IMG/VR virus record: IMGVR_UViG_3300022602_000130
Location: 1 to 54,440 of that record
Origin: a virus
Lineage: Duplodnaviria; Caudoviricetes
Length of the DNA stretch: 54,440 nucleotides
Direction: 5' to 3' (one strand)
The position numbers were made by a program, and so were the translations under genes. Below, in pieces: positions 1 to 54,440 of this stretch (within the stretch, counting starts at the first letter, position 1; every line of letters begins with the position of its first letter). Below the pieces are notes generated by a model. That model was not told the origin of the DNA. It ran no database searches and worked only from the letters and a program-made list of their open reading frames with translations.

Positions 1-83
1 GCATCGTGGCTGACATTATTATTTATTATTTGACAATATAAAATATTTTATATAAAGTTAAGTTAGTTTAAGGAGATATTACC

Positions 84-584
84 ATTCGTATACTTACAGT
101 TGATAACACCGTATTTGAAATGAATAATTTACCAGAACAGGTCGATGATTTGCGTTTCTGCGTTTTGGATAACAGTAATCCACCAGAAGCAGATTATTAT
201 TTCTTGCCGCTGGTATTTTTAGAAAGTTTTAATGATCCAGCATTGGTTCTTAAAATAGGACAACATCGTATCATGATGCCATATAACTGGCGCATCCTTA
301 TTGGTGAAGCAGAGATTGGTGATTTAGAAGCACTACCACTTACAAAACTTAATGACCGTGGGTTTCAAGCATTTACATTTAATCCGCTAAGTTCATTTCG
401 TGCAGCCTTTATGCCAATAGAAATTGAAGATGTTTACCAAGATGTGCGTTGGTATTTCCCAAAACTAAAGAATGGTCAGTTACTTTGTATCCCAATAAGT
501 GAAGGTCCAAAGCCAGTCTGTGCTTACTTCGTTAAAGAAATCTCTCGTGCAAGTGAAACCATTGACATCCAAAATATAGTGTAG
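84..584 (+). CDS. Conserved phage hypothetical protein, probably starting at a non-canonical ATT codon
   Basis: ORF track gives 120..584; the frame is open upstream to ATT at 84, which lies 8 nt after AGGAG (71-75). Confidence 0.7.
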   Translation: MRILTVDNTVFEMNNLPEQVDDLRFCVLDNSNPPEADYYFLPLVFLESFNDPALVLKIGQHRIMMPYNWRILIGEAEIGDLEALPLTKLNDRGFQAFTFNPLSSFRAAFMPIEIEDVYQDVRWYFPKLKNGQLLCIPISEGPKPVCAYFVKEISRASETIDIQNIV

Positions 585-590
585 TATAAT
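562..590 (+). promoter_or_regulatory. Sigma70-type early promoter (leaderless, ATG at 597)
   Basis: TTGACA(562-567)-N17-TATAAT(585-590)-N6-ATG. Confidence 0.8.
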
Positions 591-596
591 ATTATT

Positions 597-863
597 ATGA
601 GCATTTTAGGACCAATACCACCACCAAAACGTTATTATACTGATGAATATCTTGAATGGATGGAGATACTTAAAGCAACGGAAACCAACCCTACGCTTAA
701 AGATGCGGCAGATCAAGTGCGTGTGTTGTATAAAATGAGCAAAGAGGCGGAACCAATACCAAAAGAAGAATTGTCTGACTATTTGAGCAAAAGTATGCTT
801 GAACATATAAACCTTGAAATATTAGAAACAATAACTGGAACGATGACCAATGGCAAACGTTAA
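597..863 (+). CDS. Small hypothetical protein, paralog of 850..1056
   Basis: Shares the IL(K/R)ATETNPTLKD.ADQ motif with the next ORF. Confidence 0.75.
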   Translation: MSILGPIPPPKRYYTDEYLEWMEILKATETNPTLKDAADQVRVLYKMSKEAEPIPKEELSDYLSKSMLEHINLEILETITGTMTNGKR

Positions 864-1056
864 AGCACAAAGCAGCGGTATCATCACATATGATTATGAC
901 AACAGTATAAACATTCGTAAAATAAGATGGTTAGCAATTCTTCGTGCTACTGAAACCAATCCTACGCTAAAAGACCTTGCTGACCAAATGTATATAATTT
1001 ACGAGATGAGTCAAGAAAAGCAAAAAGAAGAAGAACGGGATTTTATAGGTGGTTAA
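850..1056 (+). CDS. Small hypothetical protein, paralog of 597..863
   Basis: ILRATETNPTLKDLADQMYIIYEMS; overlaps its neighbours. Confidence 0.7.
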   Translation: MANVKAQSSGIITYDYDNSINIRKIRWLAILRATETNPTLKDLADQMYIIYEMSQEKQKEEERDFIGG

Positions 1057-1513
1057 CAAACTTGACATAGGCTATGAAATGGCACAGCTTGATTTGCGCA
1101 ATCGACAGTTCTATGATGAATTGACGGATGAAGAGCGCAAGAAGTTTTCTACATATCTTATGTTGCGTTGGGGCAGTGTTGTCAACGGTATTCCAGAATT
1201 GCAGCAATATTATCTGCAAGCAATGAACGAGCGTGTGAATAAGCGTTTCTTTGATATTAACAAGCATCCTAAACTACAATGGCTGCTACTGACTACTGTC
1301 TCACCTAACATGGGCAAGCATCGCCATGAATGGATTGCATACAATAGCAAGACTGCTAAAAACAAGCGAGCACAAAAACTATTAGAATTATATCCGCATA
1401 TTAAAAACGATGAAGCAGAACTGTTAAGCAACACTATAAGCGATGAACAATATAAAAGTATGTTAGTTGAACTTGGATATAGCGACAAAGAAATCAAAGA
1501 GGCACTAAAATGA
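1049..1513 (+). CDS. Putative clamp-loader small subunit (T4 gp62-like)
   Basis: FSTYLMLRW...NERVNK..HPKLQWLLL...HRHEWI pattern resembles the gp62 family; replication context. Confidence 0.45.
   Translation: MVNKLDIGYEMAQLDLRNRQFYDELTDEERKKFSTYLMLRWGSVVNGIPELQQYYLQAMNERVNKRFFDINKHPKLQWLLLTTVSPNMGKHRHEWIAYNSKTAKNKRAQKLLELYPHIKNDEAELLSNTISDEQYKSMLVELGYSDKEIKEALK
1487..1513 (+). repeat. 27-nt direct repeat, copy 1 (AAAGAAATCAAAGAGGCACTAAAATGA)
   Basis: Identical to 2140..2166. Confidence 0.95.
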
Positions 1514-2166
1514 TTTTATTTGCTGGTGATAGTTTTAGTGCATGGGATGACGAAGAATCTTGGACATATCACTTTGCTAAAGATATTGGTTTAGGATTTA
1601 GAAATTGTAGCATTGAAGGTAGTAGTCTTTGGACAGCTTTTAGCCAACTTGACGTTGAAGATTATAAATTTTTTAACAATTATTATGAATACCTAATTTT
1701 AACATGCACAAATTATCGTAGAATTCCTTATTGTGTGAACCTCCACATGTCTAATTACTTTGGCAAAATAGAAGTTGAACCATTAGACACAGAAGAAAAA
1801 AAACACAATATGGCTCATGTAAATTATTATGATAGATTTTATGACGAAAAAATGCACAAATTTTTTTATGAAAGAACACTAGAGTTTATAATTACAAAGT
1901 TTGGCAAACATACAAAAATAGTTTTACTTCCTGTAATACAAGATAGTTTATACACAATTAAAAAAGCCAATGAAATTTGGAAAGAGGATTTTACTTTTAT
2001 TAATTTTCCTTTAATGGATATTAGATCACACAATCCAAAACATAAAAATCATTTTACTAAAGAAATCAATGAAAGCTTTGGAAAATTATTAGCAAAAAAA
2101 GTTCAACAAACAAATTATGGTTGTATTGATCTTTCAGTAAAAGAAATCAAAGAGGCACTAAAATGA
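1510..2166 (+). CDS. SGNH/GDSL-like hydrolase-fold protein
   Basis: N-terminal FAGDSFS motif, late NH (NHF); very AT-rich. Confidence 0.55.
   Translation: MILFAGDSFSAWDDEESWTYHFAKDIGLGFRNCSIEGSSLWTAFSQLDVEDYKFFNNYYEYLILTCTNYRRIPYCVNLHMSNYFGKIEVEPLDTEEKKHNMAHVNYYDRFYDEKMHKFFYERTLEFIITKFGKHTKIVLLPVIQDSLYTIKKANEIWKEDFTFINFPLMDIRSHNPKHKNHFTKEINESFGKLLAKKVQQTNYGCIDLSVKEIKEALK
2140..2166 (+). repeat. 27-nt direct repeat, copy 2
   Basis: Identical to 1487..1513; both genes end in KEIKEALK*. Confidence 0.95.
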
Positions 2167-2378
2167 CCATAAAAACCGCAACAACTAATGATTATAGAGT
2201 AGCATCAATACTTGCAAGTGATACACAGGGTGGTCAATCGTTATATTTGAACTTTTCATCTGATATGATTGAATTAGTTACATGGTGGCAAGAATGGAAA
2301 CCAGTATTTCAAAACAAAAATGAACTTGTAATTGATGCGTTAAACCAAGCACGAACTTTGCACGAGATTACAAAATGA
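2163..2378 (+). CDS. Small hypothetical protein
   Basis: ATGA-coupled; C-terminal NELVIDALNQARTLHEITK is loosely like the motif in 597..1056. Confidence 0.65.
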   Translation: MTIKTATTNDYRVASILASDTQGGQSLYLNFSSDMIELVTWWQEWKPVFQNKNELVIDALNQARTLHEITK

Positions 2379-2905
2379 TTGCGCTTTGTCTTTTGACAAG
2401 TCCGCCAGATTGCACATTTTACTGCACTGATATGGTTCAACGATATCCTGATTGGAACTTTATATTTTTGTATTATAAAAATTATTGGCTTGAATCTGGA
2501 AATAAAGAAATCCAAGATTTTTGGAAAAACAAAAACGTAAAATTGATATTTTGTAATAATAACAGTGATTATGTAATTTCTTTTAATAATATCATCAGTG
2601 AAAACGCAGTTGACATTGTTTTTTCTTACAACGAATCTCAAAAAAATGAAAATACAGAGATTGATTTTTTGTACAATATTGCAATGAATGCAACCGTGCC
2701 AAAAATATTTTATGGAACACAACCACCATTTGTTAATACTGTGTATGTTCATAATGAACCTTTGGTTGATATTAGTAAATTGCCAACTTTTGATTGGTTA
2801 CATCTTTGGGATTATACCACGTTCAGGTATGTAGTTAGTGATGAGGCACAAGAAGATGTAATTGATCCTTGGGTTTGGCATAAAACTTTTTATGGAAATA
2901 AATGA
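2375..2905 (+). CDS. Degenerate PIG-L/LmbE-like protein (paralog of 3722..4252)
   Basis: Colinear with 3722..4252 (same 176 aa, EI..FW..(K/R)N motif) but HPDD is replaced by SPPD. Confidence 0.55.
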   Translation: MIALCLLTSPPDCTFYCTDMVQRYPDWNFIFLYYKNYWLESGNKEIQDFWKNKNVKLIFCNNNSDYVISFNNIISENAVDIVFSYNESQKNENTEIDFLYNIAMNATVPKIFYGTQPPFVNTVYVHNEPLVDISKLPTFDWLHLWDYTTFRYVVSDEAQEDVIDPWVWHKTFYGNK

Positions 2906-2906
2906 C

Positions 2907-3725
2907 ATGGATTTGGTAACTGTTGTTTATCGTGATGAATTAAATTTGCTTAAAACACAAGCATACAGTATTTCTTACTATTTTCTTGATGAAATACAAA
3001 ACATATATGTTATCTTAAATGACGATACATTATCATATAGTGATATAGAAACTTTTTGGTGGGGATATCACCAAGATAAAGTAAGTGTATTTCATCGAAG
3101 TGATTTTGGTTATCACCCACAACCACATTTTAGTGGTTGGTATACACAACAGGTTTGTAAGATACTTGGCGCGGCACATGCAGAAAGCAATTGGTGCATG
3201 GTACTTGATGCTAAAACATGGTTTATACGTCCTTTTGAAATGAGTGAAGTATTTGATCCTTATGCTCGTGCGCGATTTGCGATATGGGATATTCCACACA
3301 ATCACTGGGATCGTGGAATTGAATATCTTAAAAAACATTATAGCATTCCACGTTTAGATTGGATAAGTCCTGCTGGTGTTCCTTTTCTTGCAAGAACAGA
3401 TGAAATGAAACAAATGGTATCGCATGAACCTGATTTTGTAAACTGGTTTGATAATAACTGTGAGTTTCACACAAACGGTATTACAGAGTTTCTTTGTTAT
3501 AGCGCATGGATTACAAAACGCGGTAATTTTAGCGACCTTTATAGCGGTGAGCAATTCATTGAAGTTGCTAACTTAGCAGATTATGATGTGCCTAATTTTA
3601 ATGATTGGTGGAAAAAAGTTCATAAAGAAAATACCCTTACTGCAAGTGTGCATCCACGTGCTTACAAACTTCTTGATAAAGATCAACGCAGAGCATGGGA
3701 TGAATTTGTTAAGGAACGCATATGA
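2907..3725 (+). CDS. Glycosyltransferase-like protein (DUF6492-like)
   Basis: GWYTQQVCK and VLDAKTWF motifs; ATG 2907 follows the upstream stop at 2905. Confidence 0.5.
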   Translation: MDLVTVVYRDELNLLKTQAYSISYYFLDEIQNIYVILNDDTLSYSDIETFWWGYHQDKVSVFHRSDFGYHPQPHFSGWYTQQVCKILGAAHAESNWCMVLDAKTWFIRPFEMSEVFDPYARARFAIWDIPHNHWDRGIEYLKKHYSIPRLDWISPAGVPFLARTDEMKQMVSHEPDFVNWFDNNCEFHTNGITEFLCYSAWITKRGNFSDLYSGEQFIEVANLADYDVPNFNDWWKKVHKENTLTASVHPRAYKLLDKDQRRAWDEFVKERI

Positions 3726-4252
3726 AAGCTGTATGTATGGTTGCGCATCCTGATGATTGTGTAATCTTTGCCTATCAATTCATAATGGAACACAGTGATT
3801 GGGATTGGACGATATGTTATCTTACCTATCAACGAACCGATCCACGTGGCGCAGAGATTTCTCAATTTTGGGAACGCCGTAATATTTGCACAAAATTTTG
3901 TGGTATGACCGATAATTGGGAAAGTGTTGAAAAGGGTAAAACAGGATTTAATAATGGTGATGCAGAACAGTGGATACGTGCTTTATGCGATGGCGCAGAT
4001 ATTATACTAACACATAATGAGAAAGGTGAGTATGGTCATCCTCACCATATGTTTATCCACAAAGTAACCAATTTTATTGCCACACCAAAAGTATATTTTG
4101 GAAGTTATCCCGATTATTATAATCAACTACTTGGCACAGCTACACCACCATTTGACCCAAGTGAATTGCCGCTACACGAAGAAGTTATTAGTGGATTTGA
4201 TTTGCGTATGTGGAAATATTTTATTACCCCTGCAGCACAAAAACTGTTATAA
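3722..4252 (+). CDS. PIG-L/LmbE family N-deacetylase
   Basis: VAHPDD and GEYGHPHH metal-binding motifs. Confidence 0.8.
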   Translation: MKAVCMVAHPDDCVIFAYQFIMEHSDWDWTICYLTYQRTDPRGAEISQFWERRNICTKFCGMTDNWESVEKGKTGFNNGDAEQWIRALCDGADIILTHNEKGEYGHPHHMFIHKVTNFIATPKVYFGSYPDYYNQLLGTATPPFDPSELPLHEEVISGFDLRMWKYFITPAAQKLL

Positions 4253-4259
4253 TTACAAC

Positions 4260-4985
4260 ATGGATGAATTACGCAAAATTGCAATGGAAGCAGCAAAAGA
4301 TGTAAAGCCAGGTGCGCATGTGTGCAAATACTGTGGTCAAGGGTTTACACGTGAAAGCACACTACAAGTTCATCAATGTGAGCCAAAACGCCGTTCACTG
4401 CAACGCAATGAAAAAGGCGTTATCATTGGATTTAATGCTTGGTTGCGTTTTTATGAAATTACACAAGGCAGTGCCAAGTTAAAATCATATGATGATTTTA
4501 GTAGCAGCCAATTCTATAATGCTTTTGTAAAGTTTGGGCGACACTGTGTTGCTATAAGCGCAATCAATACAGAACAGTTTACTGACTATGTGTTAAAGAA
4601 ACAAGTCAAGATTGACAATTGGTGCCGTGATAAAGTTTATGCAGAATATCTTTATGGGTTATTGCGAACCGAAAGTGCAACCGATGCACTTGAACGCAGC
4701 ATTATAACAATGCAAGAATGGGGCGATGAAACTGCTAATGACCTTGCAACATACTTTAACAATATAAGCAGCAATCGTTTTGTGCAACATATACTAAACG
4801 GTCGTGTTAGTTGTTGGGCAATTTATTGCTGCGATAGTGGCATTGATAAACTTGGCACACTAACCGAAGAACAAGTTACTATGATTATGCCATGGATTGA
4901 TCCAGAATTTTGGCAGCGCAAATTACGAGATTATCCTGCCGATGCAGAAATGACACGCCATATATTAGAACAGGCAGGTTTCTAA
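4260..4985 (+). CDS. Phage protein with an N-terminal C2H2-like zinc finger
   Basis: CKYCGQGFTRESTLQVHQC; ATG 4260 is 6 nt after TGnTATAAT (4248-4253). Confidence 0.75.
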   Translation: MDELRKIAMEAAKDVKPGAHVCKYCGQGFTRESTLQVHQCEPKRRSLQRNEKGVIIGFNAWLRFYEITQGSAKLKSYDDFSSSQFYNAFVKFGRHCVAISAINTEQFTDYVLKKQVKIDNWCRDKVYAEYLYGLLRTESATDALERSIITMQEWGDETANDLATYFNNISSNRFVQHILNGRVSCWAIYCCDSGIDKLGTLTEEQVTMIMPWIDPEFWQRKLRDYPADAEMTRHILEQAGF

Positions 4986-5236
4986 TGACACAGCGTTTTA
5001 TAGTTATAAAGCCATCGTTAAAAAATATTCGCGATTTGTCTGAAAATATTAATACTATTGACCTTTTAAAAAATAACAGTGTTCTTGTAATTGTTCATCC
5101 AACATGGTGGGTTTTTAATGAAGCCGATATTATAGATTGGTGCAATTCTTCCTTGACATCTTGGTCACGACAAGGTATGTTGTTAGGGTTCATCAATGAT
5201 GAAGAGCGTGACTTATTCCTAATGAGGTGGGCATGA
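4985..5236 (+). CDS. Hypothetical protein
   Basis: TAATG-coupled; ends in F.N.EERDLFLMRW, a C-terminus common in small phage proteins. Confidence 0.65.
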   Translation: MTQRFIVIKPSLKNIRDLSENINTIDLLKNNSVLVIVHPTWWVFNEADIIDWCNSSLTSWSRQGMLLGFINDEERDLFLMRWA

Positions 5237-5421
5237 CTTGGTTTATTATAACTTGGTTTTATCTTGCTGGCATGGGTTTAACTTATGCAATTGATGATAG
5301 TGACTCGCCGCTATTTTGGTTTACTACTGTTTTATTAGTATTTTGGCCGTTATGGGCTACTATTATTGCATTATGGTTTGTTTGGCTTGCTATTAAGGAA
5401 CGCAAATGGATATTGACATAG
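5233..5421 (+). CDS. Small membrane protein
   Basis: Two hydrophobic, Trp-rich segments. Confidence 0.6.
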   Translation: MTWFIITWFYLAGMGLTYAIDDSDSPLFWFTTVLLVFWPLWATIIALWFVWLAIKERKWILT

Positions 5422-5966
5422 ACTTTGGAAACCGTGAGGATATATTGAAACTTATCAAGCATATACCTGCGTCTATACGCCGTGACGGTACTGTTGTCAA
5501 GCACAACACTGGAGTCTATGTCAATCCAATTCCATTCAATCCGCTAAGTGGATTGAGTAATATTGATTATAGCGAAGCCGAAGAACTTGGTTATATGAAG
5601 TTAGACCTACTGAATGTTCATGTTTATAATTCAGTTCGCAGTAACGAGCATCTTGACGAACTCTGTAACCGTGAACCTCAGTGGGAACTGCTAAAAGAAA
5701 GGGATTTTGTTGCCAAACTTATTCATCTATCAAATCATTTTGATGTCGTACAACAACATCTTCCTACTACAATGGATATGCTGGCTATGTTATTGGCAAT
5801 CATTCGTCCATCAAAACGACACCTTATCGGAAAACGATGGCGAGAAATAGCCGATGAAATTTGGGTAAAGCCAAGTGAAGGTTATTATTTTAAACGCAGT
5901 CATGCAACCAGTTATGCGTTATTGGTAATGGTTCATATGAACCTTTTATGCGAGTCGTTTAACTAA
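5406..5966 (+). CDS. Miniature DnaE-like (family C polymerase) catalytic-core protein
   Basis: DIDIDF, KHNTGVY, KLDLL, LAIIRP and FKRSHATSYA, in the same order as DnaE motifs. Confidence 0.75.
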   Translation: MDIDIDFGNREDILKLIKHIPASIRRDGTVVKHNTGVYVNPIPFNPLSGLSNIDYSEAEELGYMKLDLLNVHVYNSVRSNEHLDELCNREPQWELLKERDFVAKLIHLSNHFDVVQQHLPTTMDMLAMLLAIIRPSKRHLIGKRWREIADEIWVKPSEGYYFKRSHATSYALLVMVHMNLLCESFN

Positions 5967-6317
5967 TTGAACAACACGGCGTTTGGTTCTGCGTTCTGCT
6001 AATTTTGCAATGCTAACAATGTGACCGTGTTGCTCACGAATATCTTTTGTTGTAAGCGTCACTGTACTATAACGATATTTGTCCCAAGAACCTTTTAAAA
6101 AAATATTGATAGGTATAAGACGATTGCTTTCCCACCACCATATATCTGCTGCTTCTAAAAAACCACGCTTATCTTCTTCTGTGCGCAATTTGTTAAAAGC
6201 ATACATTGAAACAATATCAGTGTCATGGTTTTGTATAATGCCAATATAATCAGCGGTGGGGTATTTTATGTAAGAAAGGAACGGATATTGTTCAAGCATT
6301 TGTTCAAGTGAAATCAT
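5946..6317 (-). CDS. Conserved phage hypothetical protein
   Basis: 123-aa ORF with WWWESNRLIPINIF motif. Confidence 0.7.
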   Translation of the reverse strand: MISLEQMLEQYPFLSYIKYPTADYIGIIQNHDTDIVSMYAFNKLRTEEDKRGFLEAADIWWWESNRLIPINIFLKGSWDKYRYSTVTLTTKDIREQHGHIVSIAKLAERRTKRRVVQLVKRLA

Positions 6318-6344
6318 AATAAATATTCAAAAGGGTCCATTAAG

Positions 6345-7133
6345 TTGCAACAAATTTACGGTTATTTATATCCACAAGTCATAAATGTTGTTAAGAATAG
6401 TGACCTAACGCTTGACAGGGAGAATCAGTTGTTTTACGCGAAGCCACTTCAAATTTATAAAGGTGTAGATAACAGATTCAAGTTCGTTATCAAGGACAGC
6501 GACCAAAAACCTGTGAGCCTTTTACAAAGCACAGTTTTATTTAACCTTATTAGTATCACTAATCAAGAATTAGTTCTTACTCGCAATCTTAACCTTGTTT
6601 ATACCTATGATGGCATTGCAACTTGCATTATTGAAGGCAGTGTATTAGATGATATTGATCCTGGATTATATAATTACAGCATTGTAATTACAAATGGCGA
6701 AGGTCAACAAGAGATTGTATTTGCTGATGACAATTATAATGCACGGGGTCAAGCAAGAATAATGGATGCAGTTTATCCAACATTTACGCCAAGCTATAGT
6801 GCAAATGCGTTTGTTTATACAAATGATAGCGATACTCAATATATGAATGTTGCTTATACAAGTGAATTTTTAACATCTAATTATGTGCGTGGCGTTGCAG
6901 TAAATCAAACTGTGCAGTATCAAGCTAATGCGTTCACAGGCAATCTTGAACTACAAGCAAGTTTGGATGGGGCTGTTATCATTGATAGCAATGCTTTTTC
7001 AACGGTTGCTTATTATCCATTGAGCAATTATAGCGGAAATACCTACTTTAATTTCCAAGGCAAATATCGTGCCATTCGGTTCAAAATTACACAAACTAAC
7101 GGCACAATGAATTATATATATTATCGCCCTTGA
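6345..7133 (+). CDS. Putative virion/baseplate protein (BppU-like beta-rich domain)
   Basis: TTG start after AAGGG; TAAATA upstream; YKGVDNRFKF...DQKPV...PGLYNYSI. Confidence 0.5.
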   Translation: MQQIYGYLYPQVINVVKNSDLTLDRENQLFYAKPLQIYKGVDNRFKFVIKDSDQKPVSLLQSTVLFNLISITNQELVLTRNLNLVYTYDGIATCIIEGSVLDDIDPGLYNYSIVITNGEGQQEIVFADDNYNARGQARIMDAVYPTFTPSYSANAFVYTNDSDTQYMNVAYTSEFLTSNYVRGVAVNQTVQYQANAFTGNLELQASLDGAVIIDSNAFSTVAYYPLSNYSGNTYFNFQGKYRAIRFKITQTNGTMNYIYYRP

Positions 7134-7158
7134 CAGATTGTTATAAATCTGTTATATT
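7130..7158 (+). promoter_or_regulatory. Sigma70-type early promoter of primase (leaderless)
   Basis: TTGACA-N17-TATATT-N6-ATG(7165). Confidence 0.75.
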
Positions 7159-7164
7159 AGTTTC

Positions 7165-8163
7165 ATGGAAATTACTGACCAAATATTGGCACATTTGCCG
7201 TGGAAAAAGAAGTCTACTCCCAGTGGGTGGATTAGCTTTAACGCGCCTTGTTGCCACCATTTAGGTCATAGTGCCGACACCCGTGGTCGTGGTGGCGTTC
7301 ATCCTACCCCAGAAGGCGGTATAAATTATCATTGCTTTAATTGCCACTATACATGCAGTTGGCAACCTGGTCGTCGTCTGTCTTATAAAATGCGCCGTTG
7401 GATGTCTTGGCTTGGCATGGGCGAAGATGCAATTAATCGCCTTGCACTTTTTGCAATAAGTCAAGAAACCACAGAACCAATCGCCATTGAACCTCGTGAG
7501 TTGCCAACATACGAACCACGCGACCCTTGTCCTGGTCGTCCAATTACAAGTTGGCTTAATGATGGATACATCAACGAAGAGGATTATAATAGCCTTGAAG
7601 CTGCTATCAACTATCTTGATGCTCGTGGTTTTAGCGATAAACTGCATGAGTTCTATTGGACTGATGACGCAGCATTGCGGAACCGTGTGCTTGTTCCATT
7701 TACTTGGAAAAACAAGCCTATGGGTTTTAGTGGTCGTCTGTTTGAAGATGGCAAAAAGAAAATCAAATACTTTTCTAACTATCCAAGCAATATGGTATGG
7801 GGTTATGACCGTCAGCACAAGGACGCAAAGTTTTGCATCGTTGTTGAAGGATTGCTTGATGCAGTTGCAATCAACGCAATTGCTATTTGCAGCAACGAAG
7901 TAAATGATGTGCAAGCAGAAACTATTGAAACACTTGACCGTGATATCATTGTTGTGCCTGACCGTGATGCGGCTGGCATGGCTATGGTCAATGCTGCACT
8001 AAAATATGGATGGGGAGTAGCATTTCCAGAATGGGAAAGCGGCATTAAAGACACTGCTGACGCTGTTGCTAAGTATGGTCAGTTGTTTACTATGCGCAGC
8101 ATTCTTGAAAATGTACATACTAGTAGTTTAAAAATTCAACTCCATTCAAAAAAATGGTTTTGA
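7165..8163 (+). CDS. DNA primase (Zn-binding domain + TOPRIM)
   Basis: APCC...YHCFNC zinc site; VVEGLLDA and VVPDRDAAG TOPRIM motifs; adjacent to the helicase. Confidence 0.85.
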   Translation: MEITDQILAHLPWKKKSTPSGWISFNAPCCHHLGHSADTRGRGGVHPTPEGGINYHCFNCHYTCSWQPGRRLSYKMRRWMSWLGMGEDAINRLALFAISQETTEPIAIEPRELPTYEPRDPCPGRPITSWLNDGYINEEDYNSLEAAINYLDARGFSDKLHEFYWTDDAALRNRVLVPFTWKNKPMGFSGRLFEDGKKKIKYFSNYPSNMVWGYDRQHKDAKFCIVVEGLLDAVAINAIAICSNEVNDVQAETIETLDRDIIVVPDRDAAGMAMVNAALKYGWGVAFPEWESGIKDTADAVAKYGQLFTMRSILENVHTSSLKIQLHSKKWF

Positions 8164-8188
8164 CATTAGTATGACATTAGGATATAAT
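8160..8188 (+). promoter_or_regulatory. Sigma70-type early promoter of helicase (leaderless)
   Basis: TTGACA-N17-TATAAT-N6-ATG(8195). Confidence 0.8.
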
Positions 8189-8194
8189 TACTAA

Positions 8195-9601
8195 ATGGCA
8201 AAATCTTATGATACAGCAGTTCAAAAACTATTCATTGAAATGATGTTAAGTGACCCACAAAGTTATGTGCGTGTCCAGAATATCTTTAATCCAAATAACT
8301 TTGACCGCAGTTTGCAAAGTGCCGCGAAGTTCATTAAAGAACATTGTGAAAAGCATGTTATCATGCCACTACATGAACAGATTAATGCTGCAACAAGCAA
8401 CGGTTTCCAACCTATACCTGGCATGACCGAAGAACATACTGGCTGGTTTTTGAGTGAATTTGAAGGTTTTACTAAACAAAAAGAATTAGAACGTGCAATC
8501 CTTAAAGCCGCTGATATGTTGGAAAAGGGTGACTTTGATCCAGTTGAAAAGATTATCAAAGATGCAGTCCAAATCAGTTTGACTAAAGACCTTGGCACTG
8601 ATTACTTTGAAGACCCTATTGCTCGTCTTACAAAGATTAAAGATAATAATGGTCAAACCAGCACAGGTTGGAATACACTTGACCAGAAGTTGTATGGCGG
8701 TTTCAATCGTGGTGAATTGAACATTTTTGCTGGTGGTTCGGGTTCGGGTAAGTCACTGTTCATGCAGAATATCGCATGTAATTGGGTATTGGCCGGTCTT
8801 AACGGCGTTTATATCACACTTGAATTGAGTGAAGAGTTGACTGCTATGCGCATTGATGGCATGTTGACCAATACACCATCTAAAGATATTTTTAAAAGCA
8901 TTGAAGATATTGAAGTCAAAGTTAAAATGCTTGGTAAAAAGAGTGGACGATTGCAAATCAAATATCTACCAGCACAAAGCAATATCAATGATGTCCGTGC
9001 TTATATCAAAGAACTGCAAATTCGCAGTGGTCGTCGTGTTGACTTTGTTATGATTGATTATCTTGATTTGCTTATGCCAGTGAGTGCAAAAGTTAGCCCA
9101 AGTGACCTATTTGTTAAAGACAAGTATGTATCGGAAGAAATTCGTAACTTTGCAAAGGAAATGGACATTCTGCTTGTCACAGCATCACAGTTGAACCGTG
9201 CATCCGTAGAAGAAGTAGAGTTTGACCATTCGCATATCAGTGGTGGTATTTCCAAGATTAATACTGCCGATAATCTGTTTGGCATCTTTACAAGTCGCAG
9301 TATGCGTGAACATGGCAAGTATCAATTACAGCTTATGAAGACTCGTAGTAGTAGTGGCGTTGGTCAAAAGATTGAACTTGAGTTTGATATTGATAGTTTG
9401 CGTATCCGTGATTTAGCAGAAGATGCTGAATATCAACAGTTTAAGAAACAAAGCAGCAGTATCTTTGCAAGCATCAAGAGTGGCAGCAGCGTAAAACCAA
9501 CTACAGAAGCAGTGCCAGAAGATCAACCAGGTAAAATTGTTGCTGATGTCAATAGCAGTGCATTAAAACAAATGCTAAACAATCTTAAGCAGAAGAGTTA
9601 A
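8195..9601 (+). CDS. dnaB: Replicative DNA helicase (DnaB/T4 gp41-like)
   Basis: Walker A GGSGSGKS, ITLELSEE, MIDYLDL, TASQLNR, KTR. Confidence 0.92.
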   Translation: MAKSYDTAVQKLFIEMMLSDPQSYVRVQNIFNPNNFDRSLQSAAKFIKEHCEKHVIMPLHEQINAATSNGFQPIPGMTEEHTGWFLSEFEGFTKQKELERAILKAADMLEKGDFDPVEKIIKDAVQISLTKDLGTDYFEDPIARLTKIKDNNGQTSTGWNTLDQKLYGGFNRGELNIFAGGSGSGKSLFMQNIACNWVLAGLNGVYITLELSEELTAMRIDGMLTNTPSKDIFKSIEDIEVKVKMLGKKSGRLQIKYLPAQSNINDVRAYIKELQIRSGRRVDFVMIDYLDLLMPVSAKVSPSDLFVKDKYVSEEIRNFAKEMDILLVTASQLNRASVEEVEFDHSHISGGISKINTADNLFGIFTSRSMREHGKYQLQLMKTRSSSGVGQKIELEFDIDSLRIRDLAEDAEYQQFKKQSSSIFASIKSGSSVKPTTEAVPEDQPGKIVADVNSSALKQMLNNLKQKS

Positions 9602-11288
9602 ACTTTTCTAATTTTAATGTGCGCACATTTTGACATTCAATATACTGACTGCCATTGCTTGTTTTGACTTTGCCTACACCACACACAACATCATAGTCGT
9701 GATATGCAACTGGACCTTTTACCAATAGGTCAATATATTTTCCGTTACCAACACCAAGGGTAAGAAAGGTGATATACTTCCCGCCTTCTCCCTTGAATAC
9801 GCGACCATTGGCAACAAGACCAGCAAATTCAAAACGGTCAAGATACTGATTATTGCAATAAAAACCTGGTAAAAACTCTGCATCGCCCCACCATCCATAT
9901 TTTCTATATTCATATATAGGGTCATTTAGTAAGCTATAATTATATCCAAGTTCACGCAAATCCCAACCAGCGCGTTTGGCTTCATTTTTATAAACCCAAC
10001 GGCGATAGCTGCCTTCGCAATGCTTAAGATATGCTGCCCAAAATGGTTTTGGGTTGTGTGCTTTTTGATATGCAAGTGCCCAAATCAATCTCCCAAGATT
10101 TACAGCGTGTGCACGGCATAGCCCAAAGTTTCCAAGTTGATATAGTTCATCTATAATTTCTGTTTTATTTGGATGTGTGCCCATGCGGTGCATAAACTCA
10201 TAGACTTTTTCTTCATTCTTTTTTGCAAATGCACGACGATACATATCTGCCTCATACATATCACAGCCAATTAGTTTGCTTATCTTCTTAATAGCATCAT
10301 CTTCATATACAATGCTTTCTTCTAACCGCTGTTCTGTCCAGTCATGGAAGAAACTGGCTTTTTGACGACCAGTAGTTGCAACAGGGCGTATAAGTGCTGT
10401 TGCAAATACACAATCGCTGCGTGACTTTGGTTGTATTGCACGGAACAATCGGCGCATTGCTGGTGATTCACCTTGTGTTACACCTAATACATCGCCGTTA
10501 CAAAGTAGGTTTATAGTCGCTTCATCATAATCAGGATAATCTTCTAATCCCATGTTTGGTTCTATTTCATAAAGTTGACTTAACCCACGATTGGCAAGTA
10601 TATCAACTTTTAGGTGTTCAAGGTCTTCTACTTCATGTTTGTCTAATAGGATTTGATTGTCAGCATTTATTAAACTTTTTGGTAGATTATGCTTGAACAC
10701 AAGTATGCCACCGCAGTGTTTGCTAATGGCTCGTTTCTTACCAAGCAACTTCTTTTCAATACGAATAGCTTCCCCTATGTCAATGTCAAGATCATCGTAT
10801 TTGAAGTTGCGTGGTAATTTTCCCTTTGCACCAAGTCGTCTTGCTGCTTCGCGCTTGGCGCTTTTTTCTTTAAATGTTACATAATTACTAATTCGTGCAC
10901 TCTTGCCAGGCCAGCGTTTAAATATGCGTTCCATTACTGTAGTTTGCGCCCAATGTGGATAATCTATATCAATATCTGGCAAGTCGTCACGGTGTGGATT
11001 TAAGAATCGTGACAGTGGTATATCCCATTTGATAGGATCGACATCTGTGATTCCTAATGCCCAACAAACCAAGCTACTGCCTGCACTGCCACGAGTCATA
11101 TGTGGTAGGTCAGCAGTCATATCTAATATTTCACGGATTTGTAGGAAGTAATCTGTAAATCGTAAACCCAAGATGATTTCTATTTCTTCAACAAGGCGGT
11201 CATTGTATGCCGCATCATCTGGTATTTGTCTTCTAAATTCTCGTAATAATTGTTCGCATTGTGCCTGTGCATTTTCTGGTAGTTTCAT
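9585..11288 (-). CDS. dnaE: DNA polymerase III alpha-like (DnaE), lacking the PHP domain
   Basis: RGSAGSSLV, PDIDIDY, SKHCGG, KVDILANRGL, ALIRP, RAHA; C-terminal OB-like region. Confidence 0.9.
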   Translation of the reverse strand: MKLPENAQAQCEQLLREFRRQIPDDAAYNDRLVEEIEIILGLRFTDYFLQIREILDMTADLPHMTRGSAGSSLVCWALGITDVDPIKWDIPLSRFLNPHRDDLPDIDIDYPHWAQTTVMERIFKRWPGKSARISNYVTFKEKSAKREAARRLGAKGKLPRNFKYDDLDIDIGEAIRIEKKLLGKKRAISKHCGGILVFKHNLPKSLINADNQILLDKHEVEDLEHLKVDILANRGLSQLYEIEPNMGLEDYPDYDEATINLLCNGDVLGVTQGESPAMRRLFRAIQPKSRSDCVFATALIRPVATTGRQKASFFHDWTEQRLEESIVYEDDAIKKISKLIGCDMYEADMYRRAFAKKNEEKVYEFMHRMGTHPNKTEIIDELYQLGNFGLCRAHAVNLGRLIWALAYQKAHNPKPFWAAYLKHCEGSYRRWVYKNEAKRAGWDLRELGYNYSLLNDPIYEYRKYGWWGDAEFLPGFYCNNQYLDRFEFAGLVANGRVFKGEGGKYITFLTLGVGNGKYIDLLVKGPVAYHDYDVVCGVGKVKTSNGSQYIECQNVRTLKLEKFNSSA

Positions 11289-11367
11289 ATAATATTGCCT
11301 TTATTGCCTAAATGTGCCTATAATATAATAATTATCTTTGAAAAATTAGGTTAATAAATATTTTAGA

Positions 11368-12519
11368 ATGAAATCAAATAATTTTTGTTATGAACCTTGG
11401 GTTGGGTTAGATATAGATAACTCTGGATTGATTAGACCATGCTGCAAATTTAATGTAAAAAGTGCAGAAGATTGGGAAAATTATAATATAAACCAGATTT
11501 CAATTGATGATTATAAAAAGAGCAATGGCTTAAACGCATTAAAAGAATCATTTTTAAATGGTGATAAACCAGTAGCATGTGAGCGTTGTTGGAAAGACGA
11601 AGAAGCAAATTACCCAAGTAAACGTCAAATGGATTATGAACGTTGGAAATCAGAATTTGATGGATTTGATATTACTACATCCGATACATTATTATTGACT
11701 CTTCCACTTGGAAACACTTGTAATTTAAAATGCAGAATTTGTAGCCCAAATTCAAGCAGTAGTTGGAAAAAAGAATTTCAAGATATCTATAATATAAAGT
11801 ATAAAGTAACTAATTGGGAAAATGATGATTCAATATGGCAATCGTTGTTAGATATGACAGATAATATATTAGAATTGCATTTGCATGGTGGTGAACCATT
11901 TTTATACGATAACAAAAAACATTTAGAAATTTTAGACAAGATTTGTAAATCACCTAATTCTAAAAAAATAAAGTTGCACTATAATACAAATGGCACTGTA
12001 TTTCCAGAACAAAAATATTGGGATATATTTGAAAAATTGGGATGGGTTGATATTCAACCTAGTATAGATGATATTGGTGCACGTTTTGAATATAATAGAA
12101 AAAATGCTGATTGGCATGTAGTTGAAGAAAACTTGATAAAATATAGAAATTATATAAATGATAGACCTAATATGCAGTTAAGCATTAGCACAACTGTAAG
12201 TGTGTTTACAATTTATTATCTTGATGAAATGTTTACTTATTTTATGGATAATGAACTACCAAAACCATGGTTAGGAAAATTATCTAAACCAGAATATTAT
12301 CGTTGTTCAATATTTCCAATTCAAGCCAAAGAAATAATCAAAAGCAAATTATCAAATAGCAAACATGAAGATTTACAAAATATAAGCAAATGGGTAGACT
12401 CAGATGACAGTTCTTTTTTAAATAAATTTAAAGAAAATATTAAATTACACGATAATTACAGAAAAGAATCGTTTGAAAAAGTATTTCCTGAAATATATCC
12501 TTGGTTATTTGAAACATGA
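11368..12519 (+). CDS. Radical SAM protein with an N-terminal SPASM/twitch-like Cys cluster
   Basis: CNLKCRIC, GGEPF, NTNGT; N-terminal CYEPW...RPCC...CERCW. Confidence 0.9.
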   Translation: MKSNNFCYEPWVGLDIDNSGLIRPCCKFNVKSAEDWENYNINQISIDDYKKSNGLNALKESFLNGDKPVACERCWKDEEANYPSKRQMDYERWKSEFDGFDITTSDTLLLTLPLGNTCNLKCRICSPNSSSSWKKEFQDIYNIKYKVTNWENDDSIWQSLLDMTDNILELHLHGGEPFLYDNKKHLEILDKICKSPNSKKIKLHYNTNGTVFPEQKYWDIFEKLGWVDIQPSIDDIGARFEYNRKNADWHVVEENLIKYRNYINDRPNMQLSISTTVSVFTIYYLDEMFTYFMDNELPKPWLGKLSKPEYYRCSIFPIQAKEIIKSKLSNSKHEDLQNISKWVDSDDSSFLNKFKENIKLHDNYRKESFEKVFPEIYPWLFET

Positions 12520-13526
12520 TCCAGATAGAAAAAATACAACATCTTCACATGGAATTCAGCAGTTTATGTAATGCTCGCTGTCCACTATGCCCAAGAAATT
12601 TATATGGATATCCATATAATCGTGGATATGAAGAAACAAATTTATCGTTGGCACTCATACAAAAATCATTTAGCCCACAGTTTATAAAACAATTAGGTAT
12701 GATTTTAGTTAATGGAAATTTTGGTGATTTTACTGCTAATTTAGAAAGTATAGATATACTAAAATATTTTAAAAAACATAATCCAAGTTTATTTGTGCAA
12801 ATAAGCACAAATGGCAGTGCAAGAAATGCTGAATTTTGGACTGAACTTGGAAAGTTTAAAAATACAAGAACAGAATTTTGTTTAGATGGACTTGAAGATA
12901 CGCATCATCTATATCGTCAAGATACAGATTTCAATAAAATTATAGAAAATGCCAAAACTTATATGGCTTCTGGTGGTTTTGCTATATGGAAAATGATTAA
13001 ATTTGACCATAATAAACACCAAATTAAAGAGGCGAAACAAAAAAGTATTGAGTATGGATTTCGCAGTTTTAATTTACAAGATCATGGTAGAAATAGTGGA
13101 CCAGTTTTTGATCGTAAAGGGAATTTAGTGCATGTTATGGGTGATTGGAATGCAAGCACTGATATTGAAGAAATAATAGAGTTTCATGGTCAACCAGACA
13201 ACAAGTTTAACTTTCCGCCTTATGATCCAAATAGAACAATAAGTTGTGGCACAAAAAATAAAAGATCAATTTATATTGCAGCCGATGGCAGAGTTTATCC
13301 ATGTTGTTTTACAGGATTTTCACCTCATTCTTATAATAAAGGATGGCACGGATTTATTAATAAACAAATAGCACCATTGGTTAAAAATAATAGTTTACAT
13401 GAAAATACACTTGAAGAAGCTATAGGTTGGTTCAGTAAAGTTGAATCGGCTTGGACTAAAACAAGTATAGAAGATGGTCGCTTAATACAGTGCGACATTA
13501 CTTGTGGTAAATTGGAAACAGCTTAA
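12516..13526 (+). CDS. Radical SAM protein with a C-terminal SPASM-like domain
   Basis: CNARCPLC, STNG, DGL; C-terminal C...DGRVYPCC...CDITC. Confidence 0.9.
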   Translation: MIQIEKIQHLHMEFSSLCNARCPLCPRNLYGYPYNRGYEETNLSLALIQKSFSPQFIKQLGMILVNGNFGDFTANLESIDILKYFKKHNPSLFVQISTNGSARNAEFWTELGKFKNTRTEFCLDGLEDTHHLYRQDTDFNKIIENAKTYMASGGFAIWKMIKFDHNKHQIKEAKQKSIEYGFRSFNLQDHGRNSGPVFDRKGNLVHVMGDWNASTDIEEIIEFHGQPDNKFNFPPYDPNRTISCGTKNKRSIYIAADGRVYPCCFTGFSPHSYNKGWHGFINKQIAPLVKNNSLHENTLEEAIGWFSKVESAWTKTSIEDGRLIQCDITCGKLETA

Positions 13527-13558
13527 AAAACCCTAAATAATTTTGGAGTACTACTATT

Positions 13559-13807
13559 TTGCGCAAACAAACCCGTTCTATTCTTGACGAACTTAGTTCA
13601 ATGACTGTTAGTCAAAATAATGGTTTGGTTTTAGAAAGCCGTGCCAATCATATCATCAACAGTGCTATTAATTTGATTAATCAAATTCGTGAAACATATG
13701 ATACACCAGAAGCAGAAGAATTAGAACGCCGTTTATTGAATAGCATACGTACACAAGAACCGCAGAAATTTGTTCGTGGACTTCGTAAAATAAACGAAAG
13801 CAAATAA
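13559..13807 (+). CDS. Small phage protein (possibly head-associated)
   Basis: TTG start after GGAG; TAAATA upstream; ends in INESK. Confidence 0.65.
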   Translation: MRKQTRSILDELSSMTVSQNNGLVLESRANHIINSAINLINQIRETYDTPEAEELERRLLNSIRTQEPQKFVRGLRKINESK

Positions 13808-13885
13808 TACCATTATTGTGTTATTTCCCCCTTAAAACATAAATACCTTTAGCGTAATAATAACGCATATTTTTGGAGAAATAAA

Positions 13886-14326
13886 ATGGCAGATTTTTAT
13901 CGTGTAAATGGTTCAGTCGGTGCTGTCGGTGACGGCAAGGGCTTTATCTCAACTGCTGCAGGTGCAAGCTTTATTGGTAAGTTCCCAATTGCTCTTGCAA
14001 TCGTTATTCAAGACGGTAGCTTGAACAAGGCTAACCTACAGGCAGAACTTGGTGTTAACTATGCAGTTGAAGGCATTCTAAAGGCAATTGCTGCAAACAC
14101 TACAATTCTTGCTTACCAAGTTGAAGCAAACACTAACGGCAACCTTTCACTTCTACTTGAAGGTGCAGAAGGTCTTTCATCAACTGACGCAGGTATTGCT
14201 TCTACTGTTCAGAGCATGATCCGCAACGGTGGTAACGGTGCTGGTTACTATGGTAACAACAACGTTAACGCAAGTGGTTCAGTTGTTGTTAACAACGGTT
14301 TCCGTATCACATACGCTGGTTCCTAA
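13886..14326 (+). CDS. Highly expressed putative structural (decoration-like) protein
   Basis: TAAATA and GGAG upstream; strong GGT/AAC/GCT codon bias; terminator follows. Confidence 0.7.
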   Translation: MADFYRVNGSVGAVGDGKGFISTAAGASFIGKFPIALAIVIQDGSLNKANLQAELGVNYAVEGILKAIAANTTILAYQVEANTNGNLSLLLEGAEGLSSTDAGIASTVQSMIRNGGNGAGYYGNNNVNASGSVVVNNGFRITYAGS

Positions 14327-14353
14327 TACCAGTTGTGGGATACAACCTATTAG

Positions 14354-14380
14354 AGGGTGGGATTTTTCCCACCCTTTTTT
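14354..14380 (+). terminator. Rho-independent terminator
   Basis: AGGGTGGGA-TTTT-TCCCACCCT followed by a T-tract. Confidence 0.85.
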
Positions 14381-14397
14381 ATTGTCTATATAGTAAT

Positions 14398-14760
14398 ATG
14401 ATAAGATGTTTTAGTTTAATAGATTTGGGAAACGAAATTAGTATTAATAAAAATTGGACAAGTCTATTACAATCAATAAGTTTATATTCTGATTTTGAAG
14501 TATTGGGTTACCCAAAAAAAATCTATCGTGATGTGGATGGATTAAATTTTGGAGAATCCTATAGTGGATTTCATAATGTATGGATATTTGACTTTGAAGA
14601 TAACAAAACAAGCGATACAAGTGAATTAGAAAAAATTATAAATCATGTTCCAATTATATGCGGACTTAATGAAACTATCAAAATGCCCCTTAAAGTTATA
14701 TTAACTGATACTATAAATAAAAATATCAGCCTTTTATTGATGAAATCAATTATTAAATAA
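14398..14760 (+). CDS. Hypothetical protein
   Basis: ATG 14398; FG..YSG.HNVWIFDFE...VPIICGLNET. Confidence 0.65.
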   Translation: MIRCFSLIDLGNEISINKNWTSLLQSISLYSDFEVLGYPKKIYRDVDGLNFGESYSGFHNVWIFDFEDNKTSDTSELEKIINHVPIICGLNETIKMPLKVILTDTINKNISLLLMKSIIK

Positions 14761-14781
14761 TAATGCTCTGTGGGGATTAGT

Positions 14782-15051
14782 ATGACTACCATTTATAAAA
14801 ACGAACGCGAAAGTTTGGAAGCACATGTTGATCTTTGTGCAGAGCGTTATGATAAAATGGAGAATAAAATGGATACTATGGAATTAAGACTTGCAAAAGT
14901 TGAGTCCATAGTCAGCGAGATCAAATCTATGTTGATCGAAAAAGAAACTTTGGCTTACAAAAAACTCGTTGGCATTGGCGTTGGCATTATTGGCTCACTA
15001 TTAACTACACTTGTAGGACTTGTAATTTATATTGCAAAATCGCATATTTAA
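14782..15051 (+). CDS. Coiled-coil protein with a C-terminal transmembrane helix (XhlA/holin-like)
   Basis: LEAHVDLCAERY coiled coil followed by LVGIGVGIIGSLLTTLVGLVIYI. Confidence 0.6.
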   Translation: MTTIYKNERESLEAHVDLCAERYDKMENKMDTMELRLAKVESIVSEIKSMLIEKETLAYKKLVGIGVGIIGSLLTTLVGLVIYIAKSHI

Positions 15052-15080
15052 TTGACAAGTGTCACGCTGTCATCTATAAT
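15052..15080 (+). promoter_or_regulatory. Sigma70-type early promoter (leaderless)
   Basis: TTGACA-N17-TATAAT-N6-ATG(15087). Confidence 0.8.
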
Positions 15081-15086
15081 TACAAT

Positions 15087-15521
15087 ATGAACAGCGAAAA
15101 ACACAACTTCAACAAAATTACGCAATTTATCACTGATTCTTACAACTCACTGCCTACAAAAGGCGTGATTGTTGTAAAGTCAGTGCGTAATGGTTTTATG
15201 GTCAATAATATCTTTGTTAAAGAAAACAGCGGTCAGTGGGTTGTTGAAAAAGATAAAATAACTGTTTCCAGTTTTAGACAACGCAGAATTGCTATTCTAT
15301 ATGCAGCATTGATAAGCAAAAAAAGAAGTGCAGACAGCAGCAAGATGTATGGTTTTGATCAGCAATTAGATATATGTTTAGAAGACAAAAACAATTATTC
15401 AATAAGAATTAAAAAATCAAATAATGCAGTTTTAGCTGATAGGCTTAGTAGAACAAAGAATGACCTTGAGTTATTAGATCAGCAATTGCGAGAATTAGAA
15501 AAAAGTCTCGGTTTGCAATAA
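15087..15521 (+). CDS. Hypothetical protein
   Basis: 144-aa ORF directly behind a consensus promoter. Confidence 0.7.
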   Translation: MNSEKHNFNKITQFITDSYNSLPTKGVIVVKSVRNGFMVNNIFVKENSGQWVVEKDKITVSSFRQRRIAILYAALISKKRSADSSKMYGFDQQLDICLEDKNNYSIRIKKSNNAVLADRLSRTKNDLELLDQQLRELEKSLGLQ

Positions 15522-15541
15522 ATAACTTAAACAAGGACATC

Positions 15542-16477
15542 ATGATGTTTGTGAATGAGTTTAATAATTTATCTGCCAGCGAACTTAATCAACAGTTGGC
15601 AAAAGTTTATAAGTGGCAATTAAATCTTGGCCAGCTTAAAGAAGGTGCTGTCAATTCTATGTTGTCAACACTACAAAACAAAATGAACACTATTCGCAAG
15701 AGTTCACAAGTTCATCATGCAGAACGTAACCCACAATATATGGAAGCGGTTATGGTATCAAAAGTTCTAGAAACATGGAAAAATGAAATGGCACAAGGTC
15801 GTAAAATTATTGCAGAAAAACTTCAAGCAATTAATGATTATTGCATGGTAACTCTTAATGAGCGTGAGTTAACACCAGCAGAATTAAAGAAGCGTGAGCA
15901 TTATGCAAAGGCTCTTAAAAAGCGCAGCGGTGATTTTGAAAAGCGTTATGGCAAGCGTGGCAAAGAAGTTATGTATGCAACTGCTACAAAGATGGCAAAG
16001 AATGAAAGCTATCAACTTCCACCAGCCCTTACAGAAGGTGAAATTGAACAGGCTCGTGTTACTATGGCAGCACGTGACCTTGCTGATACAGTGCAGGATA
16101 TCGTTGCAAAAATTAGCGATATGCAGAATGAACAACTACCAGCACTTGTAAGTGCTATGAAAGACGAAATTGGTATGGAACAAGCTACTTCATTTAATGA
16201 TTCAACCAAGCAAGTCTTGCAAGGTTTATTAGACTCTGCAAATCATGCTCGTGACACATTAGATAATGCAGCACGTGGCGTTTATAACCAACCATCTATG
16301 GGCGAACCAGATATGGGTGGTATGGATATGAGTGGTGTGGATATGGGTGCTGCTCCCGATATGAATGCACAAGGTAGTGAAGCACCAATGCCACCACGCG
16401 ATGGCGGCGAAGACTTAGCAACAGCAGATAGTGCAACTGGTGGAACTGCCGAATTAGGTCGCGGTAAGAGAGTTTAA
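15542..16477 (+). CDS. Putative prohead core/internal head protein
   Basis: TAAATA + AAGGA; N-terminal MFVNEF; several (I/L)xE sites; acidic Met/Gly/Pro tail. Confidence 0.6.
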   Translation: MMFVNEFNNLSASELNQQLAKVYKWQLNLGQLKEGAVNSMLSTLQNKMNTIRKSSQVHHAERNPQYMEAVMVSKVLETWKNEMAQGRKIIAEKLQAINDYCMVTLNERELTPAELKKREHYAKALKKRSGDFEKRYGKRGKEVMYATATKMAKNESYQLPPALTEGEIEQARVTMAARDLADTVQDIVAKISDMQNEQLPALVSAMKDEIGMEQATSFNDSTKQVLQGLLDSANHARDTLDNAARGVYNQPSMGEPDMGGMDMSGVDMGAAPDMNAQGSEAPMPPRDGGEDLATADSATGGTAELGRGKRV

Positions 16478-16479
16478 TA

Positions 16480-16920
16480 ATGAAACTCTTGGAAGTTGCA
16501 CCAGACTTTGTTCGTAGTCAAGTGGGAACCTTGATGACAATTTTGCAATTCTTGCAAAGTAAAACAGAACCTGGTGCAAAAATTCCAATGCAAAATGTCA
16601 CCAACTTAATGAACAATGCAGGTTATCCATTTGATTGGCGCACATTGGATGGTCTTAAGAAAAAATATAAAGCACTTGATGAATTAATCGGCAGCTATGA
16701 TGAAGATTCATTGACAATTGGTAGCAGTGAAGATGAAGATGAAAATCTTGGAGACCAAGATATTGGTCAAGAACCGCCACCAGAACCAAACATGGATATG
16801 AATCCAGACATGGGTATGGGTGCAGAACCAACAGCAGAACCAGAAGTAGATATTGCCGATGGTCGCAGTCCAGAACGTGCAACTGTTGATAAAATGGCTG
16901 CAAGAGCAGCACGTTTTTAA
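16480..16920 (+). CDS. Putative internal head protein, acidic
   Basis: N-terminal MKLLEV; acidic Pro-rich linker; ends in DKMAARAARF. Confidence 0.55.
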   Translation: MKLLEVAPDFVRSQVGTLMTILQFLQSKTEPGAKIPMQNVTNLMNNAGYPFDWRTLDGLKKKYKALDELIGSYDEDSLTIGSSEDEDENLGDQDIGQEPPPEPNMDMNPDMGMGAEPTAEPEVDIADGRSPERATVDKMAARAARF

Positions 16921-16932
16921 TCTAAATACACT

Positions 16933-17865
16933 ATGCGCATTGGTGATTTAGAACAACTTACAAAATTCCATGACAAGTTAAATCCTGATTTATGGCAAAA
17001 CAATCGCCTTAAGCCAGAAGTGCGTCTTGCGCTATTCAGAATTGCAAAAGCATTTGTTGATTTTATAAACATTCCTGATTTACAACTCACTGATATTACT
17101 ATCAGCGGCAGCAATGCCAGTTACAATTATAATAGTAACAGTGATATAGACTTGCATCTTGTTGCAGATGCGAAAGGACCATGTGAAGCAGACCTTGACC
17201 AATTGTTTATGGCAAAAAAAGGTGCGTTTAATGATCAGCATGATATTAACATCTATGGTCATGCAGTAGAAGTCTATGTTCAACGTAGCGATGAGAAACA
17301 TATCAGCAACGGAATTTATAGTGTATACAATGACAATTGGGTAAAGTTTCCAAAGAAAATAGTTGCTAATCCTGATACAACAAACATACAAGATAAGTTT
17401 GAAAACTTACACGCTGAAATTGACCAAGCCGTTGAAAGTGGTGATAGACATACAATCAAGAGACTTAAAGAACGCATCAAAAAGTTGCGTCAAAGTGGAT
17501 TAGAAAATGAAGGTGAGTTTGGCGTTGAAAACTTAGCCTTTAAACTATTGCGAAATGAAGGCGATTTGGATAAACTCAATGATGCACATTTACAAGCTGT
17601 TGATAATGATTTAAGTTTAAGTGAAGGAAATGCTTTTAGTGGTGCACTACGAACTGCACGTGAACGCGGTCTTGATTACTTTATCGTAGATGGTAAGAAA
17701 TACAAAGTTAAAAAATCCATGCAAAAGATTGAAGAGGCATGGAGTAAAAAATACAAAAAAAGTATAAATTGTAGTCATCCAAAAGGATTTAGTCAAAAAG
17801 CACACTGTGCTGGTAGACGCAAACGTCAAGAAGGCGGCAAGACAAAAAGTAAAAGTGTATCCTAA
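16933..17865 (+). CDS. Pol-beta superfamily nucleotidyltransferase, possibly virion-packaged
   Basis: ISGSNASYNY...SDIDLHL (GS...DxD) and VEVYV; C-terminal WSKKYKKSINCSHPKGFSQKAHC module. Confidence 0.75.
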   Translation: MRIGDLEQLTKFHDKLNPDLWQNNRLKPEVRLALFRIAKAFVDFINIPDLQLTDITISGSNASYNYNSNSDIDLHLVADAKGPCEADLDQLFMAKKGAFNDQHDINIYGHAVEVYVQRSDEKHISNGIYSVYNDNWVKFPKKIVANPDTTNIQDKFENLHAEIDQAVESGDRHTIKRLKERIKKLRQSGLENEGEFGVENLAFKLLRNEGDLDKLNDAHLQAVDNDLSLSEGNAFSGALRTARERGLDYFIVDGKKYKVKKSMQKIEEAWSKKYKKSINCSHPKGFSQKAHCAGRRKRQEGGKTKSKSVS

Positions 17866-17884
17866 ATATTAGTGGAAAAATAAT

Positions 17885-18223
17885 ATGTTTACAGCAACCA
17901 ATGCCAGAATCCAAAGTATAGATAGTTCAATTGTTGAAACTGAAATTGCACTTTTGAATATTAATATTTTAAAGGCAGTAAATGCTGGCAATATAAATGT
18001 AACTGTGTCAAATACCACACAAACGCCTTTTGCTGGCAATGTTGTTATTGGAACACCAATGACCATTGATACCAATTATTATAACGCTTGGCAAACAAGC
18101 GTTTCTAACGCATTGGCAAGTGGTTCAATGCAATCTGTATTAGACAATTTTGCTCGTTTGGGATATACTGTTAGCCGTGTTTCGACAGATGGTCAGCATA
18201 TCAGTTGGCAAATTAGTTGGTAA
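17885..18223 (+). CDS. Hypothetical (probably structural) protein
   Basis: TAAATA upstream; ends in LGYTVSR...WQISW. Confidence 0.65.
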   Translation: MFTATNARIQSIDSSIVETEIALLNINILKAVNAGNINVTVSNTTQTPFAGNVVIGTPMTIDTNYYNAWQTSVSNALASGSMQSVLDNFARLGYTVSRVSTDGQHISWQISW

Positions 18224-18229
18224 TTTAAC

Positions 18230-18257
18230 TTGACAATCCTTAAGATTGTGTTATAAT
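18230..18257 (+). promoter_or_regulatory. Sigma70-type early promoter (leaderless)
   Basis: TTGACA-N16-TATAAT with TGn extension, N6, ATG(18264). Confidence 0.75.
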
Positions 18258-18263
18258 TAAAGA

Positions 18264-28662: not shown

Positions 28663-31600
28663 ATGGCAACAATCAAAGATATCGGTTTAACAAGTAGTTT
28701 TATTGCACAGAATGAAGCATTTCGTTCACAACCATATTGGGATGTCAATGGTTGGGCAATCGGCTATGGTAGCCATTATAATCTTGATGGTTCACCTGTT
28801 CAACCTGGTCAAACTATCAGTCAAAGTGATGCACAAACACTTATGCAATCACAAATACAAAGCACTTATGGTGCTGGTATTGCTAACCGCATTGGCGAAC
28901 CAGCATGGGATAATTTAACGCCAGGTCAACAAGCTGCATATATTGATGCTGCATATAACTACGGACCATCAAGCAAGTGTTTAACAGATAGTGTTGCTGC
29001 TGCACAAAGTGGTGATTCTGATGCCATCAATAACTCATTTTTGGGTCTTGATGGCAATGGTCGTGCTAATCGTGCGCAAGCAGAATATCAATTAGCATCT
29101 ACTGGCACGGCACCAGGCGCAACAGGCAGCGGTCAAAGTGCACAAACTTCAAAAAATGCTGTGGGTGCTGCACCAGGCAGTGGTGCAGGTTGTGCTGGTG
29201 GCGGTTTGGGAATATTAAGTGCTATTGCTGGCGCTGGTTTATTTGGTGGTTTGGGATTGGGATTAAACAGCGTTCTTGGTGGACTAACAAGTGCGCTTGG
29301 TGCAACAGGCATTACTGGTGCTATGGGCAGTGCTTTTCAAGCTGCAACTGGTGCGCTTGGTGGTGGTTTAGCACAAGCATTGGGTCAAGTTGCTGGTCCT
29401 ATCAATCAGCTTACTGGCGGTGCTTTCCAAGCATTAAGTCAAGTTGGTAGCGGTATTCTTCCAAGTTTAACTGGTGTTTTACCAAGCAGTATTACAAGTC
29501 TTGCTGGTGGTGCAATTGGTGGTGCTATCAATGGTGCGGTAGGTAGCTTTTTGGGTCCGCTCAATGGTATTCTACAAAATCCACTTAATCTTCCAAATGC
29601 AATACAACAATTTACGGCAAATGGTGGATTAGGCGGCATGATTAATCGTGTTGCAAATAACATGGTTGGCAGTGCTGTTGCTGGCGGAACTGCATCATTT
29701 ATGCAACAAATTGGTTTGACAAATGCTTATAGTGGTATTGCAAATAATGTTATTGGTGCCACTGCTGAAGCCGCTGGTCTTGCATTTGGCGCAAATAAAC
29801 CAGGCGGTCTTGGTGCAAATTTCCTTAATAATAATGGTGTAGTTAGTTTTGGTATGAGTGCGCTAACAAGTAATTTGCCAGCCGCAGCAAGCGATTTGTC
29901 AAATTTAGGAACATTTGCTACAACAAACTTGCTGCGTTTGCAGCAACCAAGTAATGTTGCAAATCAAATTGTAAGTGCTGGGTTAGGTGGTGTAACAGGA
30001 TTAACGCAACAGCTTGTGCAAAATAATATTCCTATTGCTGGCATTGATAATCCATTAAATGATACAAAAGTTCAAAGCATTTTGAATAATATAAGTAGTC
30101 CCGCAGCAGTTGGTGCAGTAAGCAGTGCATTTAATGTTGGTGTTCAATTAGATCATCTTGGTCAACTTACTGATTTAAATCACATGTGTCCTACTCTTGC
30201 GGCAACAAGCCCAAGTAAATCATTCAGTGATTTAGGTCAACACTTTATAAGTCTTGGTATTACAAAAGCGCAAACTTTCCAAGATGTTGGCACTGCTATA
30301 AGCAAAACCGATGCTGGCTTTGATTTAAACCATTTAAGTCAAATGAGCACACCAATGTACCCTGCCGCAGCAGATAAACTTAATCAAACATGGGGTTATG
30401 GTGGCGGCAGTATTGGTGAACTAACAATGGCAGATTATATTGGAACTGCTGCTGGTTATGTGCATAATGATACGCTACCAGCTATTATTGCTGCTAACAA
30501 TGACCTAATGAATACTACACAAGGTCAAGCATTAAATGCTTTAGTTGTTCAACTTCAAACACTACTAACAGGTGGTTATCATGTACCAGGCGATCCTGGC
30601 GGTAATGGTCAGCCATCAAGTCCAGATACTATTGTTATAAATGGTATGACATATACAACACTTGATGATGCTGTGTTGGCATTGGTTGCACAAATTGAAA
30701 CAGCATTGCAAGCAGTTCAAGGCATAAGTGATCCAAATATACAAACAGCAATCAATGCTTGTGAACAAGCACATGCTGCAAGTTGTGCACAAATACTAAA
30801 AGAAAATAATAATATTAGCAATTTTGGTATTAATCTATTTGCTGAATTTCAAAATAATCCTGTAAGTGCTTATGTATTTGCAGATGGATTGCCATACTTT
30901 GGTCAGCAAAATAACTATGGACAAATTGGCGAATATCTTGAACGAGTTGCTGCTGATAATGTGTATGGTGATGCAATTAAAGGTGCAATGCGCATGGGTC
31001 GCAATGCTGCTGCATTAGAACCACTTGGTGTCAATGTAGAACGCTTTAGATTGCCGCACAGTCAATACTATCGTGATCCTGCTGGATTCTATTTGTCAGC
31101 TTATACTGGAAATCTACCAATCGTTCCAAGTAATCTTGCTGATGCTTATATTCCGCAAAGTCCGCAAGACATTTATGTTGATGCTCGCAACACAGCACTT
31201 ATTAACGCTGGATATAATCCAAGCCAAATGTTGCCAGCACAAGCTGACGAAACATATTATGATTTACAATGGAATAGCACAAGCCCACAAGTTCGTGAAA
31301 GTATTGGATTGAATTTGTTAAAACAAGCAGTTGATAGCAATATTATTGTTGTTGGCAATCAAGCATATATTATTGGTTTAAATCGTTCACAAATTCAGTT
31401 TGCACAAATAACAGAACGTGGTTTAGTTCTTGATAATAATGATTATTTTGTAGCAACACTCATGAGCATTATGAACAAAATGCTTTATGGTAATATTGGT
31501 ACGACAAAATATGATAATCCATTTAACACAGACCAAATGGTTTATGGCACACTGGAATTGTTATCACAAATCACACCAAGCAATATTGATGCGTTAAGTT

Positions 31601-31764
31601 CAACACTATTAGGCAGCATAAGTCTTAATGGTTTACTTGGTAAATTTAGCGCAGTATTCAATCAATTGTTGCAGGTGACTGATACATCACTGGACCGCAA
31701 TATTACTGCTGCATGGGGCGGCAGTGGTCCAGATGGTCAAACCACTACTTTTAAGAAACAATGA
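28663..31764 (+). CDS. Baseplate hub/tail-associated protein with an N-terminal GH24 lysozyme domain and Gly-rich region
   Basis: FIAQNEAFRSQPYWD...IGYG, AYNYG, R.NR..AE; long Gly/Ala hydrophobic tract. Confidence 0.7.
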   Translation: MATIKDIGLTSSFIAQNEAFRSQPYWDVNGWAIGYGSHYNLDGSPVQPGQTISQSDAQTLMQSQIQSTYGAGIANRIGEPAWDNLTPGQQAAYIDAAYNYGPSSKCLTDSVAAAQSGDSDAINNSFLGLDGNGRANRAQAEYQLASTGTAPGATGSGQSAQTSKNAVGAAPGSGAGCAGGGLGILSAIAGAGLFGGLGLGLNSVLGGLTSALGATGITGAMGSAFQAATGALGGGLAQALGQVAGPINQLTGGAFQALSQVGSGILPSLTGVLPSSITSLAGGAIGGAINGAVGSFLGPLNGILQNPLNLPNAIQQFTANGGLGGMINRVANNMVGSAVAGGTASFMQQIGLTNAYSGIANNVIGATAEAAGLAFGANKPGGLGANFLNNNGVVSFGMSALTSNLPAAASDLSNLGTFATTNLLRLQQPSNVANQIVSAGLGGVTGLTQQLVQNNIPIAGIDNPLNDTKVQSILNNISSPAAVGAVSSAFNVGVQLDHLGQLTDLNHMCPTLAATSPSKSFSDLGQHFISLGITKAQTFQDVGTAISKTDAGFDLNHLSQMSTPMYPAAADKLNQTWGYGGGSIGELTMADYIGTAAGYVHNDTLPAIIAANNDLMNTTQGQALNALVVQLQTLLTGGYHVPGDPGGNGQPSSPDTIVINGMTYTTLDDAVLALVAQIETALQAVQGISDPNIQTAINACEQAHAASCAQILKENNNISNFGINLFAEFQNNPVSAYVFADGLPYFGQQNNYGQIGEYLERVAADNVYGDAIKGAMRMGRNAAALEPLGVNVERFRLPHSQYYRDPAGFYLSAYTGNLPIVPSNLADAYIPQSPQDIYVDARNTALINAGYNPSQMLPAQADETYYDLQWNSTSPQVRESIGLNLLKQAVDSNIIVVGNQAYIIGLNRSQIQFAQITERGLVLDNNDYFVATLMSIMNKMLYGNIGTTKYDNPFNTDQMVYGTLELLSQITPSNIDALSSTLLGSISLNGLLGKFSAVFNQLLQVTDTSLDRNITAAWGGSGPDGQTTTFKKQ

Positions 31765-32540
31765 CAAATTATTTTTTTAAAAATTATTCTTACAGTTACT
31801 CTGAACCAAATACAATTTTAAATTACAAAGGTTTAGATTCAGTTGAATTATATAATGAAAACTTAATAAAAAATAAAGATTTATTAGAAAAAAATAATTG
31901 GATTAATAATAAAATAATTTATTCTTTGAACAATTATGGTTTTAGAACACCACATAATTTTGATATAAAAAATCCACAAAATGGAAATATGTTTTTAGGA
32001 TGCAGTATAACAGAAGGTATTGGTTTGCATTTAAAAGATGTTTGGTCATATAAAATTAACGAACAGTTGGGCGGTTGTTTTTATAATCTTGCACAAGGTG
32101 GAACTGGAATAGAAACCATATATCGTTTAATGCGCTCTTGGGTTCCAATTTTAAAACCTAAAAATATCTTTATACTTGCGATTTATAAAAATCGCAAGGA
32201 ATTTGTTAATAGAAAAAATTTTGAATATGATCTGTTTGGACCGTGGATAATTCGTAAAGAAAAAAAGTCAACAATAGATAAAATAAAAAAAGTTTTTTAT
32301 GAAAGTTTTCTTGTATCCGAAGATGAAAATGAAATATTTTGGGAAAGAAATTTGGACGCAATAAAATATATTTCTCTAAAATATAATACAAATCTTTATC
32401 TACCAAATGAAGAAATAGTTGAAAGTGCTTTTACTGAATCTAGAAAACAAGAATCATTTGCAAGAGATTGTATCCATACTGGTGTTGTATTTCATGATAT
32501 TATGGCAGATTTGTCCAATTGGGAAAAAATAAACCCTTGA
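31761..32540 (+). CDS. SGNH-like hydrolase-fold protein
   Basis: YSLNNYGFR, FLGCSITEGIGL, NLAQGG, ARDCIHTG. Confidence 0.6.
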   Translation: MTNYFFKNYSYSYSEPNTILNYKGLDSVELYNENLIKNKDLLEKNNWINNKIIYSLNNYGFRTPHNFDIKNPQNGNMFLGCSITEGIGLHLKDVWSYKINEQLGGCFYNLAQGGTGIETIYRLMRSWVPILKPKNIFILAIYKNRKEFVNRKNFEYDLFGPWIIRKEKKSTIDKIKKVFYESFLVSEDENEIFWERNLDAIKYISLKYNTNLYLPNEEIVESAFTESRKQESFARDCIHTGVVFHDIMADLSNWEKINP

Positions 32541-32567
32541 CATAACCTATATTCTATGCTATAAATA
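32537..32567 (+). promoter_or_regulatory. Composite sigma70 / T4-late-like promoter of tmRNA
   Basis: TTGACA-N17-TATAAA, where the -10 box is part of a perfect TATAAATA. Confidence 0.75.
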
Positions 32568-32570
32568 ATA

Positions 32571-32874
32571 TACTATCGTTGATAGCAATTAATAGGCGGG
32601 CAAGACGAGGCTTCGACTGCCTCCTGGTCCACCATAGATACATTGGTTTCCATAGTCGGAACAAATATGGTGTAATAGGTTTTTCCGAACACCCAATGTA
32701 TCTTTGATGGGCCAGCAAGGGATCGATTGACGTTGAAAGGGTTGAAGTAGATAGTAGGTTGGTTGCTTTATAGACCAAAAAAGTAAATGCAGCGAATGAT
32801 AACGCTTCATTTGAAATGCGCCTAGCGGCGTAATTCATTGGGTGGGCAACCAGCCTAGAAACAGAAATGGTTGC
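32571..32874 (+). ncRNA. ssrA: Circularly permuted two-piece tmRNA (acceptor piece, spacer, coding piece)
   Basis: T-arm GAGGC-TTCGACT-GCCTC, then CTGGTCC-ACCA ending at 32634; GGGCCAG at 32709 completes the acceptor stem with G3:U70; tag (A)ANDNASFEMRLAA* at 32789-32833. Confidence 0.93.
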
Positions 32875-32902
32875 AAAATTATCGTTTAGTATAAATACTT
32901 GT

Positions 32903-33349
32903 ATGAAAAAAACAAGTATGCAACGATTTAATAATAAAAGTAGAAAAACATTAGAGGAAATACCTGTTCCTCGTGATCATCCAGATTATATGAAATATTA
33001 TCGAAATTTAAGAAAAGATATTGTTAAAAAAGCGCACGACAAACATGCTGACAATAATAGAGAAAAACGACGAGCATCTGTAAGAGAATGGGCAAAAAGA
33101 AATAAAGAAAAGGTAAAAGCAAAAAACGCACTTGAAAGAGCGGAAAGATTAAAAAGATTACCATCTTGGGCAGATCGTGAAGCAATTGCAGAGTTTTATA
33201 AAAATTGTCCAGAAGGTTATCACGTAGATCATATTATTCCGTTGCGAGGAAAATATGTCAGCGGATTACATGTTTTAGAAAATCTACAATACTTGCCAGC
33301 AAAAGAAAATATGTCCAAGGGAAACAGAATAAATCTGTCAGAAATGTGA
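32903..33349 (+). CDS. HNH homing endonuclease
   Basis: YHVDHIIPL..SGLHV.ENLQYL...ENMSKGN; TATAAATA 5 nt upstream of the ATG. Confidence 0.85.
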   Translation: MKKTSMQRFNNKSRKTLEEIPVPRDHPDYMKYYRNLRKDIVKKAHDKHADNNREKRRASVREWAKRNKEKVKAKNALERAERLKRLPSWADREAIAEFYKNCPEGYHVDHIIPLRGKYVSGLHVLENLQYLPAKENMSKGNRINLSEM

Positions 33350-33816
33350 AACGTTTTATAATCTCTTTGGCGCTGCTCTTAACAGTGAGTTATCCTGTTT
33401 TAGCCAAAGACCCTAAACCCCCAAAACCTATTGTTGTCGAAAATCCAAGTGAGTGTGTGGCACAAGCTGTAAAAAATGAAGCTGGTGGTGAAGACTATCG
33501 TGGACAAGTTGCTATTGCTTGGGTAATTCGCAATAGATTACAAAGCGGTAAGTTTCCCGATTCACCATGTAAAATTGTTTATGAAAGACGTGGCATTGAA
33601 TGTCAATTTACTTTTATTTGTTTTCCGTTTAAGTCAGTAAACAAAGATAAAAATAGTCAGGATTTTTATAGCATAGCAATGATGGTGCTATATTCAACCT
33701 ATATGGTCGATCCAACAGGTGGCGCACTATATTTTAATAACAGACCTTCTAAAGATAAAGGTTTTAAATTTACCACAAAGATAGGACACCACTATTTTTA
33801 CAAAGATGCCGATTAG
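33346..33816 (+). CDS. Secreted cell-wall hydrolase (SleB/Hydrolase_2 family)
   Basis: GTG start and signal peptide; NEAGGE, VIRNR...FP, QFT, DPTGGALYF, IGHHYFY. Confidence 0.85.
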   Translation: MKRFIISLALLLTVSYPVLAKDPKPPKPIVVENPSECVAQAVKNEAGGEDYRGQVAIAWVIRNRLQSGKFPDSPCKIVYERRGIECQFTFICFPFKSVNKDKNSQDFYSIAMMVLYSTYMVDPTGGALYFNNRPSKDKGFKFTTKIGHHYFYKDAD

Positions 33817-34043
33817 ATTTGTGATGCAATATAGATTGCATTTACAAGCATTGACTTGATTTGAATGTCATCGGCAACTGCATCTAATTTATCGGTTGCA
33901 ACAAGGTCACCAAGCAATTCTTGATATTCATCCGCTTCTAACTGACCTGCTTGGCGTTGCTCAATAAGTTGTTTAGCCATAGCTGCGCGTTGTGCTGCCC
34001 ATGGGCGTCCACTATTGATAAGTGCGTCTAACTGTTCGTTCAT
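33813..34043 (-). CDS. Small helical hypothetical protein
   Basis: MNEQLDALINSG...; coupled to the lipoprotein stop; GGAG upstream. Confidence 0.65.
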   Translation of the reverse strand: MNEQLDALINSGRPWAAQRAAMAKQLIEQRQAGQLEADEYQELLGDLVATDKLDAVADDIQIKSMLVNAIYIASQI

Positions 34044-34429
34044 TAAAATCTCCCTAAAACTGCACTTGCGGCTAATTGTGCCTGTGCTAACATAATTTCT
34101 TTTTTCATATTGCAATACGTTTTGCTTGGTTCACGCTTTGAAGCTCGATCAACCCATTCAACTGCAGTATCATGCATTGGTGTAATAAGTTTTATAACAT
34201 CGCCTTGCATCATACCTTTGCTTTGGCTATAAAGTAAAAACCATTGTAAATCTTTTTCTACTGCCTTTGCTTGCGCAAGTTGCGGTTTATCACAATCTAT
34301 ATTTGCAATATCTTGATAGCCATTTATAATACTTGCACTTTGATTATCATCCCAAAAACTTGGAATTACATCTGCTGCATCACAACCAGTTAGTAGCGTC
34401 AATGCAAGTAATGCTGCTATCTTTTTCAT
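34043..34429 (-). CDS. Lipoprotein
   Basis: MKKIAALLALTLLTG-C lipobox. Confidence 0.8.
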   Translation of the reverse strand: MKKIAALLALTLLTGCDAADVIPSFWDDNQSASIINGYQDIANIDCDKPQLAQAKAVEKDLQWFLLYSQSKGMMQGDVIKLITPMHDTAVEWVDRASKREPSKTYCNMKKEIMLAQAQLAASAVLGRF

Positions 34430-35184
34430 TAGTTTATATCCTGTCCTGTATCACGAATATTGGTAAGTTTTTCTACATAATGACCCATGCTATGGTCATA
34501 CAGTCCATCAAAAATCTGTCCTTTTTTCCAACAACGCCAGCGAGCACGAAGACTATCTTTAAAGCGTTGATACCGACTTAACGGACGAATATTGCCATAA
34601 AAGTTGATATAGCAAAGTGTTCCATGGTGCTTGAATAGCAGCGCACTTGGTGGAACATGTGTAACCATATCATTGCAATTTACAAAACGATAATGTGTAG
34701 TTTTAATTTGCGCAACATAAGCATCATTGCCAAGTCGTGGCTGACCAAAACTCATAAGCATTTTTGGTTGATAGCCAGCATATTCTAATTCTTGTGTTAT
34801 ATAAAGTGCCATAGCAGCACCTAAACTATGTCCTGTAACATAGATATCTTTGCCTTTATTCTTTTTGACCCAATCTAAAACATCATCAAGAATATAACGA
34901 GCATAACGGCGGAACCCTTCATGAACCCAACCCACACCATGGCTTTTTGGAATAGTATCTAAATCTGCAAGCAAGTCTTTAATATGAGTGGGTTGTGTTC
35001 CACGGCAACTGATAATAACTTCGGTATCACTTGCGGCAACATGTCCGTGTGCTGTGTGATCTACAAATTTTGATTTTTTAAATCCAAGACTTGCAAATAG
35101 TTCGCTGCAATCATCTTGGTATGCTGCGTTGGCAATTTGTGCCATAGTAACTGCTAATTCAGGTAGGCTTTGGTCTGCTAACAT
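34429..35184 (-). CDS. Class 3 lipase (alpha/beta hydrolase)
   Basis: RGT, VHEGF, VTGHSLGAAMA, FGQPRLGN, NDMVTHVP, DHSM. Confidence 0.9.
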   Translation of the reverse strand: MLADQSLPELAVTMAQIANAAYQDDCSELFASLGFKKSKFVDHTAHGHVAASDTEVIISCRGTQPTHIKDLLADLDTIPKSHGVGWVHEGFRRYARYILDDVLDWVKKNKGKDIYVTGHSLGAAMALYITQELEYAGYQPKMLMSFGQPRLGNDAYVAQIKTTHYRFVNCNDMVTHVPPSALLFKHHGTLCYINFYGNIRPLSRYQRFKDSLRARWRCWKKGQIFDGLYDHSMGHYVEKLTNIRDTGQDIN

Positions 35185-35327
35185 AATTGATTCTCCTGTT
35201 AATATTATTTATTGGAACAGAATTGTCATATATGTTGGACTAAATATTTCGTATTCAATTACACATAGTTTTTTCAACGATTCAATTATTTTTGTATTTC
35301 AACAAATAATCAAATCAAGGAAAAATT

Positions 35328-38300
35328 ATGTTTAAAAAACTTATAATTGCCATAGCAGCTATGGCAGGTATCGTTGCGTCACCTCACGCAAATGCACAAG
35401 CAGTCTATAATAGTATTGCAACAGCATATGTAACAACAACAATTAGCCAATATGTAGTGTTTGATAGCACTATGCAAGGTGGCGGAACTTTTACTTTTAG
35501 TGTGCTAGCACACAACGGTGGCGGTCGTGCTGGTCAAAGTGATACAGCAAACGTTAAAATTGAATTTTATAATAGCAGTAATCAGTTGATTACATCAACT
35601 AATTCAAGTTATAGTAACAATTTACCAAATCCAAATGCTTTAGGTGGTAATCCACAAATTGATCCTAGTGTGCCTTGGACAACACTAACAACAAGTGCAA
35701 CACTAACTTCACAACAAGCATCAACTGTTGCTTATGCAAAAGTTAGTATGTATGGTATTGACGGTAGTTATTGGGCAGGTGATTATGGTCCTTGGTATCG
35801 TGCGCCAACTCTTACACTTAATGGTGGAAATAACTTAGTTTATAATCCAGAGTTTGGTCCATATAATGGCATAACTGCACAAGGTTGGACAAGTAGTCCA
35901 GGCTTTGGCGCATGTCAGGGAGCATGGGGTGGCAGTAATGCCTGTATCGTTAATAGTAGCGGTCAACCTGGTCAAAGCACTGTAGGTCTTGTTGCTAACC
36001 AAAACGGTGGTGGTCCAAGCGCAACTGGTGGAACTACAAGTGGTCAAGCAGGTGGTTATAATAGCACTATGAACGTAAGTAATCCATCTGGCGCACCAGC
36101 AGCAACTAGCAGCACTAATCCTACAGGAACCACGACCACTTTCACTCTTGGACAACAAACAGATACTACCATTACAAATAATGGAACTATTAACATAACA
36201 GGTGCTAATAACAACGGTATCAATACTACTAATTCTGCTTCAACTACAATTACTAATGGCGGCACAATTACTACTGATAATGGCACTGGCATTAATGCTC
36301 AACAAGGCACTGGCACTTCTAGCAACATAACAATTACTAATAGTGGAACTATCACTGCTAATACAAGTGGCTCAACTAATGGTAATAACACTTATTCAGC
36401 ACACGGCATAGTCGCATCTTTTAATGGCACAGGCAGCACAGGCACAGCCACAGTTAATAATACATCAACTGGCACTATTACTGTTACTAACGGTGATGGT
36501 GTTATTATAAATGGTTATGGTAACGGTATTCTTAATAATGATGGTTCTATTACTGCAACACCAACTGGAACCAATAGTATGCCAGGCGTGTTGGTTGGTA
36601 ATAATGGTACTATCAACAACAATGGTTCTATTACTGGTGATGTTGGCGTAGATTTCTTAAACAGCACTGCTGGCAGCACTATTAATAATAATGCAAGTGG
36701 CACAATCACTGGCGGCAGTGGTATGGCAATTGTTAATTTAGGAACAAATAATACTGGCGCAATCATTAATAATGCTGGCACTATTACGGGTGATGTTCAA
36801 CTATCTACAAGCGGCACATATAACTTTTTAGGTAATGGCAGTCAAGTAGGTGCTATTCGCTCAACTGATGCTACTGGTGCAACTAATGTTAATATTGGAA
36901 CTAATGCAACGGCAGCAACTACTACCTTACAAGGTAACATTGGTGATACTGCAAACACCAGCGCACCTATTGGCACTTATGGTAACTTTCCTCGTGCATT
37001 TACATTCCAACCTATTGGCAATGTTACAATTAATGCAAATAGCAGTCTAACTGATAATACTGGTTATACTATCAATGCAACTACTGTAACTAATAATGGC
37101 ACATTCGTAAGCGGAACAGGAACAACTACTATCAATGGTGCATTTGTTGACAATGGTGTGTTAAGCACATCATACAACGGTCCATCATATAGTCAAGTTT
37201 CTGTTAATGGTGGCTTAACTATTGGTAGTGGCGCAACCTATGTTCCAATAATTGTTGGCGGTCAAACTACTAATGTTACATTAAACTCTCCATACACAAG
37301 CATTATTAGAGCAAGTGGTGGTATTAACGGCGCATTTGTAGCAACAAGTGGCACTATTGGAAATATCAACTGGGCAATTACACAAAATAACAATCAAATT
37401 GATATGCTTTGGACTCCAAGTGTAACTGTCGTAGGAACTGCACCTGGTAATCCTATTGTTGTGAATACTGTTACTAATGGCGCAACTACAACAACTACTA
37501 CCGTTACAAATGGCACACCAACTCAAACTGCAACTATTGTAAGTGGCACACCTACAACAACCGTGGGCGTTGGTTACAACAGTAACAGAAGCGGTAGTGA
37601 TGTAAGTGTAACACAAACTGTTACGACAACTGTATCAACACCTTATACAACTACGGTGACAACTGATACTCCTGTAACAACTACAACTACAAATACTACT
37701 CCTGTAACAACAGTAACAAATACTACTCCAACTACTGTTACAACATATAGCGATGGTTCAACAACTACTGCTAATGGCGCAACAGTCACAACCAGTAATA
37801 CTACTAACCAAGTTGTTTCAACTGATGTCATTACACATCAAGTATCAAGTTCATCAACAAGTGGCACACAAGTAGTTTCTACTCCTGTAACTTCTACAAA
37901 AAGTGCTGCTATAACTGGTGTGCAAGATGGTATTGATTATACAAATCAAAACCTATTCATAGTTGATCCATTTACTACACCAAATGGTAGTTGGGCAATA
38001 GGAACTGGTAGTTATGGCACAGTAGCAAGTGGTAATATTGGCAGTGATGGTATTGCTTTTGGTTATCAAAAAACTATTGATAATAACACAGTTGGTATTG
38101 CTGGTTATTATGGTCAAATATCTTCAAGTGGCTATAACAACAGCAGTTTAACTGGCACCAACGGCAGCGCAACTGCTTATGTATTAAGTAAGCAACCTTG
38201 GGCTACAATTAAAGTTGCTGGCGGCGTTGCTTACAGTGAACTTACCAATAGCGTGAGTATTCCATCATTTGGTTTAATGAATAGCCAAAAAGTAAAACAA

Positions 38301-38678
38301 ACTAATGTTTATGGTGACTTTGCTGTGTATAGTCCAAAAGACTTGTTAGGTTGGACACCATTTGTTGGCGTTGTTGTTAACAATAGTAGCGTAAGCGATG
38401 GCGGCAGCAATGGTAGTGCTATTCTTGCACAAAATCCAAAAACTGGCAACTCAACAACTGCTATGCCTTATGTTGGTATTCAAAAAGAAGTTGACAGCGG
38501 CGTTGTAGTTCAAGCAAAGGTCAGTGATAGTCCTGTTTATGGCGCAGTAGGAACTGTAAAAGTTATTGCAAAAAAACAAATTGCAAAAAATACAAACTTA
38601 ACACTAACTGCTGGTTATGATAAAGGCAATCATTATGATAATGCTACAATTATGGTTGGTTTAACTTACGACTTTTAA
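35328..38678 (+). CDS. Autotransporter-like outer-membrane protein/adhesin
   Basis: Signal peptide (...ANA-Q); repeated I.N.GTIT passenger turns; Thr-rich stalk; amphipathic C-terminal strands ending in GLTYDF. Confidence 0.75.
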   Translation: MFKKLIIAIAAMAGIVASPHANAQAVYNSIATAYVTTTISQYVVFDSTMQGGGTFTFSVLAHNGGGRAGQSDTANVKIEFYNSSNQLITSTNSSYSNNLPNPNALGGNPQIDPSVPWTTLTTSATLTSQQASTVAYAKVSMYGIDGSYWAGDYGPWYRAPTLTLNGGNNLVYNPEFGPYNGITAQGWTSSPGFGACQGAWGGSNACIVNSSGQPGQSTVGLVANQNGGGPSATGGTTSGQAGGYNSTMNVSNPSGAPAATSSTNPTGTTTTFTLGQQTDTTITNNGTINITGANNNGINTTNSASTTITNGGTITTDNGTGINAQQGTGTSSNITITNSGTITANTSGSTNGNNTYSAHGIVASFNGTGSTGTATVNNTSTGTITVTNGDGVIINGYGNGILNNDGSITATPTGTNSMPGVLVGNNGTINNNGSITGDVGVDFLNSTAGSTINNNASGTITGGSGMAIVNLGTNNTGAIINNAGTITGDVQLSTSGTYNFLGNGSQVGAIRSTDATGATNVNIGTNATAATTTLQGNIGDTANTSAPIGTYGNFPRAFTFQPIGNVTINANSSLTDNTGYTINATTVTNNGTFVSGTGTTTINGAFVDNGVLSTSYNGPSYSQVSVNGGLTIGSGATYVPIIVGGQTTNVTLNSPYTSIIRASGGINGAFVATSGTIGNINWAITQNNNQIDMLWTPSVTVVGTAPGNPIVVNTVTNGATTTTTTVTNGTPTQTATIVSGTPTTTVGVGYNSNRSGSDVSVTQTVTTTVSTPYTTTVTTDTPVTTTTTNTTPVTTVTNTTPTTVTTYSDGSTTTANGATVTTSNTTNQVVSTDVITHQVSSSSTSGTQVVSTPVTSTKSAAITGVQDGIDYTNQNLFIVDPFTTPNGSWAIGTGSYGTVASGNIGSDGIAFGYQKTIDNNTVGIAGYYGQISSSGYNNSSLTGTNGSATAYVLSKQPWATIKVAGGVAYSELTNSVSIPSFGLMNSQKVKQTNVYGDFAVYSPKDLLGWTPFVGVVVNNSSVSDGGSNGSAILAQNPKTGNSTTAMPYVGIQKEVDSGVVVQAKVSDSPVYGAVGTVKVIAKKQIAKNTNLTLTAGYDKGNHYDNATIMVGLTYDF

Positions 38679-38736
38679 TTTTAGTCTTGACAATAGGGTG
38701 GCTTCGTGGTAAATTATGTATCTCGGAGCCACTTTT

Positions 38737-39102
38737 ATGGATGATGAACAAAAGCCAGATTTAGAAAAAGATTTGTATAGCAGCGAGTACATCCGTAATA
38801 AAGCGCATCGCGATGATGTATATTGTCAGCATTTATATGCAACGCTATGCAATAATGAATTTATAAAGGCAGAAGTGCTTGCAATTTTAGCAGATTGGCG
38901 TTGGAGTTGCAGTTGGCGATATGCTGGTGGAATTGCTGCTGGTTTATATGAAGGCAGTTTTAATGGCGATTATATGCGCTATTATACAGCAAGTTTAAGC
39001 GATGACGCAGTTTATATTTCCGAAGGCAGCGTTGACGAAGAAGTGCGTGAAGATTTGAAAAAAATCGGTTGGTATGTAGTAGAAAACGGGGTAAATATAT
39101 AA
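38737..39102 (+). CDS. Conserved phage hypothetical protein
   Basis: TTGACA promoter and GGAG; YATLCNNEF...WSCSWRYAGG. Confidence 0.7.
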   Translation: MDDEQKPDLEKDLYSSEYIRNKAHRDDVYCQHLYATLCNNEFIKAEVLAILADWRWSCSWRYAGGIAAGLYEGSFNGDYMRYYTASLSDDAVYISEGSVDEEVREDLKKIGWYVVENGVNI

Positions 39103-40628
39103 TGTTCTTAAACATTTTAGCACTTTTAAGTGCAATTAGTATTAGTGGCGTTGCTGCATATTATAGTATTGCTGGTTTAACTGCTATCTTTAGTGGAGCC
39201 GTTATTCCTATTATCATTATGGGCGGCGTATTAGAATTTGGTAAAATTATTACCACTGTATGGCTGCACCAAAACTGGAACCGTGTAAATTTTCTTGTTA
39301 AGTGGTATCTTTGTGTTGCTGTTGTCGTGCTTATGTTTGTAACAAGTATGGGTATCTTTGGATTCCTATCTCGTGCTCATATTGAAACCACAAGTAGTGT
39401 AGGCGATAACACACTGCTTATTGAACAAATTGACCAGAATCTTGCGGTAGAGCAACAACGAATTAAAGATAATCAGGCTGTTATCAAACAGATGGATGAT
39501 GCAGTCAATGGTCTATTGAGTGGCAGTGCAAGTAATGCTACAAAAGATAATAATCGCACAGCAACTCTTACTACACAAGCAACCAAGCTGCGTGATAGTC
39601 AAAAGAAAGACCGTGAAGCGGCTAACAAGACTATTGATGAAACCAATAAGCGCATACAGGATTTGAATGCTCAAAAGCTTAAACTTAATCAAGCACAACT
39701 AAAAGTTGAAGCCGAAGTTGGACCAATTAAATACATTGCTCAACTAATATACGGAGATAATGTTGATAAGTCTTTACTTGAACGAGCCGTTCGATGGGTT
39801 ATTATTTGTATTGTTGCTGTTTTTGATCCTCTTGCGGTCTCTTTGGTTCTCGGTGCAACAATGGGCATCGCTGGACGCCGAAAAGAACACGAACCACAAA
39901 TAGCCGTCACAGAAAAAATTGTAGAAGTTCCAGTTGAAAAAATTGTAACCGTATATAATAATGATGCTGTTATTCGTGCAGAAGAATTGCAAGCAGAATT
40001 AGAAGAACTGCGCAATCGTGAACCAGAAGTGGTTGAGCGTGTTATTAAACAAGCAGTTCCAATTTATCGCAATGTTGTTGTTGAAAAAATAGTAGAAGTT
40101 CCATCAGTATCTACAGTTGAACGAGTAGTTGAAGTTCCTGTTGAAACTGTCGTTGAAAGAGTAGTTGAAGTTCCTGTTGAAACTATTCGTGAAGTTGAAA
40201 AAATTGTGGACAATACTGATAACAAAACCCTAATGGATTTAACCGTTGCTCTTGATCAACTTCTAAAAGAAGTAGATAGCAAGAACCGAGAAATCAATCA
40301 ACTTAAAGCAGAACGCGAATTATATCGTGAAGAAGCAGCAGGCATTGATGCACGAGCATATCTGCTTGATGTAGATACCGATATGGTTGGACCAAACCTA
40401 CCACAAAATCCATATGTAGGTCAGCTTTTTATTCTGGTATCACAGCCAAATAATTTATATAAATGGAATGGTACAGAGTGGATTATTGTTGACAAACAAC
40501 AAAACACAAGCTATACTGATAATGTAAATTGGAAGCATTGGCAATTGGGCAGATTACAACGCAGAGAAGTTGAATACGAAGATATGACCACTGCTGAACA
40601 AAGTGCTATTGATAGTTTAGGTCAATGA
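39102..40628 (+). CDS. Membrane protein with a coiled coil and VE(K/R)(I/V)VEVP repeats
   Basis: Three N-terminal TM helices, a coiled coil, a further TM, then repeats. Confidence 0.8.
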   Translation: MFLNILALLSAISISGVAAYYSIAGLTAIFSGAVIPIIIMGGVLEFGKIITTVWLHQNWNRVNFLVKWYLCVAVVVLMFVTSMGIFGFLSRAHIETTSSVGDNTLLIEQIDQNLAVEQQRIKDNQAVIKQMDDAVNGLLSGSASNATKDNNRTATLTTQATKLRDSQKKDREAANKTIDETNKRIQDLNAQKLKLNQAQLKVEAEVGPIKYIAQLIYGDNVDKSLLERAVRWVIICIVAVFDPLAVSLVLGATMGIAGRRKEHEPQIAVTEKIVEVPVEKIVTVYNNDAVIRAEELQAELEELRNREPEVVERVIKQAVPIYRNVVVEKIVEVPSVSTVERVVEVPVETVVERVVEVPVETIREVEKIVDNTDNKTLMDLTVALDQLLKEVDSKNREINQLKAERELYREEAAGIDARAYLLDVDTDMVGPNLPQNPYVGQLFILVSQPNNLYKWNGTEWIIVDKQQNTSYTDNVNWKHWQLGRLQRREVEYEDMTTAEQSAIDSLGQ

Positions 40629-41029
40629 ACGATAGTCGTATTGTAACTGCACCAGATATGGACTTGGACAAACGGTTCAAGCTTTTACTTGTTGATGTTG
40701 AATGGAGCGATATAGAACGCTTGAGCACAACTATCAATAATCTTGAAATAGATATTACACTATTTTTATATGGTAGCAAAGATGAAGATGATGCCTGGTG
40801 CATCAATGCACAAAAGCATTCCTATGCTACACTAATAAATTCACGATTTAGCGGCAACAAAGAACAGCTTAAAGGCTATTTGCTCGCTCAACCTAATTGT
40901 TGGTCATTAGGTGCCAACAAGATTGCCGAATATTGTCATCGTCAAACTTTTGACATATATACTTGGCTAATTCAACAACATACAAATTATATCAAAGAGG
41001 AAAATAATGTCACAACGACCAGAACTTGA
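40625..41029 (+). CDS. Hypothetical protein
   Basis: ATGA-coupled 134-aa ORF. Confidence 0.65.
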   Translation: MNDSRIVTAPDMDLDKRFKLLLVDVEWSDIERLSTTINNLEIDITLFLYGSKDEDDAWCINAQKHSYATLINSRFSGNKEQLKGYLLAQPNCWSLGANKIAEYCHRQTFDIYTWLIQQHTNYIKEENNVTTTRT

Positions 41030-41255
41030 AAATGTTAAACAACGTGGATTCTTTGTAGAAGTCCATAATAATGATGTCAACAAGGCACTTCGCAAGATGA
41101 AGAAGATGCTACAACAAGATGGCATCTTCCAGACACTGCGTGAGCGTGAACGCTTTGAACAACCAAGCATGAAGCGCAAGAAAGCAAAGGCTCGTGCAGC
41201 CAAGCGTTGGCAAAAGAAGTTGAAAGAACTTCGCAATAGCGGCATCGCTCGTTAA
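41007..41255 (+). CDS. rpsU: Ribosomal protein bS21
   Basis: VEVHNNDVNKALRKMKK...GIF...RERFEQPSMKRKK; GAGG upstream. Confidence 0.9.
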   Translation: MSQRPELENVKQRGFFVEVHNNDVNKALRKMKKMLQQDGIFQTLRERERFEQPSMKRKKAKARAAKRWQKKLKELRNSGIAR

Positions 41256-41269
41256 TCAATAGGTGAATA

Positions 41270-42373
41270 ATGCGTATTATCAACGATCAAAAGTTGGATT
41301 TCTCCGACGTTCTAATCTTACCTAAACGGTCCACTTTAACAAGCCGTGAAGAAGTATCCCTAGAACGAACTTTTACATTTCGTAATAGTCATCGTTATTG
41401 GTCTGGCATAGGAATTATGGCGGCAAATATGGATGGCGTTGGAACGCTTGAAATGGCAGAAAAACTTGCCACTTATAGAATGTTCACTTGTTTGCGTAAA
41501 AATTATAGCACAGAAGACCTTATCCTATGGATTGGTCGCACTGGATACAAAATTCAGGAATATTGGGCTTATGGACTTGGTATCAAAGATGACGACTATG
41601 AAAAGTTTAAACTTGTTGTAAGCAAGTTGCCAAAAGATAATATCAAGTTTGTTTGCATTGATGTTGCTAATGGTTATACAGAACGATTTGTAGAATTTAT
41701 TAAACGTTTCCGTAATGAAAATCCTGACCTAATTATTATTGCTGGTAATGTAGTCACTGGTGAGATGTGTGAGGAGTTATTGCTTGTAGGAGCAGATATT
41801 ATTAAAGTTGGTATTGGTCCTGGCAGTGTCTGTACTACTCGTCTCAAAACGGGTGTGGGTTATCCACAGCTTAGTGCTATTATTGAGTGTGCTGATGCTG
41901 CTCATGGGCTTGGCGGACATATCATTAGTGATGGTGGTTGCACTTGTCCTGGCGATGTGTCTAAGGCTTTTGGGGCTGGCGCAGACTTCGTAATGTTGGG
42001 GGGACTTTTAGCTGGTCACGATCAAGGCGGCGGTGATATTGTATCACAAACCACTCGCAGTAACCAAGTATGGATACAAGATGATGGCACACCAGACGAT
42101 ATCTTTACTACGCAGCAGTTTGTAAAGTTTTATGGCATGAGCAGCAAATCTGCTAATGAAAAGCATAGCGGTGGGCTTAAATCCTATCGTGCAGCAGAAG
42201 GCAAAGAAGTTGCTGTGCCATATCGTGGCGATGTGGGCGATACCGTTCAAGATATTCTTGGTGGAATAAGAAGCACTCTAACTTATACGGGCAGCAAGTC
42301 ACTAAAAGAACTATCTAAACGCACAACTTTTATTCGTGTAAATAATCAAGTCAACAATGTTTTTGGAAAGTAA
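41270..42373 (+). CDS. guaC: GMP reductase
   Basis: [52 protein letters not shown]. Confidence 0.95.
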
Positions 42374-42900
42374 TGACTGATTTACCAAAAGGTTTTTATG
42401 TCTATCAATATATCCGTGAAGATGGAACCCCTTACTATATTGGCAAGGGAAAAGATAATCGTGCTTGGATAAAACACAAAAATGTTGAAATTCCCACAGA
42501 TAAAAAACATATCAATATTATTGTAGACAATTTATCCGAACTAGAAGCATTTGAAATTGAAATGCGATTGATATGGCACTATGGCAGAAAAATATTCGGA
42601 ACTGGGATTTTAGAAAATATAACAGATGGGTCGGAAAGTTTTCATTTAGCAAAAGGAAGAGTTAAAAAGAGACAAACTACTGGACGATGCCAAGGTAGGT
42701 TTCCAATTGATGTTATTGCACCAGATGCTGTTGCCTACGCAAGAAAATTAAATTCTGATCAAAAAAGAAAACCATCTTTAAGAAAAATAGCAGCAGCTTT
42801 GGCAGATGCTGGTTTTTTAACTGAAAGTGGTAAAACATATTCAGCCACAACAATTCGAGCAATGTTAAAAAAAGATGCTAAAAAAGTTGAAAACCCTTGA
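42373..42900 (+). CDS. GIY-YIG-like endonuclease with a C-terminal HTH
   Basis: FYVYQY...PYYIGKG..R, E...I, LENITDG; SLRKIAAAL...G..YSATTIRAML. Confidence 0.75.
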   Translation: MTDLPKGFYVYQYIREDGTPYYIGKGKDNRAWIKHKNVEIPTDKKHINIIVDNLSELEAFEIEMRLIWHYGRKIFGTGILENITDGSESFHLAKGRVKKRQTTGRCQGRFPIDVIAPDAVAYARKLNSDQKRKPSLRKIAAALADAGFLTESGKTYSATTIRAMLKKDAKKVENP

Positions 42901-42929
42901 CAAATGACATATGAATTACTAAATATATA

Positions 42930-42980
42930 TAGACGATGCCAATGATGGGTCGTCTACAGTATACTCGCTTAATAAAGGAG
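42930..42980 (+). promoter_or_regulatory. Structured 5' leader of hsp20 (possible RNA thermometer)
   Basis: Hairpin TAGACGA/TCGTCTA; CTCGCTT can pair with the SD AAGGAG. Confidence 0.55.
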
Positions 42981-42988
42981 AAACAAGC

Positions 42989-43429
42989 ATGAGTAACCTT
43001 CTACAGGTCTTCGACCAAAAACTTTTTGATAACCTTCACCGTACATCTATTGGATTTGAGCGTATTTTTGATGATATGCTTCGTGTGAATAGTATCAATG
43101 TTCAGCAAAGTTATCCACCATACAACATTATCCGCAATAGTGAAACCAATTACCAAATTGAAATTGCGGTAAGTGGATTTAGCGATGATGATATTGACAT
43201 CACGCTTAAGGATAACCAACTTGTAATTACAGGTGAAATTAAGAGCGACGATACCAAGGAATTTGTATTCCGTGGTATTGCAAGTCGCAAGTTCATCCGT
43301 ACATTCTCACTTGCTGACAATATGGAAGTTAAGACTGCAAAGATGCAAAACGGCTTGCTTGTTGTTGATTTGGAATTTCATATTCCAGAGGAACAAAAGC
43401 CAAAGAAAATTGCTATTGCAAAATCCTAA
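42989..43429 (+). CDS. Small heat-shock protein (Hsp20/IbpA-like)
   Basis: SYPPYNI, IEIAVSGF, FRGIASRKF.RTFSL, NGLL, PEEQKPKKI.I. Confidence 0.95.
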   Translation: MSNLLQVFDQKLFDNLHRTSIGFERIFDDMLRVNSINVQQSYPPYNIIRNSETNYQIEIAVSGFSDDDIDITLKDNQLVITGEIKSDDTKEFVFRGIASRKFIRTFSLADNMEVKTAKMQNGLLVVDLEFHIPEEQKPKKIAIAKS

Positions 43430-43449
43430 AAACTATGATACTATAAAAT

Positions 43450-43474
43450 CACAGTGGGCATTCCGCCCACTGTG
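43450..43474 (+). terminator. Stable hairpin after hsp20 (terminator or processing site)
   Basis: CACAGTGGGC-ATTCC-GCCCACTGTG; weak U-tract. Confidence 0.55.
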
Positions 43475-43484
43475 TTAAATATAA

Positions 43485-43811
43485 ATGATGGCAAAAATGA
43501 GCACAGAAGTAGAAACACGTTCTAAAGTTAAAATTGCACCACGCAATGACTTAACCGCACCGCCAAAATATAAAGTCATTTTCATGAATGACAATGTAAC
43601 ATCTGTTGATTTTGTAATCGCGGTTTTACAAGAAATTTTTGAACATAATTATGATACTGCTTTTGAATTGACTCAAAAAATTCATAATGAAGGCAGTGCA
43701 AGTGTTGCAGTTTTACCATTTGAAATTGCAGAAAGCAAAGCAGTAGAAACTACTATACTTGCTCGCACTAACAGCTTTCCACTTAATGTAAAGATTGAAC
43801 CTGAATCTTAA
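43485..43811 (+). CDS. clpS: ATP-dependent Clp protease adaptor ClpS
   Basis: PPKYKVIFMNDNVT..DFV..VL..IF...IH.EG.A...EIAE.K...FPL. Confidence 0.92.
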   Translation: MMAKMSTEVETRSKVKIAPRNDLTAPPKYKVIFMNDNVTSVDFVIAVLQEIFEHNYDTAFELTQKIHNEGSASVAVLPFEIAESKAVETTILARTNSFPLNVKIEPES

Positions 43812-44584
43812 ACTTTAATTAGTTTTGGAAAGTAAACGCTTCCAATACCTTCTTCGGGACGACCGCGTGGGTGGCAAATATAACGAATACCATCCACTGT
43901 TTCGTCAATTTCAGTATGTTCGTGACCAAAACACCAAGCTTTAATCTTGTGATTAGTATTAGCTAATAACACAGTTTGCATCAAACTATTTCCACTGCGT
44001 CCTAAATGTCGCTTGTCCATATCATCTGGAACAAAGCGGAATCGTCTTAACGGTGCAGTATGCGTCACTACAACAATATTGGTAATTCGTGGATCATCAT
44101 TGAACGTTTCTACTTGGCTATATAAATTTCTGGCTTCAATTTTTGCAATAGCCATTATCTCTGCCATTTTATCTTCATTATAGCCATTAGCTACCAAGTA
44201 GTCCCAACATTCTACAACCGATGTTTCTGGCATACCAAAATCATATGTCCACCAACCATTGCAGCCAACAAACGCAGTATCATCTAAAATAATAACATTT
44301 TTATGTAAAAATGTAATGTTATTATGTTGATTTATTTTTTCTTGAAATTCTGCACAGTGTTTATGCAAATGCGGCTGATAGCCATGTTCGTGGTTGCCAT
44401 CTACAAAAACAACATGGCGATAATGTTTGCTAATTTCAATTAGCTTTTTGTAACTATAATCCCAATCGTTGCTGATATCACCAGCAACTACTGCTACTAA
44501 ACTTGTGCCTAACCCTTCCCATTTAAGGTTTTGTTCTGGTGGCCAAAAATTTTCGTGCAAATCGGATATTAAATCAAAGTGCAT
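43808..44584 (-). CDS. Calcineurin-like metallophosphoesterase
   Basis: SDLH, AGDI, DGNHE, THTAP, FGHEH. Confidence 0.88.
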   Translation of the reverse strand: MHFDLISDLHENFWPPEQNLKWEGLGTSLVAVVAGDISNDWDYSYKKLIEISKHYRHVVFVDGNHEHGYQPHLHKHCAEFQEKINQHNNITFLHKNVIILDDTAFVGCNGWWTYDFGMPETSVVECWDYLVANGYNEDKMAEIMAIAKIEARNLYSQVETFNDDPRITNIVVVTHTAPLRRFRFVPDDMDKRHLGRSGNSLMQTVLLANTNHKIKAWCFGHEHTEIDETVDGIRYICHPRGRPEEGIGSVYFPKLIKV

Positions 44585-44624
44585 TTTTTATTGCTTTCCA
44601 ATAATAATTATATATAATTATGAC

Positions 44625-44993
44625 ATGAACATAATTTTTAATCAACAAATCGCAGACGATCTGCGTGAAAAATATGTAATTTTAGAATTAGATACAGTTA
44701 TGCAACCTGCATTGACTGAACCACTTAAGCTACATGCTCTCGTGGAAATTGCTGTAAATGATATTCCAACTATAAATTTTTTCCGCGAAATGCACAGCGA
44801 CATGATTACTGCCTATAAAAGCGGCAATTGGACCCGTGCTATTGAATTGGCAAGCGGATTGCTTGGACAATTTAATGGAGAAATTGACGAATTTTATAAT
44901 TTAGTTATTGACTTTTGCCAGGAATCTGCTAAATTAAATAGAACTTGGGATGGCATTAAGCACACAATCCCAAAAGAGGAAGTTGGAAAATGA
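44625..44993 (+). CDS. Protein resembling the C-terminal part of class III nucleotide cyclases
   Basis: LELDTV...EPL...Y..GNW..A...FY...WDGI; leaderless TATAAT-N6-ATG. Confidence 0.55.
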   Translation: MNIIFNQQIADDLREKYVILELDTVMQPALTEPLKLHALVEIAVNDIPTINFFREMHSDMITAYKSGNWTRAIELASGLLGQFNGEIDEFYNLVIDFCQESAKLNRTWDGIKHTIPKEEVGK

Positions 44994-45163
44994 AAAAAAT
45001 CGCATTGGTATTGGCAATATTACTGGCAAGTGGTTCTGCGTATGCAGATAGCGTTCCGCTGCCGCCACATAAGCATGATGGTCATCATCACAAGCACCAT
45101 CATAAGCATCATGGTCATCATCACAAGCACCACAAGCATCACAAGAAAGTGGTTGCTAACTAA
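44990..45163 (+). CDS. Secreted poly-histidine peptide (57 aa, not in the ORF track)
   Basis: MKKIALVLAILLASGSAYA-DSVPLPPHKHDGHHHKHHHKHHGHHHKHHKHHKKVVAN; GAGG upstream. Confidence 0.8.
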   Translation: MKKIALVLAILLASGSAYADSVPLPPHKHDGHHHKHHHKHHGHHHKHHKHHKKVVAN

Positions 45164-45171
45164 TTTAATAG

Positions 45172-45253
45172 GCTGGGTTGGCACAGCGGCGACTGCACCT
45201 CTTTTGTAAGGAGGAATACCACATCGGGAGTTCGAGTCTCTCACCCAGCACCA
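45172..45253 (+). tRNA. tRNA-Thr (UGU) with an unusually long variable region
   Basis: Acceptor GCTGGGT/ACCCAGC-A-CCA; anticodon arm CCTCT-TTTGTAA-GGAGG; T-arm GGGAG-TTCGAGT-CTCTC. Confidence 0.88.
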
Positions 45254-45269
45254 TCTTTTAGGAACGCAA

Positions 45270-46055
45270 ATGAAACATTACTATTTTATGGATTGTAAGT
45301 TAAATCGTTACCTTCGGCAGAAGTTTGGCATTGAAAAGCCATATGCGCTTGAATGGGGTGGTTGGGATAAGTGGAATGCTGAACTGAAAGTATCAAAGCC
45401 ACTTGCTTACTTTTTAACTGAAACTGTTCCACACTTTTTAGATGATGTTCATTATAGCATAACTGAAACTTGGAATAAACCAAAACGCTATATCCGCAAT
45501 CGTTTTATTGACAGGTTGCATATGCTGCCTACTGGACTTGAAAAGGGTGTATGGTGGGATTGTGATAGTCGTTTAGAAGGCGCGCTTCGTCAATTGATTA
45601 TTGACTTTGTTGAGATTGAACTTGCCCACATGCACGATTGGAAGCGTGAAATGAAGTGGGTCAACGGTCGTTGTCCAGAAGCAGGTTTGGGTTATCTTGG
45701 TTGGGCAAAAGAACTCAAATATGATGAAAATAGTGGCAGTTCAGAAGGCGACAAGTATTATGGTAAGCCTACACAACAATCTATTGATAGTATTAAAATA
45801 GCGCAAATCTATGATTGGTGCAAGAACATTCGTCCAAATCGTCCTGATGCAATGGATGTTAGCGGTTGGAGTGCACATTGTGATGCACTTCGTGATGAAG
45901 GTGTTGGATTTTTTTCACAACCAAAAACCGCAGAAGAACGCAAGCGTGGCGATAAAGCACTTAAACTTCTTCGTAAAATTGAAGCAGATTATGATCGTGA
46001 AGATACAGAAATGTATATTCGCATTATTAAAGTTCGTAAGGCACTGTGGACTTAA
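45270..46055 (+). CDS. Conserved phage hypothetical protein
   Basis: 261 aa, Trp-rich, ends in RIIKVRKALWT; AGGA upstream. Confidence 0.75.
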   Translation: MKHYYFMDCKLNRYLRQKFGIEKPYALEWGGWDKWNAELKVSKPLAYFLTETVPHFLDDVHYSITETWNKPKRYIRNRFIDRLHMLPTGLEKGVWWDCDSRLEGALRQLIIDFVEIELAHMHDWKREMKWVNGRCPEAGLGYLGWAKELKYDENSGSSEGDKYYGKPTQQSIDSIKIAQIYDWCKNIRPNRPDAMDVSGWSAHCDALRDEGVGFFSQPKTAEERKRGDKALKLLRKIEADYDREDTEMYIRIIKVRKALWT

Positions 46056-46062
46056 ATAGTAG

Positions 46063-46209
46063 ATGAAATCAACCGCACGGCATGTAGGCAGCGTAAATCT
46101 ACGAGGCAAAAAATATAAACTATTAAGTTGCGGTTGCTGTGAGGCACAGAACTTTAAAGATCGTGAGTTGAAACGCGAACATCTTAAACAAATAAAAGAA
46201 AGTTATTAA
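46063..46209 (+). CDS. Small basic protein (48 aa, not in the ORF track)
   Basis: TAAATA-N4-ATG; LRGKKYKLLSCGCC. Confidence 0.55.
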   Translation: MKSTARHVGSVNLRGKKYKLLSCGCCEAQNFKDRELKREHLKQIKESY

Positions 46210-46212
46210 GGA

Positions 46213-46414
46213 TTTTTAACGGCGGCACGGCTGTGCTAAAAGGTTGGAGCGAGTATAACTAAAAACCGAATGTGAGGGATGCATACCGAGATCAACGGGC
46301 TGGACAGGTGAGAGACCTGTGCAAGGTAATGGTAACTGTGATGGGCAGTTGAAAACCCGAAAACTATTGGCCAAACTAAAACCATCGTGGGGATAGCAAC
46401 CCACCCGTTAAAAA
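46213..46414 (+). ncRNA. Putative structured non-coding RNA of unknown family
   Basis: GC-richer intergenic island closed by TTTTTAACGG/CCGTTAAAAA with at least 5 internal hairpins; strand is inferred. Confidence 0.7.
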
Positions 46415-46473
46415 AACTACTTGACAAGACCACGACTATATAGTATATTAAGAAAATAACATGGAGTTGGGAA

Positions 46474-46671
46474 ATGTCAATGCTTATTATGGGCTATCGT
46501 GGAACTGTTGAGTGGAGCAAGGTTCGTGCTGCTATAAAGCGTTGCACCGAAATGACTGCTCCAGATATTGAAAAACTTGTCAAAAATGTCAAGGATGGTA
46601 AAACTGAAACTATTCCTACTGACCATACTTTGTATGAAGACCTAAAAGAACTTGGTTTGCTAATCAAGTAA
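46474..46671 (+). CDS. Small hypothetical protein
   Basis: TTGACA promoter at 46421 and GGAG. Confidence 0.65.
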   Translation: MSMLIMGYRGTVEWSKVRAAIKRCTEMTAPDIEKLVKNVKDGKTETIPTDHTLYEDLKELGLLIK

Positions 46672-46677
46672 AAAATA

Positions 46678-46715
46678 CCCACTTTTACCTAAATATTATA
46701 TTAGGTAAAGGTGGG
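46678..46715 (+). promoter_or_regulatory. RBS-occluding hairpin containing a late promoter
   Basis: CCCACTTTTACCTAA/TTAGGTAAAGGTGGG; TAAATA at 46690-46695; ATG at 46721. Confidence 0.7.
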
Positions 46716-46720
46716 ATTTA

Positions 46721-47419
46721 ATGATTTCTGGTGATTATTGGCTAAAATTACAACCCGTTGCTGATCCAGCAAGATGGTTGGAACAGGCTCAAGCCAAAGT
46801 GGATATTATTCAGAAACTATTTTCTGGTTTGTATATTCAACCAAAGACGCTACTTTTTACTCATTTTAATCCAGTTGTTTTACTATTAGAAAAAACATAT
46901 AGCTGCACTGTTATTGGTGAACAAGCATTAAAATATGCTTATCAAAGCAGCAGCACATTTGTAGACGATATTACACAAGTGCAAGCACCAGTTGATGTTA
47001 CAATAGCACTTGATGAATATTTTACCTATGCTGAAACAGAAAATGACCAGCGTGATTTGTTGGGAGATATTAAATCTGTAACTCATGGTTATCTTATTAC
47101 CAGTTTACAAGATTATAAAAATAATGCCCCACATAAACGCAATCATGTTGAAAGTGGTGTTTATGGCGATACTATCGTGGTTGAACAAAGCCAAACTGAC
47201 AAAAATAATAAGCAGAATTGGCTTAGTCATATATACTTTATAGAAAACAACCGCGATTTAACAATTGTTGGTCCAGTAAATCGTCGCACTATGTATTTTA
47301 AGCAGCTTGCCAAATACAGCAGCGATCTTAATGGCACTGATTATGTAATCCAAAAAAACTTGTTATATCGTGGTTTTTTCAAAAGAAATTACGAACATAT
47401 AATTACCGTCAAGTTTTAA
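46721..47419 (+). CDS. Hypothetical protein (possibly a degenerate methyltransferase fold)
   Basis: DVTIALDEYFTY...LITSLQDYKN. Confidence 0.6.
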   Translation: MISGDYWLKLQPVADPARWLEQAQAKVDIIQKLFSGLYIQPKTLLFTHFNPVVLLLEKTYSCTVIGEQALKYAYQSSSTFVDDITQVQAPVDVTIALDEYFTYAETENDQRDLLGDIKSVTHGYLITSLQDYKNNAPHKRNHVESGVYGDTIVVEQSQTDKNNKQNWLSHIYFIENNRDLTIVGPVNRRTMYFKQLAKYSSDLNGTDYVIQKNLLYRGFFKRNYEHIITVKF

Positions 47420-47428
47420 GGATTCGTC

Positions 47429-48616
47429 TTGGTCGATATCAATATAGAAGATGCCATCGCTGCCAGCCTGCGTGGTGCAGTAGAAAACTACTTGCAAAGT
47501 GCTGACCTTAATCAAATTATTGCTGATACACTGCAAAAGCAGATTAGTAATGTTGTATTAAATCTCACGGGTAGGGTTTATAATGATTTAATCTCTAAGC
47601 GTGATTTAAGTGATGAAGTATCACAGTTAATCAATGGTATATTACGAGACCAGTTGTTAGAAGTAGGCAGTAAAAAAGTAATAGAAATTCTACAACAACC
47701 AGAAATGAATCGCATTATTACAACAAGTGTTCAAAGCGAAGTTCATCGTGTTGCTGGCAGCTATGATTTTCCACCTAACAGTATTCCATTTAATAGCATA
47801 AAAATGGATGGTTATGAATTTAACGCAGCCTGGATCAACAACGGCATCCATAACAATTTTAATAGCACTGGTATTAGTGATACTGCATCTAAAGTGCAAC
47901 TTCAAGTAACCGATGAAGGTATTATTACTACAAACAATATATCCGCAGATAATTTGCTGATTGAAAACAGCACCTTTCTTAACAATGTAGTAATTGATGG
48001 TTCAATTACATTAAATGGAAGTATTGAGAATAGTCTTTCACTAAACCAATATGTTTCAAGCATAGCAAACGATATAAGTCTAACAAATATTGCACAAGCC
48101 AATACTAATGATATTGATATTAGTTCTCGTAGTATTGTTGTTGGCGACAAAGTAGTTTTAAGTAATGATACGCTTGGACCACAAATTATCAATAGTAATC
48201 TTCGCAAGGTTGGTAACCTTAATGAACTTACTGTCAGTGGTCAAGCTATTATTCACGAAACACTTGTTGTTACTGATAGTAAAGTTGGTATCAATACAGA
48301 AAGTGCAAGTGGTGCATTAAGCGTTTGGGATGAAGATAGTGAATTTACCTTAGTAAAACATAGCCCCAAAACTATGTATGCTGGCAGCACTCGTATAACA
48401 GATGTTATTCTTGGTAGCAATAATCAAGAACAGATTGGTTTACGCACCAGCGGAATTATAGAATTAAATGGTCCAGTTAGATTTGGTGGATTACTAATAA
48501 GCATTGTAGATGGTATCCCAGAACGAGTTGGCGAACCTGGTGAAATCGCAATATTACGCGATGGTAGTGCTATATACAGATGTCAAGGTCAAACTACGTG
48601 GGGAAAAATTCTATAA
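47429..48616 (+). CDS. Putative virion structural protein
   Basis: TTG start; F.STGI.D.A, SNLRKVGNLNELTVSG, KVGINTE, W.C.G..TW-like end. Confidence 0.65.
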   Translation: MVDINIEDAIAASLRGAVENYLQSADLNQIIADTLQKQISNVVLNLTGRVYNDLISKRDLSDEVSQLINGILRDQLLEVGSKKVIEILQQPEMNRIITTSVQSEVHRVAGSYDFPPNSIPFNSIKMDGYEFNAAWINNGIHNNFNSTGISDTASKVQLQVTDEGIITTNNISADNLLIENSTFLNNVVIDGSITLNGSIENSLSLNQYVSSIANDISLTNIAQANTNDIDISSRSIVVGDKVVLSNDTLGPQIINSNLRKVGNLNELTVSGQAIIHETLVVTDSKVGINTESASGALSVWDEDSEFTLVKHSPKTMYAGSTRITDVILGSNNQEQIGLRTSGIIELNGPVRFGGLLISIVDGIPERVGEPGEIAILRDGSAIYRCQGQTTWGKIL

Positions 48617-48723
48617 TGCGCATTTTTAAATGGATTCGCAATTTTTTTGATGATATAGTATACAAATATAAACGCCGCAAGTTGCTTAAAGAATTGCGCA
48701 AGCGCGATCCGTTTATATATTGA
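48616..48723 (+). CDS. Small peptide ending in RDPFIY, upstream of the carbamoyltransferase
   Basis: 35 aa, TAATG-coupled. Confidence 0.6.
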   Translation: MRIFKWIRNFFDDIVYKYKRRKLLKELRKRDPFIY

Positions 48724-48729
48724 GAAAAT

Positions 48730-50193
48730 ATGATATTAGGTATCAATGCTAATAATCATGATGCAAGCGTTGCTCTTGTTGATGGGTCTGATATTCTGTT
48801 TGCAGGTCACGCTGAACGGTATAGCAGAGTAAAAAACGATCCACATCTTAATGATGCGTTGATTGATGATGCACTTCAATATGGTATACCCACCCAAATT
48901 TTATGGTATGAACAACCATGGAAGCATACCGTTCGTAATCTTGTGAGTGGTCAAAGACCACTACATTACAATATAAAAAAATATTTAAAAAAATATGGGT
49001 TAGATAATATACCCGTCAAAACTACGCCACATCATGGTGCACATGCTGCAATGGGCTATTATACCAGTGGATTTAGTGATGCTGCTATCGTTGTCATTGA
49101 TGCTATCGGAGAATTAGAATGCACTTCAATTTGGCGTGGACATGCTGACAAAATAGACAAAGTTTGGAGCAGTTACTATCCAGAAAGCATTGGTCTATTT
49201 TATAGTGCTATTACTGATTATCTTGGTTTTAAACCAAATGAAGAAGAATATATTGTCATGGGTATGGCAGCATTTGGTAAGCCAAAACATGTTGATGCAT
49301 TAAAACAGGATTTCTTTACAAGTTGGAAGTCATCAGATATTGGATTTCTACATAATTTGCATCGTGGTATGAAGTGGTATATGCGTCCACGGCAAGAAGG
49401 TTGGTTAGATGAAGACCTTGCAGCGAGTGCACAAGCAATTTATGAATCTTATCTGTCTGATATAGTTGATTATGCAATTAAAATAACAGGTAGTAAAAAT
49501 ATAATTCTTGCTGGTGGATGTGCATTAAATTGTGTCGCAAATAGCAATATTAAGATATCTAATAAAATTAAAAAAATATGGATTCCACCAAATCCTGGCG
49601 ACAGTGGTTTAAGTTTAGGTGCAATCGCTTACCATACCAAGCAACTAATTCATTTAGACCATGCTTTCCTTGGACATAACATTGATCGCAAAGTGGACAT
49701 TCGTGCAGTTGTTGAAGCATTAGAATCAGGTCAAGTTGTAGGTATTGCAAATGGTCGTGCTGAGTTTGGACCACGAGCGTTAGGCAATCGTTCATTACTT
49801 GCTGATCCTCGTGGTGAGAATGTAAAAGATCGCGTAAACGCAATTAAAAAACGCGAACCATTTCGTCCGTTTGCTCCTATTATACGAAAAAGTTTCTTTA
49901 GTTTATATTTTCATAGCAGTATAAGAACTAATCAAGATTACATGCAATATGCTGATACTTGTATTAAACCTGGTGAATTTCCTGCAATATGCCACATTGA
50001 TGAAACCAGCCGTGTGCAAACAATTGATCAGCTTTCGCCAAGTATTACTGTCAAGATATTAGAAGCATGGTATTTGCGAACTCGCTGTCCAATGTTGCTT
50101 AACACAAGTCTTAATATCAAAGGTGAACCATTGGTGAATACTTGGGCAGATGCTGAACGATTTAGTCAATTACATAATGTGGCGGTATTCTAA
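48730..50193 (+). CDS. Carbamoyltransferase (NodU/CmcH family)
   Basis: LGIN..NHDASVAL, ERYSRVKND, HH.AHA, DAIGE, VMGMAAFG, GGCALN, EFGPRALGNRS, RPFAP, LNTSLN. Confidence 0.93.
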   Translation: MILGINANNHDASVALVDGSDILFAGHAERYSRVKNDPHLNDALIDDALQYGIPTQILWYEQPWKHTVRNLVSGQRPLHYNIKKYLKKYGLDNIPVKTTPHHGAHAAMGYYTSGFSDAAIVVIDAIGELECTSIWRGHADKIDKVWSSYYPESIGLFYSAITDYLGFKPNEEEYIVMGMAAFGKPKHVDALKQDFFTSWKSSDIGFLHNLHRGMKWYMRPRQEGWLDEDLAASAQAIYESYLSDIVDYAIKITGSKNIILAGGCALNCVANSNIKISNKIKKIWIPPNPGDSGLSLGAIAYHTKQLIHLDHAFLGHNIDRKVDIRAVVEALESGQVVGIANGRAEFGPRALGNRSLLADPRGENVKDRVNAIKKREPFRPFAPIIRKSFFSLYFHSSIRTNQDYMQYADTCIKPGEFPAICHIDETSRVQTIDQLSPSITVKILEAWYLRTRCPMLLNTSLNIKGEPLVNTWADAERFSQLHNVAVF

Positions 50194-50786
50194 TGCGTGT
50201 AGCAATTATAGGCGATAGTTTTACACATACCTTCAAAGATACATGGATAGAAAAAGTTTGCACAGAACTTAATCTTGAAGTTATCCATACTTCAGGATTT
50301 CGTGGGCAAGCACAGTATAGAATATATCTTGAATTTTTAGAAATTATAAAAAACAATCCAGATGTTATTATTTGTTGTCATACCGAATATACAAGATTTT
50401 ATAATAAAGATGGCAGCCGAGAATGGTTACTTGAAGATGAAAGTTTTGGCAAATACATTTTCAAGTCTATCTTGCGAGATATGCAAGAAATATGCAAAAA
50501 TCGTAATATTAAACTGGTAAACATACCATGCTTTGGACATGAATTTATAGATAAAACTTATGGTTTATGGTTTTTATGTGATGGCGGTTTAGTAAATTGC
50601 AGCAGAGCAGATTATAATAGAGTTTATGGCGAAGATTGGACCGCTTTTCAAGACCCAAGATTGAACCATTTTAGCACAAATGGACACCAGATTTTGGCAA
50701 ATAATATAATTCCACATATTAAAACCTATATTACAACTGACCAAGAATTTCATATTTCCCTACTTTACCCTAAAATATTTGCTTGA
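50193..50786 (+). CDS. SGNH-like hydrolase-fold protein
   Basis: IIGDSFT...RLNHFS..GH..LA. Confidence 0.55.
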   Translation: MRVAIIGDSFTHTFKDTWIEKVCTELNLEVIHTSGFRGQAQYRIYLEFLEIIKNNPDVIICCHTEYTRFYNKDGSREWLLEDESFGKYIFKSILRDMQEICKNRNIKLVNIPCFGHEFIDKTYGLWFLCDGGLVNCSRADYNRVYGEDWTAFQDPRLNHFSTNGHQILANNIIPHIKTYITTDQEFHISLLYPKIFA

Positions 50787-50810
50787 CAAGCGCAAAATAT
50801 ATGTTATATT
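50783..50810 (+). promoter_or_regulatory. Sigma70-type early promoter of uvsE (leaderless)
   Basis: TTGACA-N16-TATATT with TGn extension, N6, ATG(50817). Confidence 0.7.
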
Positions 50811-50816
50811 ATAGGT

Positions 50817-51839
50817 ATGACCCAAAAACGTATCGGCTTTTGCTGTAAATGGATAGATACCGTGGATCAACTTGATGGCTTTAAGCCTAAAGATGATGCA
50901 CTAAAGTATAATAACAAGACCACTACGGTGGCTTGGCTCAATCGCCAGACAAAGGCAGTTGCCGAGCAACGACTGTGGGATATTATGGAGCATAATACTG
51001 ATGCAACATTACGATTGGTTGAGCGTGTTGGCTCACTTGGGCCAGAACTACGCATGGTTCGCCTTAGTAGTGATATTTTGCCTGTTTATACTGAGCAAAC
51101 TTGGGGTTATTTTTATAATTTACCAGATGTACGAAAAGCCATTGCCGCCAGATGCAATACCATTGGTGAGGCCGTTCGTCGCCATGATGTTCGGGCTAGT
51201 TTTCATCCTGGCCAATTTTGCGTCCTTGCTAGTGACCGAGAGAGTGTTGTGGCAAACTCAATTGCTGAATTTGAATATCATGCTGACTTGGCTAGGTGGA
51301 TGGGTTTTGGTTCTAGTTGGCACGATTTTGGTTTCAAGATTAACGTGCATATTAGTGGCAAGGGCGGTGCAGAGGCGTTTAGAAAAACCATTGCCAGACT
51401 TTCACCAGAAGCCAGAAACCTTATCACAGTAGAAAACGAGGAATACGCATATGGTATTGACGATACTTTGTCTCTCAACGATGTCTGCCCTACTGTTCTT
51501 GATGTTCATCATCATTGGATTAAAACTGGAGAATATTTGCAACCTGACAGCGATACGGTCAAACGTGTTATTGACAGTTGGCGTGGTGTTCGCCCAACTT
51601 TGCATTATAGTATTAGCCCTGAGTGCGTTCTTGACGGTCATGACAATAGCGTTCTTCCTACCATGACCACACTGTTAGAAAGCGGTCACAAGAAAGCAAA
51701 ACTTCGCGCTCACAGCAATTTTATGTGGAATGCTGCCGCTAATCGTTATGTAGCGGAGTTTTGGGATAACTTTGATATTCAAGTAGAAAGTAAAGCTAAG
51801 AACCTTGCAAGTCAAAAACTGTATGAGGAAATAAAATAA
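50817..51839 (+). CDS. uvsE: UV DNA damage endonuclease (UvsE/UVDE)
   Basis: RIGFCC, RLSSDILP, SFHPGQF, NVHISG, TVEN, LDVHHH, HYS, RAHS, VESKAK. Confidence 0.92.
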   Translation: MTQKRIGFCCKWIDTVDQLDGFKPKDDALKYNNKTTTVAWLNRQTKAVAEQRLWDIMEHNTDATLRLVERVGSLGPELRMVRLSSDILPVYTEQTWGYFYNLPDVRKAIAARCNTIGEAVRRHDVRASFHPGQFCVLASDRESVVANSIAEFEYHADLARWMGFGSSWHDFGFKINVHISGKGGAEAFRKTIARLSPEARNLITVENEEYAYGIDDTLSLNDVCPTVLDVHHHWIKTGEYLQPDSDTVKRVIDSWRGVRPTLHYSISPECVLDGHDNSVLPTMTTLLESGHKKAKLRAHSNFMWNAAANRYVAEFWDNFDIQVESKAKNLASQKLYEEIK

Positions 51840-51852
51840 TATATTGACTTAA

Positions 51853-51891
51853 TTGTTGCACTGCGGTATAAATAATATTGCAGTGCAACAA
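51853..51891 (+). promoter_or_regulatory. 12-bp inverted repeat of TGC-N3-GC(A/G) boxes flanking TATAAATA
   Basis: TTGTTGCACTGC-ggTATAAATAatatt-GCAGTGCAACAA, directly before AGGAG. Confidence 0.7.
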
Positions 51892-51902
51892 GGAGAAGTC
51901 AA

Positions 51903-52085
51903 ATGTTTGAAGCAGTGAATCATCTTGTCAACGGTGTTAGATCATTCTTTGAAGATTTATTTGAAAGCGAAGAAGAAAAACATCGTCGTGACATGGTGCG
52001 ATACTTAAACCAAGCTACAGACCGTTATCACCTTGAATTTTTAGAACGCGAGTGGGAAAGAACAAGCGGTAGGAGATATTGGTAA
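51903..52085 (+). CDS. DUF3563-like small protein
   Basis: YLNQATDRYHLEFLEREWER. Confidence 0.65.
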   Translation: MFEAVNHLVNGVRSFFEDLFESEEEKHRRDMVRYLNQATDRYHLEFLEREWERTSGRRYW

Positions 52086-52138
52086 TGTGGCCATATACAG
52101 ATGAAGAAGCAGATTTTTTAAGCAAGGGAGCAAAATAA
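52085..52138 (+). CDS. 17-aa micropeptide MWPYTDEEADFLSKGAK
   Basis: TAATG overlaps at both ends; AGGAG upstream. Confidence 0.5.
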   Translation: MWPYTDEEADFLSKGAK

Positions 52139-52449
52139 TGTTTAATAGTGCAGAAGATTTTATTGATACAGTACAAAAAGCAAAGAAAGATTGGGTCAAG
52201 ACTTTTGTAACACACGAAGCTGTTGCAAAGGCAATGAATGATTATATTGATACTCAAACTGATTATACAAAGGTTGCAGTAAAAGCAACTAATAGCTTTG
52301 CTACAGTGATTAGTAAAGAAGTCAATAAAGCAGTAGATGAAGTTTATAGTGGCGCAAATTTCAAGAATATGCAAGAAAAAGTCAGCAATGACATTTACAG
52401 CACTTTCTGGAAAGAAGCGTTCCGTTATTACACACCTACAACAAAATAA
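52138..52449 (+). CDS. Phasin-like helical protein
   Basis: Amphipathic helical FIDTVQKAKK.WV.TFV...AMN.YID.QT.YTK; GGAG upstream. Confidence 0.5.
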   Translation: MFNSAEDFIDTVQKAKKDWVKTFVTHEAVAKAMNDYIDTQTDYTKVAVKATNSFATVISKEVNKAVDEVYSGANFKNMQEKVSNDIYSTFWKEAFRYYTPTTK

Positions 52450-52512
52450 TTTGACATTTTAATTTTAATGTCATATTATGGTATGTAAATAGTAGTATAT
52501 TAGGAGATATCA

Positions 52513-52932
52513 ATGAGCACTATTCTCTTACTTGTAGTACTTTGCGGAGCAATCGCACTTGTATATAAGTTAATGAATCATAAAGACAATACCCCTGATC
52601 CATTAGAAGTAATGGAAAAGGAAGCAAAAGAAGCAATCGCAGCAGCAGAAAAAGCAGCTAAAGAACCACCAAAGTGTGGTTGTGGACGTAGCCCAACAGG
52701 TTATTGTGTTGGATTGCATAAATTAAGTGAAGCTGAATGGGCTATTAGTGATAAGAACCCAAATCGTGTTGAAGTTGCACCAGTTGTCGTAACGGCAGAT
52801 ACGCCAGCTACGCCAGCAGAAGCACCTGTTGAAGCTGCACCAAAGGCTAAAAAGCCACGTGCTGCCAAGCCAAAAGCGGCAGAAACAGCCGATGAAAAGC
52901 CTAAAAAGCCAAGGGCTAAAAAGGCTAAGTGA
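52513..52932 (+). CDS. Membrane-anchored CDGSH-type Fe-S protein with a Lys/Ala-rich tail
   Basis: N-terminal TM helix; CGCGRSPTGYCVGLH; KAKKPRAAKPK tail. Confidence 0.7.
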   Translation: MSTILLLVVLCGAIALVYKLMNHKDNTPDPLEVMEKEAKEAIAAAEKAAKEPPKCGCGRSPTGYCVGLHKLSEAEWAISDKNPNRVEVAPVVVTADTPATPAEAPVEAAPKAKKPRAAKPKAAETADEKPKKPRAKKAK

Positions 52933-52965
52933 TTGAAAAAACACCGCTTTTTGCGGTGTTTTTTT
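52923..52965 (+). repeat. 43-nt terminator-containing direct repeat, copy 1 (followed by TTGACA-N17-TATATT)
   Basis: GGCTAAGTGATTGAAAAAACACCGCTTTTTGCGGTGTTTTTTT. Confidence 0.95.
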
Positions 52966-53046
52966 ATTGACAATAATATAAAATAATGCTATATTCATAA
53001 AATAGAAATAAGAACCAATACTACTTGGTTCGGAAAGGAGAGCATC

Positions 53047-53211
53047 ATGTCCAAGAAACATTTTGAAGTCTTGGCTGCTGCCATTGCTACAATAGAAACC
53101 ATGGAAAACCGCTTGACGGTTGCCCAAAAGGTTGCTGAAGTATGCAAAACAGCAAACCCAAAGTTCCATTATGGAATGTTCATGAAGGCTTGCGGTATTA
53201 CCGTTGGCTAA
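53047..53211 (+). CDS. Small early protein (54 aa, not in the ORF track)
   Basis: AAGGAG upstream; MSKKHFEVLA...NPKFHYGMFMKACG. Confidence 0.75.
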   Translation: MSKKHFEVLAAAIATIETMENRLTVAQKVAEVCKTANPKFHYGMFMKACGITVG

Positions 53212-53248
53212 GTGATTGAAAAAACACCGCTTTTTGCGGTGTTTTTTT
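53206..53248 (+). repeat. 43-nt terminator-containing direct repeat, copy 2 (followed by TTGACA-N16-TATATT)
   Basis: Identical to 52923..52965. Confidence 0.95.
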
Positions 53249-53308
53249 TTGCTTGACAACCCCTTAATCTGTGTTATATTAGATTATAGTCAATTGATGG
53301 AGAGCAAT

Positions 53309-53578
53309 ATGACTGACCGTGAATTTACAATGTATGGTATGTCCAAAGCCGATATTCACAACCAGTATTTGAATAGTATTACTGCTAAGTTGGCAGGCAT
53401 GGAAATGGTTGTTATGGGTATTTTGAGTGATTGTCAAGAAATGATTGCTACGAAAAATCCAACAATTCCGCACCCAAATGTAGATGAAAGCATCCGCAAA
53501 CAGTTGAATATTGCCAAGTTTATTATTAGTGAAATGTTGGCTGAAAAACGTGAAGCAAAGTATGGGAGTTTGTCATAA
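53309..53578 (+). CDS. Small early hypothetical protein
   Basis: GGAG upstream; MYGMS...ILSDCQE...RKQLNIAKF. Confidence 0.7.
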   Translation: MTDREFTMYGMSKADIHNQYLNSITAKLAGMEMVVMGILSDCQEMIATKNPTIPHPNVDESIRKQLNIAKFIISEMLAEKREAKYGSLS

Positions 53579-53757
53579 TGAGTAGCTATGATCCATTACA
53601 CGATGATATGCTTGAAGGTCAAACAGTAGAAATTACTGTTAAGTTGATTATTCGCAAAGGTGTAGATATTCAAGAAGTCATTAGTGATATGAACTATGAC
53701 TTTGAACATGGTGATATTCTTTCAACAGAAATTATTGATGTCAACACGGAAGTGTAA
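53578..53757 (+). CDS. Small acidic hypothetical protein (59 aa, not in the ORF track)
   Basis: TAATG-coupled; ...EVISDMNYDF.H..I..TEI. Confidence 0.6.
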   Translation: MSSYDPLHDDMLEGQTVEITVKLIIRKGVDIQEVISDMNYDFEHGDILSTEIIDVNTEV

Positions 53758-53758
53758 A

Positions 53759-54103
53759 ATGGATATCACAGTTGAACACAATCTTTATGGTCGTAAAACC
53801 ACAACTGTTTATAGCGGCGAGGAAATGCCGCTTCCTAAATGGGTAGAATATCCTGCTATTGCGTTATCAACTGGTGACCGTCAATTTCCTATTCGTATCA
53901 TTGCTAAAAATGATATTATCAAGATCAATGATAATATCGTAGAGCAAAAGTTTGTTGCTGAACCTGTTGCCAAACACACTATTAAAGTTAGTGGCAGTAA
54001 AGGCAGCACATATCTTGTTACAATCAACGGCAAGTATAAATCTTGTACTTGCAGTGGTTTTCAATTTCGTCGCAACTGTCGTCATATCGTAGAGGTGCAA
54101 TAA
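53759..54103 (+). CDS. SWIM zinc-finger protein
   Basis: GSKG..Y.V...SCTCSGFQFRRNCRHI. Confidence 0.8.
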   Translation: MDITVEHNLYGRKTTTVYSGEEMPLPKWVEYPAIALSTGDRQFPIRIIAKNDIIKINDNIVEQKFVAEPVAKHTIKVSGSKGSTYLVTINGKYKSCTCSGFQFRRNCRHIVEVQ

Positions 54104-54354
54104 TGGCTGAAATTATTGATTGTCGTGATGAATTTACAATTCGTCAGCGTATTAACTTTGTCAAGCGCAGTTTGCGTGAAACGGGGCAACACAATATTGG
54201 TATTACTGTAATGCCCGATGCCAAAAGTGATGTTGGTGTATCAATCGTTATGGTTGATAATGATAGCGGCACATTTAGACCACTTGACCCAAAATTGTTT
54301 GAGAATCTTAGTAAAGTTATCAAGACTGCTAATTCAAAATCAACATACGGTTGA
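54103..54354 (+). CDS. Hypothetical protein
   Basis: TAATG-coupled; GAGG upstream. Confidence 0.6.
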   Translation: MAEIIDCRDEFTIRQRINFVKRSLRETGQHNIGITVMPDAKSDVGVSIVMVDNDSGTFRPLDPKLFENLSKVIKTANSKSTYG

Positions 54355-54440
54355 TTTTTATTGACAGCGGTCTACTGCTAATATATATTAGTATCAATTA
54401 TCGGAGATCGAATTGTCAAAGAACGTATTAATTACTGGTG

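What the first reader, a model, noticed from the sequence alone, without database searches (positions are those of the whole stretch)
5406..5966. 186-aa 'mini-DnaE' retaining all three catalytic aspartate positions
The protein starts at the DxD motif (MDIDIDF) and then shows KHNTGVY, KLDLL, LAIIRP and FKRSHATSYA. These match, in order, PDIDIDY, KHCGGIL, KVDIL, ALIRP and LCRAHA of the 567-aa DnaE in this window, with the thumb and finger insertions largely deleted. DnaE is normally >1000 aa. The RGS motif is missing and no ORF in the window supplies it, so this is either half of a split polymerase or a minimal nucleotidyltransferase with a new role (priming, DNA modification, repair).
Basis: partly seen in the sequence, partly recalled or inferred. 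Interest (0 to 1): 0.78.

Follow-up and report, generated by a model that had tools for sequence, protein, structure and literature searches.

The report
Half of a split mini polymerase
This small phage gene encodes the metal-binding half of a two-piece, stripped-down bacterial-type DNA polymerase that was already noticed by computer analysis in giant phages in 2021, and whose job in the cell has not been tested.

Summary
The ORF is real: 5406..5966 (+), 186 aa, and the frame is closed upstream, so the protein starts at M-D-I-D-I-D. It is a drastically shortened C-family (DnaE) polymerase core. Profile and fold searches hit only DnaE/PolC. Its 186 residues span E. coli alpha 401-780. D2/D4/D6, K65 and D67 line up with the catalytic Asp positions and are conserved at 90% or more in 105 homologs.

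In phages 121Q and Atu_ph07, and in an 88%-identical complete relative (G001), a 171-177-aa protein ends just after a GRGS motif and just before the DxD. It is encoded far from the C-terminal unit. The predicted pairing scores 0.90 against a best control of 0.00. One natural fused form exists.

The partner is not in this 54-kb window, which is about 16% of the genome. The family was already described computationally as a split minimal Pol III alpha of group 2.2 jumbo phages (Iyer et al. 2021). I found no biochemistry on it.

What is new here is modest. This sub-lineage also carries a variable 567-aa PHP-less DnaE. That gene is a separate accessory gene, not the partner.

The parts
5406..5966 (+). 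C-terminal unit of the split minimal DNA Pol III alpha (186 aa). It holds the metal-binding palm strands and a reduced finger region.
   Evidence: ORF. phrog_11778 'DNA polymerase', E 1.1e-60. AF2 pLDDT 96.9. VIA rows 1-15 are all DnaE/PolC, Z 6.3-9.7, rmsd 3.2-4.3, 179-185 residues aligned.
5409..5423 (+). D2-I-D4-I-D6, the DxDxD metal-binding strand at the very N-terminus.
   Evidence: D2, D4 and D6 are each conserved in 90% or more of 105 sequences. They align to Taq alpha D463/D465/D467. That D463/D465 are the catalytic residues is recalled, not tested here.
5499..5513 (+). K32-H33-N-T-G36 strand. The thumb domain that lies between two palm strands in full-length DnaE is here reduced to a tight hairpin (strands 20-26 and 29-38).
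   Evidence: H33 and G36 conserved at 90% or more. Secondary structure from the model. 186 residues span E. coli 401-780.
5598..5606 (+). K65-L-D67, the third catalytic aspartate strand.
   Evidence: K65 and D67 are the only two invariant columns in 105 sequences. They align to E. coli K553/D555 and Taq K616/D618.
5802..5816 (+). I133-R134-P135-S-K137 finger motif, matching the 'LxRPG' motif of DnaE.
   Evidence: I133, R134, P135 and K137 conserved at 90% or more. Aligned to Taq 'LYRPG' and E. coli 'LFRPG'.
5889..5918 (+). F162-KRSHATSY-A171 finger helix, matching 'FNKSHSAAYA' of DnaE.
   Evidence: K163, H166 and A171 conserved at 90% or more. Aligned to E. coli 739-768 and Taq 809-824. phrog_405 positions 773-809.
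5946..6317 (-). Conserved convergent neighbour (123 aa, function unknown) that overlaps the 3' end of the ORF by 21 nt.
   Evidence: phrog_11637, E 4.8e-31. A small reverse-strand gene sits in the same position in Atu_ph07 and 121Q.
7165..8163 (+). DnaG/gp61-like primase, a conserved downstream neighbour.
   Evidence: phrog_47, E 2.9e-29. Synteny in 121Q, Atu_ph07 and the related loci.
8195..9601 (+). DnaB/gp41-like replicative helicase, a conserved downstream neighbour.
   Evidence: PF03796, E 2.3e-19; phrog_19, E 1e-65. Synteny.
9585..11288 (-). Separate 567-aa PHP-less DnaE with its own RGS, DxD, KH and KVD motifs. It is not the partner of the 186-aa unit and is variable among relatives.
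   Evidence: PF07733, E 1.4e-40, and PF17657, E 1.3e-14. Sequence. Of 64 related loci it is present in 9, a remnant in 1, absent in 23, and undecidable in 31.

Best explanation
The 186-aa protein is the C-terminal subunit of a two-chain, minimal C-family (Pol III alpha / DnaE-type) polymerase core found in Rak2-like 'group 2.2' jumbo phages.

It supplies the three metal-binding carboxylates (D2/D4 on the first strand, D67 on a neighbouring strand), the conserved K65 and H33, and a cut-down finger region (IRP..K, FKxSH..YA). It has no thumb, PHP, clamp-binding or OB domain.

The missing GS (NTP-binding) motif comes in trans from a protein of about 171 aa. That protein is encoded far away in the genome and ends exactly where this one begins. 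The two associate non-covalently, because there is no room for split inteins, and rebuild one Pol-beta-like nucleotidyltransferase active site.

What is shown: homology, conservation, the split point, and co-occurrence in relatives.

What is inferred: (a) that this phage carries the N-unit outside the window; (b) that the two chains bind; (c) that the heterodimer is an active DNA polymerase working as an accessory enzyme beside the phage's family B replicase. Because the gene sits next to the primase and helicase genes, it most plausibly performs short, distributive synthesis at primers or gaps.
For: Family and fold:
- phrog_11778 'DNA polymerase', E 1.1e-60.
- The PDB profile search hits only Pol III alpha, 9 of 9.
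- AF2 model: pLDDT 96.9, pTM 0.89.
- Foldseek: all 6 matches with E<=0.001 and all of the top 15 rows are C-family polymerases.
- VIA rows 1-15 are all DnaE/PolC (Z 6.3-9.7, rmsd 3.2-4.3 A, 179-185 of 186 residues aligned). The next row has Z 4.1.

Catalytic residues: K65 and D67 are invariant. D2, D4, D6, H33, G36, R134, P135, K137, K163 and H166 are conserved at 90% or more in 105 sequences that reach down to about 30% identity.

Selection: dN/dS is 0.08-0.22 in 14 of 15 pairs; dS was saturated in the 15th.

Split point:
- The N-units of 121Q, Atu_ph07 and G001 match PF07733 positions about 16-100 and stop about 25 residues after GRGS.
- The N-unit model, residues 79-171, aligns to E. coli alpha 279-393 (Z 5.7, rmsd 3.4, 91 aligned).
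- The C-unit begins at E. coli 401.

Co-occurrence:
- The complete relative G001 (338,435 bp, C-unit 88% identical) and G002 (322,512 bp) both carry the N-unit.
- In the phage collection the C-unit is in 96 records and the N-unit in 94, with near-identical tallies by host genus.

Fusion: one natural 375-aa protein, P0174, joins the N-unit (hhalign probability 98.9% up to its last residue) to the C-unit through a linker of about 10 aa.

Binding:
- Complex prediction scored 0.90 in three runs; the best of 3 controls scored 0.00.
- That mark was reached by 58 of 80 solved complexes and 2 of 110 mismatched pairs.
- The runs agree in at least 97% of contacts and the partner's pLDDT is at least 90.
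- My own alignments were used, so those counts hold only roughly.
- The N-unit GS loop (132-145) touches C-unit residues 1-8.
- Folded alone, the N-unit's GS region has low confidence, pLDDT about 50-66.

Neighbourhood: the order C-unit, small reverse gene, virion protein, primase, helicase is conserved in 121Q, Atu_ph07 and the related loci.

Literature: Iyer et al. 2021 describe exactly this architecture (passages).
Against: - No N-unit is present in the window (tblastn). Its presence in this phage is extrapolated from relatives.
- The complex pass may only reflect likeness to solved single-chain DnaE structures, as the tool itself warns.
- Pfam does not recognise the C-unit at all.
- The N-unit profile found nothing in PDB sequences at E<=0.01, and its fold match is weak (Z 5.7).
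- The fused form is a singleton on one 2,415-bp contig. No relative of it was found in viral contigs or by the 'longer' word search.
- There is no thumb, clamp-binding, HhH or OB domain, so stable primer-template binding is not assured.
- No activity data were found in any paper I could search.
- A DnaQ-type proofreader was found in only 2 of 4 genomes that carry the split enzyme.
Confidence: 0.85

Rival explanations
1. It is a catalytically active heterodimer but not a templated DNA polymerase. With no thumb and short fingers, the Pol-beta-like core would act as another kind of nucleotidyltransferase, for example in end tailing, primer-independent synthesis, nucleotide signalling or DNA modification.
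For: The thumb is replaced by a hairpin, and 186 residues span 380 residues of E. coli alpha. No clamp-binding or OB domains are present. The phages already have a family B replicase (Iyer et al.). Established knowledge, recalled: the Pol-beta-like fold also serves many non-polymerase enzymes.
Against: The finger motifs that DnaE uses around the incoming nucleotide and template (IRP..K, FKxSH..YA) are conserved at 90% or more. By fold, the closest relatives are only DnaE/PolC and no other nucleotidyltransferases. Both genes sit among replication genes: primase and helicase for the C-unit, and the clamp loader for the N-unit.
Confidence: 0.12
2. It is a stand-alone minimal nucleotidyltransferase that needs no partner.
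For: The C-unit folds confidently on its own, pLDDT 96.9, and contains all three carboxylates.
Against: It lacks the GS motif of the fold. A protein carrying exactly that motif and ending at the split point co-occurs with it in 121Q, Atu_ph07, G001 and G002. The phage-collection tallies match, 96 against 94 records. A fused form exists.
Confidence: 0.03
3. It is a decayed remnant or a recent internal-deletion copy of the neighbouring 567-aa DnaE.
For: The same motifs occur in the same order, and BLASTP gives E 4e-4.
Against: Identity is only about 26%. dN/dS is 0.08-0.22. The family has 2285 hits at the 90% clustering level and 419 clusters at 50%. It is far more widespread than the 567-aa gene, which is absent from 121Q and Atu_ph07 (PF07733 finds only the N-unit there) and from 23 of 33 informative related loci.
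Confidence: 0.01

Closest known systems
Split minimal DNA polymerase III alpha of group 2.2 jumbo phages, C-terminal 'Mg2+- and DNA-template-binding' unit (Iyer, Anantharaman, Krishnan, Burroughs, Aravind 2021, Viruses 13:63; PHROG 11778)
   Same: Same family by profile. Same phage group: 121Q, GAP32, CBB, PA5oct, Atu_ph07 and XacN1 are its hits. Same split architecture, with the partner encoded at a distance.
   Different: This copy comes from an uncultured relative at 38-51% identity to cultured phages. Its sub-lineage also carries a 567-aa PHP-less DnaE, whereas the paper states that phages with the split version hold no other Pol III domains. I could not see the paper's figure or supplements, so I matched the family by description and by phage, not by accession.
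Bacterial DnaE / PolC (C-family replicative polymerase catalytic subunit; e.g. PDB 2HNH, 2HPI, 3E0D, 3F2B)
   Same: Pol-beta-like palm with the DxD plus D carboxylates, the K before the third Asp, and the RP and KSH..YA finger motifs. The fold match covers 179-185 of 186 residues.
   Different: The enzyme is in two chains. There is no PHP, thumb, beta-binding, HhH or OB domain. About 357 aa in total (171+186) compares with more than 1000 aa. The GS motif is supplied in trans.
The window's own 567-aa PHP-less DnaE (9585..11288, minus strand)
   Same: C-family palm and finger (PF07733, PF17657). It likewise lacks the PHP domain.
   Different: It is a single chain with its own GS motif and thumb. 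It is about 26% identical to the 186-aa unit. It is variable among close relatives and 94-97% identical where present. The best cultured or catalogued phage match is only 37% identical.

Membership tests
Split minimal Pol III alpha, C-terminal unit (PHROG 11778; Iyer et al. 2021) | Full-length match to the family profile | tested here: met
   phrog_11778, E 1.1e-60, residues 1-183 against profile positions 7-193 of 197.
Split minimal Pol III alpha, C-terminal unit (PHROG 11778; Iyer et al. 2021) | The chain begins at the DxD strand and lacks the GS motif | tested here: met
   The frame is closed upstream of M1. Homologs start 0-6 residues before DIDID in the 21 sequences printed, out of 121 aligned.
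Split minimal Pol III alpha, C-terminal unit (PHROG 11778; Iyer et al. 2021) | Conserved Mg2+-binding aspartates | tested here: met
   D67 is invariant. D2, D4 and D6 are conserved at 90% or more in 105 sequences.
Split minimal Pol III alpha, C-terminal unit (PHROG 11778; Iyer et al. 2021) | An N-terminal NTP-binding unit encoded by a distant gene in the same genome | tested here: inconclusive
   Absent from the 54-kb window, which is about 16% of the genome. Present in the 88%-identical complete relative G001 and in G002, 121Q and Atu_ph07.
Split minimal Pol III alpha, C-terminal unit (PHROG 11778; Iyer et al. 2021) | A host genome of group 2.2 type with a family B DNA polymerase | tested here: inconclusive
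   No PF00136 match in the window. Present in G001 and G002.
C-family DNA polymerase catalytic subunit (DnaE/PolC) | Pol-beta-like palm with three carboxylates at the DnaE positions | tested here: met
   Alignment to Taq D463/D465/D618 and E. coli D555. Structural alignment to E. coli 401-780.
C-family DNA polymerase catalytic subunit (DnaE/PolC) | GS (hG[GS]) nucleotide-binding motif in the same polypeptide | tested here: not met
   The protein starts after the motif. The motif lies in the separate N-unit of relatives.
C-family DNA polymerase catalytic subunit (DnaE/PolC) | Thumb domain between the palm strands | tested here: not met
   Strands 20-26 and 29-38 are joined by a tight turn. The 186 residues cover 380 residues of E. 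coli alpha.
C-family DNA polymerase catalytic subunit (DnaE/PolC) | PHP domain, beta-clamp-binding domain and OB domain | tested here: not met
   The chain corresponds only to E. coli 401-780. There is no Pfam hit of any kind.
C-family DNA polymerase catalytic subunit (DnaE/PolC) | Pfam DNA_pol3_alpha (PF07733) or DNA_pol3_finger (PF17657) above the gathering score | tested here: not met
   No such hit even at E<=10. The N-units of relatives do reach PF07733.
C-family DNA polymerase catalytic subunit (DnaE/PolC) | Template-directed DNA synthesis | not testable with these tools
   No biochemical data were found.

The most novel reading that the evidence does not exclude
The N-unit and C-unit heterodimer, about 357 aa in two chains with no thumb, would be the smallest working C-family DNA polymerase. 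It would act beside the family B replicase as a primer- or gap-extending enzyme coupled to the adjacent primase-helicase, in a Pol alpha/DnaE3-like hand-off. In this particular sub-lineage it would coexist with a third, mobile PHP-less DnaE, giving a three-polymerase phage replisome. It would also be a living model of the ancestral Pol III core, as Iyer et al. suggested.
Probability: 0.3. Interest if true: 0.7.

Novelty: new member of a known kind. Interest (0 to 1): 0.4.

Why it matters
C-family polymerases replicate nearly all bacterial chromosomes and are more than 1000 aa long. A conserved, widespread version cut down to two chains of about 180 aa would define the minimal catalytic core of the family. 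This version has 2285 C-unit hits at the 90% clustering level and at least 7963 N-unit hits.

Such a core would be a tractable model for how the Pol-beta-like palm became a replicase. It would also raise the question of why jumbo phages that already own a T4-like family B polymerase keep it under purifying selection.

The family was predicted in 2021, but in the library I could search nobody has reported testing it. The value of this window is as a clean, well-supported example. It also adds the observation that some members carry an extra PHP-less DnaE.

Tried and rejected
- **Pfam on the ORF:** nothing relevant, only a chance Mago-bind hit at E 0.34.
- **N-unit in the window:** tblastn found only the RGS region of the 567-aa DnaE, E 9e-5.
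- **The 567-aa DnaE as partner or parent:** rejected.
  - No match to it was found in 121Q or Atu_ph07 (the first look had no candidates, so this is weak). PF07733 finds only the short N-unit there.
  - It is absent in 23 of 33 informative related loci.
- **Fused forms:**
  - The 'longer' search (327-2000 aa) found none among 474 candidates.
  - One 375-aa fusion, P0174, appeared among the 150 listed representatives. It is a singleton on one 2,415-bp contig and has no relatives in viral contigs.
- **Split inteins:** rejected from the sequence. The N-unit ends about 25 residues after GRGS and the C-unit starts at the DxD, which leaves no room for them.
- **A DnaQ-type exonuclease as an obligate proofreading partner:** PF00929 was found in 121Q and Atu_ph07 but not in G001 or G002, so 2 of 4. 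PHROG scans found no exonuclease among 7 of the ORFs upstream of the gene.
- **N-unit profile against PDB sequences:** no hit at E<=0.01.
- **Promoter and terminator scan around the gene:** not above shuffles. 8 promoter-like sites against 6.5±2.0 expected, and 3 terminator-like sites against 1.3±1.1.
- **Literature:** no experimental study of the split enzyme turned up.
  - The 2026 jumbo-phage review has no mention of polymerase III or DnaE (term search).
  - The 2026 survey of bacterial polymerases has nothing on it in the passages found.
  - The PaBG paper concerns gamma and beta subunits only.
  - Supplements were closed, so accession lists and expression tables could not be checked.

Full report
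**1. What is in the sequence**

The ORF at 5406..5966 (+) encodes 186 aa. The ORF list starts each frame at the first start codon after a stop, so the frame is closed upstream. The protein really does begin M-D-I-D-I-D. An AAGGAA hexamer lies 5 nt upstream of the ATG.

The start overlaps the end of a 64-aa hydrophobic ORF (5227..5421). The 3' end overlaps a convergent 123-aa gene (5946..6317, minus strand) by 21 nt.

The window is a 54,440-bp viral record estimated to be 16% complete. It carries a DnaG-like primase (7165..8163), a DnaB-like helicase (8195..9601) and, on the minus strand, a 567-aa protein. That protein matches Pfam DNA_pol3_alpha (E 1.4e-40) and DNA_pol3_finger (E 1.3e-14) but has no PHP domain.

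**2. Is the DnaE resemblance real?**

Pfam sees nothing in the 186-aa protein. PHROGs places it in phrog_11778 'DNA polymerase' (E 1.1e-60) and weakly matches residues 146-180 to the DnaE family phrog_405.

I built a 105-sequence alignment, A1, from three sources:
- the window ORF;
- 10 of the 120 listed hits;
- 94 of the 150 listed 50%-identity representatives, namely those of 178-222 aa. The 56 dropped were shorter fragments or longer proteins, including the fused P0174.

Results with this alignment and the model built from it:
- **PDB sequence search.** The profile hits only DNA Pol III alpha: 9 of 9 hits, E 3.5e-5 to 1.7e-4. The three aligned stretches put DiDiD on Taq D463/D465/D467. They put K65/D67 on Taq K616/D618 and E. 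coli K553/D555. They put IRP on LYRPG/LFRPG, and FKxSHAxxYA on E. coli 756-765.
- **Catalytic residue identities.** That D401/D403/D555 (E. coli) and D463/D465/D618 (Taq) are the catalytic carboxylates is recalled from the literature. No call tested it.
- **Structure prediction.** AlphaFold2 on A1 gives a very confident model: pLDDT 96.9, pTM 0.89.
- **Foldseek.** All 6 matches at E<=0.001 and the whole top 15 are C-family polymerases.
- **VIA-align.** Rows 1-15 are all DnaE or PolC (Z 6.3-9.7, rmsd 3.2-4.3 A, 179-185 residues aligned). The next row drops to Z 4.1. Model residues 1-186 correspond to E. coli alpha 401-780, Taq 462-837 and G. kaustophilus PolC 972-1295.

So 186 residues stand in for about 380. 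The thumb lies between two palm strands in DnaE (boundaries recalled). Here it is reduced to a tight hairpin, strands 20-26 and 29-38.

Local alignments to the window's 567-aa protein put DIDID on a second 'DLDIDIG' at residues 166-172, not on the catalytic PDIDIDY.

**3. Conservation**

- K65 and D67 are invariant in A1. D2, D4, D6, H33, G36, R134, P135, K137, K163, H166 and others are conserved at 90% or more.
- Among the 120 closest homologs the same motifs are conserved at 97% or more. In the 21 sequences printed, chains start 0-6 residues before DIDID.
- Pairwise dN/dS against 15 related loci is 0.08-0.22 in 14. dS is saturated in the fifteenth.
- One locus (L019) simply ends four residues earlier.
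- The family is large. 2285 of 2333 candidates score E<=0.001 at the 90% clustering level. At the 50% level there are 419 clusters at E<=0.001, 267 at E<=1e-10 and 67 at E<=1e-30.

**4. The missing half**

In the phage collection the protein is found in 96 records. All cover at least 80% of the query at under 60% identity. All records listed are jumbo phages of the Rak2/121Q/GAP32/CBB, PA5oct, Atu_ph07 and XacN1 kind.

The gene order C-unit, small reverse gene, virion protein, primase, helicase is kept in Atu_ph07 and 121Q and in the related metagenomic loci.

Evidence for the partner in relatives:
- Searching the whole 121Q and Atu_ph07 records with PF07733 finds no long DnaE. It finds one short ORF in each: gene 56 (172 aa) and gp316 (177 aa). 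These match only profile positions 16-98 and end '...GRGS... EFL..'.
- No match to the 567-aa protein was found in either record (the first look had no candidates, so this is weak on its own).
- The complete relative G001 (338,435 bp, terminal repeats, C-unit 88% identical) has a 171-aa N-unit about 220 kb from the C-unit. Complete G002 (322,512 bp, 49% identical) has one too.
- In all, 4 of the 5 relative records searched have a PF07733 match. The fifth is a 30%-complete fragment.
- The N-unit model is only moderately confident (pLDDT 76.5). It is low across the GS region, about 50-66, when folded alone.
- N-unit residues 79-171 align to E. coli alpha 279-393 (Z 5.7, rmsd 3.4, 91 aligned). 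This match is weak by itself but agrees with Pfam.

The two proteins therefore tile E. coli alpha 279-393 and 401-780. The break falls in the loop just before the DxD strand. There is no room for split inteins.

Further support:
- The N-unit family is also very large: at least 7963 hits, capped at 8000 candidates.
- In the phage collection the N-unit occurs in 94 records with almost the same genus tallies as the C-unit's 96. I did not compare the accession lists one by one.
- A single 375-aa protein, P0174, joins both units through a linker of about 10 residues. It is a singleton on a 2.4-kb contig with no relatives found, so it is only weak 'Rosetta stone' support.

**5. Do the halves bind?**

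I ran complex prediction with the G001 N-unit (alignment A2: the N-unit plus 49 of the 120 listed hits) and the window's C-unit (A1).
- The score was 0.90 in three runs. The best of 3 controls scored 0.00.
- That mark was reached by 58 of 80 solved complexes and 2 of 110 mismatched pairs.
- The runs agree in at least 97% of contacts, and the partner's pLDDT is at least 90.
- My own alignments were used, so these counts hold only roughly.
- The N-unit GS loop (132-145) contacts C-unit residues 1-8, as expected for one composite active site.

Single-chain DnaE structures are solved, so this pass may simply reflect likeness to them. It supports binding but does not show it. The N-unit also came from a relative, not from this phage.

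**6. What is known**

Iyer et al. 2021 (PMC7824862; passages read) report the following for group 2.2 jumbo phages:
[quoted passage not shown] - it accompanies a family B polymerase, and possibly cooperates with it in synthesis of one strand or in repair.

The CBB paper (PMC5259590; passages) had noted a 'truncated' 172-aa Pol III alpha. The 186-aa ORF is thus a member of a family already predicted in print.

I matched it by description and by phage, since figures and supplements were not visible. I found no experimental study (term searches).

**7. What differs here**

Iyer et al. state that phages with the split version contain none of the other Pol III domains. This window, and G001, also carry a 567-aa PHP-less DnaE with its own RGS, DxD, thumb and fingers. 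G001 additionally has a family B polymerase.

Among the 64 related loci:
- 33 are informative, meaning the helicase is complete and there is enough downstream DNA;
- 9 have the gene at 94-97% identity;
- 1 keeps only a C-terminal remnant (L015);
- 23 lack it, with the radical-SAM genes directly after the helicase;
- 31 cannot be judged.

The gene occurs only where the C-unit is at least 85% identical. In those loci it is more conserved than the C-unit (85-91%) or the primase (80-92%). This hints at recent spread, which I did not test further.

Its best match among catalogued phages is 37% identical, in an uncultured 484-kb phage. It is not the partner of the 186-aa unit.

**8. Mechanism and confidence**

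- **Shown:** homology to the DnaE core, conserved catalytic positions, purifying selection, the exact split point, and co-occurrence of the two units in relatives.
- **Inferred:** presence of the N-unit in this phage, non-covalent assembly, DNA polymerase activity, and an accessory role at the fork.

The role at the fork is suggested only by neighbours: primase and helicase for the C-unit, and the clamp loader for the N-unit in 121Q and Atu_ph07.

The lack of a thumb and of clamp-binding domains leaves room for a non-polymerase nucleotidyltransferase role. A DnaQ-like exonuclease is not consistently present, being found in 2 of 4 genomes.

**Verdict**

The family is known and the biochemistry is open.

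Noticed in passing
window 9585..11288 (-): A 567-aa PHP-less DnaE with a complete palm, thumb and finger sits between the helicase and two radical-SAM genes. It is a presence/absence variable among close relatives: of 64 related loci, 9 have it, 1 has a remnant, 23 lack it and 31 are undecidable. Where present it is 94-97% identical, more than the flanking C-unit and primase. Its coexistence with the split mini Pol III contrasts with the statement in Iyer et al. 2021 that such phages hold no other Pol III domains.
   Followed up: partly
L015:12903-13196: One relative keeps only the last ~96 residues (472-567, 71% identity) of the 567-aa DnaE after the helicase. This looks like a deletion remnant.
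   Followed up: no
window 11368..12519 and 12516..13526 (+): Two adjacent radical SAM proteins, the second with a SPASM domain, follow the DnaE. Homologs directly follow the helicase in relatives that lack the DnaE.
   Followed up: no
window 5946..6317 (-): A 123-aa gene of unknown function (phrog_11637, E 4.8e-31) converges on the mini-DnaE gene and overlaps it by 21 nt. A small reverse-strand gene holds the same position in 121Q and Atu_ph07. It could be a functional partner.
   Followed up: partly
window 5227..5421 (+): A 64-aa strongly hydrophobic ORF overlaps the start of the mini-DnaE gene by 16 nt. In the GenBank records of GAP32 and CBB the homologous place is annotated 'putative membrane protein', and 121Q annotates a longer 212-aa product. 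Start-site annotation in cultured phages is therefore inconsistent.
   Followed up: no
P0174 (375 aa, metagenome protein): A natural single-chain fusion of the N-unit and C-unit through a linker of about 10 residues. It was seen once, on a 2,415-bp contig.
   Followed up: partly
L077:1516-2028 (-) (N-unit of relative G001): The first ~78 residues of the N-unit have no fold match in the search run. The GS-motif region has low confidence (pLDDT about 50-66) when the chain is folded alone, but the chain reaches pLDDT 88-89 in the predicted complex.
   Followed up: partly
window 22787..26224 (+), 48730..50193 (+): Class Ia ribonucleotide reductase large and small subunits and a Nol-like carbamoyltransferase (PHROG hits). 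These are ordinary jumbo-phage auxiliary genes.
   Followed up: no
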